IMG/VR virus record: IMGVR_UViG_3300043418_000072
Location: 290,099 to 354,098 of that record
Strand: one strand, 5' to 3'
DNA length: 64,000 bases
Shown: positions 1 through 64,000 of the stretch, piece by piece
Numbering within the stretch: the stretch's first letter is position 1
Layout: each line of letters starts with the position of its first letter
Made by a program: the position numbers and the translations under genes
The notes under the pieces: generated by a model
What the model was told of the DNA's origin: nothing
What the model saw: only the letters and a program-made list of their open reading frames with translations
Databases searched by the model: none

Positions 1-314
1 CCCGGATACTTGGCAAGTATGTTATCCTGCGGTCCAGGTTTTTGCGTTATCGGTATTGGGTTGCAGAGAAAAAATACTTTACTAACATCAAAACTAGTTG
101 CCCGTGTGCCACTATTATTAGGCCATATTTCGTTGTCTTTCCACGCCGAAACATTTTGTATATTCCATTGCGTGGACTTTGTTTTGTGTACGTTGATTGT
201 TCCGTTTTCGAAGCAACACTTATATTGGCCGCTGAGTAGCAACAGGTACAAACAAAAGAATCCGCCACTACCTCCAAAATAACAAATAGTTACATCAGCT
301 GGCTTCTGCGTCAT
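1..314 (-). CDS. Hypothetical protein, 5' part (runs off window): MTQKPADVTICYFGGSGGFFCLYLLLLSGQYKCCFENG...
   Basis: Hand translation; ATG at 314 overlaps the upstream gene's TGA (ATGA); frame open to window edge, so absent from ORF track. Confidence 0.65.
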   Translation of the reverse strand, partial: MTQKPADVTICYFGGSGGFFCLYLLLLSGQYKCCFENGTINVHKTKSTQWNIQNVSAWKDNEIWPNNSGTRATSFDVSKVFFLCNPIPITQKPGPQDNILAKYP

Positions 315-1207
315 CGGGCAACCCCAGTTAACTCTGATACAATAGTTTGTACTGTCTTAATTGAACTAATGTAATCAATTGCTTTGCCCGCAAATACATG
401 CCCAGCAGTCGGACTCTTGATTCCCAGTTCTAGTCCCATTGTGTGATTACCATCTACGTCAGGCTCTGAAGAAAATACCAAAGCATTTTGATGAGCTTCG
501 CCAATATTCTTTACTTGATCAAATGACGATTCGATCATTTTCAGTTTGGTTTCAGTTGAAATAGATGATTCTTCTGATACTGCAAATATTGTTCCCAACC
601 CAACTGCACATGCTCCTGCATCCAAGCAGTCTTGTATATCTTGTGCCGACGTTACGCCGCCCGATGCGATAATATTTAGATTGCTGTGGGTCGATTTTAG
701 TTGCTTGATTCTATCCACTAGACTAATTGACACGTCTGCAACACGGGACGCAGCATCTGGTCCCTTTATATCAATTGCATCAATGTAATTAACTAAGTCC
801 CCAATAGGGCGTGTGCTCAATACTTTGTAGATTATCTTAATTTTATATTTTCTAAAAAGTTTAATGATATTTGTTAAACGAATGTTTGTTAAGTCTACAT
901 CATCAAACAATTCCAAGTAATTTGGATGGTATTTTAGAATAGCTTCAACCAGCGTTGTATCTTTTAATAAAAAATCCGATCGCAGTGCAAGAATAAAATC
1001 ACGAGACCCAGATTGCTCAGTGAATTCTTTCATCTCCGACACAATCTTTGTTACGTCAAGAGTCAATCGAGACTCAATATAATTGTGTACTACCAGGCTT
1101 GGCAGACAGCCTGCGTTGTGAACCGCGAGAGCCAACTTAACGTCGGACACTCTATTCATTGGCGCACAAATAATAGGATGTGTACAAGATAAAAAATTGT
1201 TTTGCAT
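311..1207 (-). CDS. Nitronate monooxygenase / 2-nitropropane dioxygenase-like FMN oxidoreductase
   Basis: PIICAPMN at N-terminus; IIASGGV...GACAVGLGTIF...ESS; HVFAGKA near C-terminus. Confidence 0.8.
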   Translation of the reverse strand: MQNNFLSCTHPIICAPMNRVSDVKLALAVHNAGCLPSLVVHNYIESRLTLDVTKIVSEMKEFTEQSGSRDFILALRSDFLLKDTTLVEAILKYHPNYLELFDDVDLTNIRLTNIIKLFRKYKIKIIYKVLSTRPIGDLVNYIDAIDIKGPDAASRVADVSISLVDRIKQLKSTHSNLNIIASGGVTSAQDIQDCLDAGACAVGLGTIFAVSEESSISTETKLKMIESSFDQVKNIGEAHQNALVFSSEPDVDGNHTMGLELGIKSPTAGHVFAGKAIDYISSIKTVQTIVSELTGVAR

Positions 1208-1222
1208 CAGATACTTATCTTA

Positions 1223-1296
1223 TGGTGCTCCCACTAAGAATCGAACTTAGGACTGCGCTATACCACAGCGCCGATATACCATTTACCTATGAGAGC
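1223..1296 (-). tRNA. tRNA-Thr(GGT)
   Basis: Cloverleaf, stem GCGCT/AGCGC, loop GTGGTAT (unusual G32), TTCGATT, CCA. Confidence 0.75.
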
Positions 1297-1302
1297 AGGT
1301 GT

Positions 1303-2511
1303 TTATTTTGTTTGTATAGAGAATACGTCTGTAAACGATTCGCCCCTAATAACATCATACTTCTTTGTATAGTCAAAGAATGCAGATGGCATATTTGGCG
1401 TTAATGTTGATAACGCTTGTTTCACATTTAGTAGCTCAGTAACCAATACTACATAATTTGGTGCAGTTAGTATTTCAACTGCTTTGTTAATTTGCTCAAT
1501 TGCCCGGCCCCGCAGTTGATTAGGCAAGTTGTTAAAGTTCATGCCTGGCGGAGAAGTTACGTTATAGCACTTCACGCCAATGGTGTTGTTTTCGTTATAT
1601 AGCCGCATCAGGAACGTTGCTGTTTCTGCAAAATCCATTAAACTATATGCAGATATTGCTGTTGTAACTTCCATCTTAAACGGCGATTGAAGTTGGTTAA
1701 GTCTAAGTACGTTACTTTCAACTTTTGGCCAATCTGTTCCGCTGCGAATATATTCTGCCGATTTACCCACTGCGTCAATGCTCATTACCATCTGCACTGT
1801 TTTAAATTTACTAAGACGGTCAACAAACAATGGGTTATACACACTGCAATTGGTGTATAGCTCTAGGTTAATTTCTTTGTTGAATCCGTTATCTATTAGA
1901 TAATCAAGGTAGTCGTAATATTCTTTTATTAAGAATGGTTCCCCACCCGTTAAGCATACTTTCCATACTGAGGCCAAGAAGGCAGGGTCCTTAAGACCCT
2001 CAATAGAATTGCTTTCAATTTTTGTAATAGGTATCACACTGTACTCAATGTGGCTACCTTCTTTATCTGGTTTAATGTTGTGCTGAATCTTTTCTGCTGC
2101 AAAGCTAGAGCTAGATGTTTCATCGCACATTCTGCATTTCATGTTACACAGATTACTAAATCTAAGTTCAATGCGGCCCGGTACTGTCGGTGTGTCGGCT
2201 GTAAATTTATTTGCAAACCATTGATCTTCGTACTCGGGTTCTGGGCCTACATTATAGTAATTCCAAATTGCGCCGCGTGTGCTTTTTAGCCCCATGTCTT
2301 CTTTTGTCTTGCAGCCGCCACATGCAGTTGGGGCAGTGCCACTCAGCATATCTGTCTTCATCTGCTTGAGCCAATCACTGTTGATATACTCAGCGGGTGT
2401 CATGCCAGACTCTAAGTTCTTGATGTAATGACACGGACTAGGAGAGTTGGCGTGATAGTACATCATTGTCCACGGTGCTGGGCAAAAGAACTTCTCAGAA
2501 AACTTTGCCAT
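1303..2511 (-). CDS. Radical SAM protein with N-terminal twitch/SPASM-like Cys motifs
   Basis: CNMKCRMC (CxxxCxxC), LTGGEP, YTN, MSIDA. Confidence 0.85.
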   Translation of the reverse strand: MAKFSEKFFCPAPWTMMYYHANSPSPCHYIKNLESGMTPAEYINSDWLKQMKTDMLSGTAPTACGGCKTKEDMGLKSTRGAIWNYYNVGPEPEYEDQWFANKFTADTPTVPGRIELRFSNLCNMKCRMCDETSSSSFAAEKIQHNIKPDKEGSHIEYSVIPITKIESNSIEGLKDPAFLASVWKVCLTGGEPFLIKEYYDYLDYLIDNGFNKEINLELYTNCSVYNPLFVDRLSKFKTVQMVMSIDAVGKSAEYIRSGTDWPKVESNVLRLNQLQSPFKMEVTTAISAYSLMDFAETATFLMRLYNENNTIGVKCYNVTSPPGMNFNNLPNQLRGRAIEQINKAVEILTAPNYVVLVTELLNVKQALSTLTPNMPSAFFDYTKKYDVIRGESFTDVFSIQTK

Positions 2512-2527
2512 TATGGCTCCTGTATTA

Positions 2528-2603
2528 TGGTGCCTCTAACCGGATTCGAACCAGTGACACAAGGATTTTCAATCCTCTGCTCTACCAACTGAGCTATAAA
2601 GGC
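2528..2603 (-). tRNA. tRNA-Phe(GAA)
   Basis: Cloverleaf, loop TTGAAAA, CCA. Confidence 0.95.
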
Positions 2604-2706
2604 AAATTTAAATGGCATTGTGGGTTCCTACCACACCTGAACCTTGTTCCACCGCTCGTTCAAAGACTTATGTGGCGATCCCGTGCATTCGCATTACACC
2701 ATACCA

Positions 2707-2818
2707 TATAGAAGCACTCTCAAATGCAGGCATAGGAGGAGTCAAGCTCTGAAACTTTCGCATCTGCAGATACTAGGCTTCTTCTCCCGCTTTGACTTAT
2801 GCCAAGAATACTTCTATA
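2707..2818 (-). ncRNA. Long-stem structured RNA candidate
   Basis: Inverted repeat 2707-2720/2805-2818 plus inner GCATA..GTCAAG / CTTTGACTTATGC helix. Confidence 0.45.
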
Positions 2819-3045
2819 TAGGCTCCACCGTTAACGACAGCATTCGTCCTGGCTTTATTTTATGTCGGTTAATGCACGGTGGACACACATGCCGACGGGG
2901 TTACAGTTTCAATGATGGGATTCGAACCCACTAACTACCCGTGCGCTGCGGGTTGTGCTACGCTCAATATAAAACTGGTTTACTCTGTTTCGAACCAGAC
3001 CAACAGTATATCTTTGCACTATCTTTCCATGTCGTCTTCATTGTT

Positions 3046-3146
3046 ACCATATAGAAACACACTATGTGGAATCGAACCACTGACCCTTTCACTCCGTAGA
3101 GACCGTGCAATACGCTTAGTCGCCGACTAGTATGTTTTTATATGGT
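3046..3146 (-). ncRNA. Long-stem RNA with tRNA T-arm
   Basis: 19-nt inverted repeat (wobble pairs) enclosing GTGG-TTCGATT-CCAC. Confidence 0.55.
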
Positions 3147-3220
3147 AGAAGCACTGGGGCTCGAACCCAGGACCCTCGGATTAAAAGTCCGATGCTCTAA
3201 ACCAACTGAGCTATACTTCC
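3143..3220 (-). tRNA. tRNA-Lys(TTT)
   Basis: Cloverleaf, loop CTTTTAA, CCA. Confidence 0.95.
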
Positions 3221-3227
3221 ATGACCT

Positions 3228-3358
3228 TACCATATCAAAGTACGCTACGGAATCGAACCGCAGTCGTCAACCTTTCCCTCCAGGGCAATTGATACAATTA
3301 TAGCTTCCACAGGAGCGACCTGATTCACTATAATGCACTAGCGTACTTTGATATGGTA
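3228..3358 (-). ncRNA. Long-stem RNA with tRNA T-arm
   Basis: Perfect 20-bp inverted repeat taccatatcaaagtacgcta / tagcgtactttgatatggta; GCGG-TTCGATT-CCGT inside. Confidence 0.6.
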
Positions 3359-3428
3359 GGGGCACAGAGAATCGAACTCTGGTTCTCTGGTTAAAAGCCA
3401 GATACTTTAGCCGCTAAGTTATACCCCC
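3354..3428 (-). tRNA. tRNA-Lys(TTT)
   Basis: Cloverleaf, loop CTTTTAA, CCA. Confidence 0.93.
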
Positions 3429-3431
3429 ATA

Positions 3432-3506
3432 TGGTCCACAGCCAGAGAATCGAACTCTGTTAGCCCGGGTAAGAGCCGGGTACTTCGCCAGCAAAGTTTG
3501 CTGTGG
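3432..3506 (-). tRNA. tRNA-Lys(CTT)
   Basis: Cloverleaf, CCCGG/CCGGG stem, loop CTCTTAC, CCA. Confidence 0.9.
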
Positions 3507-3519
3507 ATGGATTCGTAAA

Positions 3520-3594
3520 TTACTTTTCTTTTACGTGCCATCCAGGACCATACGGGGGTCTAGGATGACACTATCGTTTACCTGAACGTTTCAT
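3520..3594 (-). other. Mini-ORF MKRSGKR-UAG followed by a hairpin (read-through would give MKRSGKR-X-CHPRPPYGPGWHVKEK)
   Basis: AGGA upstream; TAG at 3573-3571; hairpin TGTCATCC/GGATGGCA begins immediately after the TAG. Confidence 0.5.
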
Positions 3595-3608
3595 GACATT
3601 TTTCCTTT

Positions 3609-4280
3609 TTAATTCCAAAGTAAGTCAAAGTTGCCAGCTAACACTTTCTTAACGCTTGCAGTCTTGTCACTTACGTGATCTTTAACTGTATCGTCTTGAA
3701 AGCGGTATGTGCGAATTTTGTCTCCTCGCATCCCTGAACCAACTTGTTGCTTTCTGTTGCTTGCTAAGTTGTTATTATAACAGTCTTTTGTTATCTTGTC
3801 AACTCTTTCTCTAATAGTTTGCATGGCTTCTGCCAAACTATTTTCCCTACTGCGGCACTGTGCTGTTACTACTGTGCCGCTAGGTACGTGCGTAACACGG
3901 GCACTGTTTTGGTGCTTGTTACGGTGTTGTCCTCCTGCGCCTGTTCCGCTGTACCATTCAATCTTCAGATCTGAGTCAAGAATAGCAGTGGTCGGCACAC
4001 TTGGATCAACGACAGCGACAGTAACGGTACTAGTATGTACTCGTCCTTTTCGCTCAGTTGGTGGTACACGCTGTATTCGGTGTCCACCTGGCTCGTTGTA
4101 TAAGCCAGATAAATCAGCACCCTCGACTAAGATATGAACTTCGCCAAGATACTCATTTATCAGGCGGCTAGTTCAGCCCTTGCTGTGTGCAAATTTAATG
4201 TAGGCTTGCGCCAAGTCTTTTACAAATAGTTTACTGTCTTCGCCACCTTCTGCGGCACGGACTTCAATTACACGTTTCAT
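3609..4280 (-). CDS. prfA: RF1-like peptide chain release factor lacking domain 1, with in-frame UGA at codon 36
   Basis: Hand translation: IEVRAAEGG...SKG*TSR...EPGGHRIQRVPPTERKGRVHTS...GAGGQH...GSGMRGDKIRTY; PxT and GGQ motifs; TGA 4175-4173 is in frame with ORF 3609-3998. Confidence 0.9.
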
Positions 4281-4605
4281 ATTCATTTTTCTCTTTTAAT
4301 CGCATAGCTTCTAATCTTGCTTTCAAGAATAGTTCAACTACATCTTTATTTAACTTAGTAAATCCTGTCTTGATTAGAAAGAACAATTCGTCTTTTTCTG
4401 ACTCAAGCCATACCACGTGAGCATCACCTGTATTGCCCACTGCCCCAAGTCCTTCGGGGTTGCTGAATCTCTGTGCCGCGTTACAAATGAACGCAAACTT
4501 TACCCCAAAGTCCCTTGATAGTACTTCTGGACCAGTGGCCTCACCTTGGGCAATCCGGTACACATAGTTGTACTCGTACGGAACGTCAACGTAGACTTTG
4601 TGCAT
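4264..4605 (-). CDS. Hypothetical protein
   Basis: 113-aa ORF packed between phosphatase and RF gene, overlapping both. Confidence 0.65.
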   Translation of the reverse strand: MHKVYVDVPYEYNYVYRIAQGEATGPEVLSRDFGVKFAFICNAAQRFSNPEGLGAVGNTGDAHVVWLESEKDELFFLIKTGFTKLNKDVVELFLKARLEAMRLKEKNEYETCN

Positions 4606-5108
4606 TAGATATCACCTTCGTGGCTTGGGGGTAAAATGATACCACCTGCGCTGTATTGGTATGGTTGACCATTGATTGTTGGCTCTTCGTTCTCATCGTA
4701 TGTCCATCCCAGATGCTTCATCATGCGATGCTTGACTAGCAAGTTAGGAGCACGAAATGCTTCAGTGTCATCAAACCCAAGCATGACCCCAACTTCACAA
4801 ACTGCACCACTGCGGCAAACACCGGCATGGCAGTGAACAATCACGTTCATGCGATTCTCTAGTGCATGTTGCAACAAACGAACTAGCTCCGCAGCTTGCT
4901 CGTGACTGCAACGCATTTCTTCTTCAAGAACGTAGTCCTTTTCCTCTACATCGAGGAACTCAAATTGATGAACTTCTCTAAACTTGTAAAGGGGGGTAGG
5001 ACACTCGCTCCCGCAGTCAACAATTTGAATCAACATAGCGTTATCACCGGGGTTTATGTGAAACCCTTTAGTGACATCGCTACGTGCTACGTTTTGGATC
5101 CAGGGCAT
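4605..5108 (-). CDS. Dual-specificity / tyrosine phosphatase family protein
   Basis: HCHAGVCRS = CX5R loop; start reassigned to MPWIQ (AAGGA RBS). Confidence 0.8.
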   Translation of the reverse strand: MPWIQNVARSDVTKGFHINPGDNAMLIQIVDCGSECPTPLYKFREVHQFEFLDVEEKDYVLEEEMRCSHEQAAELVRLLQHALENRMNVIVHCHAGVCRSGAVCEVGVMLGFDDTEAFRAPNLLVKHRMMKHLGWTYDENEEPTINGQPYQYSAGGIILPPSHEGDI

Positions 5109-5280
5109 TTTGTTTCCTTGTGTTAAATACAGTATGAGCAAACCCAATCCTGGATTCGATGAATTACTTAAACTCGGCAACGGAACTTATTCCAATGCTA
5201 AGAGCTTCTCTTGTGTTAAACATTTTACACGAGATTATCCTGAAAAGCAAGATTTGCCTTTTGTACAGGATATGAAATTC

Positions 5281-5314
5281 TGGCAGAGGATAGTGGAATC
5301 GAACCACTAATGAC
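5281..5314 (-). pseudogene. tRNA 3' half fragment (T-arm + acceptor strand + GCCA)
   Basis: GTCATTAGTGGTTCGATTCCACTATCCTCTGCCA abutting the CCA of tRNA-Gln. Confidence 0.7.
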
Positions 5315-5392
5315 TGGCAGGGGTTATCGGATTCGAACCGATGATACTAATTTCAAAGACTAGTGCTTTAGGCCAAACTAAGCTAAACCCCA
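5315..5392 (-). tRNA. tRNA-Gln(TTG)
   Basis: Loop CTTTGAA, G73, CCA. Confidence 0.88.
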
Positions 5393-5396
5393 ACAA

Positions 5397-5798
5397 TTAT
5401 CTATATTTTTCCAAGTTGTTTAATGTCCATCTACCGACATTTTTACCTTTATTTCTACCAGCAAATGTATCTGTTTGACTATGGCAGTTAGGACATAATA
5501 ATCTTAGATTATCTAGTTTATTATTACTTGAGTCACCGTTTATGTGGTCCACTTGACACTTAATTGGACGACTGGCCCATTCGGATATTCCGCAAGTGGA
5601 ACACTTGTTACCAAATAAACTCATTAACACACTGTATATTGTTGGCCGATTTGTTATTTGCCCATCAACAATAAGTTTTTTATTTTCTGCTAATACCATA
5701 CTAGATTTATGCTGACTCTGGCATGCGTGATTACAATAAACTCTCTCTTGTGTTGAATATCTTGGTATGATTTCTTTTTTACAATTTAAGCATAACAT
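5397..5798 (-). mobile_element. HNH homing endonuclease inserted in tRNA array
   Basis: CSTCG...QVDHINGDSSNNKLDNLRLLCPNCHSQT. Confidence 0.88.
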
Positions 5799-5953
5799 AG
5801 TGTTATTCTCCTTAATTGTATTTATAACGTTGGCTTGATTGTGCCAACGTTATACCAAATTGGTGGACAACCGTTTAACGTCCGATCGCCCAAAGACGGG
5901 GTCTGTGTGCTAACAATTTATCCTATTATACGCCGCTAGCAAAGGCGAGGCTC

Positions 5954-6028
5954 TGGGGAGAAGTACGGGAATCGAACCCGTGATAGCGGAATCACAACCC
6001 GCGGTTTTGCCACTAAACTAACGACTCC
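5954..6028 (-). tRNA. tRNA-His(GTG)
   Basis: Loop TTGTGAT, G-1:C73, CCA. Confidence 0.92.
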
Positions 6029-6035
6029 ATAACTC

Positions 6036-6245
6036 TTAGTCGCGCAACTTTTTCAAGTACTCGCGGCCAATTTTTCCTTCTTCAATTTCTTTCAACACTG
6101 TTGCAGTGATGCCACCAGCGCCACTTACTTTTGCAGCATGTCCTCGCTTGAGTTCACGTGCTCGTGCGCTTGCAATAAGCACTAGATCAAAACGATTACC
6201 AACTTGGTCTACTGCTGCTGCTGAAGTGTTTCTACTATTTGACAT
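6036..6245 (-). CDS. rpoZ: RNA polymerase omega subunit
   Basis: VGNRFDLVLIASARAREL...TVLKEIEEGKI matches the RpoZ signature. Confidence 0.88.
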   Translation of the reverse strand: MSNSRNTSAAAVDQVGNRFDLVLIASARARELKRGHAAKVSGAGGITATVLKEIEEGKIGREYLKKLRD

Positions 6246-6255
6246 AACTACCCTT

Positions 6256-6684
6256 TTAAAAATCTTCCGTAACTTGCTTTAAGCCTTCAATTTGGTCAAG
6301 CTCAAAGTCTTCAATGTGCTTAACTGATCCGCCATAGTAGCCATTGTGGCTGTTACGCACTTCAATGTCAATGTAGCCGCGGTCGGTTTTGATAGTCCAG
6401 AACCCGTCTTGAACTACTTCGTATCCGTCTTCTTCGCGATTATCGCCCCAGCCTTTGTCTTCTGTTTCAGTCACCAATGCGCCACGCAATAGATCAAAGC
6501 TGTTACCTTCACCTAGGATAGTAGCACCATTGATGTGATTGAACCACACGCTGTTGCAACAATCGTTCTGTGTATCAAAACGAAAATACTTGCCGCTAAC
6601 TGTACGGAATACCAATGCCCAGCTGTCGTTGCCTAGAAAGATTCCGTTAATGCGCTCACCGCGCAATACTTTGAATGCTGACAT
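6256..6684 (-). CDS. Hypothetical phage protein
   Basis: ORF; start reassigned to MSAFK (AAGGA RBS) to avoid overlap with tRNA-Arg. Confidence 0.7.
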   Translation of the reverse strand: MSAFKVLRGERINGIFLGNDSWALVFRTVSGKYFRFDTQNDCCNSVWFNHINGATILGEGNSFDLLRGALVTETEDKGWGDNREEDGYEVVQDGFWTIKTDRGYIDIEVRNSHNGYYGGSVKHIEDFELDQIEGLKQVTEDF

Positions 6685-6702
6685 TGTATTTCCTTTGTTG
6701 AT

Positions 6703-6777
6703 TGGTGCGTCTGGATGGAATCGAACCACCATTCCTAAGTTCGTAGCCTAGTGTACTTTCCATTGTACTACAGACGC
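6703..6777 (-). tRNA. tRNA-Arg(ACG)
   Basis: Loop CTACGAA, CCA. Confidence 0.92.
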
Positions 6778-6781
6778 AAAT

Positions 6782-6858
<77 letters not shown>

Positions 6859-6969
6859 AATATGCTTTACAACACTGTGGGCTGTCCACTCAAGTCCGTG
6901 TCAGACATATAGCAGTACACTAAATCTCGTCTACTATACATTCCAGTTTACTGCTGGTTCAGTTAAAAT

Positions 6970-7045
6970 TGGTGGAGAATATCGGACTCGAACCGATCAC
7001 CTACAGCTTGCAAAGCTGCCGCTCTCCCAGATGAGCTAATTCCCC
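6970..7045 (-). tRNA. tRNA-Ala(TGC)
   Basis: Loop TTTGCAA, G3:U70, CCA. Confidence 0.95.
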
Positions 7046-7049
7046 AATT

Positions 7050-7123
7050 TGGATGCGGGTGCAAGATTTGAACTTGCGATGCTCCGAGCTTATGAGACTG
7101 GAGTGGTGGCCGCCCTACCCGCT
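7050..7123 (-). tRNA. tRNA-Met(CAT), atypical (unpaired 1:72, reduced D-arm)
   Basis: Loop CTCATAA, T-arm GCAAG-TTCAAAT-CTTGC, CCA. Confidence 0.7.
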
Positions 7124-7130
7124 ATAACCT

Positions 7131-7204
7131 TGGTGCCCCATAACAGAATCGAACTGCTATCCCCGGATTACAAAACCGGTGTTCTACCATTTAACTAATG
7201 GGGC
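7131..7204 (-). tRNA. tRNA-Thr(TGT)
   Basis: Loop TTTGTAA, CCA. Confidence 0.9.
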
Positions 7205-7210
7205 GAAATT

Positions 7211-7286
7211 TGGCTGGCAAACCTGGGCTCGAACCAGGGACATCTTGATTAACAGTCAAGCGCTCTACCGACTGAGCTATATGCCA
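7211..7286 (-). tRNA. tRNA-Asn(GTT)
   Basis: Loop CTGTTAA, G73, CCA. Confidence 0.95.
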
Positions 7287-7294
7287 ATAACACT

Positions 7295-7323
7295 ATTATA
7301 TATGACACGCACATGCTTGTCAA
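7295..7323 (-). promoter_or_regulatory. Sigma70-type promoter
   Basis: TTGACA-N17-TATAAT. Confidence 0.85.
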
Positions 7324-7330
7324 TAAATTT

Positions 7331-7405
7331 TGGTACCCGATGCAAGATTTGAACTTGCGACCAACGGCTTATCAAGCCGCTGCTCTACCACTGAGCTAAC
7401 CGGGT
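7331..7405 (-). tRNA. tRNA-Ile(GAT)
   Basis: Loop TTGATAA, CCA. Confidence 0.95.
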
Positions 7406-7413
7406 AAATTAAA

Positions 7414-7618
7414 TTTGTAAGTAGTTGAGCCGCTGTTATCTCAACGCTTCACCCGAATTAACTAGTCCGGACGGGGGCAGTCTGCCACTAGGAATACTTG
7501 TCCAGTACAGCCTCCAAATGGCCCGCGCACGGTGGGATTCGAACCCATTAACCTTTTACTAAACAACACCTTCGAAGAATATTGAATAGCGTGACGTTCT
7601 CTTGCTGACACTTACAAA
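7414..7618 (-). ncRNA. About 205-nt structured RNA with terminal stem and internal T-arm
   Basis: TTTGTAAGT/ACTTACAAA ends; TGGG-TTCGAAT-CCCA; CTAGT/ACTAG and other helices. Confidence 0.55.
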
Positions 7619-7620
7619 AC

Positions 7621-7696
7621 TGGCGCCGTGGACGGGAATCGAACCCGCCTAGGTCTCATCGACAGTGAGGTGCCCTACCCAGAGAGCTACCACGGC
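7621..7696 (-). tRNA. tRNA-Asp(GTC)
   Basis: Loop CTGTCGA, G73, CCA. Confidence 0.92.
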
Positions 7697-7703
7697 ATTA
7701 ACT

Positions 7704-7778
7704 TGGAGCGGGTAGTCGGTATCGAGCCGACTACTCAAGTTTGGAAGACTAGTGTGTATCCGTAAACACCTTACCCGC
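7704..7778 (-). tRNA. tRNA-Gly(TCC)
   Basis: Loop CTTCCAA, CCA. Confidence 0.92.
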
Positions 7779-7785
7779 TAAAACT

Positions 7786-7872
7786 TGGAGGATAGAAACA
7801 GAATCGAACTGTTACCGCTTTCGCAGTAGATCGGTTTAGCAAACCAACTCGGCACCATGCACACTACTATCC
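7786..7872 (-). tRNA. tRNA-Ser(GCT)
   Basis: Loop TTGCTAA, long variable arm, CCA. Confidence 0.88.
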
Positions 7873-7877
7873 ATAAC

Positions 7878-7953
7878 TGGCATCCTGTACGGGAATCGAA
7901 CCCGTCTCTACAACTTGAAAGGCTGTTGATCTAAACCGATAATCTAACAGGAT
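7878..7953 (-). tRNA. tRNA-Glu(TTC)
   Basis: Loop CTTTCAA, CCA. Confidence 0.9.
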
Positions 7954-7960
7954 ATAAAAC

Positions 7961-8037
7961 TGGCGCCTCGTATCGGGCTCGAACCGACGGCCTCAACAGT
8001 GACAGTGTTGCGCTCTAACCAACTGAGCTAACGAAGC
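7961..8037 (-). tRNA. tRNA-Asp(GTC)
   Basis: Loop CTGTCAC, CCA. Confidence 0.95.
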
Positions 8038-8044
8038 ATAAATT

Positions 8045-8378
8045 TCGAGGAGCATCATTCTTGAGGACTCTTACCCCACCCTTTTGCTCACGCTGTTGTT
8101 CACTGCGATTGCCACCATGCTCCCTCGCTGGCGGGTGTTTACTTTGTGGCTCTTGCTTTCCACTTGATTCTGTTAGTTCAAGGAATACACGGCGTTAAAC
8201 TAACCCACAAACTAGATGTGGTGATTAACTTCTGTCCTTGTTGCAGTCTTTCCGCTAACAATACTTTTCCTTACCCTACTGGACCGACTTTGCTTATCGT
8301 TCGTCACTTTCGTGAAGCCCGGGAAGTCTCTCCCGGGTCGGTTTCCGTCTACTCTAGTACTCACTATTGTCTTAGTGT
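8045..8378 (-). ncRNA. About 330-nt structured RNA candidate
   Basis: No credible ORF; helices CGAGGGAGCAT/ATGCTCCTCG, CCCGGGA/TCCCGGG, TCAC-GAAA-GTGA. Confidence 0.5.
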
Positions 8379-8380
8379 TT

Positions 8381-8466
8381 TGGTGGGGATAGTTAGATTC
8401 GAACCAACTCATCCAGTGGAAACAGATTTACAGTCTGCCGCGCCTCTCCAACTGCGCCGTATCCCC
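8381..8466 (-). tRNA. tRNA-Tyr(GTA)
   Basis: Loop CTGTAAA, long variable arm, CCA. Confidence 0.95.
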
Positions 8467-8478
8467 ATTATTTCTTTA

Positions 8479-8658
8479 TGCTGTTAAGGCTGATATCTAA
8501 TAAACCCTACTAGGAATCGAACCTAGGCCCCCGACGGATTATGCCGGTGTGCGTCCACTACACTATAGAGACTCCCTCCTCTTTCGCTCGGCAAAGCTAC
8601 ACGAATTGAGGTTAGATTTCAGACTGCTTTCAGATTGCCGTCATCAGCCTTAACAACA
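8479..8658 (-). ncRNA. Long-stem RNA enclosing a CCA-less tRNA-like cloverleaf
   Basis: 16-nt terminal inverted repeat; D-like GTG-TAGTGGAC-GCAC; CTAGG-TTCGATT-CCTAG. Confidence 0.55.
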
Positions 8659-8664
8659 CAAACT

Positions 8665-8734
8665 TGGCGCCCCTAACAGGAATCGAACCTGTCTACGTTC
8701 GGCTTCAAATCCGACTCGCAACTCAGTCCGGGGC
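8665..8734 (-). tRNA. Atypical 70-nt tRNA (vestigial D-arm, 8-nt anticodon loop ATTTGAAG; identity unclear)
   Basis: GCCCC/GGGGC acceptor, ACAGG-TTCGATT-CCTGT, G73, CCA. Confidence 0.55.
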
Positions 8735-8744
8735 ATAAACTTAT

Positions 8745-8889
8745 GTACATCAGCGGGATTCGAACCCGCACACATCACCCGAACATACCGCATTGTTAGC
8801 GGCTTACACATCCTAGGCCACTGGCCTTTACTGTCGATGTCCTACTTAGTGTTATGGGTAATGCTCTCCCAATTGATAGTATGACGCAC
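8745..8889 (-). ncRNA. tRNA-like RNA with about 70-nt branched insert replacing the anticodon loop
   Basis: Acceptor GTGCGTCA/TGATGTAC, D-arm, CATTACC/GGTGATG, GCGGG-TTCGAAT-CCCGC; no encoded CCA. Confidence 0.65.
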
Positions 8890-8963
8890 GAAATAGAAAC
8901 ACATTGCTAGTTTCGCCTTGAGCCGACTTTAAAATCAGATGCGGTTTAAGCAATGTGAAAACT

Positions 8964-9103
8964 TGGTGTAGTAATTGGGACTTGAACCCAACTAGTTATC
9001 TGTTTTTACAAACGGGTGATATCACTTCCCATCGCCATATGCCCCTCGGGTTTGCAATCCTGCTACGCACACAGTCAAATAACCTGTCAACCTAACTTAC
9101 CAC
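8964..9103 (-). ncRNA. Miniature tmRNA-like RNA (140 nt)
   Basis: GTGGTAA/TTACTAC with G3:U70, A73, CCA; stemless D-loop GTTAGGTTGACA; helix GGTTATTTG/CAGATAACT; TTGGG-TTCAAGT-CCCAA. Confidence 0.65.
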
Positions 9104-9110
9104 AAAAACT

Positions 9111-9185
9111 TGGAAGAGCTACGGGGAATCGAACCCCGCTTGCCTGGATGAAAACCAGATGTCCTAACCGATAGACGATAGCTCC
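9111..9185 (-). tRNA. tRNA-Glu(TTC)
   Basis: Loop TTTTCAT, CCA. Confidence 0.93.
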
Positions 9186-9186
9186 A

Positions 9187-9269
9187 CTATATGTAAACAC
9201 AATACTCATCCGCTTTACGCTAATATCACTTTAGGCGATTTGATTGTTCGGCATTGTGTTTGCATATAG
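9187..9269 (-). ncRNA. Long-stem RNA candidate
   Basis: 17-nt inverted repeat ctatatgtaaacacaat / attgtgtttgcatatag. Confidence 0.5.
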
Positions 9270-9369
9270 AGCCCTGTAACTTGTACAGGGATATATGACA
9301 GTATCTTTTTAAAGACTGTTAGCATTACAGTACGATCACTGCGCTGCGTTGTTTGTTTAACATGTATGT

Positions 9370-9398
9370 ATTATAGTACCAATTTCTTTATTGGACAA
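9370..9398 (-). promoter_or_regulatory. Sigma70-type promoter
   Basis: TTGTCC-N17-TATAAT; shares downstream ACAYACATGTTAA with the 9465 promoter. Confidence 0.7.
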
Positions 9399-9464
9399 CT
9401 GTTATTTTCTAACTGTTGTTTTTATGCTACTCTACACTTTATGCTAATTTCTTAACATGTGTGT

Positions 9465-9493
9465 ATTATAGCACCCATTTCATTAAGTGTCAA
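9465..9493 (-). promoter_or_regulatory. Sigma70-type promoter
   Basis: TTGACA-N17-TATAAT. Confidence 0.85.
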
Positions 9494-9496
9494 ATT

Positions 9497-9573
9497 TGGT
9501 ACCCCTGGCTGGATTCGAACCTGCAACCAAAAGATTTTAAGTCTGTCCGCACTACCAATTAGCGTACAGGGGC
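9497..9573 (-). tRNA. tRNA-Leu(TAA), short variable loop
   Basis: Loop CTTAAAA, A73, CCA. Confidence 0.85.
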
Positions 9574-9576
9574 ATA

Positions 9577-9653
9577 TGGTACCTTCGGGCGGATTCGAAC
9601 CCCCAACCAACAGTTTCTAAAACTATCCGCACTACCAATTAGCGTACGAAGGC
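9577..9653 (-). tRNA. tRNA-Leu(TAG), short variable loop
   Basis: Loop TTTAGAA, A73, CCA. Confidence 0.85.
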
Positions 9654-9661
9654 ATTGTATG

Positions 9662-9918
9662 TGGCTTCGTTAGCAGGACTCGAACCTGCGACCCGGGGCT
9701 TAAATCGCGTATGCTGGGTGCCCCGTGAGTTTCCAAAAGTTACCCTCACATCCCCTCAATGCCTTATCTCACTTTTCACACATTTCAACCTGTCCCGCAC
9801 TTCCCGGGCTCACAGTGTTTGGTTTTAAAGCCTACGCGATTGTTATCTACTTTGTGCTACTAGATGTATTATCTCATCTACTCAATGCTGCTCTACCTTC
9901 TCTCTACTCTATAACGAA
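9662..9918 (-). ncRNA. 257-nt tRNA-like RNA with large insert and probable pseudoknot
   Basis: Acceptor TTCGTTA/TAACGAA, G73, CCA; GCAGG-TTCGAGT-CCTGC; CGGGGC/GCCCCG; AATCGCGTA/TACGCGATT. Confidence 0.65.
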
Positions 9919-9925
9919 ATAAACT

Positions 9926-10002
9926 TGGTACCCCGTGTCTGATTCGAACAGACAGCCAACTCCTTTTGAGAGAATCCGCACTACCAATTAGCGTAACGGG
10001 GC
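9926..10002 (-). tRNA. tRNA-Leu(CAA), short variable loop
   Basis: Loop CTCAAAA, A73, CCA. Confidence 0.85.
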
Positions 10003-10012
10003 ATTTAAATTT

Positions 10013-10088
10013 TGGTGCAACCTCCAGGGATCGAACCTGGTTCAATGGCTCTTCAGACCACCGCTATGACCACATCAGCTAAAGTTGC
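10013..10088 (-). tRNA. tRNA-Phe(GAA)
   Basis: Loop CTGAAGA, CCA. Confidence 0.9.
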
Positions 10089-10091
10089 ATT

Positions 10092-10166
10092 TGGTAGTTC
10101 CTAGTGGTGTCGAACCACCGACCTCTACAATGTCAATGTAGCGTTCTACCGCTGAACTAAGGAACT
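10092..10166 (-). tRNA. tRNA-Val(GAC)
   Basis: Loop TTGACAT, CCA. Confidence 0.93.
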
Positions 10167-10173
10167 ATAAAAC

Positions 10174-10247
10174 TGGCACGGGAACCGGGGCTCGAACCCG
10201 GAACGACAGAGTCAAAGTCTGTTGTGTTACCATTACACCATCCCCGA
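10174..10247 (-). tRNA. tRNA-Gln(TTG)
   Basis: Loop CTTTGAC, G73, CCA. Confidence 0.92.
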
Positions 10248-10255
10248 ACAAAAAT

Positions 10256-10334
10256 TGGACACTGTGGTGTAAGTTGCAGTACACATTACTAACTATTTGC
10301 AAGGCTACACATAGCGGCCCCGCTTAACACAGTG
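10256..10334 (-). tRNA. Atypical tRNA-like RNA, possibly Cys
   Basis: Perfect CACTGTG/CACAGTG, U73, CCA; TTGCAAA segment; non-canonical D and T arms. Confidence 0.45.
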
Positions 10335-10342
10335 ATAAAAAT

Positions 10343-10514
10343 TGGAGTCTAGTGCTGTTGTGACACAGCAACATCCCTTGAGCGAGAGCGTAGGAACTAA
10401 ATCTACGGGTTTAACACCTCTTGGGTTGAACAGTCAGGACAATTACTTTGTAAGCGTACTAAACAGCGCCTGTTCAGAGCGCTCCCTTTGGGTTACTTTC
10501 ATTTCCAACTAGAC
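10343..10514 (-). ncRNA. 172-nt tRNA-like RNA
   Basis: GTCTAGT/ACTAGAC + U + CCA; adjacent GCTGT-GTCACA-ACAGC T-arm analogue. Confidence 0.5.
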
Positions 10515-10519
10515 ATAAT

Positions 10520-10598
10520 TGGCTCCGAGTGTGGGAATCGAACCCACCTAACCACTGATTAACAGTCAGGTCCCTGCACCTTGCTTGGATTTCTCGGA
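10520..10598 (-). tRNA. tRNA-Asn(GTT)
   Basis: Loop CTGTTAA, G73, CCA. Confidence 0.9.
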
Positions 10599-10604
10599 AT
10601 AACT

Positions 10605-10680
10605 TGGTGCCCCAGTCCGGAATCGAACCGACTTCTCCTGCTTACAAGACAGGACCTCATCCATTAAAGGTTTCAAGGGC
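10605..10680 (-). tRNA. tRNA-Thr(TGT)
   Basis: Loop CTTGTAA, CCA. Confidence 0.88.
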
Positions 10681-10685
10681 ATATA

Positions 10686-10762
10686 TGGCATACCAGGAGA
10701 GATTCGAACTCCCATCACGCAATTTTGGAGACTGCTGTTCTGCCAATTGGAACTACTGGTAT
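10686..10762 (-). tRNA. tRNA-Trp(CCA) with U11-A24
   Basis: ATACCAG TA GTTC CAATTGGCA GAAC A GCAGT CTCCAAA ATTGC; G73, CCA. Confidence 0.93.
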
Positions 10763-10769
10763 ATAAACT

Positions 10770-10853
10770 TGGTGGATACTGTAGGAATCGAACCTACTCA
10801 CTTTACGAACTGGGTTACAGCCAGCCACACCTCTCCAACTGTGTCGAGTATCC
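10770..10853 (-). tRNA. tRNA-Tyr(GTA)
   Basis: Loop CTGTAAC, long variable arm, CCA. Confidence 0.93.
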
Positions 10854-10861
10854 ATTAACTT

Positions 10862-10935
10862 TGGTACCTGGTACAAGAATCGAACTTGTGATAAAGGCTT
10901 ATCAAGCCTCCGTTATACCATTTAACTAACCAGGT
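10862..10935 (-). tRNA. tRNA-Ile(GAT)
   Basis: Loop TTGATAA, CCA. Confidence 0.93.
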
Positions 10936-10941
10936 AAAATT

Positions 10942-11030
10942 TGGCGGGGAGATAGTAGAATCGAACTCTAACCACTTTCGCAGTCCATCGGTTTTCAAGA
11001 CCGTGACAGGCCCAGCCTGCATAACTCCCC
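10942..11030 (-). tRNA. tRNA-Ser(TGA)
   Basis: Loop CTTGAAA, long variable arm, G73, CCA. Confidence 0.88.
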
Positions 11031-11035
11031 GTGAT

Positions 11036-11109
11036 TGGTCTGGGTAGCTGGAATCGAACCAGCGCCTCGAGTATCCAAGACTCGTCGACTACCATTATCC
11101 TATACCCAG
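11036..11109 (-). tRNA. tRNA-Pro(TGG)
   Basis: Loop CTTGGAT, CCA. Confidence 0.92.
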
Positions 11110-11116
11110 ATTATTT

Positions 11117-11191
11117 TGGTGGAGGCCGGGGGTATCGAACCCCTCTAGACAATCTACGTGCAAGGCAGATCCGCAGCCCTCTGCTGCCCCC
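11117..11191 (-). tRNA. tRNA-Ala(TGC), reduced D-arm
   Basis: Loop CTTGCAC, G3:U70, A73, CCA. Confidence 0.8.
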
Positions 11192-11200
11192 ATAAAAGGT

Positions 11201-11347
11201 TTTTGAGAGCCCAACTATCCTCCTGGGAGGACTCACTGGATTGTCTCGTATGGACGAGTTTATCAACCACTATAGCAGCCTGGCGTTATCATGTAGTAGA
11301 CACTACACTATGCTATGTGGGACTCAAGTCCTACGTCTATCTCAAAA
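11201..11347 (-). ncRNA. Structured RNA candidate
   Basis: TTTTGAGA/TCTCAAAA ends; GGAC-TTGA-GTCC, CTCGT/ACGAG, TCCTCC/GGAGGA hairpins. Confidence 0.4.
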
Positions 11348-11349
11348 CT

Positions 11350-11424
11350 TGGTGGATGTAGCTAGATTCGAACTAGCGATAGTTACCGTATGAAGGTAGT
11401 GCATTACCACTTTGCTATACATCC
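11350..11424 (-). tRNA. tRNA-Met or Ile2 (CAT)
   Basis: Loop TTCATAC, A73, CCA. Confidence 0.88.
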
Positions 11425-11504
11425 AAATATATTCCTTAAGGTTTCCGGCGCTGGGCTCGGACATAGTATAGAATCAGAATCTATCTATCATCGTCATCCT
11501 TAAG

Positions 11505-11602
11505 GTATTCATAAACAAACTAGTGGGTCGCTGCCAAAAAATATGTTTCAAATATATTCTAGTCTTCTAGTTTGTTTGTGAATACCCTGTATTGCTACAG
11601 GA
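11505..11602 (-). ncRNA. CCTGT hairpin plus 19-bp long-stem RNA candidate
   Basis: gtattcataaacaaactag / ctagtttgtttgtgaatac; same layout as 9187-9292. Confidence 0.45.
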
Positions 11603-11746
11603 TATGTTAGGGTCGATACCCTAACCAGTTATTTGTACTCTGCTGTTACCGCCAGCATTTCATCCAACTGTCCGCCCGTTTAAAGATTATTATAGTGTTC
11701 TTTCAGGTCCTCGTTACCTGGGCATATAGCACTTATCTAACACTGT

Positions 11747-11899
11747 CTATGCGTGAAGTGAAAACTTTTTACGGCTTTCTAGTTCCTTCCTTGCACGTTC
11801 TAACTTTTCTTGAATCAACGTATTACGTTGTTCTGTTGTTAGCGTATGCTCGGCAGTAAACTTTACTTCACGAATTCTTTTATTAAAGTCTACCTTCAA
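11747..11899 (-). CDS. Small 50-aa protein (TTG start; KVDFNKRIREVKFTAEHTLTTEQRNTLIQEKLERARKELESRKKFSLHA)
   Basis: AAGGA RBS directly after the terminator U-tract; below ORF-track cutoff. Confidence 0.55.
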   Translation of the reverse strand: MKVDFNKRIREVKFTAEHTLTTEQRNTLIQEKLERARKELESRKKFSLHA

Positions 11900-11917
11900 A
11901 AATTTCTTCCTTAAAAC

Positions 11918-11947
11918 AAAAAACCCTAGGGTTTTTAATCCTAGGGT
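11918..11947 (-). terminator. Intrinsic terminator of candidate attenuator
   Basis: ACCCTAGG-ATTAAAAAC-CCTAGGGT + TTTTT. Confidence 0.85.
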
Positions 11948-11973
11948 CCTTTAAGTTTGTTAGCTACTACTTG

Positions 11974-12123
11974 TTAAGCGTAACCACTTCCCTCTAAGAA
12001 CCCTAAACTAATCTCCGGTGCGCGATCATTCGTATTCAAACTAAACGACATCCCTGACCAATAGGCCACTGTGCCTAAGGTAGACTGTTGTTGTTTAAGT
12101 GAATGAAGAATGTTTTGCATCAT
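11974..12123 (-). CDS. Candidate leader peptide, 49 aa (MMQNILHSLKQQQSTLGTVAYWSGMSFSLNTNDRAPEISLGFLEGSGYA)
   Basis: ATG 6 nt after the -10 box (leaderless); codons 40-43 complementary to the terminator 5' arm. Confidence 0.65.
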   Translation of the reverse strand: MMQNILHSLKQQQSTLGTVAYWSGMSFSLNTNDRAPEISLGFLEGSGYA

Positions 12124-12129
12124 GTTAGT

Positions 12130-12158
12130 ATTGTATGTTTATTTACCTTTGTTGTCAA
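12130..12158 (-). promoter_or_regulatory. Sigma70-type promoter with nested TAAATA
   Basis: TTGACA-N17-TACAAT; TAAATA at 12145-12140. Confidence 0.85.
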
Positions 12159-12233
12159 CCTCTTTAACAACATCTGGTAAATTTATTTATCTTTTTGTTT
12201 AAACTTTCGTTTCTTTGTTTGTTACAAGCCTCA

Positions 12234-12262
12234 ATTGTATGACACTTGTCTTTCTGTGTCAA
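12234..12262 (-). promoter_or_regulatory. Sigma70-type promoter
   Basis: TTGACA-N17-TACAAT. Confidence 0.8.
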
Positions 12263-12279
12263 CTACAACTTTTACCATT

Positions 12280-12363
12280 TGGTGCGAGAGACGGGACTCG
12301 AACCCGTAAGCCTTTCGGCGGCAGATTTTAAGTCTGCTGTGTATACCATTCCACCACTCTCGC
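12280..12363 (-). tRNA. tRNA-Leu(TAA), long variable arm
   Basis: Loop CTTAAAA, CCA. Confidence 0.95.
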
Positions 12364-12372
12364 GATACTTCT

Positions 12373-12401
12373 ATTATATATGCTTAACACAAGAGTGTCA
12401 A
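12373..12401 (-). promoter_or_regulatory. Sigma70-type promoter
   Basis: TTGACA-N17-TATAAT. Confidence 0.85.
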
Positions 12402-12411
12402 GCAATTTGTT

Positions 12412-12486
12412 TGGTCCGGCGTGCAGGAATCGAACCCACATTCGCAAGGTAGAAGCTTGCTGTACTATCCATTGTACTAACGCCAG
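12412..12486 (-). tRNA. tRNA-Arg(TCT)
   Basis: Loop CTTCTAC, CCA. Confidence 0.92.
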
Positions 12487-12491
12487 AAATT

Positions 12492-12566
12492 TGGTGCACC
12501 AACTTGGAATTGAACCAAGACTCAACCGATTATGAGTCGGCTGCTTTACCATTAAGCTATTGGTGC
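12492..12566 (-). tRNA. tRNA-Ile2/Met(CAT), Ile2-like
   Basis: CGACTCATAATCG anticodon arm, CCA. Confidence 0.88.
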
Positions 12567-12590
12567 ATAACGAACATTATAACTAATTGA

Positions 12591-13364
12591 TCATTGCGTG
12601 TCAACTGTGTTTAGCGTCTCGTTAAGAAAAATTTTAACTCTGTCCCTTGATACGGCATTTGCATCTGCGTTATACCCATAGGCACATTGTGTTCCCTTCC
12701 AGCACACTGCACTTCCGCTACCATAGCTGTCAAATGCGTGGTGTGTATTTTCGTAATAATTGTACTTAGCATCTTTAAAGTTTTCAGACTGGGCTAATGC
12801 TTTGCAGCGATCTGCCGCTGCCCATTCGTCGCTAAGACCTATATGTATTTGCAGCGGTATTGCTAGTTTGCGTTCAGCAATCGGTTCTCTACAGGTCGGA
12901 TAGTAGGCCACTGCACTTGCAAATACGCCCGAATCGTCTGATGCAATCAGCAACGAAGTTATGCCACCTAAGGAAAACCCGATCACCGACACCTTCCCGT
13001 TGCTCCACGGTTGCTGTTTAACCCACTTGCCAACTGCTATTGCATCTTGTACTGTATTGTAGGAATATGACGAGTTACCCTTAATTGAGCATATATTCGA
13101 CAGTCCGCGGGTGCTAAATGAGTCAATCACTATTGCATTGTACCCTGCATCGTCAATGTATCGTGCCCAGTCATGATAGTGCATGTTTCGCGGGCCGTTG
13201 CATCCATTCAGTAGGAGCACTGTGCCCCGTTTGGCTTTTTCGTTGACTCGCAGAGACAGGCTAGCTTCGTAGTCGGTGTTATCAACCTGCACTGATACCG
13301 CATTGCAATAAGTTGCAAATAAGGCTAGCGAAAGTAATACTAAAGTTTTACGCATTTTGATCAT
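12591..13364 (-). CDS. Dienelactone hydrolase-family alpha/beta hydrolase with signal peptide
   Basis: GFSLGG elbow, D and HAFD triad residues, AVAYYP; hydrophobic N-terminus. Confidence 0.8.
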   Translation of the reverse strand: MIKMRKTLVLLSLALFATYCNAVSVQVDNTDYEASLSLRVNEKAKRGTVLLLNGCNGPRNMHYHDWARYIDDAGYNAIVIDSFSTRGLSNICSIKGNSSYSYNTVQDAIAVGKWVKQQPWSNGKVSVIGFSLGGITSLLIASDDSGVFASAVAYYPTCREPIAERKLAIPLQIHIGLSDEWAAADRCKALAQSENFKDAKYNYYENTHHAFDSYGSGSAVCWKGTQCAYGYNADANAVSRDRVKIFLNETLNTVDTQ

Positions 13365-13369
13365 CCATT

Positions 13370-13409
13370 AAAAAACGGTACACTGCATTTTAGCACAGGT
13401 ACCGTTTTT
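13370..13409. terminator. Probable bidirectional terminator
   Basis: AAAAACGGTAC / GTACCGTTTTT. Confidence 0.6.
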
Positions 13410-13438
13410 GGGTTAGCTAATGTTGTTTTATCGTAACA

Positions 13439-14569
13439 TCATCGTTTGGCTCTCATCCCAGTGTCGGCACTAGCTGGCGCAGATCTCTTACCAGGAGGGG
13501 TTATCTTAGTGTGTCCGCCAACAATAGACTTTGGTGCAGCAACAGGTGCAGCCGGTGCAGCATCTGCTGCGCCCATATCATATCCAGCATCGCCTAGTAG
13601 TAATGTTACTTTTGGCATACCTTCGCTCTCGGGACCATAGATGTACGGCATATCGCTCTTGATCTTGCCAATCATTGAGTCGTAATCTTCGAAGTATTGA
13701 GCAGACTCAGTCTTTACATCCATTAGCAACATTCCGTCAAACTTACTATACTCTTTGTAGTTATCAAAACCAACTGCTAGGATAGCTTCACGGATGTCGG
13801 CGGCTGCTCCACCTTCAAGGGCTTGCTGGTAACGAGAGTTATCAACCGCATTAAACAGTCCATCGGCCATTACTTTAGTAACTGCATTAAGCTGTGTTGG
13901 CTCAATAACTGGGCGGATCTTGTTTACCCAGTAGTCTGGGTTGATACGCTCGGGCAATGCTTCAATTTGACCATTTGGTCCCGGAACCATTGCTCCTTGA
14001 ATTGCCTTAAGAATGCCTTGCATGTTCATGTTAGCTTTGCGAGTGTTGATCCAACGGCCGCCGCTGCTAATGCTGGTTTTAACTTCAACTGCTTTGTTGC
14101 CAACTTGGATGTCACCACCGCCAACTGCACGTCCACTCCAGGAAATGTCTGGGCTCATTACTGCAAGAGCAACTTCGCCGGGGCCCACGCCTTGTGATGT
14201 TAGAGTTTTGGATAGCACAATAAACAACTCTTTTGCAAAGTCGTCGCCCCTAATCAAGTCGTCAAACGAATGAGCATTGCCATCCATTAACTTTCCAGTA
14301 TCAATGATACCTTGCTTGTATTGTTTAAGGAACGCATCCTTACTCTCCACTGGAGCATCAATATGCACAATCACTTGTGCAATTTGTTTAATGAAGCGTG
14401 ATGCATCAGCATCCTTGGATAGAACGCTGGTGATACGTTCCTCAATGTTGCCGGCTTTTAGGGTGTTAAGTACTTTCTGCAATACTGCTGCATCGTCCGT
14501 GGATTTTACCACGTCAATGACTTGCTTCTTTAATGCAGGGTCTTCAAAGATGTTAATTAAATTTCGCAT
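13439..14569 (-). CDS. Hypothetical protein with possible PD-(D/E)xK nuclease motif
   Basis: GPGE...GGGDIQVGNKAVEVKT. Confidence 0.55.
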   Translation of the reverse strand: MRNLINIFEDPALKKQVIDVVKSTDDAAVLQKVLNTLKAGNIEERITSVLSKDADASRFIKQIAQVIVHIDAPVESKDAFLKQYKQGIIDTGKLMDGNAHSFDDLIRGDDFAKELFIVLSKTLTSQGVGPGEVALAVMSPDISWSGRAVGGGDIQVGNKAVEVKTSISSGGRWINTRKANMNMQGILKAIQGAMVPGPNGQIEALPERINPDYWVNKIRPVIEPTQLNAVTKVMADGLFNAVDNSRYQQALEGGAAADIREAILAVGFDNYKEYSKFDGMLLMDVKTESAQYFEDYDSMIGKIKSDMPYIYGPESEGMPKVTLLLGDAGYDMGAADAAPAAPVAAPKSIVGGHTKITPPGKRSAPASADTGMRAKR

Positions 14570-14576
14570 GAAGTAT

Positions 14577-15329
14577 TTATTCTTTTATACGGTAGAAATC
14601 TTTGTCTAGCCACGTTACTATTAAGTCTTCTTGCCTTACGTGCCCGTGCGCATTAAGGCTTGCAATAGTGCTGTCATTGACTAGATTCTGCTCCGCAAGG
14701 GTGTACCAAGTGGTGGTTTTGGCGTCTAAAGGATCGCTTGTTTTGTACACAGCCGCATATAGCCACGGATCGTTTGCTTCTTTGTAAAAGTAAGCATCTC
14801 TGCAATCAAATCCACTTACTGCTAGCATATACATGAGATTAACAAGAGTGTAGTTATAGTAGACTCCGTTATAACTATGAGATTGCGGCCGGTTGTATTG
14901 ACTAAAGGTGTTTTGTGGAATACTTAGAACCAACATTCCGTTTAGATTAATTTGCTGGTTCCAATACCGTAGCGTCTGTATTGGGCTAAGGCAGTATTGG
15001 AAACTGTCGTGTGCCCACAATAGGTCACAAGCTCTAGGAATAACATGGTCGTGCTCAAAGTTTGCTTCTATAGTTTTTACATTGTGCAGATTACGTACAC
15101 GTTGATCCACTTGCGATATAGTTTGATCAACTGCATATACAATAAGATTGCGTGGCTCAGGCGGGTCATCACGTGTTTGTAATGCTGCCCACCACGCTGC
15201 ATCTAATCCTGCGCCACACCCAAAGTCTGCAACTACAGTTAAGCTATCTAGAAAACTATCGTATTCGTATAGTAAATCTAAAACTCGTCTGCTATGCTCG
15301 TGACTTGCTTGGGCGTTTTTAAATGCCAT
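14577..15329 (-). CDS. Class I SAM-dependent methyltransferase
   Basis: VADFGCGAG; start reassigned to MAFKN (TAATG overlap with uvsY). Confidence 0.8.
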   Translation of the reverse strand: MAFKNAQASHEHSRRVLDLLYEYDSFLDSLTVVADFGCGAGLDAAWWAALQTRDDPPEPRNLIVYAVDQTISQVDQRVRNLHNVKTIEANFEHDHVIPRACDLLWAHDSFQYCLSPIQTLRYWNQQINLNGMLVLSIPQNTFSQYNRPQSHSYNGVYYNYTLVNLMYMLAVSGFDCRDAYFYKEANDPWLYAAVYKTSDPLDAKTTTWYTLAEQNLVNDSTIASLNAHGHVRQEDLIVTWLDKDFYRIKE

Positions 15330-15784
15330 TATTGAATTACAATATCTTCCATGCCCGCTGTGCGTAAACGAACAACGTGTCCCATCATGAAGTTTTTGCT
15401 TTCCAGACCCTTCATCACACCAAGCCACTTATTTCTTAATAGTGCAACTTCGTTAATGATGGTTTCCGTATCAACTACTTCATCTTCTGCTTCTGCGTAC
15501 TTCTCAGCATCACGACTTGTTAGGGCACGGTTATACCCTTCAAGGTATTTCTTGTAATGCTTTTGACGAATCTTGCGTAACTGAATGTTAAGGAAGTTTA
15601 AGATAGCTTCAATCTCTTGCAGTTGGTTGAATCTATACTCTGTTACGCCCGGTAAGTTGCTGATGCTTTTCTCAACGTTTCCGCGGATAGCAATCTCCCC
15701 ACGTGCATTGATCAACTCTTTTTCAAAGTATTCGATGCAATCGGGAATTTTACTTAGGTCGCTAACAACACGGTTATACCACAT
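15329..15784 (-). CDS. uvsY: UvsY-like recombination mediator
   Basis: YKKYLEGYNRALTSRDAEKY; helical 151 aa; near uvsX and gp32. Confidence 0.65.
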   Translation of the reverse strand: MWYNRVVSDLSKIPDCIEYFEKELINARGEIAIRGNVEKSISNLPGVTEYRFNQLQEIEAILNFLNIQLRKIRQKHYKKYLEGYNRALTSRDAEKYAEAEDEVVDTETIINEVALLRNKWLGVMKGLESKNFMMGHVVRLRTAGMEDIVIQ

Positions 15785-15786
15785 AA

Positions 15787-16023
15787 TTAATCTTCGTACC
15801 CAGAATCAATGTCGTCTTCGTCGTCCTCAAACCCTGCTGCATATTCTTTATATGCACGGCCGAGTGCTGCATCTGTGCCGCTAAACTCTTTCAGCGAAAC
15901 GTCGTCGAGTGCGTCAACTAGCAACCCCATAAGATTATCTGCTGCTTCCTGGCGATCCTTAACAGGAATGTACTGTTTTAAAATTGTGTACACTTCACTT
16001 AGTACATCTGCTTCAATGCTCAT
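15787..16023 (-). CDS. Small acidic hypothetical protein
   Basis: 78-aa ORF in operon. Confidence 0.7.
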   Translation of the reverse strand: MSIEADVLSEVYTILKQYIPVKDRQEAADNLMGLLVDALDDVSLKEFSGTDAALGRAYKEYAAGFEDDEDDIDSGYED

Positions 16024-16951
16024 TTGATTTCCTTAATTTTGTTAACGGTATTAGTTTACGATCCATCTTTAGTCCGGCACATGCAAAAACACATAACGGT
16101 CTAGGCTGGGTATTTATTTCACTAGCGATATCCAGTTGTTCTGTTTCTTCAATGGTGTCAAATCCAATAGGATCAAACCTATCATCAAAAGGATCAAAGT
16201 GGCAGCACAAAGTGTACTTTCCGCTAGCTGTTATATATAGCCCAGGAGCCTCAAGGTGGGCACAATTCTTTGTACTTAGCTTTTGCTCATGGTTCACTCT
16301 GAAGTTAAAGGTTTGATCTTTTGTCCAAGGCTCAAGAATAAACTCTTCGCCTGTACGGTAGTTTCGTGCCGTTTCAACATTGCGCACTCCTTCAACTAAT
16401 TCAAAGTCTGCAAATTTTAACTGATTCGCTAGCTTAATGCAAGCATTAAGTTGGTGCTCGTTGTGCTTGAATGGAATAAATTGCCAAACTGCTTTGCCGC
16501 CTGCGTTGATAAATGCTGTTGCGTTTTCAATTACTTTGTTAAAGTCAGTGCCCTGTCTATATATCTCGTGGACTCCTGCTAGGCCATCAATCCCAAACCA
16601 GACTCTATGATCTGTATTGCTTAACTTGCGGCCGATTTCCGCCCACCAGTCTGCATTTCGCACACTTCCATTTGTGTGGATCGTAATCTGTTTCACTCGC
16701 GGGATAGTCCAGTCAAGGATTTCACTCAAGTCTGGGTGAATAGCCGGATCTCCGTAGCGACCGCAGAACTGTACTTTGGTCAAACCAGGCAATGCGTCAA
16801 TTGCAGTGCGTAGCTTGTCAACTACTAGATTCTGCGGTACCAGGCCGTCTTTGAGGCCAAATCCATTTTTATTTCGAGCACAACTAGGACACCAAGCATT
16901 ACATTTTGAGCTTAGTTCGACATGTAAGCTCTTGATGTCCTTTAGTAGCAT
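16013..16951 (-). CDS. Radical SAM protein
   Basis: CNAWCPSC; C-terminal Cys cluster. Confidence 0.85.
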   Translation of the reverse strand: MLLKDIKSLHVELSSKCNAWCPSCARNKNGFGLKDGLVPQNLVVDKLRTAIDALPGLTKVQFCGRYGDPAIHPDLSEILDWTIPRVKQITIHTNGSVRNADWWAEIGRKLSNTDHRVWFGIDGLAGVHEIYRQGTDFNKVIENATAFINAGGKAVWQFIPFKHNEHQLNACIKLANQLKFADFELVEGVRNVETARNYRTGEEFILEPWTKDQTFNFRVNHEQKLSTKNCAHLEAPGLYITASGKYTLCCHFDPFDDRFDPIGFDTIEETEQLDIASEINTQPRPLCVFACAGLKMDRKLIPLTKLRKSNEH

Positions 16952-18030
16952 TACTCTACTGCTTCTTCAATAACAGGAGCGTCTTCTGCAACACTCTTGT
17001 CAAAGATGTGTGGATTGTTTGTAATGTCTGACATTACGGTATCCAAGCATCCATCATCGTTGCGTTCCCATGCCTTGCGGAATTTCTTGATGATTTCACC
17101 GTCGACTGTTGTGTACACAAGACTGTTGCCTTCTTTCTTCAACATGCCCTTAGCTTCAATCAAGTCAGTTAACCCGCTGTAAGGGTTCATACCTGTTTCG
17201 TACGGGATCTTAACTTGCACTGACTCAAACGGCTTTGCGTAACGTGTCTTCATGATCTTACATGCAGCACGGATACCCTTAACTTCAGATACCTTGTTAC
17301 CATCTTCGTCTTCCTTCAACTTCAACTTGCGCATAGCAACTACGATAGAGCTAGCATAGATAAAGCCTTGACCGCCGGAGATCTTGTCGTCCGGGTCAAA
17401 CATGTCTTGCGATGCGTATGTGTGGTTAGTTGCAACTAGACCCAAGTTCAAGTCACCAAACATGTTTACACAGTTACGAACCAATGCAGTCAATGCCTTT
17501 GGCTTACGACCCATGTCACCCTTCATGTCACCTGCGTTAAACTGGTTAACGTCTGTTGGTGTTAGCAACATCCCCAAGCTGTCCAATACAAACAAGACTT
17601 TAGGGCGTTGGTCTTCTGGCATGGTTTTGTATTCCTTAACGAACTCACTAATCATTTTAGCGACGTCGTCGATCATGGCCATGTTCAGCTTTAGCAGCTT
17701 GTCTTCACTTGTGTCTACGTTTAGTGCGTGTAGCCACTTTTCATCAAGAGCGTTTTCAGTATCAATTAAGATAGGGAAAATGCCTTGCTTTTGTGCGTTA
17801 GCAACTAAGTTGCCACTACAGATAAAACTTTTGCCTGCGCCGGACTCACCAGCAAACACTGTAACCTTGCCCATTGGGATACCTTTTGTGAAGTCCCCGC
17901 TGATCAAGTAGTTAAGTGCGAAATTGTTTGTTGATACCCAATCGGTTGGGTCGTTGAAGCCTACACTTAGGCCTTCGATGCTTTTCGTAAGAGTCTTACG
18001 AAATTTACTTACGTCAAATGGTTTTGCCAT
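16951..18030 (-). CDS. uvsX: UvsX/RecA recombinase
   Basis: GESGAGKS Walker A; FVLDSLG; ATNHTY; SGGQG. Confidence 0.92.
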   Translation of the reverse strand: MAKPFDVSKFRKTLTKSIEGLSVGFNDPTDWVSTNNFALNYLISGDFTKGIPMGKVTVFAGESGAGKSFICSGNLVANAQKQGIFPILIDTENALDEKWLHALNVDTSEDKLLKLNMAMIDDVAKMISEFVKEYKTMPEDQRPKVLFVLDSLGMLLTPTDVNQFNAGDMKGDMGRKPKALTALVRNCVNMFGDLNLGLVATNHTYASQDMFDPDDKISGGQGFIYASSIVVAMRKLKLKEDEDGNKVSEVKGIRAACKIMKTRYAKPFESVQVKIPYETGMNPYSGLTDLIEAKGMLKKEGNSLVYTTVDGEIIKKFRKAWERNDDGCLDTVMSDITNNPHIFDKSVAEDAPVIEEAVE

Positions 18031-18092
18031 ATTATTGTTCCTTGAAAAATAAAGGAGAGCTAGAGCAATGTCTAGTCTCTCCCTTGAGCAGA

Positions 18093-19106
18093 TTACTGCT
18101 TACGGTTGCGAATCATCGCAAGGATGTCTTCAGCTTTTTGGCTGCTTGGCTTAGCTGCTGCTGGTGCAACAACTGGAGCCGATGCTGCTTCTGCTGCGTC
18201 GTCTTCCCATGCTGGTGTCTCATTAACCACCGGAGCTGCAACAGGAGCTGCAACTGCTGGGCGAGCTTGTGGTACAGGTTTAGCTGCCACCTCATCACCA
18301 GTGGAACCAGAACCAACTTGCAAGCCAGCTGGCTTGAAGTAGTTAGCCCAACGATCTGCATCGTACGGTTGACCATCAACAGATGCTTCAAACATTTCTT
18401 TCATGACTTGCAACGCTGTAGCGTCAGGACGCTTTGGCAAGAAGTCTGCCAAGTTGTACAAGCCGTGAGTCTCAATGGCTTCAGCTTCTGTGGAGTTCAA
18501 TGAACTCTCTTTACGTGCCCATGTGCTGCTGTTGTAGTCAGCATAACCACCCTTGCTGGTCTTCTTGATGTTGAAGTCAAGACCACCTGCGTAGTCAGTT
18601 GGCAAGTTTTCCATTTCTGGATCCATCAATGCGTTCTTTACCAAAGTAAAGATTTGTGGGCTGATGATGAATCGACGGATTGGGTTCTCAGGGGTTTTGT
18701 CATCGCTCAGTGGGTTTTCACGAACGAAACCTTGGAACAAGTAGCTGCGCTTTTTCCAGTACTTGCGACCCATTTCTTCCATTGCTGGGTCTTTGAACCA
18801 TGTACGTACTTCTGCTAAGATTGGGCAAGCATCGCCCCACATCTCAACGCAAGGTACTTGAACTACAACAGGCTTGCTGTCGCTTTGACCTTTAATGCCA
18901 GCGAATGGCAATTTGATCATAGCACGTTCAACCCAAAAGAATGAGTTTTTAGTGTCTGCGTCTGGGAGGAATCGAACACGGGATGTCGTGTTTTCTGGAA
19001 TGTTCCAGTGTGCGTAAATGGCGTTGTCGCCTTGGGGACGATTACCGCCTGTGCGGTTCTCTTGTGATTGTAGTTTTGCGCGAATTTCTGCAAGTGTCAT
19101 AGCCAT
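18093..19106 (-). CDS. gp32: T4 gp32-like ssDNA-binding protein
   Basis: RFLPD, CPIL, KTSKGGYADY, DILAMIRNR. Confidence 0.85.
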   Translation of the reverse strand: MAMTLAEIRAKLQSQENRTGGNRPQGDNAIYAHWNIPENTTSRVRFLPDADTKNSFFWVERAMIKLPFAGIKGQSDSKPVVVQVPCVEMWGDACPILAEVRTWFKDPAMEEMGRKYWKKRSYLFQGFVRENPLSDDKTPENPIRRFIISPQIFTLVKNALMDPEMENLPTDYAGGLDFNIKKTSKGGYADYNSSTWARKESSLNSTEAEAIETHGLYNLADFLPKRPDATALQVMKEMFEASVDGQPYDADRWANYFKPAGLQVGSGSTGDEVAAKPVPQARPAVAAPVAAPVVNETPAWEDDAAEAASAPVVAPAAAKPSSQKAEDILAMIRNRKQ

Positions 19107-19173
19107 GATGTATTTCCTTTATATAAATTAAGATGGTCTTTTAATGTGCCTAATCGTATACAGCACAGTGTGT

Positions 19174-19203
19174 AGTATACGATAATGTATTTAGCTAAGT
19201 CAA
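19174..19203 (-). promoter_or_regulatory. Sigma70-like promoter with nested TAAATA
   Basis: TTGACT-N18-TATACT upstream of gp32. Confidence 0.55.
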
Positions 19204-19231
19204 AAGAAAAGGCACAAATTTCTGTGCCTTT
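19202..19231 (-). terminator. Intrinsic terminator
   Basis: AAAGGCACA/TGTGCCTTT + T-run. Confidence 0.75.
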
Positions 19232-19251
19232 GGCTAAACAAGTTCGAACTG

Positions 19252-20700
19252 TTATCGAACTAGTCTTGCAAGACGTTTCATAACATCAAGTGGGTCATGG
19301 GACTCATTTGTTGGTACTTCGTCTGTTGTGGTTGCTGCCATTGGTTGCGATCCTGCTACAGGGGCAGGTGCTGCTGGCGCTGTTCCGTCCATTGGGGCGG
19401 TGTTTTCTGGTGCAATCTCTGCTTGGATCTTGTCGGCCACGATGGTCATACCATTTGCTCTCATCCAATCCAAAATTGTTTGGCGAGCATCTGTATCTGG
19501 TCCCGAGGTACGACCTAAGTCAGTTAACTTCTCTTCCAAACTCTCTTCACCGAAAATATGGGCAATAGCTTGTGCTGCATCTAGTCCGTCCATGCCAGCA
19601 TTAATTGGTTTGCTCATCACTCTAGACAGTGCTTCGTACTCTTCGTCGTCGGACTCAAATGTATCTTCGGTGATGTCATTTGCCCACTGTTCAAATTCTT
19701 CGCCCATTGGTGTGTGCATACGCTTTTGTTGATCCTTGTAGGCTTTGTACACAAACGGCAATGCTTCGGTGAAACGATCATCGTAAACTTTTTTAACAAA
19801 GCGTTCGCGTAATGCGTCTACATCAATTTCTTCTTCAATGTTGTGTGCTGGATGATACGATTGCTTGTAGCTGTCGTAACCTCTGCGTCCGCCCAAGTGT
19901 TTTAGTTGATTCTTTAGTTCGCCGTAACGCTGCACCGCTGCTTGAGCCATGCTGCTGGTTTCAGTATCTTCAAACTGGCGACGTTTAGCTTCGCGAACAA
20001 AATGGCTCATTGCGCCCATTTCTTTCACAATGCTAGTAATGCTTTCGCCTAACTCATCATCAACTGACCCACCTTGTGAGCAATGTTGTGCCATTGCACG
20101 GGCACCATGTAGATTTTTAAAGTCTAGCAATCTACGTTCACCAACGTGGTTTTCAATGAATACTGCTTCAATGTTACGGCTACGGCTTCCGCGTTTTTCT
20201 TCGTCTACATTGTTATTGTGACGAACAATAATGCGAGCAGGGCCCATTTCTTGATAGCTGCTGCGGCTAGTGCCCCACATCTTGCTTTCGTTCATTGTAA
20301 CTTCATCATCGGTGTATGTGCTGTCCGATTTACTTTGTTGCTTTAGGTCACGTAGGTCTAAGTTGCTCTTGGTAATGTCACGAACGTCAAAGCTCAATAG
20401 GTTAGCTTTGGCAAATCGACGGATACCTTTAAGGAAGTTAAACCAATTATCTTGTTCTTCACCCTCAAGTGCATCAGTAATGTGCTTGCTGAAATAGATC
20501 TTTAAACCTGTTTCGTCAATGATACTGATTGTGATGTTACCGTAGTTCTTACCAGCTGAATCAACGTAATCAAAGTTAATGAAACGTGCTTGTGCCGGAT
20601 CTTCAGTGTGTTTGGCGTTTTCGTCGCCCAAGTTCACGTTCTCAAAACGAGTACGGATCTTGTTAAATAAATTCTCTGCAATCTTGTCTAATTCGCGCAT
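19252..20700 (-). CDS. Hypothetical protein
   Basis: 482-aa ORF downstream of terminase. Confidence 0.75.
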   Translation of the reverse strand: MRELDKIAENLFNKIRTRFENVNLGDENAKHTEDPAQARFINFDYVDSAGKNYGNITISIIDETGLKIYFSKHITDALEGEEQDNWFNFLKGIRRFAKANLLSFDVRDITKSNLDLRDLKQQSKSDSTYTDDEVTMNESKMWGTSRSSYQEMGPARIIVRHNNNVDEEKRGSRSRNIEAVFIENHVGERRLLDFKNLHGARAMAQHCSQGGSVDDELGESITSIVKEMGAMSHFVREAKRRQFEDTETSSMAQAAVQRYGELKNQLKHLGGRRGYDSYKQSYHPAHNIEEEIDVDALRERFVKKVYDDRFTEALPFVYKAYKDQQKRMHTPMGEEFEQWANDITEDTFESDDEEYEALSRVMSKPINAGMDGLDAAQAIAHIFGEESLEEKLTDLGRTSGPDTDARQTILDWMRANGMTIVADKIQAEIAPENTAPMDGTAPAAPAPVAGSQPMAATTTDEVPTNESHDPLDVMKRLARLVR

Positions 20701-20723
20701 AGTTAAACCTGTTATTTGTATAT

Positions 20724-22292
20724 TTAGCCCATAGACATAATGAAGGGCATAGGTTGTATGTACTCATCCATGTCCTTAACATGATCATCTAACTGTGCAT
20801 CAAAGCTCTGTAGTGCTTGTACCATTCTAACTGCTAGCAGCATAGCCATTACCAAGTCGTCTGTTTCACCAATTTTGGCTTTAAAACTGTTTTCCATTGC
20901 CACAAAAGTTTTGAGCTCACCAATTAAATTGCGTGATGCAATAAACAGCTTCTTCTGCTCAACCAAACTCTTAAACTTAGCACACACTGCAATCTTGCTC
21001 TTGCTTGTGGTAGTAAAGCCCTTACGTGATCTACGGCCGCCACCGCTCTTGTACGGCTCAGACAAGAATAGTCCACGGATATTTTCTTCGCCCACTTCTG
21101 CAATAGCAACTAATGCTGCTTCGCCTAATGTATTGTTTTCAACACTGTAGTAAATAGAGTTTTCAGTTCCTGTTACTTCGTATAGATAATTGCAAATCTC
21201 TTTGAGGATAACAACTTGGCGCTGAACAGGGGTTTTGTTGTGCTGCCATTCCCCTACTTGTTTAAGTGTGGGTAGCTCCAAAATTTGGATAGCAGCAGGG
21301 TCTCCACCTGTGCCTAAACTTGGATCAAGCGCAACCACGTAAGTCTTATCGCGTTGTGGCTTTGCATACCACCGCACCTGCCCTTGTCTCTCAATTGGAT
21401 CAATGCTTGCCATTTCGATTAGAGTGGTAGCGTTGATTAAGGTTTCGTCATAGATCAAGAACTCGCAACCGTGTTCACGACGGAAACGTTCTTCACCAAT
21501 GCGTCCAATTTCCTCTGCTTTCCATTGTTCGTCACGATCTGGATGTTCCCACCAGTTAGCTTGGTAAGCACGGAAACCGTTTGTGCCCAATGCTGTTTCA
21601 TTCCCAAACTCGTCGATGCACTTGTTAGCGCCTTTCCAGAGTAGTGCAAACTGGTCTTCGTCACTGTTCGGAGTTGATGTAATAATTGCTTTACCACCAG
21701 TGCTTAACGTAGGAGAAATAGAAGTCCAAAACTCTTTAGCAATACCCGGTCTAACGAATGCAAATTCGTCAGCGTATAGTAGGGAAATAGACATACCACG
21801 CCCAGTTGTTTCTGTTGTGGTTTGTGATACTAGTCGTGAGCCGTTTTCAAAGTCAATTGATCCTTTGTTGTAACTGGTTGCACCTGCTCTAATAAAGTCT
21901 GGGCATAGTTCGTATGCGTAGCGGATACGCTGCATAATTTCCTGGGCACCTGTGTACTTGTGCGCTGCAATTAGAATCGTACTGTCTGGAACAAACATAG
22001 CGTACCAAAGCAAGTATCCTGCTGCGCTAGTTGACTTACCAGTTTGTCGCGGCATCAACGAAATGGAGAAGCGATAATTGTGGTAATTTTCGATTAGTCG
22101 CTTTTGGTACTCAAACGGCTGATACAACATCTTACCTCGAGTCGGGTGCTGGATGAAGAAGTAGTTGCTCATAAAGTACTCAGGTCCCGTTACGGGATCC
22201 GAGCAACGTGCAAATTCTACAATTTGCTGTTGGGTGTAAGATGCCTTTTGGTATGGCGTCTTTACGATGGTTGTTTCAAGTGCTTTGCTCAT
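20724..22292 (-). CDS. gp17: Terminase large subunit
   Basis: MPRQTGKS Walker A, LLYADEFAF, ALDPSLG RNaseH-like domain, DDLVMA. Confidence 0.95.
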   Translation of the reverse strand: MSKALETTIVKTPYQKASYTQQQIVEFARCSDPVTGPEYFMSNYFFIQHPTRGKMLYQPFEYQKRLIENYHNYRFSISLMPRQTGKSTSAAGYLLWYAMFVPDSTILIAAHKYTGAQEIMQRIRYAYELCPDFIRAGATSYNKGSIDFENGSRLVSQTTTETTGRGMSISLLYADEFAFVRPGIAKEFWTSISPTLSTGGKAIITSTPNSDEDQFALLWKGANKCIDEFGNETALGTNGFRAYQANWWEHPDRDEQWKAEEIGRIGEERFRREHGCEFLIYDETLINATTLIEMASIDPIERQGQVRWYAKPQRDKTYVVALDPSLGTGGDPAAIQILELPTLKQVGEWQHNKTPVQRQVVILKEICNYLYEVTGTENSIYYSVENNTLGEAALVAIAEVGEENIRGLFLSEPYKSGGGRRSRKGFTTTSKSKIAVCAKFKSLVEQKKLFIASRNLIGELKTFVAMENSFKAKIGETDDLVMAMLLAVRMVQALQSFDAQLDDHVKDMDEYIQPMPFIMSMG

Positions 22293-22332
22293 AATGTATT
22301 TACGATAAGTGCGCCGTTTATATAAGTTTCGG

Positions 22333-22361
22333 TTGACACGAAATGACTGTTCTGCTATACT
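22333..22361 (+). promoter_or_regulatory. Sigma70-type promoter for HNH gene
   Basis: TTGACA-N17-TATACT. Confidence 0.8.
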
Positions 22362-22408
22362 AAAAGGGTTAAATACAGTTGGGTCTTTAACATTCGAAAA
22401 GAGAAATT

Positions 22409-22942
22409 ATGTCAGACACGCTATTACTTAATGCCGACTTACAGCCTATCAGCATCCTTCCGCTGAGTGTAATCGGCTGGCAGCACGCCGTAAAACTAAT
22501 GTTTTTGGATCGCATCCATGTGCTTGAATCCTACGAAGATCGCGAGATCCGTAGTGAGCACTTGACGATCAAAATTCCGGCGGTAGCGATGACTAAAGAG
22601 TACTTCAACTTTAAGAAGGCTGTTAAGTTTAGTCGCCACAACATGTACCTACGTGACTTGTATCAATGCCAATATTGCGGTGATACATTCCCCAACGCAG
22701 AGCTAACTATCGACCACGTGATTCCACGTGCCGCTGGTGGTAAAACTACTTGGGAAAACTCCGTAACTGCATGTAAGCCATGTAATAGTAAGAAAGGACA
22801 TAAGCTGCAAACGCCTCTGCGTATGCCGTTTAAGCCAACTTACCATTCATTGATTAAGACTTGGAAAGACCGTCAATTCAACGTCGGGCACCCAAGCTGG
22901 AATCAGTACTTGGGTATCGACCGAGCCGTTGCTAACGGTTAA
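22409..22942 (+). CDS. HNH endonuclease
   Basis: CQYCG...LTIDHVIPRAAGG...N...ACKPCNSKKG. Confidence 0.9.
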   Translation: MSDTLLLNADLQPISILPLSVIGWQHAVKLMFLDRIHVLESYEDREIRSEHLTIKIPAVAMTKEYFNFKKAVKFSRHNMYLRDLYQCQYCGDTFPNAELTIDHVIPRAAGGKTTWENSVTACKPCNSKKGHKLQTPLRMPFKPTYHSLIKTWKDRQFNVGHPSWNQYLGIDRAVANG

Positions 22943-23322
22943 TTACTACTAGGTTTAGAGAAAAGCGTATTGCCAGTGGGTGCAGTTTTGCCCACTGGCT
23001 TTTCGCCTGTTAGGTACGGTCTAGAGAACCACAACTGGAACCATTCTGGGCTACCAGGCTTAATGTGATGTTCGTGCTCTAAACGTTTCTTGTCCATTGC
23101 TGTGTCGCTAATATTGCTGCCCACAGGACTCATTTTTCCACCAGGATTGTGGTTGCCAGCATGTGCAGCTTTATCACGAGTTTCTGTGATTCCTGCTAAT
23201 TCCTGCATCCGTGCTAAATCGTGCATACCAACTTCGGCAGGATCGTGTAACACTGCATTAGGAATCAATGACTCTTCTGCAGATGGTACATAATCAGCTG
23301 ACGAAATTCGGTACTGTTTCAT
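22939..23322 (-). CDS. Hypothetical protein
   Basis: ORF in operon. Confidence 0.7.
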   Translation of the reverse strand: MKQYRISSADYVPSAEESLIPNAVLHDPAEVGMHDLARMQELAGITETRDKAAHAGNHNPGGKMSPVGSNISDTAMDKKRLEHEHHIKPGSPEWFQLWFSRPYLTGEKPVGKTAPTGNTLFSKPSSN

Positions 23323-23714
23323 TAAACGCCGTACTTGTTTTTCTTTGGTTTGGCAATCGGACTAGTCTTTTGAACGTTGTCCATTTCTTTGCTGCGGCTA
23401 CCGCTCCAAGTCTGCTTACTTCCGTCACCAACCTGCTGCGAAGCATAGTTGATAATGTCCATTTCTTCTTTGGTATATGGTGCTAGCAAAGGATCGCCTC
23501 CAATCCAGTTATCAGCTTTAGTAGGAAACTCCGGGGCTCCTGCTAAAGCGATACCAAAGCGCCAGCCCTTATATGCAGAGCCAGTACTCATGTTTTGGTC
23601 CGGAAAGGTAACTGCATTTTTAATTGCACCGTTTTGGTCCTTAGTCATTGGCAACATGCCGCCTTCGGCGATCATGTGCTCAACTTCTGAGATATACTCT
23701 TTTAACGTTTTCAT
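23322..23714 (-). CDS. Hypothetical protein
   Basis: ORF in operon. Confidence 0.7.
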   Translation of the reverse strand: MKTLKEYISEVEHMIAEGGMLPMTKDQNGAIKNAVTFPDQNMSTGSAYKGWRFGIALAGAPEFPTKADNWIGGDPLLAPYTKEEMDIINYASQQVGDGSKQTWSGSRSKEMDNVQKTSPIAKPKKNKYGV

Positions 23715-25402
23715 TTACGTAGTTTCATTGCCTGATACTGTGCCATTAAATCACGGCCCATATTGGATACAACATCAATGTTCTCTGTAGCCATTTTGTT
23801 AACAGCCATTGGGTTGTCACCGGGATATTCACGCTTGAACTGCTTCTTCTCGCGATTCATGTCGTCACCTTGATGTGTAATGACATCTTGACCTTGATAA
23901 CATTCTTCAGGAGTATTAGCATATTGCCCTTCGGCTTCGTCCATTTCAATTTCAATTGGCTCATCACACATTTCAACACCGCTGTCACTAGACATAACGT
24001 CTTGTGCGTGAGCTGCTGCTGCGCCATTACCCAATCCAGCAATTTTCAACATTTGCAATAGTTGCTCTGCTGCTTCGCCGTCTGCTGTAATGTTAATGTT
24101 CTTGCTACCATCGCTGCTGGCATTGGTATTAACGTTAATCTTGCCGTGAGTGTCTTGCATTGCTGCTGCTTCTTCACCAAAGTTTTCGTTAACATTCTTG
24201 CTTTCCATAGTTAGACCAGCCAACTTAGCTAGCTCGTCTAATTCTTCTGCAGGACCACGTCCTGTGTTCTGTGCTAACGTCTTTGGATCGCTGATATTAT
24301 GGCTAGTGTCTTGAACTTGATCCATTGTTACTGGGAAGTTTTGACCTGCTGCCTTGCGTTGCACTGCTGGAATGTTTTGTGGCAATACGCTTGCTTCTTC
24401 CATTTGCTTTTTAGCATGTGAATGCAAGTGCATAAAGTCACGTAAACGCTCTGGCATGTCACCGGACATTTTATACGACTGGATGTCTTGATTAATAGCT
24501 TCAAGCATTTCATTCATATTCATGTCAGCTTCGTCCATCATTTTACGGAAGTTAACACTTTCAAGCACTAAACGGCTTTCAGCAACACTGCGGTACTTAA
24601 CTACATCTTTGTGACGCAAGCTGTTCTTCATTGTGTCTATCTTCTTGCCAGCGCCCACTTGGTCGGCGTTTGCATCTTTAGCTCCACGATTGTAATTGCG
24701 CTTGGCTTGTTTTAATAATGAACTTTCGTCTACAGTATCAATATTGGCCTTGCCGCGAATTACTGTACCTGTGCTGCCCTTAGGCGCTTTACCCGTAGTA
24801 CGTCCAAAAATATCACCCTTTGGTGCGTTGAATTCTGGATCACGCTCTTTCTTAGGACGGCCTTTTTGACCTGTCTTAGGTACGTGCTTGGCTTTCTTAG
24901 TGCCGTCGTCGTTTACATCAGTTTGGTATCCATATGTGCCTTTATGCACTGCGCCGCCTTTGACTGGTACTACTTCGCCTTCGTCTACCGTATCGTGAGT
25001 GTCTTTACCTTTAACTACAGTACCTTTGCCCTTAGGAGCTTTGCCTGTAGTACGACCAAAGATATCGCCTTTAGGAGCATTAATCTCAGCTGGCTTTTCT
25101 TTCTTAGGACGGCCTTTTTGACCTGTCTTAGGTACGTGCTTGGCTTTCTTAGTGCCATCATCACCTACATCGTATTCGTTACCATAGCGACCAACCTTGT
25201 GGATAGTGCCTTGCTTGGTCTTTAGTTGTTCGTATTCTTCACGTAGTTTAGCTTCAACTTTGCTAACACCTTCTAAGATGCTGCCTTTGGCTTCTACTTC
25301 GTCGTAGACTTCTTTTGCTACTTCTTTTGCAGTAGACTCGTTAAGTGGTAATAATTTTTTAAAAACGTTTAGAACGTTGTACATTCCGTTGCTGTTGCTC
25401 AT
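23711..25402 (-). CDS. Hypothetical protein with duplicated basic module carrying AT-hook-like KGRPKK
   Basis: Two copies of KKAKHVPKTGQKGRPKKE...APKGDIFGRTTGKAPKG. Confidence 0.75.
   Translation of the reverse strand: MSNSNGMYNVLNVFKKLLPLNESTAKEVAKEVYDEVEAKGSILEGVSKVEAKLREEYEQLKTKQGTIHKVGRYGNEYDVGDDGTKKAKHVPKTGQKGRPKKEKPAEINAPKGDIFGRTTGKAPKGKGTVVKGKDTHDTVDEGEVVPVKGGAVHKGTYGYQTDVNDDGTKKAKHVPKTGQKGRPKKERDPEFNAPKGDIFGRTTGKAPKGSTGTVIRGKANIDTVDESSLLKQAKRNYNRGAKDANADQVGAGKKIDTMKNSLRHKDVVKYRSVAESRLVLESVNFRKMMDEADMNMNEMLEAINQDIQSYKMSGDMPERLRDFMHLHSHAKKQMEEASVLPQNIPAVQRKAAGQNFPVTMDQVQDTSHNISDPKTLAQNTGRGPAEELDELAKLAGLTMESKNVNENFGEEAAAMQDTHGKINVNTNASSDGSKNINITADGEAAEQLLQMLKIAGLGNGAAAAHAQDVMSSDSGVEMCDEPIEIEMDEAEGQYANTPEECYQGQDVITHQGDDMNREKKQFKREYPGDNPMAVNKMATENIDVVSNMGRDLMAQYQAMKLRK
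24846..25156. repeat. Intragenic direct repeat, 59-bp exact core, 252-bp period
   Basis: 24846-24904 identical to 25098-25156. Confidence 0.85.
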
Positions 25403-25995
25403 CTCACAGATCCTTTAGGTGGTGTTGGTAATTTAACTTGTGTGCTGCCTACTGGACTCTTATCGTTTGTAGGAGCTGAGTTTGTTGTTTTGCCAGCTTC
25501 TTTGCTGTCTTCAGCAAATTCATATGTGCGGGCACTTAGCTCTTTTAACAAGCTATCGAAACGGCTTTTACCAACTAGTTCTTGGCCGCCTTCATCTGCT
25601 TTCAATTCAGGCTGCTCTAACAAGCTACCTTCGTGATCTTTACCGTGTGCTTCAAATTCTTCGTTGAAGTCGTACTCGTTCTTGCCGTATACACAAACGC
25701 AATCGGCGTTAAGGCCTGCACGTTCTTTAATAATTTGGCGTAATTGTGCGCTAGTTGTTGGATACTTAACTGCTACCTCGAATGTCCAGCACTCAGTTGC
25801 ACCCATGTGTGGGAAATCTCTGTGCTCTTGGATTGGCATGCTTTTAGCTGGTGTTACTGTTTCTACTTGGTAGGCGTCTAGTGCGTTTTTAATGCGCTCC
25901 ATTACTTCACCTGTTGGGTTTGTACCTGCGATCTTAACACGGTATTCGTATACCGTGTTAAGTTCAAAAATATATTGTTGGAAGTTTTTTAACAC
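25399..25995 (-). CDS. Hypothetical protein
   Basis: 198-aa ORF, non-ATG start. Confidence 0.7.
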   Translation of the reverse strand: MLKNFQQYIFELNTVYEYRVKIAGTNPTGEVMERIKNALDAYQVETVTPAKSMPIQEHRDFPHMGATECWTFEVAVKYPTTSAQLRQIIKERAGLNADCVCVYGKNEYDFNEEFEAHGKDHEGSLLEQPELKADEGGQELVGKSRFDSLLKELSARTYEFAEDSKEAGKTTNSAPTNDKSPVGSTQVKLPTPPKGSVR

Positions 25996-26008
25996 TTGTA
26001 TTCCTTAA

Positions 26009-26533
26009 TTATAGTATATTTAGTCTTTTGCACTTATCGAAGTGCCAACGTTTCATTTGCGGGAATCCGCCAGTTTTATTGCAGTGAGGGCATTGTACCA
26101 AAGGTTTAGGTATACCAGATTTTGCCGCCGAAATGTTTAACTGCCACTGAAGTTTATTAGTAAAGGTTCTATCTGCCCCTTTACCTTTATTGCCAGTGCC
26201 GTGTGTATTTCCTAGCTGTCTAACCGAAATATCTTTACGTAACTCTGCTGATAATTTGTACCCAGACGCGCCTTCGCCACCGTCTGTCAGATTTCGCAAT
26301 ATACCAGTACCTAAATCTTTACGTCCATATTCAGATATTAGCTGTTTTTCTATAGCAAATGCGTCTTTTTCAGATAAATTCCCATTGAGAATAACTATCC
26401 GTGATTTATCAAGAGGTGGGTGTGTAGATTCACATGGTCCGTGCTTGTATGCCCTATTTCCCTTGCCTTTACCAATGTAGTAAGGGGTACCATCTTTTCT
26501 AAGATAGGCATAGACGTAATAATGTAAATACAT
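26009..26533 (-). mobile_element. GIY-YIG homing endonuclease (Seg-like)
   Basis: YYVYAYLR...PYYIGKG...R; NLTDGGEG; C-terminal CPHC; start reassigned to MYLHY. Confidence 0.85.
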
Positions 26534-26598
26534 GTGCTGATTGCTCCTCATAGCATTAGAGTAGTTGGATATTCCCGTATCGCGAACTACACCCATAT

Positions 26599-27111
26599 TT
26601 ATTGTTTCTTTGAGTTTTCGATAATCTGTGCTAGCAATGCGTTGCGATCTAGCACCATACCTTTGCCATCAATTGGCTCTTCCTCTTCGTCTGGGCCTGC
26701 TTTGGCAGCGTCCTTTTTAACTTGATGATCGTGCTTGGCTTTGGCTAACTGTAGCTGGATCATTTTTAACTTCTTGTCCATTTTAGCAGTCTTAGCACTA
26801 ATGGCATGTCCGAGCAAAACGCCTGCTGTTTGCATGATGGGACCACCAAAGCGTGGATCAACGTTCATGCCCAAATCCATTAGGTCTTCAAACTTTTCCT
26901 TGGCTAGCTTAGCCAATTCATCTAGTTCTTCGTCCCCTGCTTCTAAATCTCGCACCAGTGGCAAACTAGCATCAATCTTATCTATTGCATCATCTACCTG
27001 TGTAATGATGTCTTGGTTATCTTTTGCAAACTGCACCGCTTCGTCGATAGTCATATCAGTGTCAACTTTGGTGTCGGGCAAGTTAAACAACGATTCTAAT
27101 TTTTTAGTCAT
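26599..27111 (-). CDS. Hypothetical helical protein (possible terminase small subunit)
   Basis: Context only. Confidence 0.45.
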   Translation of the reverse strand: MTKKLESLFNLPDTKVDTDMTIDEAVQFAKDNQDIITQVDDAIDKIDASLPLVRDLEAGDEELDELAKLAKEKFEDLMDLGMNVDPRFGGPIMQTAGVLLGHAISAKTAKMDKKLKMIQLQLAKAKHDHQVKKDAAKAGPDEEEEPIDGKGMVLDRNALLAQIIENSKKQ

Positions 27112-27118
27112 ATGGTAT

Positions 27119-27553
27119 TTATTTGCCGCCTTGGTGGAAGATTTCGTTTTCTGTAATCACTCTAAACGTCAACCCCTGGCTTCTACACCAAGCCCTAGCT
27201 GCTTCCCACTTAGCCATGTTTATAATGGCTGCTGCCTGCGCTCGTGGGCTTTTACCAGCTTCTTGCAAGCTAGTTTCTTTAGTGGGCTTAACTTCAATAA
27301 CCTCGGCATGTTGCTGCCCGGCTGCATCTACATAGACCATTAAAAAGTCTGGTACGTAAATTGTATTTTTATTTGTTAATGGGTTACGGTAGTTAATGCG
27401 TATGGCTTCGCTTGCCCATTGCACTACACTAGGATTATTGTCTAAGAACTGCATAAACACAAATTCCCAGCTAGAGCGGTATGTAGGAGTTTTTAGCCCC
27501 ACATACTTTTCAGGGTTCTTAATCTGAAATTGCCCCTGTGCATACTTACTCAT
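27119..27553 (-). CDS. gp4: Head completion nuclease (T4 gp4 / TnsA-like)
   Basis: YRSSWE...D.NP.V..W.SE; YVPDF; EVKP. Confidence 0.85.
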   Translation of the reverse strand: MSKYAQGQFQIKNPEKYVGLKTPTYRSSWEFVFMQFLDNNPSVVQWASEAIRINYRNPLTNKNTIYVPDFLMVYVDAAGQQHAEVIEVKPTKETSLQEAGKSPRAQAAAIINMAKWEAARAWCRSQGLTFRVITENEIFHQGGK

Positions 27554-27927
27554 AAAATAATTGCGCGGCTAACGTATTTGTTGGCAATAGGTTGGTTAGT
27601 AATACCAAGATAACTAGTACCCTTGCGGTTCATGTTTAAGAACATTACTAGGTATGCGTTTAATTCGCCCTTGGGCAGCTTGGTAAATTCTTTTAGCGAC
27701 TCCATTGGGTTAATGCCCTGCTGTGTGCTAGTGTAGATAACTGCTGCTGCTAATGCTTTAGCCGCTTCTTTGTTGTACGTTACTTCTTCGAAATAGCTTA
27801 GGATCGCTGCATCAACGTTTGGGCTAACTTTTACGTTTGGCCCAAAATAGTTGTTGAAGTAGGTATTCGGATTTGTGTTGTCGTTGACCGATAAGTCAAC
27901 TGCATTTAAGTTTGTTGCATTTGCCAT
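27550..27927 (-). CDS. Hypothetical protein
   Basis: ORF in tail operon. Confidence 0.7.
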   Translation of the reverse strand: MANATNLNAVDLSVNDNTNPNTYFNNYFGPNVKVSPNVDAAILSYFEEVTYNKEAAKALAAAVIYTSTQQGINPMESLKEFTKLPKGELNAYLVMFLNMNRKGTSYLGITNQPIANKYVSRAIIL

Positions 27928-27928
27928 A

Positions 27929-29602
27929 TTATGCCTCTACATCGCCTTGGTCAGTTGGTAAATCTAAACTACCAAAGTTGCCCATCGAGAAGTTTGAGTT
28001 CTGCTCTGCTTGCGATGATGCGTAGTCAACTGTGTCTCCTGCAATATCGTGCGGGCTTTGTGCTGCTGTAGTAGTCGGAGTTCCAAATTCATCAAATGAT
28101 GCCAATGCTGTTGGATTTGGGTTAGTTGCTGTAGATACTGAGCCATCGTTTTCAAAGTACGAAGGATTAGTCATTGCCGTGTCAGTTGCGTTTGCTACTG
28201 CATCCTCTGTGCTAGAATTCGTTGACGATAAAGTATTTTCCAACTGTTCGTTTACGTTAGCCCCAGGAATAGATGCAAGTTTTTGCTCTGCTAGTGTCTT
28301 GTCTGATAATGTCGAGACGCTTTCTGCTGCACCAGTTGCTGGATTAATCTTGATTAGTTTGTTTAGTGCGCCTGCACCTGTTACTAATCCGCCCACAGCC
28401 AACAAGCCAGAGATGCCGCCGCCTGCTCTCTTACCAACTAGCACACTAGCCCCAAGGCCTGCAAGTACAGTACCTGCCATACCAAGGCTAATTGAGCTGC
28501 CAATGCCAGTGCCATTGCTAGTTACGCCATTGGCATTACCATTGCCGCCAGCGCCCGGGCTTGCGCCTTTGCCGTATTCATAAATTGGGGAACCATTTGC
28601 TAAATTACCTAAGTTAGGCACAAATAATCGATTCAATGGATTATTACCACGTAGCATATCCATACCAAGTTGTGATAATTCTGTTTTAGCCACTGCGCCC
28701 AAGTTCATGTTCTTTAAGTTTTGATATCCTCTAAAGGCCTTAAAGAACGCTGCACCCGGATTAGTTTCAGCAGGTGGTGTTTTACTTAGGTCGCCAACAA
28801 TGCTGTCTGCTGTTGCTAACAAGCCACCTGGTCCAATGATACTTTGTGTACCACCACCAGCAGGGGTTAGTGGGCTCGGAGAATGATCGTAAATTGCTCC
28901 AGCAAATCCGCGCACCGTTTGACTACTTACCCAGCCTGCCCCGTAGATAACGGATTCATAAGAGATAGTCATTTCGTGTTGGATTGGATCGCTTGAGCCG
29001 GCTTGGTGTTGTCCATGCTTAAAGCTCGTAATAACAGGGTTAATTAGTGTGTATTCTGCAAAACGTTTTTGACTCATGCTATAGATACGGATAGCATTAA
29101 TCAATCTGCCAACATCTGAGCGAGGAGTATAACCCCAGCTGTTGTTTGGGCGTTGTCCATACTTGGTTGATTGCATATACGCAGGGTTAACCTGGCCGCC
29201 TGAGTCGGAGTATCCTAAGTCTGCATCACGGAAATAGTGGTTGTAGTACTGGAACCAAATGCTGCGAACTACGTCTGCATGGTCGTCATGGAATGTGATA
29301 GTAATCGGATCGTACTTTACTTTAGTTTGTACAATGTCGTATTTGTTATAGCTGTTTAGTGTCTTAGTGTCAACAGTAAACTTAGGAAGGTCTACGCTTT
29401 TAACTAGCATACCGGCTTTTACTCTAGAGTCGTCGCCGATCTTATTAAGAAATGCAGGAGCCAAGTCCAAGAACACGTGGAACAGGTAGCCCTGACGTGG
29501 TGCTAAATTGAAGTTGTCGCCAACGTATAACTTAGCGGCGTGTTGATAATCTTTAATCTGATCACCTTTGCCCACTTGTTGTAAAAACTGATTAATGCTC
29601 AC
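27929..29602 (-). CDS. Tail tube-like / baseplate junction protein with low-complexity C-terminal extension
   Basis: VKSVDLPKF...YDPITITFHDD, a gp19/gp54-like fold. Confidence 0.65.
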   Translation of the reverse strand: MSINQFLQQVGKGDQIKDYQHAAKLYVGDNFNLAPRQGYLFHVFLDLAPAFLNKIGDDSRVKAGMLVKSVDLPKFTVDTKTLNSYNKYDIVQTKVKYDPITITFHDDHADVVRSIWFQYYNHYFRDADLGYSDSGGQVNPAYMQSTKYGQRPNNSWGYTPRSDVGRLINAIRIYSMSQKRFAEYTLINPVITSFKHGQHQAGSSDPIQHEMTISYESVIYGAGWVSSQTVRGFAGAIYDHSPSPLTPAGGGTQSIIGPGGLLATADSIVGDLSKTPPAETNPGAAFFKAFRGYQNLKNMNLGAVAKTELSQLGMDMLRGNNPLNRLFVPNLGNLANGSPIYEYGKGASPGAGGNGNANGVTSNGTGIGSSISLGMAGTVLAGLGASVLVGKRAGGGISGLLAVGGLVTGAGALNKLIKINPATGAAESVSTLSDKTLAEQKLASIPGANVNEQLENTLSSTNSSTEDAVANATDTAMTNPSYFENDGSVSTATNPNPTALASFDEFGTPTTTAAQSPHDIAGDTVDYASSQAEQNSNFSMGNFGSLDLPTDQGDVEA

Positions 29603-29634
29603 AATACGTATCCTATTATGTATTATTTAGCCAG

Positions 29635-29661
29635 AAAAAAGCCCGGTGATTAAACCGGGCT
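29635..29661 (-). terminator. Intrinsic terminator
   Basis: GCCCGG/CCGGGC + T6. Confidence 0.8.
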
Positions 29662-29694
29662 CAAGTGCTTTTTTATAATATTGCTCGTCTAGGC

Positions 29695-30312
29695 TTATCC
29701 GGAGATCATTGTGCCTAGTGTTCTACCAACCGCTGTACCAATGCCGGTACCTGTTGGAGTTTGTACTGCGTTATCAAAGCGCATGGTTAATGCGATTTGT
29801 ACAGGGTCACTAGAGCTGTATGCCATGTCACCGTAGTCCACGCTGCTCAACATACATCCGTATAGTTCCCAAGTTTCTAAAACGTTAGGCTGGTTAGCAC
29901 CATTACCGCCGTCTAGTACTTCGTAACGTAACAAGAACTTGTAGTCAATACCACTTGCTGCACTAGATTGTTCAGCAAAGTCAAATTGCTTCTGGATTTG
30001 TTCGCCAACTAAGCGGCTTACGTTACCAGCAGCATCGTCGCGTAGGTTAACTGTAATCTCTTGCCATTCTGGTTTACCTTGCAAATATACTTTGCTGTTG
30101 TAAACGTCAACAGTAATAGGGTTGAAGTTAACGTTAGGACGTTTGATGTCAACTACTTGTTTTGTTAATTCTGTTTTGTCAGCACTTACACCAAAGTTTT
30201 CAAAAGTAGCGCGGAAGCGATACTTCAACTTTGGCATTAGCAAACCCTGTGCTGATGCACTTTGGTTAGTTGCCAATGGTACTGTAATTCTTGTTAATGA
30301 TGATACTGCCAT
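29695..30312 (-). CDS. gp19: Tail tube protein
   Basis: PKLKYRFR, GKPEWQEITV, WELYGC, RFDNA; follows sheath. Confidence 0.88.
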   Translation of the reverse strand: MAVSSLTRITVPLATNQSASAQGLLMPKLKYRFRATFENFGVSADKTELTKQVVDIKRPNVNFNPITVDVYNSKVYLQGKPEWQEITVNLRDDAAGNVSRLVGEQIQKQFDFAEQSSAASGIDYKFLLRYEVLDGGNGANQPNVLETWELYGCMLSSVDYGDMAYSSSDPVQIALTMRFDNAVQTPTGTGIGTAVGRTLGTMISG

Positions 30313-30388
30313 CTTATTCTCCTGTTAAGGTATTTACCTAATTTTGGGTGAGTTAACGGGACCGGTATGGTCCCGTTATATACCTACT

Positions 30389-33300
30389 TTATGCGCCTAA
30401 TTGCTTAATGCCACCTGGATTATACAAGCGGATTGGAATGTAGATAAACTCAACATCCTTCATTGGCTCAATAGCGATATCAACATACAACTCATTACGT
30501 GCAATACGTGTTGGTGTATTGTTGCTGTCGTCACATACTACCAAGTAGTCGTACACACCGCGCTTGCTTACCAAGTCGTTTACTGCACCACTGATAATAG
30601 TCTTCAACTGGTCGCGTGTGATCTTGTCGTTTGGTTCAAACAAGAAGCCGTTACCAACGCTAGCAAGAATTGTACGGATGTAGTTAACTAGACGAGCTAC
30701 GTTTACACGATCCATTGCGCTTGCAACTGGGTTACGAGTCTTTTGACCCCATACAACTAAACCAATTCCTGGCAAGTTAGTGATTGGGTTAATCTTGTTT
30801 TCATACAAGCTATCACGTAGACCTTGGTTAACACCAATTGGGTTATACTCACCAGTCATTGCGTCAATGTAACCTACGCTGTTAGCGTTGTCAACTAAAC
30901 CACGGCGTGTACCAGCTGGTGCAAACCATTGATAGCTAATGTTATCACTGTGCAAGAATGTACGTAGAGCAACGTGACTTGCTGGAACAACAATAGTGTT
31001 ACCTTGCACGTCATTTGTTTGCGCTGCGCCTGGGTAGTAAACACCTAGGTACGGATCGTTTGTTGTCAAACCAGTTGCGTTATCTGTGTTGTTGCTCCAA
31101 TTGATCAAATCAATTGTGTTTGGAGCTAAACGGAACGGTGTATCACCAATAATGAACGCTGTGTTTTGACGGTCGTTGTTTAGAGCAACCATGTTAGCAA
31201 TAAGTTCTTGGTAACCAGGAGCTGCAATCAAGTTGAATGCGTATTGGTCTTCACGAACTGCTGTGTTGCCGTCCAATGCTGCCTTCAATGCGCTAACAAC
31301 CATATGGCGTTGAGCTTGGTGACCAGCATACATGCTGCCATTGTCCTTCAATCCACTTGCGCTTACCCATGCGTTAGCCACAGTTGGCAATGAATCGTCT
31401 GGGAAGTTAGCTTCGCTGAAGTAGTTGCTTACAAAACGCTTAACGTTATAACCGCTGCGGCGTGTGTTAAACAACAATGTACCACGTGGATACAAACGAT
31501 AATCAGGAGCGTCAAGATCCAAGTAATCGCTAGTCAACAAATCTGTGATAGTTGGCAAGCTGCCGCTAACTGGATCTACTGTACCTGCTGTGCCCCAACG
31601 TGCATCAGCAAAGATGATACCGTTTTGACCAACTTGGTCTGTGTTATCAATCTTAACCCATGTAGTAGAGCTGAAGCGATACAATGCTGGCCAGTTCTCT
31701 AAGTCGCTTGTGTCTAACCACAAATCGCCCGCTGCTAATGCGCTGCCACTAACTTGAGTGGTTGGCTTGCTTGCGCTAACAATAACCCCGTTGTCATCAG
31801 TCAATGACAAGTTGTAACCGCGTGCATCATTGGTTTCATTTTGGTAACCCATCCAGCCGGTTGTGGTGTTGATCATAACATCAACATCAGTAGCTGAACC
31901 GTAGTACCATAGTGTACCATCTACTGGATCTTGGGTTGGCTCATTTACACTGTATGTATATGCCAATGGGCTCCAGTTAGTTAGTTCCAATGCACCAGTT
32001 GCATTAGCTTGCACACCTGCAATAGTTGTATCAAAACCTGCATCGGCTACCGGAGTACCAGTAACGTTAGTCAATTTGATATCGCCACCGTACTTGTGAG
32101 TCAATGTGATTGTTTTAGCAGTAGTATCTGCAGAAACTGTAAGTTCAGGAATGTTTGCTGCTTGAATAGCCGCTGCAAAGTTAGCTAATCCTGTGCTGCT
32201 CAATGAGATTGAGTAAGTGGTTAGCGCACTAGTTCCAATCGAAGTTACAGTGATCGTAAATGCGTTACCAGAGGTAAATGGGTTTATACTGGCTGCTGCA
32301 TTACTAGTGATCTTAGTTGCGCCTGCTACACGACGGTAGTAAGGCTTAAAGTCGCCAACAGTACCATCAGTTACATCGTAACGAACATATAGGGTACCCG
32401 CTGCAATGTTAAATCCGCCAGCAGTTGGATCCAAGTTAAAGATTGCATTGGTTGGATGGTTGTACAATGGGGCTGCTTGTGCAGTCCATGTACCTGTTCC
32501 TGCGCTGTACTTCTTGATAACAATGTCAGCACCGCCACCAATTGCGCTAGTCTTAAAGAATACGCTACCACTTGGACGTGGTGTTGTATCTGTGCTTCTC
32601 CATGCTGGAATAGCCACATAAGAACCGTATGTTGAAGTTGGTGCATTGTATGTACCAGCAGCAATACCCAATGTTGCCAATGGAGTTTGTGCGCTGTCAG
32701 CAATAACTACTGCATCGTTCAATGCCAAATCAGTTGCAAGGATTTCTAGCTTGTTGTTTACTGCACGGGCCGTAACACCTGTGATAGTTGCTGCGTTAAT
32801 TGCAGTAACTACATCAGCTAATGATTTAGTAACGCTTGTGCTACCAACAGTAACGCTAGTACCGTTAATTGTGATTGCTGCTGCTGGTGATGCAGATGCA
32901 ATTACTGGACTAGAAGTTGTGCCACGGATTGTAGCGTGGTCGGCTTGCCATGTACGGCTACCTAGAACCGCCCATGCGTTTGTTGTTAACTTCTTGAATG
33001 TATACCAAACGCTAGAAGAGAATCCGCCTGAACCAGCTGGGTTTAATACCACTGCGTAAGAACCAATTTCGCCAACGCTTGCTAGAGGAGTGTTAATACC
33101 ACCAACGTTTGAGTATTGAGCGCTATCTGTAATAACTGCTGGAGTTACTGCGTTGAATACGCCTGCGCTAGCATCCCATTCGTTGATACCCCAGTTTGAG
33201 TCTAATAGATCTAACCAGTATGTACCATCAGCTACAGTACCTGTAGGACGGTTGCTTGTTGCTTCCAATTGAGCTAAGTCGATATCAGCACGGATTGCAT

Positions 33301-33619
33301 ATACGCGGTTACCAATGCCTAATGCACTGTAAGCTGCCATCAAGCCGTATTCGTTGCGTTCGTCGCCGTGCAATGCTGTACCAGCACTGCTTTGTTGGAA
33401 TGATGGATAACCAAATGCACTAACTAACTCACGTTGGCTAGCATACGCTTGTAACTTACCTGCATTTGCTTTTGTTGTACCCAATGCAGTTGCGCCTGCT
33501 GGATTTGTTTTGTCTTGAGCGGTAGCCAAGATGACCAATGGTACAGATCCAACTGCGCCTGGTACATATTGACTTTCGTCGGTTACACTTAATTGTAAAC
33601 CTGGAGAAATTAGTGCCAT
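30389..33619 (-). CDS. gp18: Contractile tail sheath protein
   Basis: MALISPG..V.DES; WFAPAGTRRG; LYENKINPI; DRVNVARL. Confidence 0.93.
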   Translation of the reverse strand: MALISPGLQLSVTDESQYVPGAVGSVPLVILATAQDKTNPAGATALGTTKANAGKLQAYASQRELVSAFGYPSFQQSSAGTALHGDERNEYGLMAAYSALGIGNRVYAIRADIDLAQLEATSNRPTGTVADGTYWLDLLDSNWGINEWDASAGVFNAVTPAVITDSAQYSNVGGINTPLASVGEIGSYAVVLNPAGSGGFSSSVWYTFKKLTTNAWAVLGSRTWQADHATIRGTTSSPVIASASPAAAITINGTSVTVGSTSVTKSLADVVTAINAATITGVTARAVNNKLEILATDLALNDAVVIADSAQTPLATLGIAAGTYNAPTSTYGSYVAIPAWRSTDTTPRPSGSVFFKTSAIGGGADIVIKKYSAGTGTWTAQAAPLYNHPTNAIFNLDPTAGGFNIAAGTLYVRYDVTDGTVGDFKPYYRRVAGATKITSNAAASINPFTSGNAFTITVTSIGTSALTTYSISLSSTGLANFAAAIQAANIPELTVSADTTAKTITLTHKYGGDIKLTNVTGTPVADAGFDTTIAGVQANATGALELTNWSPLAYTYSVNEPTQDPVDGTLWYYGSATDVDVMINTTTGWMGYQNETNDARGYNLSLTDDNGVIVSASKPTTQVSGSALAAGDLWLDTSDLENWPALYRFSSTTWVKIDNTDQVGQNGIIFADARWGTAGTVDPVSGSLPTITDLLTSDYLDLDAPDYRLYPRGTLLFNTRRSGYNVKRFVSNYFSEANFPDDSLPTVANAWVSASGLKDNGSMYAGHQAQRHMVVSALKAALDGNTAVREDQYAFNLIAAPGYQELIANMVALNNDRQNTAFIIGDTPFRLAPNTIDLINWSNNTDNATGLTTNDPYLGVYYPGAAQTNDVQGNTIVVPASHVALRTFLHSDNISYQWFAPAGTRRGLVDNANSVGYIDAMTGEYNPIGVNQGLRDSLYENKINPITNLPGIGLVVWGQKTRNPVASAMDRVNVARLVNYIRTILASVGNGFLFEPNDKITRDQLKTIISGAVNDLVSKRGVYDYLVVCDDSNNTPTRIARNELYVDIAIEPMKDVEFIYIPIRLYNPGGIKQLGA

Positions 33620-33709
33620 ATTGTGTTTCCTTTATAATACACGATATCAATATTTATTTGGATATGACAAAATTGGTCCGTTACGGTGCCCTTTGCCAAG
33701 GTTTGCACA

Positions 33710-33715
33710 TAAATA
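33710..33715 (+). promoter_or_regulatory. T4-late-like TAAATA promoter (representative of at least 15 copies)
   Basis: Also on minus strand at 14574, 20721, 22297, 26017, 27116, 29624, 30331, 33651, 36280, 42183, 58252, 61738, 62812, 63686 and on plus strand at 38486, nearly all just upstream of genes. Confidence 0.7.
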
Positions 33716-33719
33716 CAGT

Positions 33720-34070
33720 ATGGAACAACGCCCAATCTGCCCTACTTGCAACACTAGACCAGTTGCAGTCAACTACCTCAAGGAAGGTGTAACGCATTAT
33801 CGCAAGCAATGTGATAGCTGTCTACGTAAAGGCAAGAAATTAAAGCCCAAAAGACCGGCGTGGGCACTAAGCGGGTACAAGAAAAAGCCGCAGTGTGAAA
33901 AATGCGGCTTTATTGCTAAACATCCCGATCAGTTACAGGTGTTTCATTTAGATGGTAAGTTGAATAACACTAACTGGACTAATCTCAAGACCATTTGCGC
34001 TAACTGTGCAATAGAAGTCAGTAAGAGCAAGTTACCATGGAAGACCAGTACTATACTACCAGACTTTTAA
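33720..34070 (+). CDS. Zn-finger / HNH-like small protein
   Basis: Three CxxC pairs; VFHLDG..NN...NL..ICANC. Confidence 0.7.
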   Translation: MEQRPICPTCNTRPVAVNYLKEGVTHYRKQCDSCLRKGKKLKPKRPAWALSGYKKKPQCEKCGFIAKHPDQLQVFHLDGKLNNTNWTNLKTICANCAIEVSKSKLPWKTSTILPDF

Positions 34071-34662
34071 GTTGGCTGTATAGCTGATCAATAGTGCCAT
34101 TGTTGTCAATGATGTGATCAAAATGTGTACCTGCCCAGCTATACTCACTGGCATGGATACCTTCTTTAGCTAACCATTCCTGCGCTTTGATATCACCTCT
34201 ATTGGCTTGTTCTGCAATGCTGTACCAATGCGGAGTGATGCCACGCTGCACCCATACTACCTTAGCCGCTTGAGCTTTGAGTCCGGCGATTTCGTTGGGG
34301 AAACGACAGTCACTAATAACAATACTGTCCTTGCTGGTACGCAATTTGTTTTCTAAGCTGGCAATCCAGATGTCATCATGGAAGTGTGCTCTGAGAACGT
34401 TTGTTCCCCAGTTTTGCAATACCCAACGTGGGGTAATTGGCATACCAAGTCGGCTGCTCCACCACAGGTCAGTCTCTTCTCGCCAGAGTCTACTTTGCCC
34501 TGTGCGCCCTTCCAGCATTTCTCTATCCCATCCAAATACTGATGCCACTGCATCCTTAAGAGTGTTTGCATAGCTTTCGCGCTTAAACTCGTGGAAGTTC
34601 ACCAAATAGTCTGCTGCTGTATCTTTACCTGACCCAATAAAACCACAAATTCCTATAATCAT
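34051..34662 (-). CDS. gp1: Deoxynucleoside monophosphate kinase
   Basis: IIGICGFIGSGKDT; ISDCRFPNE; HASE. Confidence 0.9.
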   Translation of the reverse strand: MIIGICGFIGSGKDTAADYLVNFHEFKRESYANTLKDAVASVFGWDREMLEGRTGQSRLWREETDLWWSSRLGMPITPRWVLQNWGTNVLRAHFHDDIWIASLENKLRTSKDSIVISDCRFPNEIAGLKAQAAKVVWVQRGITPHWYSIAEQANRGDIKAQEWLAKEGIHASEYSWAGTHFDHIIDNNGTIDQLYSQLKSLVV

Positions 34663-34686
34663 AAAAAAGCCCTTACGTATAAGGGC
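34663..34686 (-). terminator. Intrinsic terminator
   Basis: GCCCTTA/TAAGGGC + T6. Confidence 0.8.
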
Positions 34687-34711
34687 ATTATTGCATATTG
34701 TATGCTAAAGG

Positions 34712-35359
34712 TCAACGGCGCATTGTGCCCGTAAAGAATGGATCGTTAATCACAATCTCTCCATCGCTACCTAACATAAAGTTTCCGCTATGCAAATCTA
34801 TTCCATAACCTTTTTTACGTCCGATGTTGGATAATTGCTTAACAGTTTGAGCAAATAACATAAGCTGTTGTTCGCCACCAAGCATAGTAATTAACTTTCC
34901 GGCACGTTCGGGATTACTGTCATTATCAACTTCCCATTTCATAAATCTTTCTATGGCTTGTGCTGGTTTAAAGATTTCAATTCTATCAACTAAATCTGCC
35001 AGCATGTCGCCCAAATCGTCTGGTATCTCAAATAATCGCTCACTCTTGATTTGTAAATACCCTTGGCCGTTGAACTTAAACTTCTGCCATCCCCCAAACT
35101 GTGGCAAGAATGGGTTGGTGGGATTTTCCATACAGAAGTTAGCAAAGTCGATAAAGCTACGTTGCCCTTCAGACATCCCCCTGCTATCAGTTTCGTACCC
35201 AAATATCTTTAAGATAGTACCATCTGGTGCTAGATAAGCGTCTTGATCTTGTCCGTGGCCAAGAAACTGGTACCCTTGTTTGATCATCTCTTTCTTAATA
35301 CCATCGTCCATGCGAGCTTCGTCAACTATAGATTCTGTTATAACTTCATTAATTTTCAT
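34712..35359 (-). CDS. Protein-kinase-like protein
   Basis: LGHGQDQDAY Gly-loop, ILKIF, DLHSGNFM, INDP. Confidence 0.65.
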   Translation of the reverse strand: MKINEVITESIVDEARMDDGIKKEMIKQGYQFLGHGQDQDAYLAPDGTILKIFGYETDSRGMSEGQRSFIDFANFCMENPTNPFLPQFGGWQKFKFNGQGYLQIKSERLFEIPDDLGDMLADLVDRIEIFKPAQAIERFMKWEVDNDSNPERAGKLITMLGGEQQLMLFAQTVKQLSNIGRKKGYGIDLHSGNFMLGSDGEIVINDPFFTGTMRR

Positions 35360-35363
35360 ATGA

Positions 35364-36260
35364 TTAACCAGTCACCCATGTCATTGGAGTACCACCGTCT
35401 TGGAATCGTTTTAGTTCTTCCTCAAGTGCTGCCATTTCTTCTCTAGCTTCGCTAACCAATGCTGCACCGTTTAGAGTGGTGCCGCCCTGTGGGCCAGCAA
35501 TACTTGCAAACTTGCTGTAAGCATGTCCTAGTAACTCTTTAGCAAACGCATAAGCATATTCTTGTAACCACGGCATAACACGGTAGTCGTTTAACAAGTG
35601 CCAGTCTGGTTTGTAGTTGTAGCACCATAGCAAGCAGGACTCTGCATTTTCAAAGTTAGTATCGCCTTGTCCCTGGAATGGAATCTTACGAACAATGGTT
35701 AGCTTTTTAGTAACTGGATTGAATGTAAAGTTCATGAAGCCGCCAAACATCTTCATTGATTGCTTTTGGTAATCAACAAACAACTCGTAACTAGCTAATC
35801 CCCCCACACGCCCTGCTACTAACATGTAAGTGTTTAGGTAACCTGATGCAAATGGTTCAAACTGGCTGGCCGTTGTTCCAGTTACACTACCAATACCACG
35901 GCGGTTAACTTGGCGCACTTCCATAATTTCTTTAGGAAGGATGTATTCTTGTGTTTCTGGCAATAGCTGTAAGAACGCATAGCTTTCTTCAACTGCATTA
36001 CTGCTGCGTTGGCGGTACTTGACCATGGCTTGTTTGATAGCCATTTCGTAGTGTTCTTTTTCAAGTTCTACGTCTACCATACCGTCGCCTAAGCGCATAC
36101 GGATGTAGTCTGTTATTTCCGCACGTTTTGCGTTGGCGCTATCGTAGTCTGCTGAATCATATTGAATATGCCCGCTACCTGTGCCTGTGTTGGATTGGAA
36201 AAGGGTATCTGTTGGTAGATTACCGTTTGCATCGTAGAGTGTTGTGTTTTTAATGGCCAT
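35364..36260 (-). CDS. Neck protein (gp13-like)
   Basis: DYIRMRLGDGMVDVEL; YSKF..I.GPQGG.TLNG. Confidence 0.7.
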   Translation of the reverse strand: MAIKNTTLYDANGNLPTDTLFQSNTGTGSGHIQYDSADYDSANAKRAEITDYIRMRLGDGMVDVELEKEHYEMAIKQAMVKYRQRSSNAVEESYAFLQLLPETQEYILPKEIMEVRQVNRRGIGSVTGTTASQFEPFASGYLNTYMLVAGRVGGLASYELFVDYQKQSMKMFGGFMNFTFNPVTKKLTIVRKIPFQGQGDTNFENAESCLLWCYNYKPDWHLLNDYRVMPWLQEYAYAFAKELLGHAYSKFASIAGPQGGTTLNGAALVSEAREEMAALEEELKRFQDGGTPMTWVTG

Positions 36261-36309
36261 AGAAAAGTCCTGTTACCAGTATTTATTACCGATAGACAGG
36301 ACTTGTGGC

Positions 36310-37476
36310 TTACTGAACGCGGAGCAATACTACGTCTGCACTAATGCGGCCGTTTAGCTTGGTCTCTGTTGCTTTGATATCGTCCAAGAACTTGCGTAAC
36401 TGGATTTTACCTGCTTTAGCAAACTCTTTCAGCTTTTCGTCCGGTTTACGTAGAGTCTTACTTGTGCTTTTGTCTGTGTCGAAGCCTTCAATGCTAGTAC
36501 CTTTGATGCTGAGCTGCTTATATGCAGCGGCCACGTATTTGCCCAGCTTCCGAGTCTTAATGTTATAGACCCAGAGCTCGCCTGCTCCGATAATGTCCGC
36601 AGGATTGATAGAAACAATTTTAAGTGCAGCATCTGCTTTGGCATACTTGAGCTTTGCCACCAACTTTTCTTTGCTCGGGGCTTTCTTAACTCGAGCCTTT
36701 TTAGTTGCTTTCTTGACCCCGCGGTATTGGTCAACAGCTGAGAGCAAGTCATCGATCCAGCCAATAATTCGTTTGAAATCAGCGGCTTTAAGATGGCTAT
36801 AGCCTTCTCGTACTTGGTCATCTGTTTTAGACTGTGCGAGTAATAGTTCGTCCTTGCGCTTGCGAAATAGTCCTTCATACTTTCCTAACTGGCTTTGTAC
36901 TACGTTGTTAGCAACCAAGAAGTCATACAACTTGGAAGGGTTTTTAACTCCTGTTGCAATATCATCAAAGATGCCCTCAAGCTCTCCGATAATTTCGCTG
37001 GTCTTTTCGTTGAGGCGATCCTGGATAGTTGGCACGTATGCTTTAGGTTTGTCTCCCTCCGCAGTCTCTACAACTTCCGGCTCAGCTTGGTCAATGACAG
37101 CTTGTACGCTATCAATAATAAACTCAATGTGGCGTCCACGGAACGGCATACCTTGACGATGTGCCATAATCAAGCTGCACACTGTCATTGGTAGCAAACG
37201 GTCGCCTGCGCGGTTAAACGCACGGATTTCTTCTGCCGTTAGCTTGCTGTTCTTTTGCAGCCACTCGACTACATACTTCTTACAGTCTTTTTGACTGTAG
37301 TAGTAATTGTAGTAATAGAAACTCTTACGCAGAAGGTTATCAAACTTGTCTCCATCCCATTCTGCGGATTCAGCTGGCCACTCAGGCTCAGGCCCTGTGT
37401 ACTTTTCATCAGCAAATGCGATGCGCTGTGCCCGCGGTGCTTTAACTTTAATCTTGATGCCAGCTACTGTTGCCAT
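36310..37476 (-). CDS. Hypothetical protein
   Basis: Start reassigned to MATVAG; C-terminal LRKPDE...LNGRIS. Confidence 0.7.
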   Translation of the reverse strand: MATVAGIKIKVKAPRAQRIAFADEKYTGPEPEWPAESAEWDGDKFDNLLRKSFYYYNYYYSQKDCKKYVVEWLQKNSKLTAEEIRAFNRAGDRLLPMTVCSLIMAHRQGMPFRGRHIEFIIDSVQAVIDQAEPEVVETAEGDKPKAYVPTIQDRLNEKTSEIIGELEGIFDDIATGVKNPSKLYDFLVANNVVQSQLGKYEGLFRKRKDELLLAQSKTDDQVREGYSHLKAADFKRIIGWIDDLLSAVDQYRGVKKATKKARVKKAPSKEKLVAKLKYAKADAALKIVSINPADIIGAGELWVYNIKTRKLGKYVAAAYKQLSIKGTSIEGFDTDKSTSKTLRKPDEKLKEFAKAGKIQLRKFLDDIKATETKLNGRISADVVLLRVQ

Positions 37477-37486
37477 GTCTTTTTCC

Positions 37487-37714
37487 TTAACGTCGTTTCG
37501 GTGCGCCAATGCGCGATGCTTTGTTCCAATCGTATGCAATGCCATCTGGGCACTTGCCATCCGCAACTGTGTCTACCCCAAACACACCACATACTTCAAA
37601 CTCCGGACCTTTGATTGTTACAAAGAATCCCACTGCCTTTGCAGCTTGCATAGCAGAGTCTAAGGTTTCAAACCCATCCAACTCTGTTCCTGCTTTGTTT
37701 ATTAATTTATACAT
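37487..37714 (-). CDS. Hypothetical protein
   Basis: 75-aa ORF. Confidence 0.65.
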   Translation of the reverse strand: MYKLINKAGTELDGFETLDSAMQAAKAVGFFVTIKGPEFEVCGVFGVDTVADGKCPDGIAYDWNKASRIGAPKRR

Positions 37715-38146
37715 TTATTCCTCAATGGCTCTGCGAACCAAAATTTCTTGTTTAGAAAATGCGTCCAACTCCCAGGGCTGGTTCAAATAAGTTACTGACT
37801 TATTATAACGCTTTCCCATCCACATACGTGCATTGTTGGGCAAAAATTTCATCATACCTTTAGCAAGCTGGCGCACATGCACCATTTCGTGTGCTAGTGT
37901 AGTTGCCAAGTCGATCAGCTTAACTTTGTTGATACGTTTCTTTGGGGGCTTGATTAGCACAAGATAGCAGTCTGCAAACTCCATAAACAGGGTTGCGCCT
38001 TCCATACCATCTGGGGTATCTGCTGTTACTTTAACAAGTAATGCTTTTGTGCTATTCTGCAAGCCCAGTTGCTTGATAAAAGATGGCATCAAACTTTCCA
38101 AAAACTTTTGGGTCGTTTTGCTGTTTGACTCTACTTTGTATTCCAT
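37715..38146 (-). CDS. HExxH metallopeptidase-like protein
   Basis: LAHEMVHVRQ...PWELDA. Confidence 0.7.
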   Translation of the reverse strand: MEYKVESNSKTTQKFLESLMPSFIKQLGLQNSTKALLVKVTADTPDGMEGATLFMEFADCYLVLIKPPKKRINKVKLIDLATTLAHEMVHVRQLAKGMMKFLPNNARMWMGKRYNKSVTYLNQPWELDAFSKQEILVRRAIEE

Positions 38147-38152
38147 AACTGT

Positions 38153-38181
38153 ATTATAGCAGCAAAACCATTTTAGGTCAA
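38153..38181 (-). promoter_or_regulatory. Sigma70-type promoter (leaderless transcript)
   Basis: TTGACC-N17-TATAAT, ATG 6 nt downstream. Confidence 0.8.
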
Positions 38182-38182
38182 G

Positions 38183-38446
38183 TTAGTACAAAAGTGCAGC
38201 CATAATTTGCCAATGCTCAAAGTTTTTGCAATGCTCAGCAAACTGCACTTCTAGTTCTGTGTACTTTGATGTTACACGCCCGCGGCGCCTGCACTCAATC
38301 ATTTCATTGTCTAGTGCAACCCAAGTTAGGCGTAGATTGTTGTAAAACTTCCACAGTGCGCTTTTAGCAACAATATCTTTGGTATTTTGCAATACAACTA
38401 GACATGCGTCTAGCTCGTTGTGATGTGCTTGGTGTTTGGCTTGCAT
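38183..38446 (-). CDS. Hypothetical protein
   Basis: Start reassigned to MQAKH, 6 nt after the -10 box. Confidence 0.65.
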   Translation of the reverse strand: MQAKHQAHHNELDACLVVLQNTKDIVAKSALWKFYNNLRLTWVALDNEMIECRRRGRVTSKYTELEVQFAEHCKNFEHWQIMAALLY

Positions 38447-38452
38447 AGGGCT

Positions 38453-38481
38453 ATTATACAACAAAATGGTTAATGAGTCAA
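38453..38481 (-). promoter_or_regulatory. Sigma70-type promoter (leaderless transcript)
   Basis: TTGACT-N17-TATAAT. Confidence 0.8.
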
Positions 38482-38509
38482 ACCATAAATACTACATTGA
38501 GGAAATAGC

Positions 38510-39607
38510 ATGGCACGTTTAAGTCTTTGGAAAGACGGTAAGCATACAAATGATTACAAGTTCTTAGATCGCAGAATTAGCGAAATGTACACCATTGGCG
38601 GAACAGGCGTGTTGCTGCACAAATATTTGGGACCAACTGAACAAACTGGTAGCACTGATGCTACTAAGCCTGTTTACACTAACCAAAGTGAAATGAATAT
38701 CCAAGACTTGTTGTTCTTGGAAAATAGGGATCGCAAATATGATACCAGCGTATACAACATGCGCGGGCAGTATCAAGTAGCAGATAACAGTTTTGACTTG
38801 AGCCAATTTGGTTTGTTCTTGCAAACTGGCACACTGTTTATGACGTTCCACTTAAACGACATGATTGATAACATCGGGCGCAAAATCATGAACGGCGACG
38901 TTCTTGAACTTATGCACTTGATGGACTATAACAGTTTGGATCAAAGTACTCCTGTTGCACTAAAGCGTTTTTATGTTTGTAGTGATGCACAATTTGGCAG
39001 CGAAGGGTTTACCCCAACTTGGTGGCCACACATTTGGCGTGTTAAGTTGAACCCTCTGACTGATAGTCAAGAGTACAAAGATATTCTTAAGAATATCCCA
39101 GGCGGGACAAACACCACTACACCAGTGGGAGACATTTTGAGTACTATCCAGAAATATCAAAACATCAATGACGCTATTATTGCTCAAGCTGAGTCTGACG
39201 TACCAGCTTCGGGATATGATACTAGCGGCATTTATATTCAATCCAACACCCCGCCAGATGTTGCTAGCAATACTCCAACAGACAAAGTACACGGTTACTT
39301 GACTGGTGACGGGCTAGCGCCAAATGGCATTGCTGTTGCTGCCGGAATTGCATTTCCTGGTACTCCAGACGAAGGTGATTATTACTTGCGTCTGGACTAT
39401 GTACCTAATAGACTGTTTAGATTCGATGGCAGTCGTTGGGTTAAAATTGAGGATGCAGTTCGTACCAACTTAACCAATGGTCCAGAGAATCACACTCTTC
39501 GTAGCAGCTTTGTTAACGACACTAGTACCTACACTGACCACAGCGGCGGTACGCACACTACATTGCAGGGTCTAAGTAAGATCCTTAAACCAACGGCAGA
39601 TAATTAA
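38510..39607 (+). CDS. Neck / head-closure protein (gp14-like)
   Basis: DLLFLENRDRKY; FDLSQFGLF; context next to gp15-like gene. Confidence 0.65.
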   Translation: MARLSLWKDGKHTNDYKFLDRRISEMYTIGGTGVLLHKYLGPTEQTGSTDATKPVYTNQSEMNIQDLLFLENRDRKYDTSVYNMRGQYQVADNSFDLSQFGLFLQTGTLFMTFHLNDMIDNIGRKIMNGDVLELMHLMDYNSLDQSTPVALKRFYVCSDAQFGSEGFTPTWWPHIWRVKLNPLTDSQEYKDILKNIPGGTNTTTPVGDILSTIQKYQNINDAIIAQAESDVPASGYDTSGIYIQSNTPPDVASNTPTDKVHGYLTGDGLAPNGIAVAAGIAFPGTPDEGDYYLRLDYVPNRLFRFDGSRWVKIEDAVRTNLTNGPENHTLRSSFVNDTSTYTDHSGGTHTTLQGLSKILKPTADN

Positions 39608-39666
39608 TGTACATCTACAAGTTTACGCATATTGCCAATCGTAAAAAATCAAAAGGGAATACATAA
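39607..39666 (+). pseudogene. 19-codon remnant resembling a GIY-YIG N-terminus (MYIYKFTHIANRKKSKGNT)
   Basis: Fills gap with TAATG overlaps at both ends. Confidence 0.45.
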
Positions 39667-41042
39667 TGGCACAGGCCTATTTTTATGACGGGCAGATCCG
39701 TCGATTCGTAACACAGTTCATCCGCATGATGAGCAACTTCCAGGTGGAGTTTGGCAAGGACCGCAACGGTGCCATTGCGCTACAACGTGTGCCTGTTGTA
39801 TACGGAGATGTTAGCAGACAAGCCGCAATGATTCTACGCAACAATAGTGAGAACAGTTTAAACGCTGTGCCCGCAATGGCTGTTTATATTAATGGACTGC
39901 AATACGATCAGTCTCGTATGCAAGAGCCGTTCTTTGTTAGCAAACTAAACTTACGACAAAAGAGTTATGATCCAATGACAGGCGAATATGGTACTACCCA
40001 AGACAGTGCGTACACTGTTGAGCGTATGATGCCTGTGCCCTATAAGCTAACATTGAAGTTGGATATCTGGACTAGTAATACTGAGCAGAAGCTGCAACTA
40101 GTTGAGCAAATTGGTGTGCTGTTCAACCCTAGCATGGAAATTCAAAGCACAGACAACTATATCGACTGGACTAGCTTAACCGTGGTTACTCGTACCGACC
40201 TAAGCTGGTCGAGCCGAAGTGTACCAACAGGTGGCGAAGAACCAATTGATATTTGCACAATGACTTTTGAGATTCCAATTTGGATCAGCGGTCCTGCAAA
40301 AGTCAAACAACTTGGGGTTGTACAAAAGATTATCACTAGCATTTTTGATGCCAATGGTAACTTAGACGAGAACGCCATGGCTGAAAGTAATTTGTTAGCA
40401 CGTAAAATGCTAACTCCGCTGCACTATAGCGTACTGTTTACCGGCAATACTCTAAAGCTACTAAAGAAGAATGAAATGTCTAATGCAGACGGCACAGATA
40501 AGATCGGCACTGCTGATTTTTGGAAGCCACTGATTGGCATGTACGGTAGTCTCAAAGATGGTGCAAGTCAAGTTCGTTTACAGTTAGCAGTAGCATACGA
40601 CGAAATTGACGGAGTAACTGCAACCACTGAACTAGTGGGCACCATTGCTTATCATCCAACAGATGATACCTTATTGTTGTTTACGCTAGACACAGACACT
40701 GCGCCAGCTAACACTTTGGACCCAATTGACGCTATCATTGACCCACGAAATGTTAACGTAGATGACAACAATTTATTAACACCAACTGCGGGCACACGAT
40801 ATCTTATCTTAGATGGAATTGGCACTGGCACCGCAGTATGGGGCAACTTAACTGCAAACGCAAACGATATCATTGAGTTTAACGGAACCAATTGGACCGT
40901 AAGTCTTGACAGCACTGATCACTCTACGTTAGAATACGTTACTAACTTAACCACTGGTGTTCAATATAAATGGCTTGCAGGTAACTGGACCAAGAGCATC
41001 GACGGTGTATATCACGAAGGCGAATGGTCAATCATACTGTAG
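39666..41042 (+). CDS. Tail terminator / completion protein (gp15-like) with C-terminal extension
   Basis: YFYDGQIRR; PVPYKL...IW; EQIGVLFNP. Confidence 0.7.
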   Translation: MAQAYFYDGQIRRFVTQFIRMMSNFQVEFGKDRNGAIALQRVPVVYGDVSRQAAMILRNNSENSLNAVPAMAVYINGLQYDQSRMQEPFFVSKLNLRQKSYDPMTGEYGTTQDSAYTVERMMPVPYKLTLKLDIWTSNTEQKLQLVEQIGVLFNPSMEIQSTDNYIDWTSLTVVTRTDLSWSSRSVPTGGEEPIDICTMTFEIPIWISGPAKVKQLGVVQKIITSIFDANGNLDENAMAESNLLARKMLTPLHYSVLFTGNTLKLLKKNEMSNADGTDKIGTADFWKPLIGMYGSLKDGASQVRLQLAVAYDEIDGVTATTELVGTIAYHPTDDTLLLFTLDTDTAPANTLDPIDAIIDPRNVNVDDNNLLTPTAGTRYLILDGIGTGTAVWGNLTANANDIIEFNGTNWTVSLDSTDHSTLEYVTNLTTGVQYKWLAGNWTKSIDGVYHEGEWSIIL

Positions 41043-41446
41043 GCGTAGGAGCTTTATTCTACAGCCAGAAAACAAAACGTTATTTGTTTGTGTTACGCAA
41101 CGGACACAAGCATAATGGCCATTGGGGACTAGTTGGCGGTAAGGTTGAAAAAGACGAAACTGCTATCCAAGCACTAGGTAGAGAAATCATCGAAGAGATT
41201 GGTCCAGTTGAATCAAACAAGATCATTCCCTTAGAACACTTTACTAGTGATAACGCTAACTTTGAATATCACACATATCTGGTTACAGTAGAGCGTGAAT
41301 TTGTGCCTGAACTAAATCACGAACATAGAGGGTATGCTTGGACCAGCATTGAGGATCATCCTAAGCCACTGCATCCGGGTGTGTGGCGCACATTTAATTT
41401 CCAAAGCGTGTTGGAAAAGATCAAAACACTAGAGAGTATCTTATAA
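41024..41446 (+). CDS. NUDIX hydrolase
   Basis: GGKVEKDETAIQALGREIIEEIG Nudix box. Confidence 0.9.
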   Translation: MVNHTVGVGALFYSQKTKRYLFVLRNGHKHNGHWGLVGGKVEKDETAIQALGREIIEEIGPVESNKIIPLEHFTSDNANFEYHTYLVTVEREFVPELNHEHRGYAWTSIEDHPKPLHPGVWRTFNFQSVLEKIKTLESIL

Positions 41447-42178
41447 ATCTACTTCGTTTACAAATTGGTTAAAATCAATTTGACGTAAGTTAGGTGCCCA
41501 CTTCCATTCTTCAGGAAGCCTAAACGAGTCAGTTGGCTTAACTCGTACAAAATCAACATCAGGGTAGGTGTTAAATACTTGCAACATTGTCTGAACATAG
41601 AACGCCTCGTTGTATCCATCTTTTAATTCTGGATATCCATTGGTATCTTGGTACAGGTTGTAGCTATGCGTTGGAGTATCTACTCCGTCAAATCCCACTA
41701 AGTAGACTTTAGCGTGTCCGTCAAAGCAGGCCATGTATGCCGCCATCGCGCCGCTGTTCCAACATGGGTCTTGCGGAATATAGTATAGGCGGGTTGGATC
41801 TGCACTAACGTAAGATCTATTTGCATAGACAATATTAGCTGCTGTGTAGTTGCTATCCATTACTTCATTGAGAATTTCAGGTCTAGTAACAACCAAGAAA
41901 TTTGGACGGAAGTCTCTATGCAGTGCATTACAACCGTATGTTTGCAAAGCGCCTAATGCTGGTACGCCGTTTTTGTGATGCTTAATAGCTTCAAGGTTAA
42001 ACTTGCGGCGACTTTCTCCATTGCCAATTACTAGTGCCTTTGTCCCATACTGCGATGCAGTTTGACTAGGAGGAATTGTAATCTGCTCGGAGGTCCATGC
42101 TCCACTAGTTAGATCGCGAGTATCGTTAACTCGCTCTCCAATGTAGGTGCTACGGTATAATGGTTGTATTGTCTTCAT
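41441..42178 (-). CDS. Hypothetical protein (MptE/DUF115-like fold)
   Basis: VIGNGESR, YGCNA, NSG..A, YLVGFD. Confidence 0.55.
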   Translation of the reverse strand: MKTIQPLYRSTYIGERVNDTRDLTSGAWTSEQITIPPSQTASQYGTKALVIGNGESRRKFNLEAIKHHKNGVPALGALQTYGCNALHRDFRPNFLVVTRPEILNEVMDSNYTAANIVYANRSYVSADPTRLYYIPQDPCWNSGAMAAYMACFDGHAKVYLVGFDGVDTPTHSYNLYQDTNGYPELKDGYNEAFYVQTMLQVFNTYPDVDFVRVKPTDSFRLPEEWKWAPNLRQIDFNQFVNEVDL

Positions 42179-42193
42179 ACCGTATTTATTGCT

Positions 42194-43816
42194 TTACTTG
42201 CTATAGAAGTTATCGTACAAGAATTGGTAGTGAGTAGGCAATGTCTCAATATGTGCCATTACTTCTTCTTTGTGCTCTAGCCACTTATCGTAGATTGTGG
42301 CTCGAAGTTCAGGCGACTCGTGACGTCTCACATCCTCATATCTTATATAATTTGGCTCCACGGGATTGTATCCCTGCCCTGCTGCAATATACAAAATCCC
42401 GCCCATGTTGTTATCAAATGTTCGAGTGCGGTGCATACGCATACCCAAGTCAGATGCAGATCGTACATCGTGTGCCAATCCAGACAAGTTAATAGTCCCG
42501 CCCATCGCTCGTGAATACGTTAAATCGCCTGTAACTTCTTTCCAGTACGGAGTATCGTTACGACAGCTTAGTGCATAGTGCTGACTAATAAAGTCTTTGA
42601 ATCCTAGAATCTGTTCTTGGAATCCATAGTTAAACAAATCAACATCGTAGTTACTAACAATGCCGTTACGCATTAACAGAGTATTGCATAATTTAACAAT
42701 GCCTTCGTGTGTTAGCATCAGTCCTGTACTTTCCAGTGGCTCAATGAAGCCATTAGCAAGACCGATGCCCACTACGTTTTTAACCCATGCACGCTCATGA
42801 ACACCGTGCTTGATCTTAATGTGTCGCACTTCGCATGATTCTGCTCGCTCTGCGTCCGGAAACATCATGCGATTGCTCTTTAGATGTTTGCGAAACTGCG
42901 CTTCTGCTTCTTCTTCAGTGGCATGTTTGCTGCTGTACACATAGCCTGTGCCGATGCGATTCCATAGCGGAATGTTCCATACCCATCCGCACTCAATAGC
43001 AGTGCATGATGTATAGTTTTCCATTTCTGCTTCTTTGTCAATATACGGAATGACTGTAGCAATCGCTCTGTCATTTAACAGTGTGTCATGGAAGCTAGTG
43101 AATGGCTCTTTGAGAGTTTGCTCTAATAGCAGACTCTTAAATCCAGTGCAATCAATAAACAAGTCTGCTTCTAGATATCCACTGTTCTCTGTCCCAATTT
43201 TTTCAATTGATCCATCTTCTCTCTGCACAACATCAGTTACTGTATCTAGTAAGTGCGTCATCCCACTCGGCAAGCACAGATTATCTCTAAGCCATGCGCC
43301 AAATAAGGTGGCATCCATGTGATATGCTGTGTCTTCACTAAAATTAAACCCACGAATTTTGTAATCCTCGTTTCGTGTCATTTTATTCTTATCCGTCATT
43401 AATATGCTGTCGTGATAAAACTCTGCAAAGTTGCTGGGATCAAGATTACCACGGTCGGCTGCTGCTAGGAACCATTCCATTGGGCCGCGAGGTTTATCTG
43501 TGAAATCTAAGATGCCAAAAGGATAATGAAACTTGTGCGGCTCCTCCTTTGGGTTTTCTCTAAAGTCAATGAACTTGATACTGGTCTTATATGTTGCATT
43601 ACATGCTGCCATCCAGTCTTCGTCCTTAATGCCAATTAATGCCAGATATTGATTAATATGTCCGATGGTACTTTCGCCCACACCAATGATAGGAATGTTA
43701 GGACTCTCAATGAGAGTTAGCTTAATGTTAGGTAGAAGCCTGGCTATTGCCGCCGCTGTCATCCATCCACTTGATCCACCGCCCACGATGGTAATTGATT
43801 TTACGTTATGGTGCAT
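42194..43816 (-). CDS. Tryptophan halogenase-family flavoprotein
   Basis: GGGSSGW, IGVGEST, FIDCTGF, GWVWNIP (WxWxIP), FIEPLESTG. Confidence 0.92.
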   Translation of the reverse strand: MHHNVKSITIVGGGSSGWMTAAAIARLLPNIKLTLIESPNIPIIGVGESTIGHINQYLALIGIKDEDWMAACNATYKTSIKFIDFRENPKEEPHKFHYPFGILDFTDKPRGPMEWFLAAADRGNLDPSNFAEFYHDSILMTDKNKMTRNEDYKIRGFNFSEDTAYHMDATLFGAWLRDNLCLPSGMTHLLDTVTDVVQREDGSIEKIGTENSGYLEADLFIDCTGFKSLLLEQTLKEPFTSFHDTLLNDRAIATVIPYIDKEAEMENYTSCTAIECGWVWNIPLWNRIGTGYVYSSKHATEEEAEAQFRKHLKSNRMMFPDAERAESCEVRHIKIKHGVHERAWVKNVVGIGLANGFIEPLESTGLMLTHEGIVKLCNTLLMRNGIVSNYDVDLFNYGFQEQILGFKDFISQHYALSCRNDTPYWKEVTGDLTYSRAMGGTINLSGLAHDVRSASDLGMRMHRTRTFDNNMGGILYIAAGQGYNPVEPNYIRYEDVRRHESPELRATIYDKWLEHKEEVMAHIETLPTHYQFLYDNFYSK

Positions 43817-43817
43817 T

Positions 43818-44414
43818 TTATCTCGCTATGTAGTTTATTGTGATTACTAATCGTCTGTCATGCTCTGCTGGCTTAGTGCTTGCATGGAATCTAAGACCAT
43901 CAAATACGCAAACACGACCTTTCTTTGGACTGCAACGTTGGGCTACAGTAAATTTATTGTTTGCCACAAAATCATAAAGTGCCTGCTCAGTGATATTTGA
44001 TTCTTGTATTTCTGCAAGTGTTTGGTCAAATATCACTGTGTCTCCGTCGCTATCACTGATGTAGTAACATGCAGTATAGTGTGGCATTGTGAAGTCCACG
44101 TGCGGAGTATTATGATCATATCCTTCTTTGAGTGTTTGACTTAGATATCCAATTCTAATGCGTAACAGTTGCTCGATAGTGTGACCTGCTGCTTCAGTGA
44201 TTGCATATACAATTGGCTTAATGAACGGAAACCACTCGCTTGGATTTGCGCCAAGGTCATACGCAAGATGTACCATGCCAGAATTATTGCCGTAGCTCTT
44301 GTTAGTGACATCATTGATGTAGTGCCACGGAAATGGGGTACTGGTTACATCAAATTCAATTTGATCTGCATACCCTTGTGGGATTATTTTATCAAAGATC
44401 TGTATGTCAGACAT
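43818..44414 (-). CDS. 2OG-Fe(II) oxygenase
   Basis: PHVD...FHAS...R..ITIN. Confidence 0.8.
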   Translation of the reverse strand: MSDIQIFDKIIPQGYADQIEFDVTSTPFPWHYINDVTNKSYGNNSGMVHLAYDLGANPSEWFPFIKPIVYAITEAAGHTIEQLLRIRIGYLSQTLKEGYDHNTPHVDFTMPHYTACYYISDSDGDTVIFDQTLAEIQESNITEQALYDFVANNKFTVAQRCSPKKGRVCVFDGLRFHASTKPAEHDRRLVITINYIAR

Positions 44415-45640
44415 TATTGCTTTCTAATTTGCAGAGCAGAATCAACATCCTGCATACCAAATGTGCGCTCACATTCGTGACAGTCCCAGCACTGATTGCG
44501 ACATGTGCGCAAAATCTTTTCCAGTCGTTTACCCGGATCAGTTGCCCAAATTCCTGTGTACGGCTTATAGGTAGTTTTAAAGTCTTCTTTGGTATGTCGA
44601 GTGTCAATCCAACCAGGGATCCAGTTGTGCATTGGACCTGCGTTATTGTCAATTACTTCGTTAAAGTCGTCTGCATAAACAGTTTTCCCCACAAAGCTAA
44701 TACTTTGCTTAAACTTGTTAACATCGTCGTAGTACCAACATGCTTTCATGTATTTGGCATCTTCTGGTTTAAACATTGGAGCAGTTAGTCGCCCTGAATA
44801 TTTAAAAATATCCACTAGCTCTGCAAACTCTTTAAATGTATCTGCTTGCCCTGCTACTAAATTAATTCCGCTGCGTGGGAGAGCTGCAAAGTCTTGATGT
44901 TGTCTCCAGCCATTACAACTTAAATCTGCAATGCTTTTAAAATACTCAGTACCAATTACTTCACCAACACTGTCATGCTCTTTCTTAAACGGGCAGTGAT
45001 AGATACAAGCCTCAGCAACCAGCAAACTTGTCATTAACTTCTTCTGCGGATTGAGACTGTTTAAGTAATCCTGTGCCCTTTTGATGCGCTTTAGTTCGCG
45101 GATGTTACGGTTCAAACTACGATCTAATAGAATAGTATTGTAGCCCAAGTATGCGTAATCAATGAACTGCTGTGCGTCAGCTACAATTTGGTTCACTGTG
45201 CTTTTCCAACGCATGTCAGGGCAACGCTGTTGTAGGATACCCATGCGTAGGATATGTTCGCTGCTCATTGTGCAACTACGCAGGCCGCGATCGTAATAGC
45301 CGCCAATCCATTCTACAAATTGATCTCTTACTGATTGATCAAAAGCAACTTCGTGAGGCACTTCAACTGTATTAAATGTTAAGCTGATTTCGACACCGGT
45401 TTCTTCTTGTAGCTTGAACAAATAATCAATTTGCTCGTCGCTTGCTTCAACGCCCATTGGGTTGCCGCAGCGTTTTTGTTGACCATTGTATTCATAATAG
45501 AAGAATTTTCCAAAGTACACATCGTGCAAATTTGCCAAGTACTTTGGGTCGGCATTTTTCATTGTTTCATAAAATACGCCAGCGTGTTCACCATGAAATC
45601 GATCGTAATGTGCGACCGAAAACCGTTTATTGAAATCCAT
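44414..45640 (-). CDS. Peptidase U32-like Fe-S protein
   Basis: ILLDRSLNR, EACIYHCP, DIFKYSGR, C-terminal CxxxCxxCxxC. Confidence 0.6.
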   Translation of the reverse strand: MDFNKRFSVAHYDRFHGEHAGVFYETMKNADPKYLANLHDVYFGKFFYYEYNGQQKRCGNPMGVEASDEQIDYLFKLQEETGVEISLTFNTVEVPHEVAFDQSVRDQFVEWIGGYYDRGLRSCTMSSEHILRMGILQQRCPDMRWKSTVNQIVADAQQFIDYAYLGYNTILLDRSLNRNIRELKRIKRAQDYLNSLNPQKKLMTSLLVAEACIYHCPFKKEHDSVGEVIGTEYFKSIADLSCNGWRQHQDFAALPRSGINLVAGQADTFKEFAELVDIFKYSGRLTAPMFKPEDAKYMKACWYYDDVNKFKQSISFVGKTVYADDFNEVIDNNAGPMHNWIPGWIDTRHTKEDFKTTYKPYTGIWATDPGKRLEKILRTCRNQCWDCHECERTFGMQDVDSALQIRKQ

Positions 45641-45654
45641 AAATCACCTTAGGG

Positions 45655-46077
45655 TTAAATATTGCCCTGCATACCTGCTTGAATTGATTCCCAATGTCGC
45701 AAGTTCCACTCGTATACTGCTTGCGGATCATCTTTCGGAATCGCTGCTTTAACACTAGCAATGTGCGTTGCCCAGGGCCCACTATTACTTATCGTACCTG
45801 TAGCCTGTAGCTCTTTAAAAAGCATATCCATTTGGTTTCCTACTGGAGTATATGCAATACCTCTAGCAACCTGGTAAGCTGTTTCTGCAAAACCCGGCAG
45901 CTTAGTAATATCAAATTTGGTAATGGTACCATCTTCGTTGTATAAATCGTGTGTGGTTGTTCCATCGGGGACGTCAACCCATTGAAAATCTGTGTGTACT
46001 TCAAATTCTTCCCCAATTTCTCGAATTTCGCAAATTCGACCTTGTTCTGTGTTATGTAAAAGTGCTCGTAATGTCAT
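45655..46077 (-). CDS. Hypothetical protein (fibre assembly chaperone-like)
   Basis: Follows fibre genes; RGIAY...QMDML...W..HIASVKAAIPK. Confidence 0.55.
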   Translation of the reverse strand: MTLRALLHNTEQGRICEIREIGEEFEVHTDFQWVDVPDGTTTHDLYNEDGTITKFDITKLPGFAETAYQVARGIAYTPVGNQMDMLFKELQATGTISNSGPWATHIASVKAAIPKDDPQAVYEWNLRHWESIQAGMQGNI

Positions 46078-46094
46078 TTCATTTTTCCTTTTGA

Positions 46095-46814
46095 TTATCT
46101 ATAAGCGTAAACTATAACTAATCCAGCTTGTCCGTATTCACCAGCACTGTGGCCACGTGGGTGCTGGTATCCCCAATCTGTTACGTTGCCAGGGCCACCG
46201 GTGCCCGGGGCGCCAGTGGATATACCGTGTTGCACGTTCCATCCTAGGTTACTGTGATTTCGTATGTGCGCCTGTGCTCCGCCAAAATAGCTTGCGCCGC
46301 CTAGCGAGCTAAGTGATCCATGACCAACGCTGTTGGTGTGTCCCCAACCTCCGCCGCCTTGTACATGCACTGCTTGACCCGACGCACTATTACCACCATG
46401 GCCGCCGCTGTGGCTGTATTGTTGATTAGCCCCATATCCGCCGATAGCGCTCATATATGTACCAAAGCTGCTTGTACCGCCTTGACCTGCTGCTGAGTAG
46501 TAAGCAGCATAGCTGCCGCCGCCGCCCACTGTGACTGCAACCGATCCTACGCCACTTACGCCAAAAACGTTTTCTGCATAACACCCGGCGCCACCGCTTT
46601 CGCAATAGCCGGCTCCGCCGCCGCCGCCGCCGACTAATTTGACATGTACTACTGTTGCGCCGGGATTAGTCCACGTCCCACTTTGCCTAAATGCCTGGAT
46701 ATCAATTAAATCGCCGCGGTCCGACCCGTTGAGCGCGAGGCCACCATTTAATCGTGAAGTCTGCGTTGTTCCATTACTAAATGTAATGCCGCTTGCACCT
46801 AATGTTACTGCCAT
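46095..46814 (-). CDS. Glycine-rich fibre-tip / receptor-binding protein, paralog 3
   Basis: GGGGGGAGYCESGGAG core shared with neighbours. Confidence 0.7.
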   Translation of the reverse strand: MAVTLGASGITFSNGTTQTSRLNGGLALNGSDRGDLIDIQAFRQSGTWTNPGATVVHVKLVGGGGGGAGYCESGGAGCYAENVFGVSGVGSVAVTVGGGGSYAAYYSAAGQGGTSSFGTYMSAIGGYGANQQYSHSGGHGGNSASGQAVHVQGGGGWGHTNSVGHGSLSSLGGASYFGGAQAHIRNHSNLGWNVQHGISTGAPGTGGPGNVTDWGYQHPRGHSAGEYGQAGLVIVYAYR

Positions 46815-46823
46815 GTTTTATCC

Positions 46824-47480
46824 TTATGTGTATGCGATTATTACGCATACTCCAGCTGTGCCAGTGGTTCCGGCGCCGCCGTCATTTGTACGTCCACCAG
46901 TTGCGCCTGATCCCCATGCTGGTCCGTTATTTGTTGCAGTTGTGGAACCCCTATTGTATACACCAGTTCCACCAAAGAAACTGGCGCCACCACCTGCTGT
47001 TGCTGCATGACTTGCTGAATTTCCGTGGCCTGCACCTGTTCCGCCAACGGTTGACAGTTGTGCTCCACCAAAGCTGTTACCGCCATGTCCGCCGCCATGG
47101 CTGGAGTTATTATTTGCCCCGTGCCCACCCGAGGCCGACAACAATGACCCAAAGCTAGTTGTGCCACCTGAACCGGCCGCTGCATAATATCCAACGCCAC
47201 CACCTCCACCTCCAATTGTTACTGTATATGTTGCACCCGGAGAGACTGCGTATGTGCCTTCTGCGTAGCCGCCAGCACCACCGCTTTCACAGTAGCCAGC
47301 ACTGCCGCCACCACCTCCTTGTACCTGCACTAATAATCGAGTACAGTTAGCCGGAACGGTATATGTACCCGTTGATGTAAACATCTGAATACTAATCGGC
47401 TGACCTCTGTCAGAGTACGTTGTTGTTTGAGAAGATCCATCACTAAACGTAATGCCGCTTGCACCTAATGTAATTGCCAT
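46824..47480 (-). CDS. Glycine-rich fibre-tip protein, paralog 2
   Basis: MAITLGASGITFSDG; GGGGGSAGYCESGGAG. Confidence 0.7.
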   Translation of the reverse strand: MAITLGASGITFSDGSSQTTTYSDRGQPISIQMFTSTGTYTVPANCTRLLVQVQGGGGGSAGYCESGGAGGYAEGTYAVSPGATYTVTIGGGGGGVGYYAAAGSGGTTSFGSLLSASGGHGANNNSSHGGGHGGNSFGGAQLSTVGGTGAGHGNSASHAATAGGGASFFGGTGVYNRGSTTATNNGPAWGSGATGGRTNDGGAGTTGTAGVCVIIAYT

Positions 47481-47488
47481 ATTATTCC

Positions 47489-48148
47489 TTAAGAGTAAGC
47501 ATATACTACAATAATGCCGGCTGCTGCTGTTTTGCCGCTGCCGGCGTTACTAGTCGTTCCGCCACTGGCACCCGCGCCTGGTGCGCCTGGACCAATTTGT
47601 TCGCCACCGCTATGTCGTGTTCCCATGCCACCACCGTAGTATCCACTAACCCCTCGGGCGCCATATGCCCCGAATCCGTTTGTGTGGCCCACGCCGCCGC
47701 CGCCTGCGATTGTTATTTGGCCGCCTGAACCAGTTCCGCCATGTCCGCCAGTATGACTGTAGTTTGCGTTTGCTCCGTAGCCTCCAGTGGCCGTAACCAA
47801 TCCCGCAAAACTGCTGGTACCACCTGTGCCGCCTGCTGCGTAATATCCAACCCCGCCGCCACCGCCACCTACTGTAACTGCAAATGTCTGTCCAGGGCTT
47901 ATTGCATGAATTAATCGTTCTGCGTAACCGCCTGCGCCACCGCTCTCAAAATGTCCGGCGCCGCCACCGCCTGCGCCATGTACTTTAACCAATAGTTTCC
48001 TACACGGAGTTGGCGCAGTATATGTGCCGCTGGCTGTAAAAGTGGTAATAGAGACTAATTGACCATAGTCGTTGTTGGATGTAGGTGACCCGTTTTGTTT
48101 AGAGCCATCGCTGAATGTTAGTCCGCTGTTGTCAATTGATACTGCCAT
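47489..48148 (-). CDS. Glycine-rich fibre-tip protein, paralog 1
   Basis: GAGGGGAGHFESGGAG. Confidence 0.7.
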   Translation of the reverse strand: MAVSIDNSGLTFSDGSKQNGSPTSNNDYGQLVSITTFTASGTYTAPTPCRKLLVKVHGAGGGGAGHFESGGAGGYAERLIHAISPGQTFAVTVGGGGGGVGYYAAGGTGGTSSFAGLVTATGGYGANANYSHTGGHGGTGSGGQITIAGGGGVGHTNGFGAYGARGVSGYYGGGMGTRHSGGEQIGPGAPGAGASGGTTSNAGSGKTAAAGIIVVYAYS

Positions 48149-48151
48149 AGT

Positions 48152-49138
48152 TTATTTGAGTTGTTTCTTAATTGTATTTACTTCTTGACGCAATTCTTTA
48201 ATTGCTTCTACTAATAAAGGAACTAGTCGTTCGTACTGCACAGTTAAGTAGTTTTCTCCACTCTTGCTGTTGCCATTTACATCTCTGTCAAATGGTGCTA
48301 ACGCCACTGCTTCTGGTTGTACTCGTTGAACAGCTTGAGCACTTAGGGCAACCTGTTGTGTGGTATTGTTAAATCCAAGTTCCCTGGCTAGATCGTTTTC
48401 TACATACAAGAAGCCACTTAGTTGATCTACTTTATCTAGCGCATTTTCAATCTTACTAATCTTTGTCTTCAATCGTTCATCGGAATAATAAGCTGTAACT
48501 GTTGTGGTTGCAGTAATTGCACCAGTTACTGCAAGAGGAACAATTGAATATACCCCGTTTGTTGAAATTCCCAATGTCGCCCCAGCGGCCGAAGCGGTGC
48601 CGTTTGGATGAATACCAATTGTGTCTGCGCTACCAATGCCCGCAGTACCTTGAAAATAACTGATACCGTATGTTGACGCATTACCAAAATACCAAATTGG
48701 GTTCCTGGCCCCACTGAAGTATACTGCATTATTGAATCCGCTGTTACCACCTGATGTTACTGCACCACTGGCTGTAACTGTTGTTGCACTAACTGAGCCA
48801 CCACTTAGGTTAGTTGCAGTAGTTGCTGATGTTGCTGACGCGGCTGTTCCGCCAATGCTCAACCCAGCTGCTGTGCCAGTTAACCCAGTACCGGGTCCAC
48901 TTATTGCGCCTGACACAGTAAGAGTACTTGCCATGGAAATGGCGCCAGGGAATGTGCCTGCGCCAATATCTGCTGCGGTTAATGTAACTGCGCCCGTTCT
49001 ACCCGCAACGCTTTGCACAGGGCTAGCTGTAGCAACAGAACCTTGTGGATCCCATACGCCCATACCTGCATCATATACGTAGGTGACGTTGTTGTTTGTG
49101 TATGTTTGTCCGTTTGTGGGACTTACTGGAAAAGCCAT
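48152..49138 (-). CDS. Tail fibre with C-terminal S74 intramolecular chaperone
   Basis: AYYSDERLK...YERLVPLLVEAIKEL. Confidence 0.85.
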   Translation of the reverse strand: MAFPVSPTNGQTYTNNNVTYVYDAGMGVWDPQGSVATASPVQSVAGRTGAVTLTAADIGAGTFPGAISMASTLTVSGAISGPGTGLTGTAAGLSIGGTAASATSATTATNLSGGSVSATTVTASGAVTSGGNSGFNNAVYFSGARNPIWYFGNASTYGISYFQGTAGIGSADTIGIHPNGTASAAGATLGISTNGVYSIVPLAVTGAITATTTVTAYYSDERLKTKISKIENALDKVDQLSGFLYVENDLARELGFNNTTQQVALSAQAVQRVQPEAVALAPFDRDVNGNSKSGENYLTVQYERLVPLLVEAIKELRQEVNTIKKQLK

Positions 49139-52100
49139 TAAAATCTCCCTACTACTACTTCAATAGTAGCTATGTTGTTAGTTCTGTTTTCACCTAGTGC
49201 CTTACCAATAATGCAACCAGGTTTATATAGTGCAGTCTCCATTCTTTGAGCTACACCAGGAATACCAGATGTAACTAGAATATCACCTTTATTTACGATA
49301 CCAACTACTTTACACGGAACACGTCCGGTAAACGCAACCGGTAAACCAATTGCTTCGCTGTTCATTAAGTAAGCTGGGTTAGTAGAAATCACACCTGCTA
49401 CTCTAGTGTCATGTGACAAGTTAGTTGCTGTAATTTCTTCTTCGCCGCCGAACACAACCACTGTACCAGGCTCGTATGATTGATCACTTGCGTAGTTTTC
49501 TGCCAAGTCAGCGTATTTTGCGCTGCTCGCTAAACCAATGAAGTTAGCTGCTGTTAAGTTAGCCGATCCATCGCGCAATGCTAGTGTGTTAGCTGTTGCT
49601 GTAGTAGCTGCGTTAAATAATGCGCTGCTGATGTTTAGCCAGTTGTAGGTGCTACTTACGTTATCGTAAACATATTTGTACATAGTACCAGTGTTACCAC
49701 GGAACCATTCATCGCCCTGGATTGGGTTTGCCGGAGCGGTATTACCAGAGAAGTTGGTAATCAATGGTCTGCTCGAACGGGTTACGTTTCCAGTAAATGC
49801 ACCACCAGCAAAGGTTGGGCTTGCACTTGTTCTAATATCTTGCGGATCATTAATAGTAATAGTGCTGCCACTTGCTGTTGCAGTTACACCATTGGTACTC
49901 GCAAAAGTTAGCGTGCCGCTGCCAGCGACTGATCCTGTGCCACTTGTGCCAGCTAGCGAGAATCCAGATGAGGTAATGCTTGCAGTAGTTAACGCAGTAA
50001 CACGACCATACGCATCGGTTGTAATAACCGGAATAGTAGTTGTGCTACCCACTGTGGTTGCACCCGGGCCCGTTGTTGGCAAGGTTACTGCAACTGATCC
50101 AGTGGATGCCGAAACAGTTAGATTGCCTGCGCCCGAACTTGATAATGCAGTAACTCCGCTGTTTGTAACGGTTACAGTAGATCCAGAAATTGCAGTAGTG
50201 ATACCTGTGCCACCAGCAACAGTTAATGTGCCACCACCTGCTACTGTGCCTGACCCACTTGTGCCAGCTAAAGAAATAGTTGTGCTTACTGCGTTGCTAG
50301 TTACGCTGGTCACGCGGCCTTTGCTATCAACGGTGATAGTCGGGATGCTAGTTGCACTACCATATACGCCAGCGGTTACCCCACTTGCTGCTAGTGTTGC
50401 AGAGATTGATCCACTTAGTGATCCACTTGCTGTTACATCACCAGTTAATGTCAATGAGCTAGAGATAGCATTGGTTGTGATACTAGATACGCGACCTTTG
50501 CTGTCAACTACAATAGTAGGAATACTTGTTGCAGATCCGTAGTTACCGGCTGCTACACCAGTTGCTGTTAAGCTCAATCCTGCATTTGCACCGCTCGGAA
50601 TGTTAGCAGTAATATCGCTAGTGTTGGCTAACGTAGTCGATGTGAATGGGCTACCGTTCGCAAAGTTTAAACTGTTGGTATATACTCCGCCTGCATATAA
50701 ACTGCCACTTACACCAACGCCACCTGTTACACGTAATGCGCCGGTTGTGGTATTAGTTGCTGCTGTTCCTTGTTTCAGTGCTAGGTATCCGCCATTGCTT
50801 GCATTACCGTGGAAACGTGCAACTTCTGCGTTGGCAAAGAAACTGCCAGTTGCAACAACAATGTCTCCATAAGCCCCCGTATGATCTGTTGCTAATACCA
50901 AATTGCCGCCTAGTCCCGAATCGGCACCGGCACTAGCAAACAAATAACCATCATTGGCGTTAGTGATAGTATATGCAGGATCTGCAAACAAGTTGCCAGT
51001 GAAGCCCATGTCCATAAATCCAGTAACACCATCAGTGGTGTTGTTTGGATATGCCACAATATCTGCCGAGCCTGTAGCGTTTGTGTTGATCAATGCTGTT
51101 TGCACAAAGAACTGTCCTGCATCTAGTGCTTGACTTGATTGTGTGGCAATAATACTCGGGTTAGTTAATAGGGTGTTGCTAGCTTGGTAACCAAAGTATG
51201 CTGCGCCGTTTACGTTGATTGCTCCACTGATACCGACACCGCCCGTTACAACCAATGCACCCGAGTCCACTGTTGTGCTCGGAGTGATATCTAGAATGTT
51301 AATTGATCCAAGATCTAGTGTGTCGTAGATAAGGCCAGGATCTGTAAAATTGATAGTAGTTGCAGTTGGTTCACTAGCCACGTTACTAAACAATGTCCAG
51401 TGGTTATTATTATGGTTACGCACAAAACCAGTATGCGCATACACGTTAGATGCGCCACCAACAAAGTGACCGTAGAACCCGGTTTCAAAGTTATACGGGA
51501 ATGGACTTCCTTGGAAGTATACCATCGGGCTACTTGTGCTTAATGTACTGGTGCTGATCGCAATTAGGTTCGGCGTGTATACATTACCAACTACGTGAAG
51601 GTCACCGCCGATGTATTGTGTACCTCCGACCCCAACGCCGCCTGTTACAACCAATGCGCCGTTACCACTGCCTGTGCTAGTAGTATTGTCAGTGATAGTG
51701 GTTATACCAGTTACGCCCAATGTACCATTAACTTGTGCGGGACCGTTTGTAGTGATTCCCGCAAATTGCGGTGATGCTGTTGTGCGTAAATCTTGAGGAC
51801 TCGAAAGGCTTACGTTAGTTCCGCTTACGGCAGAAACAAATCCATTAGTGCTTGAGAATGTCAGTGACTGGCTCGCCAATGCTACTGCACCAGTACCTGT
51901 AGTACCAGCAATATCAAGAGTGGTGCTAATGCTTGCTGTGCTTAAAGCAGTTATGCGACCATACGCATCGGTTGTAATAACAGGGATAGCACTTGAGCTA
52001 CCAACTGTTGTTGCTCCGGGGCCTGTTGCCGGTAATGATAAAGTAATTGCACCAGTAGATGATGACACTGTTACATTGCCTGCGCCGCTGCTTGCCAGTG

Positions 52101-53181
52101 AAGTTACGCCAGCGTTGGTAATTGTGATTGCTTGTCCACTTGCGCTTGTGGTAATACCAGTTCCGCCTGTAATAGCAAGTGATTGGCTTGCCAATGCCAC
52201 TGTGCCTGTACCAGTTGTGCCACTAGTACTTAATGTGGTGCTAATACTTGCAGTAGTTAATGATGTTACACGACCATACGCATCAGTTGTGATAACAGGG
52301 ATAGCACTTGAGCTACCAACTGTTGTTGCTCCGGGGCCCGTTGCTGTTAATGCAATGCTTGCACCGCTAATTGTTAAGTTGCCCGTGCCACTGCTAGTGC
52401 TTACCACACGGTTGCCCGAATCGAATACCGACCCTGCGTATACCGCGCCACTAATACCTGCACCGCCTTGTACTACTAATGCACCAGTTGTGGTATTAGT
52501 ACTTGTTGTTCCGCTGGCCGCTACAATGTTTCCAATGTTAAATAGTATTCCGCCATTATTGATTGGGCCACCAGTATATAGTGCGCCACCAATGCCGGCT
52601 CCGCCAGCAACAGTCATTGCGCCAGTGGTAGTACTGGTACTCGATTGACTGTTTGATATAGTTACTGTACCAGCCGACGAGAGTGTGCCGCCAGACAGTG
52701 TTGCGTTAGTTATTGTAAGATTTGCGAATGTTACTGATCCTGTGGTTCGCAAATCTTGTTGATTAGAGATTGTCAACGTGCTACCACTTGCGACAACCGA
52801 TACGCCATTTGTACTCGCAAACGATAATGATCCGCCGCTAGTAACTGACCCTGTTCCGCCAGTGCCAATTAATCCAAATGTAGTAACGGCTGTGTTTGTA
52901 GTTACCGCAGTAAGTCGACCTTTGCTATCAACAACGATAGTCGGTACAAGAGTGGCAGAGCCGTAAATGCCAGCTGATACGCCAGTTGTGTTTAAACTTA
53001 ATCCAACTTCTGGGCCGACAGTTGCATTAGCCGAGATATCAGCAGTGTTACTAATACTTGTAACAATAGACGCACCATTAGTGAACAAGTGATGATCACT
53101 GTAAATTGATCCAGTTGTTGCATCGATGTTTGCTAGGCCAACTGTAAGCCCATTGTGTACTACAAAATTTCCGTTTGCCAT
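49138..53181 (-). CDS. Large repetitive virion fibre protein with C-terminal chaperone-like domain
   Basis: Repeats PVITTDAYGR (3x) and DSKGR (3x); YADLAENY...GRVPCKV. Confidence 0.8.
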   Translation of the reverse strand: MANGNFVVHNGLTVGLANIDATTGSIYSDHHLFTNGASIVTSISNTADISANATVGPEVGLSLNTTGVSAGIYGSATLVPTIVVDSKGRLTAVTTNTAVTTFGLIGTGGTGSVTSGGSLSFASTNGVSVVASGSTLTISNQQDLRTTGSVTFANLTITNATLSGGTLSSAGTVTISNSQSSTSTTTGAMTVAGGAGIGGALYTGGPINNGGILFNIGNIVAASGTTSTNTTTGALVVQGGAGISGAVYAGSVFDSGNRVVSTSSGTGNLTISGASIALTATGPGATTVGSSSAIPVITTDAYGRVTSLTTASISTTLSTSGTTGTGTVALASQSLAITGGTGITTSASGQAITITNAGVTSLASSGAGNVTVSSSTGAITLSLPATGPGATTVGSSSAIPVITTDAYGRITALSTASISTTLDIAGTTGTGAVALASQSLTFSSTNGFVSAVSGTNVSLSSPQDLRTTASPQFAGITTNGPAQVNGTLGVTGITTITDNTTSTGSGNGALVVTGGVGVGGTQYIGGDLHVVGNVYTPNLIAISTSTLSTSSPMVYFQGSPFPYNFETGFYGHFVGGASNVYAHTGFVRNHNNNHWTLFSNVASEPTATTINFTDPGLIYDTLDLGSINILDITPSTTVDSGALVVTGGVGISGAINVNGAAYFGYQASNTLLTNPSIIATQSSQALDAGQFFVQTALINTNATGSADIVAYPNNTTDGVTGFMDMGFTGNLFADPAYTITNANDGYLFASAGADSGLGGNLVLATDHTGAYGDIVVATGSFFANAEVARFHGNASNGGYLALKQGTAATNTTTGALRVTGGVGVSGSLYAGGVYTNSLNFANGSPFTSTTLANTSDITANIPSGANAGLSLTATGVAAGNYGSATSIPTIVVDSKGRVSSITTNAISSSLTLTGDVTASGSLSGSISATLAASGVTAGVYGSATSIPTITVDSKGRVTSVTSNAVSTTISLAGTSGSGTVAGGGTLTVAGGTGITTAISGSTVTVTNSGVTALSSSGAGNLTVSASTGSVAVTLPTTGPGATTVGSTTTIPVITTDAYGRVTALTTASITSSGFSLAGTSGTGSVAGSGTLTFASTNGVTATASGSTITINDPQDIRTSASPTFAGGAFTGNVTRSSRPLITNFSGNTAPANPIQGDEWFRGNTGTMYKYVYDNVSSTYNWLNISSALFNAATTATANTLALRDGSANLTAANFIGLASSAKYADLAENYASDQSYEPGTVVVFGGEEEITATNLSHDTRVAGVISTNPAYLMNSEAIGLPVAFTGRVPCKVVGIVNKGDILVTSGIPGVAQRMETALYKPGCIIGKALGENRTNNIATIEVVVGRF

Positions 53182-53223
53182 AGTTCCATATATCCCTGCT
53201 GGCGGTTAAAATAAATTATAAAT

Positions 53224-56200
53224 TTAAATTAACACATACTCCTTGCTTACGCGAACATTAGTGTTAGCGTTAGCGGCTATAAAGTTTACGTTAACATTAC
53301 CGCCACTTACTGTAGCCGATAAGACGCCAACGTTTCCATTTGTTTGCACAATACCATAAGTGGTAATTGTTGCTGTTGTTCCGTCATGGATAACTAATGC
53401 TTCCATAACTTGATGTTTTCCTGTTACTGTAGCTTGAATCAAATACTTTGCACTGCGGTATGCTGCAAGAGCAAACGCATCTACTAATGTTACTACGTTA
53501 ATACCAGTCACTGATGTTGGAGCTGCTTGTCCAACCCATGCACCGCTTAGGTCCATGGTTCGCTGCAAGGTTAGGCCAGTTGGTCCACTATAGAACTCAA
53601 TGCCCGATGTGTTATCTGTGCCAATAGCAACGTGACCATTGGAGCTAGATAACTGTGTAATTTCGTTAGTTGTTGTTAGCTTGCGAACGTCAATTACTGT
53701 GCCTGCACCCGGTGCAGTAGTAAATGTTAGGACGTTGGCAGTAATTGAGTAGGCTAACACTGGTAACTGTATGATACCGTTTATGCTAACAATACAGTTG
53801 TTGGTTGTCTGATTAGACGACAATGTAAAGTTTACTTGCGATCCGGTTCCGCTAAACTGCTGGTCACTAATTAAAGTGAACTGTGTACTTACTGTACTCC
53901 ATGCACCTTCACTACCACCAAAGTACTCAATAGCGTTTAGTGTAGTGTTGTATCGGAACATACCCGGTACGTCTGTACCACCTGTGTTTCCAGGGCGCTG
54001 ACCGCTTGTACCTGCTGGCAACATCATACTGTCGCTGCTGTTAATAAACAACTTAGCTCCACGAACTAAGGTACTAACTGTTGCAGTATTACCAATCAAG
54101 ACTTGATCGTATGTGCCATCTGGGCGAGCCCAAATTAGGTTGCTGCTGTTTACGCCAGCGACCTTAAAGTCCATCCCTGCTGTTTGGCTGCTGTTGATAG
54201 TAACTGCCTTACCAAGGACTGCATTGCCGGATACTAAGCCTGTGCCTGCTACCGAAAGGTTTGCTCCTACATAAACGTTTCCGCTTACACCAACACCGCC
54301 ACTTACACGCAATGCACCAGTTGAGGTACTTGTTGCGTCAGTACCTTGAGTTAACTGAAGGTAACCGCCGTTGCTGGTATTGCCATGGAATCTTGCAACT
54401 TCTGCAGATGTGTCAAAGCTACCAACCCCAATTACTACATCATTAAACGTACCAGCTTCACTTGTTGCTAGCACTAAGTTACCACCAAAGCCCAATTGTG
54501 GTCGAACAATTACATAACCATCATTTGGCTTAGTGATAGTATAGTTAGGGTCGTTAAACTCACTACCGGTCATACCCAAGTCTGACCAACCACCAGTGTC
54601 TGTACCGTTGTCACCATATGCAGAGAAGTCTGCTGAGCCAGTGCTAGTGGTATTCAACATATACATCTGTGCAAAATCCCCTACTGCATTAACTGCCGCA
54701 ATAGACGAGTTAGACAATGCTGTAGTCAACGATGCTTCACCTACGTTTAGTGTCCCTTTAACATACGCATCTCCACCAATAGCTGCGCCACCATTTGGAA
54801 TAATAAATGCAGCGTCGGTTGGGTTCAATAAAGGGGCAGTAGATGCAACAACTAGGTTACCAAGAGTGGTAGCTACCCCAGTGACCTCAATATTTGTAAA
54901 TTTAGCCGAGCTTGGGTCTGTTTGCCCAATGGCCATTGAGTTAATGCTACCACCAGTTAGTACTGCATTAGCTGTACTAAAGTTAGTTACGCTCAGGGTA
55001 TCAGCGTCTACTGTAACGCCAGTAATCAAGCCGCCAGTGATGTAGGCATTTGATGTAAAGAAATTGTTAGTTGCAACATCTGTAAGGTCGATTAGTGTAC
55101 CACCAATGATGTTTGCAGTGTTAGCTGAGAATGTACCAACGTGGAATGTAATTGCATTACCAGTAATTCCAGTAATTTCTCCGCCATCAAAGTTTACGTT
55201 ACCTGAGAAAATATTACCAGCCGCAATTCGGTCTACCGATATGTTACCAACAATAATGTTACCAGACTGAATTCTTACGTTCGATGCACTAAAGTTAGTG
55301 GCGTGCCAATAAGTTGCTGCACCTGTTACGCCAGTAATAGACCCACTTGTAATTGCCGCAGTACCGTTGAATGTACCAACAAAGGTTGATGCCTGGATTG
55401 TGTTTGTTCCTGGATTCATTGTGATACCAGGAGTAACAAATGCAGAGCTGTTACCAACGGTTGATCTATCAGTGAACATTGGGTAGAAGTTCGCTGTGTT
55501 AGTTGTATCTGTTACTTCAGAATACAAGCTAACGTTAGCTGTGCTTGCTGTACCAGTTAGTACACCAACAATATTTCCACTGCTAAAGTTATCAACATGG
55601 AATGTAGTTGCTGCACCAGTGATACCCGTAATTGATCCACCTGTAACTAATGCGTTACCGGTTGCGAAATTAGTTGCTTGTAAGTGACCAACACCTTGCA
55701 AGTTACCGCCACTGATTTGTGCATTACCTGTACTAAAGTTGGTCGCGGTTAAAGTAGTTGCTGCACCAGTGATGCCTGTAATCGATCCGCCAGTAGCTTG
55801 AATGTTACTGGTAGTAAACTGCCCAATTACCTGTTTGTTAAAGTTCCAGCTATCTGTAGCTGACGCATACACTAGGCTAGCTGCTGCTCCGTCGACTGTA
55901 ATGCCTGCGCCGTTTGCTGCTGCTGCACTGCCTGCACCTTTAGCCACAGTAATATTTAAATCTGTTACGTCCAATGTCTGCGACTGAATAGCAGTCATTG
56001 TACCTTGAACTGTTAGGTTACCAACAACTACTGCATCCGCACCAACATATAAATTGCCACCAATGCCTGCGCCGCCAGTTACAATTAGTGCGCCAGATCC
56101 GGTTGAGTTAGATGGTGTTACTGCGGTAACATTTACGCCACTTGCACTGAATATGCCAGTGTATGGGTTCATCTTAAATGCTGCCGATACGTATGCTGCG

Positions 56201-58230
56201 CTGTTGCCAGTTGTGTAACGATCAGTAAACTCTGGATAGAAGTCTGTGTTAACTACAGAATTGTTTACGCTCTGATATAACGACACGTTAGCTGTGCTTG
56301 CTGTACCAGTTAGTACGCCAACAATATTTCCACTACTAAAGTTTGTCGCAGTTAATGTATTAAACTGACCAGTCACTCCAGTTAAGCTGCCTCCTGTAAC
56401 CAATGCGTTACCAGTTGAGAAATTATCAACCTGGATAGTGTTAATGCCCTGGATAAAGCCGCCACTAATTTGAGCGTTGCCTGTGCTAAAGTTTGTTGCA
56501 GTTAATGTATTTGATTGAGCATCGAAATTAATTAGGCTGCCGCCTGTTACTTGTGCGTTACCAGAACTAAAGTTAGTTGCTGTGAAAGTAGTTGCTGCAC
56601 CAGTGATACCAGTAACTGACCCGCCTGTTACTTGTGCGTTACCAGAACTAAAGTTAGTTGCTGTGAAAGTAGTTGCTGCACCAGTGATACCAGTAACTGA
56701 CCCGCCAGTAATTAAAGCGTTACCTGTGCTAAGGTTTGTGGTTTGTAAGAATCCAAGTCCTTGAGCATTACCGCCAGTGATCTGAACGTTACCAGAACTA
56801 AAGTTAGTTGCAGTTAAGGTAGTTGCTGCACCGGTGATACCCGTAACCGATCCGCTTGTGATTAGTACGTTGCCGCTAGTTAAATTAGTAATGGACGCAT
56901 TTAATGCGCCAACGTTACCATTGAATGAAGCTGCATAAATGTCGCCAGTTGCGCCAATGCCACCAACTACAGTTAGCGCACCAGTTGATGTTGATGTTGA
57001 AGTAGTACCAGCTTGAGCCATAGTCGCTACCACATGCTCAACGTTACCGCCGCCACTTATAAATTTAACAAATCTCTGCCCAGTGGTTGTACCAAGTACC
57101 AAGTTACCGCCATAACTAGATGGCGTATTTGCTTGTGTATATAGGTATGCGTCATTCTGGAATAGTGCAGTACCTAAACTGTTATTGGGACTTGAGCTAT
57201 TGTATCCATCACCTGCAATACCAAGGTCAACGTAAAATGTTGTATCAGTGCCGTTGTTGGCAGTAGCAACATAGTCAGTGGTTGCGCTACCGCCTGCGTT
57301 AATGTTTTGTGTGTTAAGTTGTGCGTACCCGTTGTAGTCTTCAGAGAACTGAGCTACCACCTGTGGTAGGATTGTGTATCCAGTTGGGATACCAGCGTAT
57401 AGAGCGTTAAAGCCGGTTACTGTGTTACCAACGAAGAACGCAGAGTTAGCAGTTGTAATGTTACCGCTAACTAAAATAATGTTACCAGTTACACTTAGGT
57501 TGCCACCAACACTGGCGTTGCCGGTAATAACTGTTTGATCTAACGTAGCAGTAGTAAAAAATCCAGCTGCTGGAGTAGTTGCGCCAATTGAAATTGCGTT
57601 TAGTGATCCACCGGTGATATCTGCGTTACCAGTTGAAAAACTAGATGCCTGAAGATATGCAATGCCTTGTACGTTGCCGCCAAGAATTTGTGCGTTACCG
57701 GTTGAGAAGTTAGTTGCTGTTGCTGTGCTAAATGCTGCGGTGCCGGTGTGGAAGCCGTTTAAGATCGATGCTTCAATTGTTCCTGAGAATGATCCACTTA
57801 CTGCATTTAGGTTACCAATCTTAACATTAGCGAAGCCGCTATTGTTGATTGTTGTAATGCCGGTACCAGTGTCAGTTGTAGTAATTGCCTCAAAGGCTTG
57901 ATCAGCTTCGACCCAAACCCAAGCGGTGTTTACGCTTCCGTACCCTGCTAGACTTGCAAGGTTACGGTTTACAAGCATACCAATATCGTATCCTGCCAAT
58001 GACCCAGTGTATCCGTTATTGAATACTACAATAGGGTCATTAACGTATGTATTTGTACTGTTAACAGAACTAGAAACACCTGTGACCGTTAGGTTACCAA
58101 CAATGCTAATGTTAGAATTTAATGTTAAATCCTGGTTAAAGTTACTACCAACTAATGTGCCGGCCGCAATCTTGGTATAGGTAATTGTACTATCAGTGAT
58201 CTGATTATTCTTAATTCTAGTTACGGCCAT
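53224..58230 (-). CDS. Large repetitive virion structural protein
   Basis: Many ATNFS(S/T)GNA repeats, 1668 aa. Confidence 0.8.
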   Translation of the reverse strand: MAVTRIKNNQITDSTITYTKIAAGTLVGSNFNQDLTLNSNISIVGNLTVTGVSSSVNSTNTYVNDPIVVFNNGYTGSLAGYDIGMLVNRNLASLAGYGSVNTAWVWVEADQAFEAITTTDTGTGITTINNSGFANVKIGNLNAVSGSFSGTIEASILNGFHTGTAAFSTATATNFSTGNAQILGGNVQGIAYLQASSFSTGNADITGGSLNAISIGATTPAAGFFTTATLDQTVITGNASVGGNLSVTGNIILVSGNITTANSAFFVGNTVTGFNALYAGIPTGYTILPQVVAQFSEDYNGYAQLNTQNINAGGSATTDYVATANNGTDTTFYVDLGIAGDGYNSSSPNNSLGTALFQNDAYLYTQANTPSSYGGNLVLGTTTGQRFVKFISGGGNVEHVVATMAQAGTTSTSTSTGALTVVGGIGATGDIYAASFNGNVGALNASITNLTSGNVLITSGSVTGITGAATTLTATNFSSGNVQITGGNAQGLGFLQTTNLSTGNALITGGSVTGITGAATTFTATNFSSGNAQVTGGSVTGITGAATTFTATNFSSGNAQVTGGSLINFDAQSNTLTATNFSTGNAQISGGFIQGINTIQVDNFSTGNALVTGGSLTGVTGQFNTLTATNFSSGNIVGVLTGTASTANVSLYQSVNNSVVNTDFYPEFTDRYTTGNSAAYVSAAFKMNPYTGIFSASGVNVTAVTPSNSTGSGALIVTGGAGIGGNLYVGADAVVVGNLTVQGTMTAIQSQTLDVTDLNITVAKGAGSAAAANGAGITVDGAAASLVYASATDSWNFNKQVIGQFTTSNIQATGGSITGITGAATTLTATNFSTGNAQISGGNLQGVGHLQATNFATGNALVTGGSITGITGAATTFHVDNFSSGNIVGVLTGTASTANVSLYSEVTDTTNTANFYPMFTDRSTVGNSSAFVTPGITMNPGTNTIQASTFVGTFNGTAAITSGSITGVTGAATYWHATNFSASNVRIQSGNIIVGNISVDRIAAGNIFSGNVNFDGGEITGITGNAITFHVGTFSANTANIIGGTLIDLTDVATNNFFTSNAYITGGLITGVTVDADTLSVTNFSTANAVLTGGSINSMAIGQTDPSSAKFTNIEVTGVATTLGNLVVASTAPLLNPTDAAFIIPNGGAAIGGDAYVKGTLNVGEASLTTALSNSSIAAVNAVGDFAQMYMLNTTSTGSADFSAYGDNGTDTGGWSDLGMTGSEFNDPNYTITKPNDGYVIVRPQLGFGGNLVLATSEAGTFNDVVIGVGSFDTSAEVARFHGNTSNGGYLQLTQGTDATSTSTGALRVSGGVGVSGNVYVGANLSVAGTGLVSGNAVLGKAVTINSSQTAGMDFKVAGVNSSNLIWARPDGTYDQVLIGNTATVSTLVRGAKLFINSSDSMMLPAGTSGQRPGNTGGTDVPGMFRYNTTLNAIEYFGGSEGAWSTVSTQFTLISDQQFSGTGSQVNFTLSSNQTTNNCIVSINGIIQLPVLAYSITANVLTFTTAPGAGTVIDVRKLTTTNEITQLSSSNGHVAIGTDNTSGIEFYSGPTGLTLQRTMDLSGAWVGQAAPTSVTGINVVTLVDAFALAAYRSAKYLIQATVTGKHQVMEALVIHDGTTATITTYGIVQTNGNVGVLSATVSGGNVNVNFIAANANTNVRVSKEYVLI
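56540..56701. repeat. Exact tandem duplication, 81 bp x2
   Basis: 56540-56620 identical to 56621-56701. Confidence 0.9.
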
Positions 58231-58311
58231 GCCAAACGCTCCAATATAACATATTTAGCCAAAAGACATTCCTTGCCAATTACGGCAAAGAATGAATTAA
58301 GTAGGTTTAGA

Positions 58312-60345
58312 TTAGTATCCGCCAGATAGCAACGTGCGTTTCCACGTATTTGTTGCAGTGCAGATGTAGATGTAATTTGCATCCCAGCAAATTTGACCAG
58401 CAGTACCAGTGGCATTTGATGCCTTAGTTGCTTGTGGAGCTTTTAGTATACCGCTTAATGTAACGTTACCCTGTACGTTTAGGTCACCAGTAACTGTTCC
58501 GCTTACGCTAGTTACACCGCCTAAGAAACGAATTTCAATAACGTCAGTTGATACTGGAATTTCAGCAAAGGTAATAGTGTCCCCTGCTAAACCAATTGTG
58601 TATGCTACTGTTGGTTGTTGTAGTGTACCGTTAATGCTTACCAATGTACCAAGCAAGGTAGTGGTTCGTGTTAATGCAAATGTGTCGTCGACCCCGTTAC
58701 CACTGAATGTCTGATTAGTAACCTTGTTAGTAACCGGAACCCATTGAGACCCATCATAATACTCCAGCATTGATGCAGATGTATTGTACCGAGTATATCC
58801 CGGAACTCCTGCTGGTCTTGCAGAGTCGGGACCAGCAGGAATTTGCATAGCAGTGTTTGATGCAAAGATTGCCACTTGGTTAGATGGAACTGTAATTGTT
58901 AGGTTACCGTTAATACCAGTGATGTTGTTTGTATTAACATCACCATGCTGGATTCCGTTAAAAGTTCCAGCGTTTACGTTCCCAGTGACTGTTAGATGTC
59001 CTGCCCCAGTTAAGTTCAATACTGGAGTGCTTCCGATTGCTACTCCTAATAATGTCCCACTGTTGCCTAAGCCTGTGTCACCTAAGAACAATACCTGTTC
59101 AGTTACGCCTTGCTCGTTTAAAATTACCACCGCATCGTTGTTTTGTGTTGTGAAACCAAAACTGTCGTTTACAAAACCAATCGCGCCGGCGTCTCTGTTA
59201 TCAGCACCTGCACCAACTGCAATAAACCCAGTGGATGTTACGTTACTACTAAACAGTGCAGTAGGTCCTACAATGTTTCCGTGCATGGTTGCATTAACGT
59301 TGGCTGCGGTTACGTTACCAGTTACTGCTACACTAATTAGTGTACCAACTGTTGTGATGTTAGGTTGTGCTGCGGTAGTCAATGTGCCAGCGATGTTAGT
59401 AAAGCTAGCACTTGTTCCGCTAGCATTACCAGAATGAATACCAAAAGTGTCGCCGTTAAATTGCGTTGCAGTTACGTTACCAGCTTGAACGTTTCCTGTT
59501 ACTACCAAACTTGTTAACGAACCAACACTAGTAATGTTTGGTTGAGCAGGAGTAAGTACTGTTCCGCTAAGACTGCCGCTAATAGTAGCTGCCGAAATGT
59601 TGCCTGCTGCTATGTTACCGGTAACACTAAGAGCTACAAGGGTTCCAACTGAGGTAAGGTTGGGCTGGTTTGCTGTTAATAATGTGCCAGATACGTTCGT
59701 AAACGAAGCGGTTGTGCCTGTAATGTTGCCGCTAACGTCGCCAGTGTGAATTCCAGCAGTATTGCCCACTACGTTGCCGTAGAAGTTACTAATTACGTTG
59801 CCTGCGGTTACATTACCCGTTACATGAATTACTGAACCAGTTGAATCAGTAACTGTACCAACTAATTGGTTTAGGCTTGCAATCGCATCAGTGACTTTGG
59901 TTGTGTTAGTGAATGACAATGCACTAGAGAAAGATCCCGTTGCATTTGTGCCTAATGAAATAACGTTTGCATTGATAGTCTGCCCAACCACTACGCTAGG
60001 ATCACCAAACGACAAGTTGCCTGCACCATCTGTAAAGATCAAGTACCCGTTTGTCCCACCAGTGATCTTAACGTTACCAATTGGGCCTAAGTTCGCGTTA
60101 CCAACAAAGGTAACAGCTCCACCATTTAAAGCAGAAATAGTATTACCGTCAATTAGAATACCACTGGTACTCAAGTTACCATTAATTGTTAGGGTTTGTG
60201 TTGCTACGTTTGTGTTAATGCCAGTACGGAACTGACTAAAGTTCATGTAGAATAATGGCTGACTGTTTGTTGTGAACTGTAGATCCGTGCCTTGTCTGTC
60301 CAAATTGGACACTAGCATTGAACCTGATATTCTACCGATTGCCAT
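58312..60345 (-). CDS. Virion structural protein
   Basis: QPNITSVGTL repeats; RYNTS..LEYYDG; C-terminal GQICWDANYIYIC. Confidence 0.75.
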   Translation of the reverse strand: MAIGRISGSMLVSNLDRQGTDLQFTTNSQPLFYMNFSQFRTGINTNVATQTLTINGNLSTSGILIDGNTISALNGGAVTFVGNANLGPIGNVKITGGTNGYLIFTDGAGNLSFGDPSVVVGQTINANVISLGTNATGSFSSALSFTNTTKVTDAIASLNQLVGTVTDSTGSVIHVTGNVTAGNVISNFYGNVVGNTAGIHTGDVSGNITGTTASFTNVSGTLLTANQPNLTSVGTLVALSVTGNIAAGNISAATISGSLSGTVLTPAQPNITSVGSLTSLVVTGNVQAGNVTATQFNGDTFGIHSGNASGTSASFTNIAGTLTTAAQPNITTVGTLISVAVTGNVTAANVNATMHGNIVGPTALFSSNVTSTGFIAVGAGADNRDAGAIGFVNDSFGFTTQNNDAVVILNEQGVTEQVLFLGDTGLGNSGTLLGVAIGSTPVLNLTGAGHLTVTGNVNAGTFNGIQHGDVNTNNITGINGNLTITVPSNQVAIFASNTAMQIPAGPDSARPAGVPGYTRYNTSASMLEYYDGSQWVPVTNKVTNQTFSGNGVDDTFALTRTTTLLGTLVSINGTLQQPTVAYTIGLAGDTITFAEIPVSTDVIEIRFLGGVTSVSGTVTGDLNVQGNVTLSGILKAPQATKASNATGTAGQICWDANYIYICTATNTWKRTLLSGGY

Positions 60346-60356
60346 CTAGTTCTCCG

Positions 60357-60785
60357 TTAAGCTGCGTTTGTGCTGTTGATGTTATGTACAACAATAATTT
60401 TGTTTGGGTTACCACTTGCATCAATTGCAGGAGGAGGACTTGTAAATGTTAACTGTGTGCCAGACACTGTGTAGTTGTTCACCGGAGCTTGATACACTCC
60501 GCTAATTGTAACTAGGATGTTACTTGCACTGCTTTCGCTTTGACTCATGGTAAAGTTAACTGTAGCATTGTCGCCTGTGAACTCATCTACTACTAATGCC
60601 ACTGTACCAATTTTAGCAACTTGGTTCCATGCACTGTTGTAAAAGAATTCAATTTTACTATTTGTTTGATTGTAACGAATCTGTCCGTTAACTGGAAAGT
60701 CGGGACCTAAGCTGCTTGTACCAAGAGGTAATTGAATAGCGTAGCTACCACCTTTAAGTTGTGTGTTCTTTAAGAATCGAGCCAT
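60357..60785 (-). CDS. Virion structural protein
   Basis: GQIRYN..IEFF; FTGDN..F module shared with neighbours. Confidence 0.7.
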   Translation of the reverse strand: MARFLKNTQLKGGSYAIQLPLGTSSLGPDFPVNGQIRYNQTNSKIEFFYNSAWNQVAKIGTVALVVDEFTGDNATVNFTMSQSESSASNILVTISGVYQAPVNNYTVSGTQLTFTSPPPAIDASGNPNKIIVVHNINSTNAA

Positions 60786-60787
60786 TA

Positions 60788-61090
60788 TTAAGCTCCCATT
60801 GAGCTAATGGTCATTACAATGTTACCACTTGCGTTTGCCCAGATACTGTCGCCCGCATCTAATACAATGCGCTCCAAATCTGAAATATGTGTATCAGATG
60901 CTGCGATGCTTAAATTGCTGTAGATTCTGCAATCTGCTACAGTGCCGCCAGCTGGTACCAAGAATACATTAGCTGTTGCTGATGTTCCATTGGTATTGCA
61001 AAGATACATCGCTGTAATACCCTTTGACTGAGTGCTAGTACCGTAGATAATATTTGCTGCGGTAGTTGTTAGTTGTACGCTTGTAATCAT
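60788..61090 (-). CDS. Virion structural protein
   Basis: 100-aa beta-rich ORF in structural operon. Confidence 0.65.
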   Translation of the reverse strand: MITSVQLTTTAANIIYGTSTQSKGITAMYLCNTNGTSATANVFLVPAGGTVADCRIYSNLSIAASDTHISDLERIVLDAGDSIWANASGNIVMTISSMGA

Positions 61091-61100
61091 TTTCTTTTCC

Positions 61101-61718
61101 TTACATCATCAAAGAGTAAAATAGTGCTTTGTTCTTAGAGATTAATTCTTGTTGTTGTACTGTGTCGTTTGTTACAAATATACCAGTACGGCCGCCGTTT
61201 GGTGTTTGGCTATAGATAACATTGTACCCAGTGTGGGCGCTTGGTGCCACTGTTGTGTTTTGAATCGCGACGTTAGTGTCGTGTTTGATAATTTCTGTGT
61301 TTGAACTAAAGATGCTTCTGCTTAGTACGTCTAAGTTTGCACCTAACTGAGGATTTGGGTCATCACCTAAACTAGCAATACCTGGTGCACCTGAGTAAAT
61401 TGGTTCGTATGTGGCACCGTTTTTAGTTAGTTCCCAGATTAGTGTACCTTCGTTCCAACGAAGTGCTACCTTAGGCGATATACCGCGATCAATTTCGATT
61501 CCTGAGTAAACTGCTGTTACGCCAGCGCCAGATTCGCCCTGGTTTAATGTAATGATGTTGTCAACAACCTGCGTGTTTGTTGACGAAATGTTTGCTACCG
61601 TACCAAGCACCTTTAAGTTGCCGTTAACAATTAAAGTATGGTTGTTAATCTGGACGTTACTAGTAGATTCGATACCAGTAATATTCCATGTGCCGTTAAA
61701 TCTTGTATTCTGAGACAT
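61101..61718 (-). CDS. Virion structural protein
   Basis: DNIITLN.G..GAG...SGIEIDRG. Confidence 0.65.
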   Translation of the reverse strand: MSQNTRFNGTWNITGIESTSNVQINNHTLIVNGNLKVLGTVANISSTNTQVVDNIITLNQGESGAGVTAVYSGIEIDRGISPKVALRWNEGTLIWELTKNGATYEPIYSGAPGIASLGDDPNPQLGANLDVLSRSIFSSNTEIIKHDTNVAIQNTTVAPSAHTGYNVIYSQTPNGGRTGIFVTNDTVQQQELISKNKALFYSLMM

Positions 61719-61768
61719 TTGTCATTCCGTTATTAGATATTTATGCTAACAAAATATTACTTAGGGCC

Positions 61769-61798
61769 AAAAAAATAGCACCCGAAGGTGCTATTTTT
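61769..61798. terminator. Intrinsic terminator
   Basis: AAAAATAGCACC-CGAA-GGTGCTATTTTT. Confidence 0.85.
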
Positions 61799-61811
61799 AG
61801 TTTGCTTACAA

Positions 61812-62726
61812 TTAGGCGTTAGCAATTTGAACAGTAGTGTTCAATGTAGCTGCATCAAATGTCCAACGTACCATTGTACCGTCATCAAACTCATGCCCGG
61901 CTGTACCGTATTGTGTCAACAATGCGTTGTGGCTAGTTAGCTTGGTAACATAGTAAGTCTTGCCGCTGCTGTCTGTAGCAGTAATACTCATTTCTCCTAC
62001 TGCTGCTGGTGTAGCTGCAACTAAAGAACATACTGCTGTACCTTCGCTAGTTGTGACGCGATAGCGGTGGCTACCTTTTTGTGCGTTAATATCAGCAACT
62101 AAGCTGTTACTAGTTACGTAAGCGTAAGCAAGGATAGCATTTTCTTGGTTTGTTGCAGAACCAACATCACCACTGTCAGTTGTTAATGTAATAGTGTTTA
62201 CTGTAATACCACCACGGTTTGTGTACGACACTGTTGGTGCTGCTGTGTAGCCAGAACCTTTGTTAGTAACTGTCACTGATAATGCACCGTATGTTAATAC
62301 TGGAACTGCACCAGTACCTGTACCACCAGAAACGCCAGTTACCGCGCTCAATGCAGTAAACGAGCCTGCGGTTGTAACGCTGTTAACGGTAACAACTGCA
62401 CCACCAGCATCGGAAGTTACGTTAAGAACTGCTGAACCGCCTGCTGTAGTGACTGTTAAGTCAAATGTTTGTGCGTTACCATATCCTGTACCACCTGAAA
62501 TTGTGGCGCTAATTACTTTAGACACAATAACACCGGTTGCTGTTACGCCGCCTGGTAGTTGTGGTGCCGAAAATGTAATTGTTGGTAATGTAGTAGTATA
62601 CGAACCAGCAACCGATACTGCTGCACTTGCTAGGCCTTCACCGCCGATGCCATCATCTGCTGTGTAACCACCGTTGGTACCGACGTTACGGTTACCGAAA
62701 AATCTTTTTGCTAAAGGACGTCCCAT
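61812..62726 (-). CDS. Virion structural protein
   Basis: MGRPLAKRFFG; G/T/A-rich. Confidence 0.65.
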   Translation of the reverse strand: MGRPLAKRFFGNRNVGTNGGYTADDGIGGEGLASAAVSVAGSYTTTLPTITFSAPQLPGGVTATGVIVSKVISATISGGTGYGNAQTFDLTVTTAGGSAVLNVTSDAGGAVVTVNSVTTAGSFTALSAVTGVSGGTGTGAVPVLTYGALSVTVTNKGSGYTAAPTVSYTNRGGITVNTITLTTDSGDVGSATNQENAILAYAYVTSNSLVADINAQKGSHRYRVTTSEGTAVCSLVAATPAAVGEMSITATDSSGKTYYVTKLTSHNALLTQYGTAGHEFDDGTMVRWTFDAATLNTTVQIANA

Positions 62727-62810
62727 TTTGTTTTCTCCTTAAAATATGAAAATAGCGTTCTAGGCCTACGCTGATGGTACAGCATAAACTCTCAATTAAG
62801 AGCGAACATA

Positions 62811-63680
62811 CTATTTAGCGTTTTTCTTAAACAGTAGCTTAAAGTGACTCCAAAACGGATTGTTTAGAATGTGTATTCCATTAACAATCTTTCTATCAGG
62901 GTGTAGCAACTTAGTAACATTATGCATCTCCGTCCAGTGTACACCCGGTCTATGATGATGCTCTTGGTGATATCCTGCACCAAATCCAAAAATGTTATAC
63001 CAAGTACTGTAGATGCCGATCGAATCTTGTGTAGTATCACCTCTACGGTCTAATACGCCCCAATGCTCGCCGTAGCTGTTTGCATTGTTAACAAAGTACG
63101 CCATAAAATAGACTGGAATTAAAAATAGACCGTATACCGGGTTTATTAGAAATATACTCAACCAATAGATTCTAACTGCCCACTGTTCTCGTTTGAAACG
63201 AGCATACAATTCTTTAACTTTTAAAATATCAGGAACAACAGATACCCATGCCCACTTAGCATCACCGTACAGTGCCGAGCGCCAGCAGTATATCCAAAAA
63301 TTAGTAGGCTCATTAGTTTTACTAAATTTAAAAACTGATACTGGGTCTTTTGTTCGACCATTGACTGGCTTATCATTAATGTGCTTGTGATGCAGTAAAT
63401 GTCCGTGACGCCATAATTGGTGTGGTAATCCCGAGACTGCGCTTACAAATAATTCGTATATTCTATTCATTGTTGCAGAAACAAATACGCTGCAATGAGC
63501 GTGATGATGTAAGCAGGTGTTTTGTACGTTAACAATAAACCATATATGGAATACGCTAATAACAAACCATGCCCACACAGGAGGGTCGTAACATGCTACT
63601 AAGTAAGGAATAGATCCAACAAGTATTAAATTTATTAACAACAATGCGTCCAGCGGGGAATATCGAAAAATTTGTTTCAT
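62811..63680 (-). CDS. Fatty-acid desaturase-family membrane protein
   Basis: His boxes HHHAH, HGHLLHH, YHQEHHH; hydrophobic segments; start reassigned to MKQIF. Confidence 0.8.
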   Translation of the reverse strand: MKQIFRYSPLDALLLINLILVGSIPYLVACYDPPVWAWFVISVFHIWFIVNVQNTCLHHHAHCSVFVSATMNRIYELFVSAVSGLPHQLWRHGHLLHHKHINDKPVNGRTKDPVSVFKFSKTNEPTNFWIYCWRSALYGDAKWAWVSVVPDILKVKELYARFKREQWAVRIYWLSIFLINPVYGLFLIPVYFMAYFVNNANSYGEHWGVLDRRGDTTQDSIGIYSTWYNIFGFGAGYHQEHHHRPGVHWTEMHNVTKLLHPDRKIVNGIHILNNPFWSHFKLLFKKNAK

Positions 63681-63712
63681 GCTAGTATTTACTAAAAAAG
63701 TGGTGTAGACGT

Positions 63713-63736
63713 AAAAAAGCCCCAATTAAGGGGCTT
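63713..63736 (-). terminator. Intrinsic terminator after capsid gene
   Basis: AAGCCCC/GGGGCTT + T-run. Confidence 0.8.
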
Positions 63737-63773
63737 CTTAGGGGACAGCATCTTGCGATGCTGTGGGTAGATA

Positions 63774-64000
63774 TTACTGGAAGCTCAAGTTGCTTACAGC
63801 GATTTCTGCCAAGTAGTCACCAGCGTTGCCCAATGAGCTAGCTGTGTTTGTCAACTCAACATAACCGTAACGGGTCATGAAGCCAACTACTGGTTCGAAT
63901 GTGCTTGGGTCTAGAACAACACCAGAGCTCATCAATGGTACGTATGGGCAATAGAACGCTGCTGCATCAGCTTCGCTCGAACCTTTGTAACCAACCAATA
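63774..64000 (-). CDS. gp23: Major capsid protein, C-terminal fragment
   Basis: FYCPYVPL...DPSTFEPVVGFMTRYG. Confidence 0.92.
   Translation of the reverse strand, partial: LVGYKGSSEADAAAFYCPYVPLMSSGVVLDPSTFEPVVGFMTRYGYVELTNTASSLGNAGDYLAEIAVSNLSFQ

What the first reader, a model, noticed from the sequence alone, without database searches (positions are those of the whole stretch)
11918..12158. Leader-peptide attenuator placed in front of the phage tRNA block
Seen: a TTGACA-17-TACAAT promoter whose predicted +1 is the A of a 49-codon ORF, followed by a strong terminator (ACCCTAGG/CCTAGGGT + U-tract). Codons 40-43 (TAGGGTTCTT, 12005-11996) can form 10 bp with AAGGACCCTA (11951-11942), which overlaps the terminator 5' arm, so the two structures are mutually exclusive. 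Established: this is the geometry of ribosome-mediated attenuators (trp, his). Inference: stalling in the leader (QQQ, YW, or any tRNA destroyed by host anticodon nucleases) frees the antiterminator and turns on phage tRNAs, acting as a tRNA-depletion sensor. Internal promoters at 9493, 9398 and 7323 limit direct control to about 11.9-9.5 kb. The direction of the logic needs testing.
Basis: partly seen in the sequence, partly recalled or inferred. Interest (0 to 1): 0.88.

Follow-up and report, generated by a model that had tools for sequence, protein, structure and literature searches.

The report
Translation-sensing attenuator heading phage tRNA arrays
A short translated leader whose 3' end can fold either into a terminator or into a stronger competing hairpin sits in front of the tRNA gene block of this giant phage and over 100 uncultured relatives, so ribosome progress on the leader probably decides whether the phage tRNA genes are transcribed.

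Summary
The window holds a near-consensus promoter (12158-12130), a 49-codon ORF starting 7 nt after the -10 box, a hairpin plus U-tract terminator (11950-11913), and a 10-bp pairing of codons 40-43 with the terminator's 5' flank.

Comparison with relatives shows the pairing is real.
- It is the base of a 64-nt hairpin, H1, with the stop codon at its apex.
- H1 is more stable than the terminator in 86 of 86 relatives and shows compensatory changes. Some alter the amino acid, and the strand occurs in all three codon registers.
- Hits found through the terminator motif alone gave 92 family members. All keep an open 30-74-codon frame ending inside H1, although the peptides differ widely.
- 77 of 80 have tRNA genes within 1.5 kb downstream.

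Most likely this is a two-state, ribosome-mediated transcription attenuator. Without a ribosome, H1 forms and transcription reads through. A ribosome on the last 12 codons or so lets the terminator form.

All evidence is computational. I rate it a new variant of a known mechanism in a new setting.

The parts
12130..12158 (-). Sigma-70-type promoter TTGACA-17-TACAAT. The predicted start site is the A of the ORF1 ATG, giving a leaderless mRNA.
   Evidence: 11/12 match. 86 of 91 relatives have a promoter scoring at least 10/12 within 120 nt of the ATG. In about 29 of them the ATG lies 6-11 nt after the -10 box.
11974..12123 (-). Leader ORF1: 49 codons plus TAA. It is translated, but the peptide sequence is poorly conserved across the wider family.
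   Evidence: 241 protein clusters match the family profile. The frame is open in all 92 family members found by terminator motif alone, while the other two frames carry 3.1 and 4.2 stops on average over the 86 analysed. There is no Pfam or PHROG hit. The AlphaFold2 model has pLDDT 65: one helix plus a disordered tail.
12057..12081 (-). Hairpin Ha inside ORF1 (UAGGC/GCCUA with outer ACC/GGU). Its 3' strand includes the invariant Trp codon. It is a candidate RNA polymerase pause or synchronising hairpin.
   Evidence: In relatives the inner stem covaries (GUGCA/UGCAC, GGAC/GUCC, GGCU/AGCC) while the encoded amino acids change. The GG of the Trp codon is paired in 72 of 80 members.
11942..12005 (-). 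Antiterminator hairpin H1. P1 pairs 12005-11996 with 11951-11942. P1b pairs 11994-11992 with 11955-11953. Apical P2 pairs 11986-11976 with 11972-11961. The stop codon (11976-11974) sits at the apex.
   Evidence: Energy -24.5 kcal/mol, z = -4.1, 0 of 200 shuffles as stable. The same three-part hairpin appears in 17 of 17 diverse relatives, z -3.3 to -7.0. For P1+P1b, 84.6% of cells are paired, 7 of 13 pairs show double changes, and 33 cells are compensatory against 0 of 500 shuffles. H1 is more stable than the terminator in 86 of 86.
11913..11950 (-). Intrinsic terminator T. The 5' arm is 11947-11940, the loop 11939-11931, the 3' arm 11930-11923, followed by the U-tract. Its 5' arm shares ACCCTA (11947-11942) with the 3' strand of H1.
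   Evidence: 96.8% of cells are paired across 26 relatives, with CG/UG/UA variants and a different compensated stem in L011.
11747..11899 (-). ORF2, 50 aa, TTG start. Its Shine-Dalgarno sequence AAGGAAG begins right after the U-tract, leaving no room for a promoter, so it can be expressed only by read-through of T.
   Evidence: A homologous ORF2 (...F-T-R-x-H-T-L-S-x-E-Q...) starts 16-19 nt after the U-tract in 18 of 26 relatives.
11513..11727 (-). Structured RNA X, about 200-230 nt, of unknown kind. It is the next conserved feature downstream and precedes the first tRNA.
   Evidence: 13 of 14 predicted pairs show compensatory changes. The motif occurs within 700 nt downstream in 59 of 85 family members. 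Rfam gives no match.
9497..11424 (-). First stretch of the tRNA block (tRNA-Met 11424 to tRNA-Leu 9497, about 16 tRNA genes). No consensus promoter lies between it and T, so its transcription must pass T.
12234..12604 (-). Three further consensus promoters (12604, 12401, 12262) and three tRNA genes (Met, Arg, Leu) upstream. Their transcripts also have to cross ORF1 and T.

Best explanation
This is a two-state, ribosome-mediated transcription attenuator at the head of a phage tRNA operon. Host RNA polymerase starts at the consensus promoter and transcribes a roughly 50-codon leader. The last 9 or so codons plus the 3' UTR fold into a strong hairpin, H1, with the stop codon at its apex. The 3' strand of H1 is also the 5' arm of an intrinsic terminator, T. 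H1 is made first and is more stable. If no ribosome is in the last part of the leader when the terminator's 3' arm emerges, H1 holds and polymerase reads through into ORF2, structured RNA X and the tRNA genes. If a ribosome is translating the last 12 or so codons, or is sitting at the stop codon, H1 is melted but the terminator's 5' arm stays free, because it lies 26-38 nt beyond the stop. T then forms and the transcript ends. Read-through therefore reports slow or absent translation of the leader. Shown here by sequence and comparison: the two conserved, covarying, mutually exclusive structures; the conserved ORF and stop position; and the synteny with tRNA arrays. Inferred: that T terminates, that the ribosome is the switch, the direction of the logic, and any physiological trigger.
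For: 1. H1 and T both exist and exclude each other in the window.
2. P1 of H1 covaries. In 26 relatives position +1 is U-A in 16, C-G in 8 and U-G in 2, with no mismatch, and this change alters Phe to Ser. In 86 terminator-selected relatives position -4 is A-U in 40 and G-C in 37. Slid-register controls fall to 56% or less.
3. The P1 5' strand occurs in all three codon registers (45/37/10), and GGG is a rare Gly codon in this phage (7%). The selection is therefore on RNA, not on the peptide.
4. The apical stem keeps its position around the stop codon while its sequence differs (GGUUAC/GUAACU, GUGUA/UACAC, UUAAG/CUUAA).
5. Selecting on the terminator motif alone gave 92 family members. All have an open 30-74-codon frame. 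Over the 86 with a clear P1, the stop lies mostly 16-24 nt after the P1 5' anchor and 26-38 nt before the P1 3' strand, and always on the 5' strand or in the loop of the apex. The other frames carry 3-4 stops.
6. Peptide sequences diverge widely.
7. H1 is more stable than T in 86 of 86, with medians of -24.6 and -15.1 kcal/mol.
8. The ribosome-mask partition function gives P(T) near 0 with no ribosome or with the P-site at codon 35 or earlier, and near 1 for codons 37-47, in 4 of 4 sequences tested.
9. 77 of 80 members have same-strand tRNAs within 1.5 kb downstream (mean 5.5), against 14 of 82 upstream (mean 0.44).
10. ORF2 starts directly after the U-tract with no room for a promoter, and about 16 tRNA genes in the window have no other consensus promoter. 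Read-through of T must therefore occur.
Against: There is no transcript, 3'-end or ribosome data. Termination and its dependence on translation are predicted only.

The covariation counts are not corrected for phylogeny.

With the P-site on the last codon, the nearest-neighbour model lets P1 re-form around the ribosome. Excluding that state relies on a steric argument, not a calculation.

Once the inner stems of H1 are allowed to coexist with T, the two global states are close in energy. The full-length minimum-energy fold picks T in 28 of 86, so kinetics decide the outcome and were not simulated.

Within the main clade the peptide (W...DRTPEGY) is conserved more than a pure spacer would need, so it may have a role of its own.

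Several relatives have a consensus promoter between X and the first tRNA, so the tRNAs are not always under sole control of the element.

In the window clade ORF1 has no Shine-Dalgarno sequence. Transcripts from the three upstream promoters may therefore never be translated here and may simply read through.
Confidence: 0.65

Rival explanations
1. ORF1 is an ordinary small phage gene with its own promoter and a leaky terminator. H1 is a 3'-end stabiliser or an RNase III-type processing hairpin that separates the small mRNA from the tRNA precursor. Read-through would then be constitutive, not regulated.
For: The main clade shows clear peptide conservation across 241 clusters. Long imperfect hairpins between phage transcription units are classic RNase III sites (general knowledge). 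A fixed partial terminator would also explain how ORF2 and the tRNAs are expressed.
Against: H1 sequesters the terminator's 5' arm and is more stable in 86 of 86, so a constitutive T would be blocked by its own upstream hairpin. The coding sequence always runs into the 5' half of H1 and stops at its apex, which a stabiliser or processing site does not require. The peptide varies widely in the terminator-selected set, and RNA pairing is kept at the cost of amino-acid changes. AlphaFold2 gives no confident fold.
Confidence: 0.15
2. The H1/T switch is real but is set by a trans-acting factor rather than by ribosome position. Candidates are a protein (the ORF1 or ORF2 product, or a host factor), a tRNA in a T-box-like manner, a small RNA or a metabolite.
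For: Some internal-loop and apical sequences of H1 are conserved (GGAGGGAAG, AAAC). The element is tied to tRNA genes. The two states are nearly balanced in energy, as in riboswitch expression platforms.
Against: There is no Rfam match, T-box included. The interior of H1 varies in sequence and length between subgroups, which makes it a poor ligand pocket. The conserved ORF and the stop codon at the apex have no role in this model.
Confidence: 0.1
3. The leader is a nascent-peptide arrest sensor of the TnaC or SecM type. The conserved W...D-R-x-P-E would stall the ribosome at or before the Pro codon in response to a signal, which leaves P1 free and causes read-through.
For: W, D-R-x-P-E and G are invariant in the protein-selected set. 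In the main clade Trp lies 12 residues before Pro, as in TnaC (from memory). A stall at that Pro would leave the P1 5' strand uncovered in most members.
Against: The W-to-P spacing varies (12-15, and 20 in L011). The Trp codon is base-paired in hairpin Ha in 72 of 80 members, so its invariance may be an RNA effect. Many terminator-selected members lack DRTPE altogether. Synonymous sites in this block are also frozen: GAT CGC ACA in 21 of 21.
Confidence: 0.08

Closest known systems
Leader-peptide transcription attenuators of amino-acid operons (trpL, hisL, leuL, thrL, pheL; Rfam RF00513, RF00514, RF00512, RF00506)
   Same: A short translated leader, an antiterminator and an intrinsic terminator that share a strand, and a stop codon placed so that a terminating ribosome removes the antiterminator but leaves the terminator arm free. 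Ribosome position sets read-through.
   Different: There is no run of cognate regulatory codons. There is no region 1 or anti-antiterminator, so the predicted untranslated default is read-through rather than super-attenuation. The genes downstream are tRNA genes, a small ORF and an unknown RNA in a phage, not a biosynthetic operon. About a third of members are leaderless mRNAs. The best Rfam score is 17.6 bits against the His_leader threshold of 49.
Ribosome-mediated attenuators that sense translation inhibition (B. subtilis vmlR, PMC9226507; also bmrB-bmrCD and Listeria lmo0919, from memory)
   Same: The leader reports general ribosome slowing rather than the supply of one amino acid. A stalled or late ribosome favours the antiterminator and switches on a gene that relieves the translation problem.
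   Different: Those are cellular antibiotic-resistance genes in Firmicutes. This element is phage-borne and in front of tRNA genes, and its trigger is unknown.
pyrBI leader (E. coli)
   Same: The outcome depends on how closely the ribosome follows the polymerase.
   Different: In pyrBI a closely coupled ribosome physically blocks the terminator, giving read-through. Here the stop codon keeps the ribosome 26-38 nt short of the terminator arm, so coupling is predicted to favour termination.
T-box riboswitches
   Same: An antiterminator/terminator switch linked to tRNA status.
   Different: A T-box binds uncharged tRNA directly, is not translated and controls aminoacyl-tRNA synthetase and amino-acid genes. 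No T-box features and no Rfam hit are present here.
rnTrpL/peTrpL of Sinorhizobium (PMC6614838)
   Same: A precedent for an attenuator whose terminated RNA and leader peptide have functions of their own. That could explain the extra conservation seen here.
   Different: No evidence for a trans function was obtained here.

Membership tests
Ribosome-mediated (leader-peptide) transcription attenuator | A short ORF with start signals immediately downstream of a promoter and upstream of the regulated genes | tested here: met
   The window has a 49-codon ORF 7 nt after the -10 box. All 92 terminator-selected relatives have an open frame of 30-74 codons, and 86 of 91 have a promoter scoring at least 10/12.
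Ribosome-mediated (leader-peptide) transcription attenuator | Mutually exclusive antiterminator and terminator hairpins that share a strand | tested here: met
   H1 (12005-11942) and T (11950-11913) share 11947-11942. Both are conserved and covary.
Ribosome-mediated (leader-peptide) transcription attenuator | An intrinsic terminator (GC-rich stem plus U-tract) before the downstream genes that actually terminates | not testable with these tools
   The sequence features are present (8-bp stem with 5 G-C pairs, then U6GU4) and conserved. Termination itself needs an experiment.
Ribosome-mediated (leader-peptide) transcription attenuator | A stop codon or stall sites placed so that the ribosome footprint decides which hairpin forms | tested here: met
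   The stop lies at the apex of H1, mostly 16-24 nt after the P1 5' anchor and 26-38 nt before the P1 3' strand in 86 members. The mask model switches between codons 35 and 37.
Amino-acid operon attenuators (trp/his type) | Tandem regulatory codons for the sensed amino acid | tested here: not met
   QQQ occurs only in the window clade. No codon run is conserved.
Amino-acid operon attenuators (trp/his type) | A region 1:2 pause/anti-antiterminator hairpin that shares a strand with the antiterminator | tested here: not met
   85 of 86 members have no upstream complement of 6 nt or more to the P1 5' strand. A conserved hairpin, Ha, exists inside the ORF but does not overlap H1.
Amino-acid operon attenuators (trp/his type) | A match to the curated Rfam leader models | tested here: not met
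   His_leader scores 17.6 bits against a threshold of 49 (E = 2.8). Nothing else is significant.
T-box riboswitch | A specifier loop, the T-box sequence, and an untranslated leader that binds tRNA | tested here: not met
   No Rfam T-box hit in the window or in seven relatives. The leader is an ORF.
Nascent-peptide arrest leaders (TnaC, SecM) | A conserved peptide motif at a fixed distance from the arrest site | tested here: inconclusive
   W...DRxPE is invariant in the protein-selected set. However, the spacing varies, the motif is absent from many terminator-selected members, and its codons are also RNA-constrained.
RiPP or cofactor precursor peptide (PqqA/MftA-like) | A conserved core motif plus an adjacent modifying enzyme such as a radical SAM protein | tested here: not met
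   The E-x3-Y motif is lost in many members. Neighbouring genes differ from locus to locus, and no radical SAM gene is adjacent.

The most novel reading that the evidence does not exclude
The element may be a translation-capacity sensor that closes a feedback loop on tRNA supply. The phage would time host ribosomes on a 50-codon leader. When translation falters, for example through codon-tRNA imbalance late in infection or through host anticodon nucleases and other translation-targeting defences, it would open transcription into its own tRNA array, a small protein and an undescribed structured RNA (X). That would be the first attenuator known to control tRNA genes, and a built-in alarm against tRNA-directed immunity in a large group of uncultured giant phages.
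Probability: 0.35. Interest if true: 0.9.

Novelty: new variant of a known kind. Interest (0 to 1): 0.8.

Why it matters
Many large phages carry tRNA arrays, and these are now linked to codon compensation and to escape from tRNA-cleaving defences. How phages regulate the arrays is essentially unknown.

A conserved leader-peptide attenuator at the 5' edge of the arrays would be a regulatory principle for them. I found no description of one in four literature searches.

It would also add a minimal two-state version of ribosome-mediated attenuation, in which read-through is the default without translation and about a third of members are leaderless mRNAs.

The hypothesis is directly testable with simple reporter constructs. 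The same locus points to a new structured RNA (X) and a small protein (ORF2) that are co-regulated with the tRNAs.

Tried and rejected
- RiPP or cofactor precursor. The idea came from the E-x3-Y motif near the C-terminus and two radical SAM genes in the window. I rejected it because the motif is not conserved, no modifying enzyme is adjacent, and neighbouring genes vary.
- Folded small protein. AlphaFold2 with 92 sequences gave pLDDT 65 and pTM 0.31, a single helix with a disordered tail. There are no Pfam or PHROG hits.
- Known RNA family. Rfam found only tRNAs and sub-threshold noise in the window and in seven relatives.
- Relatives among isolated phages. None were found by megablast, blastn or tblastn against GenBank phages. 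The family is known only from metagenomes.
- Anti-antiterminator (region 1). Absent.
- Codon-bias sensor. ORF1 in the window is not enriched in rare codons (mean relative frequency 0.385 against 0.42 for the phage's genes), and the phage tRNA set covers nearly all amino acids, so no specific codon-tRNA link could be drawn.
- The search for related loci with the 92-sequence protein alignment failed for lack of a conserved stretch, so DNA patterns were used instead.
- The MAFFT alignment A3 is not structure-aware in the H1 interior. P2 was therefore judged from per-sequence folds rather than from column counts.
- No covariance model was built.

Full report
**What the window is.** The window is part of a roughly 354-kb uncultured myophage. 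It is 100% identical to an IMG/VR contig and encodes a large terminase and a 1076-aa tail sheath. It has no relative among GenBank phages by DNA or protein search. A block of 37 tRNA genes lies on the minus strand. The finding sits between tRNA-Leu (12363-12280) and tRNA-Met (11424-11350).

**Checking the observation.**
- The promoter is TTGACA-17-TACAAT at 12158-12130 (11 of 12).
- The ATG's A at 12123 is the 7th base after the -10 box.
- The ORF is 49 codons and ends with TAA at 11976-11974.
- The hairpin is ACCCTAGG/CCTAGGGT followed by U6GU4.
- The 10-bp pairing joins 12005-11996 to 11951-11942 and overlaps the terminator's 5' arm.

In this sequence alone such a duplex turns up in 22 of 3000 codon-shuffled ORFs. 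That is suggestive but not decisive.

**The pairing is the base of a larger hairpin.** RNAfold places it at the foot of a 64-nt hairpin, H1 (12005-11942; -24.5 kcal/mol, z = -4.1). H1 has three stacked helices (P1, P1b, P2), and the stop codon sits at the apex. The minimum-energy fold of the full transcript contains H1, not the terminator.

**Relatives found through the protein.** ORF1 has homologues in IMG/VR and other metagenomes. A profile search returns 241 clusters of roughly 50-aa proteins on contigs of up to 378 kb. I collected 26 distinct loci with DNA.
- All 26 show the same H1 architecture: P1 (GGGUUC-like with GAACCC-like), P1b, and an apical stem around the stop codon.
- H1 energies are -20 to -30 kcal/mol, against -14 to -17 for the terminator.
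- The 17 diverse relatives tested have z-scores from -3.3 to -7.0, and none of 200 shuffles folds as well.

**Covariation in H1.** P1 shows clear compensatory change. GGG-UUC pairs with GAACCC, GGGG-UCC with GGACCCC, GGU-UCC with GGAACC, and (U)AGGGUCC with GGACCCU(A).
- In an anchored alignment, position +1 is U-A in 16 sequences, C-G in 8 and U-G in 2, with no mismatch. This substitution changes Phe to Ser.
- The count of structure pairs on alignment A3 gives 84.6% paired cells for P1+P1b. Seven of 13 pairs have changes on both sides.
- There are 33 compensatory cells, a count reached by 0 of 500 shuffles. Pairing falls to 56%, 36% and 25% when the partner is slid by 1 to 3 columns.
- The apical stem keeps its place but changes sequence: GGUUAC/GUAACU, GUGUA/UACAC, UUAAG/CUUAA, GCUUAA/UUAAGC.

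**The terminator.** It is paired in 96.8% of cells, with U-A, U-G and C-G variants at one position and a differently compensated stem in L011.

**An unbiased sample.** The first set was found through the protein, which could bias it toward intact ORFs.
- Of 99 distinct usable hits, 92 are family members and 7 are unrelated terminators.
- All 92 have an open frame of 30-74 codons, most often 46-48.
- Eighty-six of the 92 have a clear P1 and were analysed further. In these, the stop lies mostly 16-24 nt after the P1 5' anchor and 26-38 nt before the P1 3' strand.
- The stop is always on the 5' strand or in the loop of the apex.
- The other two frames carry 3.1 and 4.2 stops on average over the same span.
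- The peptides in this set are very diverse, and many lack the DRTPE motif.
- The P1 5' strand occurs in all three codon registers (45/37/10).
- P1 position -4 is A-U in 40 and G-C in 37 of 86.
- GGG, the Gly codon used in P1, accounts for only 7% of Gly codons in this phage.

So selection maintains an open, translated frame of set length that ends inside H1. It also maintains the RNA pairings. It does not maintain the C-terminal peptide.

**More RNA structure inside the ORF.** The apparently hypervariable residues in the middle of the peptide form a covarying hairpin, Ha. Examples are GUGCA-GA-UGCAC, GGAC-UAAU-GUCC and GGCU-CAGU-AGCC.
- The outer stem of Ha includes the invariant Trp codon.
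- The GG of that codon is paired in 72 of 80 members.
- Synonymous sites in the conserved blocks are almost frozen.

Much of the peptide conservation is therefore conservation of RNA. AlphaFold2 gives only a low-confidence helix with a disordered tail.

**Context.** The element marks the 5' edge of the tRNA arrays.
- 77 of 80 members have same-strand tRNAs within 1.5 kb downstream. The median distance is 433 nt and the mean is 5.5 genes.
- Only 14 of 82 have tRNAs upstream, with a mean of 0.44.
- 86 of 91 have a near-consensus sigma-70 promoter just upstream. In about a third the ATG lies 6-11 nt after the -10 box, so the leaderless arrangement in the window is a recurrent subclass.
- A conserved small ORF2 follows the U-tract directly in 18 of 26 loci. 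Its Shine-Dalgarno sequence starts 16-19 nt after the U-tract, leaving no room for a promoter.
- Next comes a conserved structured RNA, X, of about 200-230 nt. Thirteen of its 14 predicted pairs show compensatory changes, it has no Rfam match, and its motif is present downstream in 59 of 85 members. The first tRNA follows.
- In the window no consensus promoter lies between T and 9493, so about 16 tRNA genes depend on transcripts that cross T.

Read-through must therefore happen.

**Mechanism.**
- H1 is more stable than T in 86 of 86 members, with medians of -24.6 and -15.1 kcal/mol.
- H1 is also complete before the terminator's 3' arm has been transcribed.
- No upstream segment can sequester the P1 5' strand; 85 of 86 lack any complement of 6 nt or more.

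The predicted default without translation is therefore read-through.

I then computed a partition function with a 27-nt ribosome footprint held unpaired.
- P(terminator) is near 0 with no ribosome or with the P-site at codon 35 or earlier.
- P(terminator) is near 1 with the P-site on codons 37-47. This held for the window and three relatives.
- With the P-site on the last codon, the model lets P1 re-form around the ribosome. I regard that state as sterically implausible, but this is an argument and not a calculation.

The stop codon keeps the ribosome 26-38 nt short of the terminator's 5' arm. The ribosome can melt H1 without masking T.

When the inner stems of H1 are allowed to coexist with T, the two global states are close in energy. 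The full-length minimum-energy fold picks H1 in 57 members and T in 28. That balance is what one expects of a switch, but it also means kinetics decide the outcome, and I did not simulate them.

**Comparison with known systems.** The element works like the leader-peptide attenuators of amino-acid operons, but it lacks two of their defining features.
- There is no run of regulatory codons.
- There is no region 1 hairpin overlapping the antiterminator.
- It matches no Rfam leader model.

In logic it is closer to the attenuators that sense general translation inhibition, such as vmlR (PMC9226507). It is not a T-box. Four full-text literature searches found no description of an attenuator in front of phage tRNA genes.

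**What remains inferred.**
- That T terminates transcription.
- That the ribosome is the switch.
- The direction of the logic.
- The physiological signal. General translation capacity seems more likely than a specific codon, because no codon is universally conserved.
- Whether the main-clade peptide motif W...DRTPEGY has a function of its own.
- The host. Two hints point to freshwater Betaproteobacteria: a family member on a contig binned with a Polynucleobacter MAG, and a betaproteobacterial-type two-piece tmRNA in relative L015.

Noticed in passing
window 11727-11513 (minus strand), extending toward tRNA-Met at 11424; also L010:5315-5518, L013:5306-5512 and others: A conserved structured RNA, X, of about 200-230 nt lies between the attenuator/ORF2 and the first tRNA. 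It has two 5' hairpins with invariant loops (AACGAGG and GCACUUAAAACAU), an invariant AAACGGGCGG, and long-range helices. Thirteen of 14 predicted pairs show compensatory changes. Rfam 15 has no match. Its motif is present downstream of the element in 59 of 85 family members.
   Followed up: partly
window 11899-11747 (minus strand): ORF2 is a conserved protein of 48-59 aa (...E-F-T-R-x-H-T-L-S-x-E-Q-L-K-K-L...). It starts directly after the terminator U-tract in 18 of 26 relatives. It has no Pfam or PHROG hit and its function is unknown.
   Followed up: partly
window 12604-12130 (minus strand): Four consensus or near-consensus sigma-70 promoters (12604, 12401, 12262, 12158) lie within 480 nt, interleaved with three tRNA genes. 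All of them fire toward the same terminator.
   Followed up: no
window 10946-11030 and 10523-10598 (minus strand): Rfam finds two tRNA-like sequences that ARAGORN did not call. One scores 42.9 bits on the tRNA-Sec model and is probably a long-variable-arm tRNA. The other scores 31.7 bits on the tRNA model.
   Followed up: no
window 8501-8573 (minus strand): A tRNA-Ile with the unusual anticodon AAT. Relatives L008 and L017 carry tRNA-Ile(TAT).
   Followed up: no
L015:1584-2000: A related phage contig encodes a permuted (two-piece) tmRNA of betaproteobacterial type (Rfam 122 bits), with a long atypical tag.
   Followed up: no
L227:5670-5930: A complete family member (ORF, H1, T, and the start of RNA X) lies on a 6.2-kb contig binned into a Polynucleobacter MAG. 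This may hint at the host, or it may be a binning artefact.
   Followed up: no
window 12591-13364 (minus strand): A 257-aa dienelactone hydrolase / alpha-beta hydrolase with an N-terminal signal peptide is encoded immediately upstream of the tRNA block.
   Followed up: no
L013:4860-4915, L015:4940-4995 and other relatives: Relatives that have a 5' UTR carry a covarying hairpin at the very 5' end of the leader transcript (ACGCUACA/UGUAGUGU, ACGCUGCA/GGCAGUGU, UGUUAGC/GCUAACA), followed by a conserved GAGAAAACAAA before the ATG.
   Followed up: no
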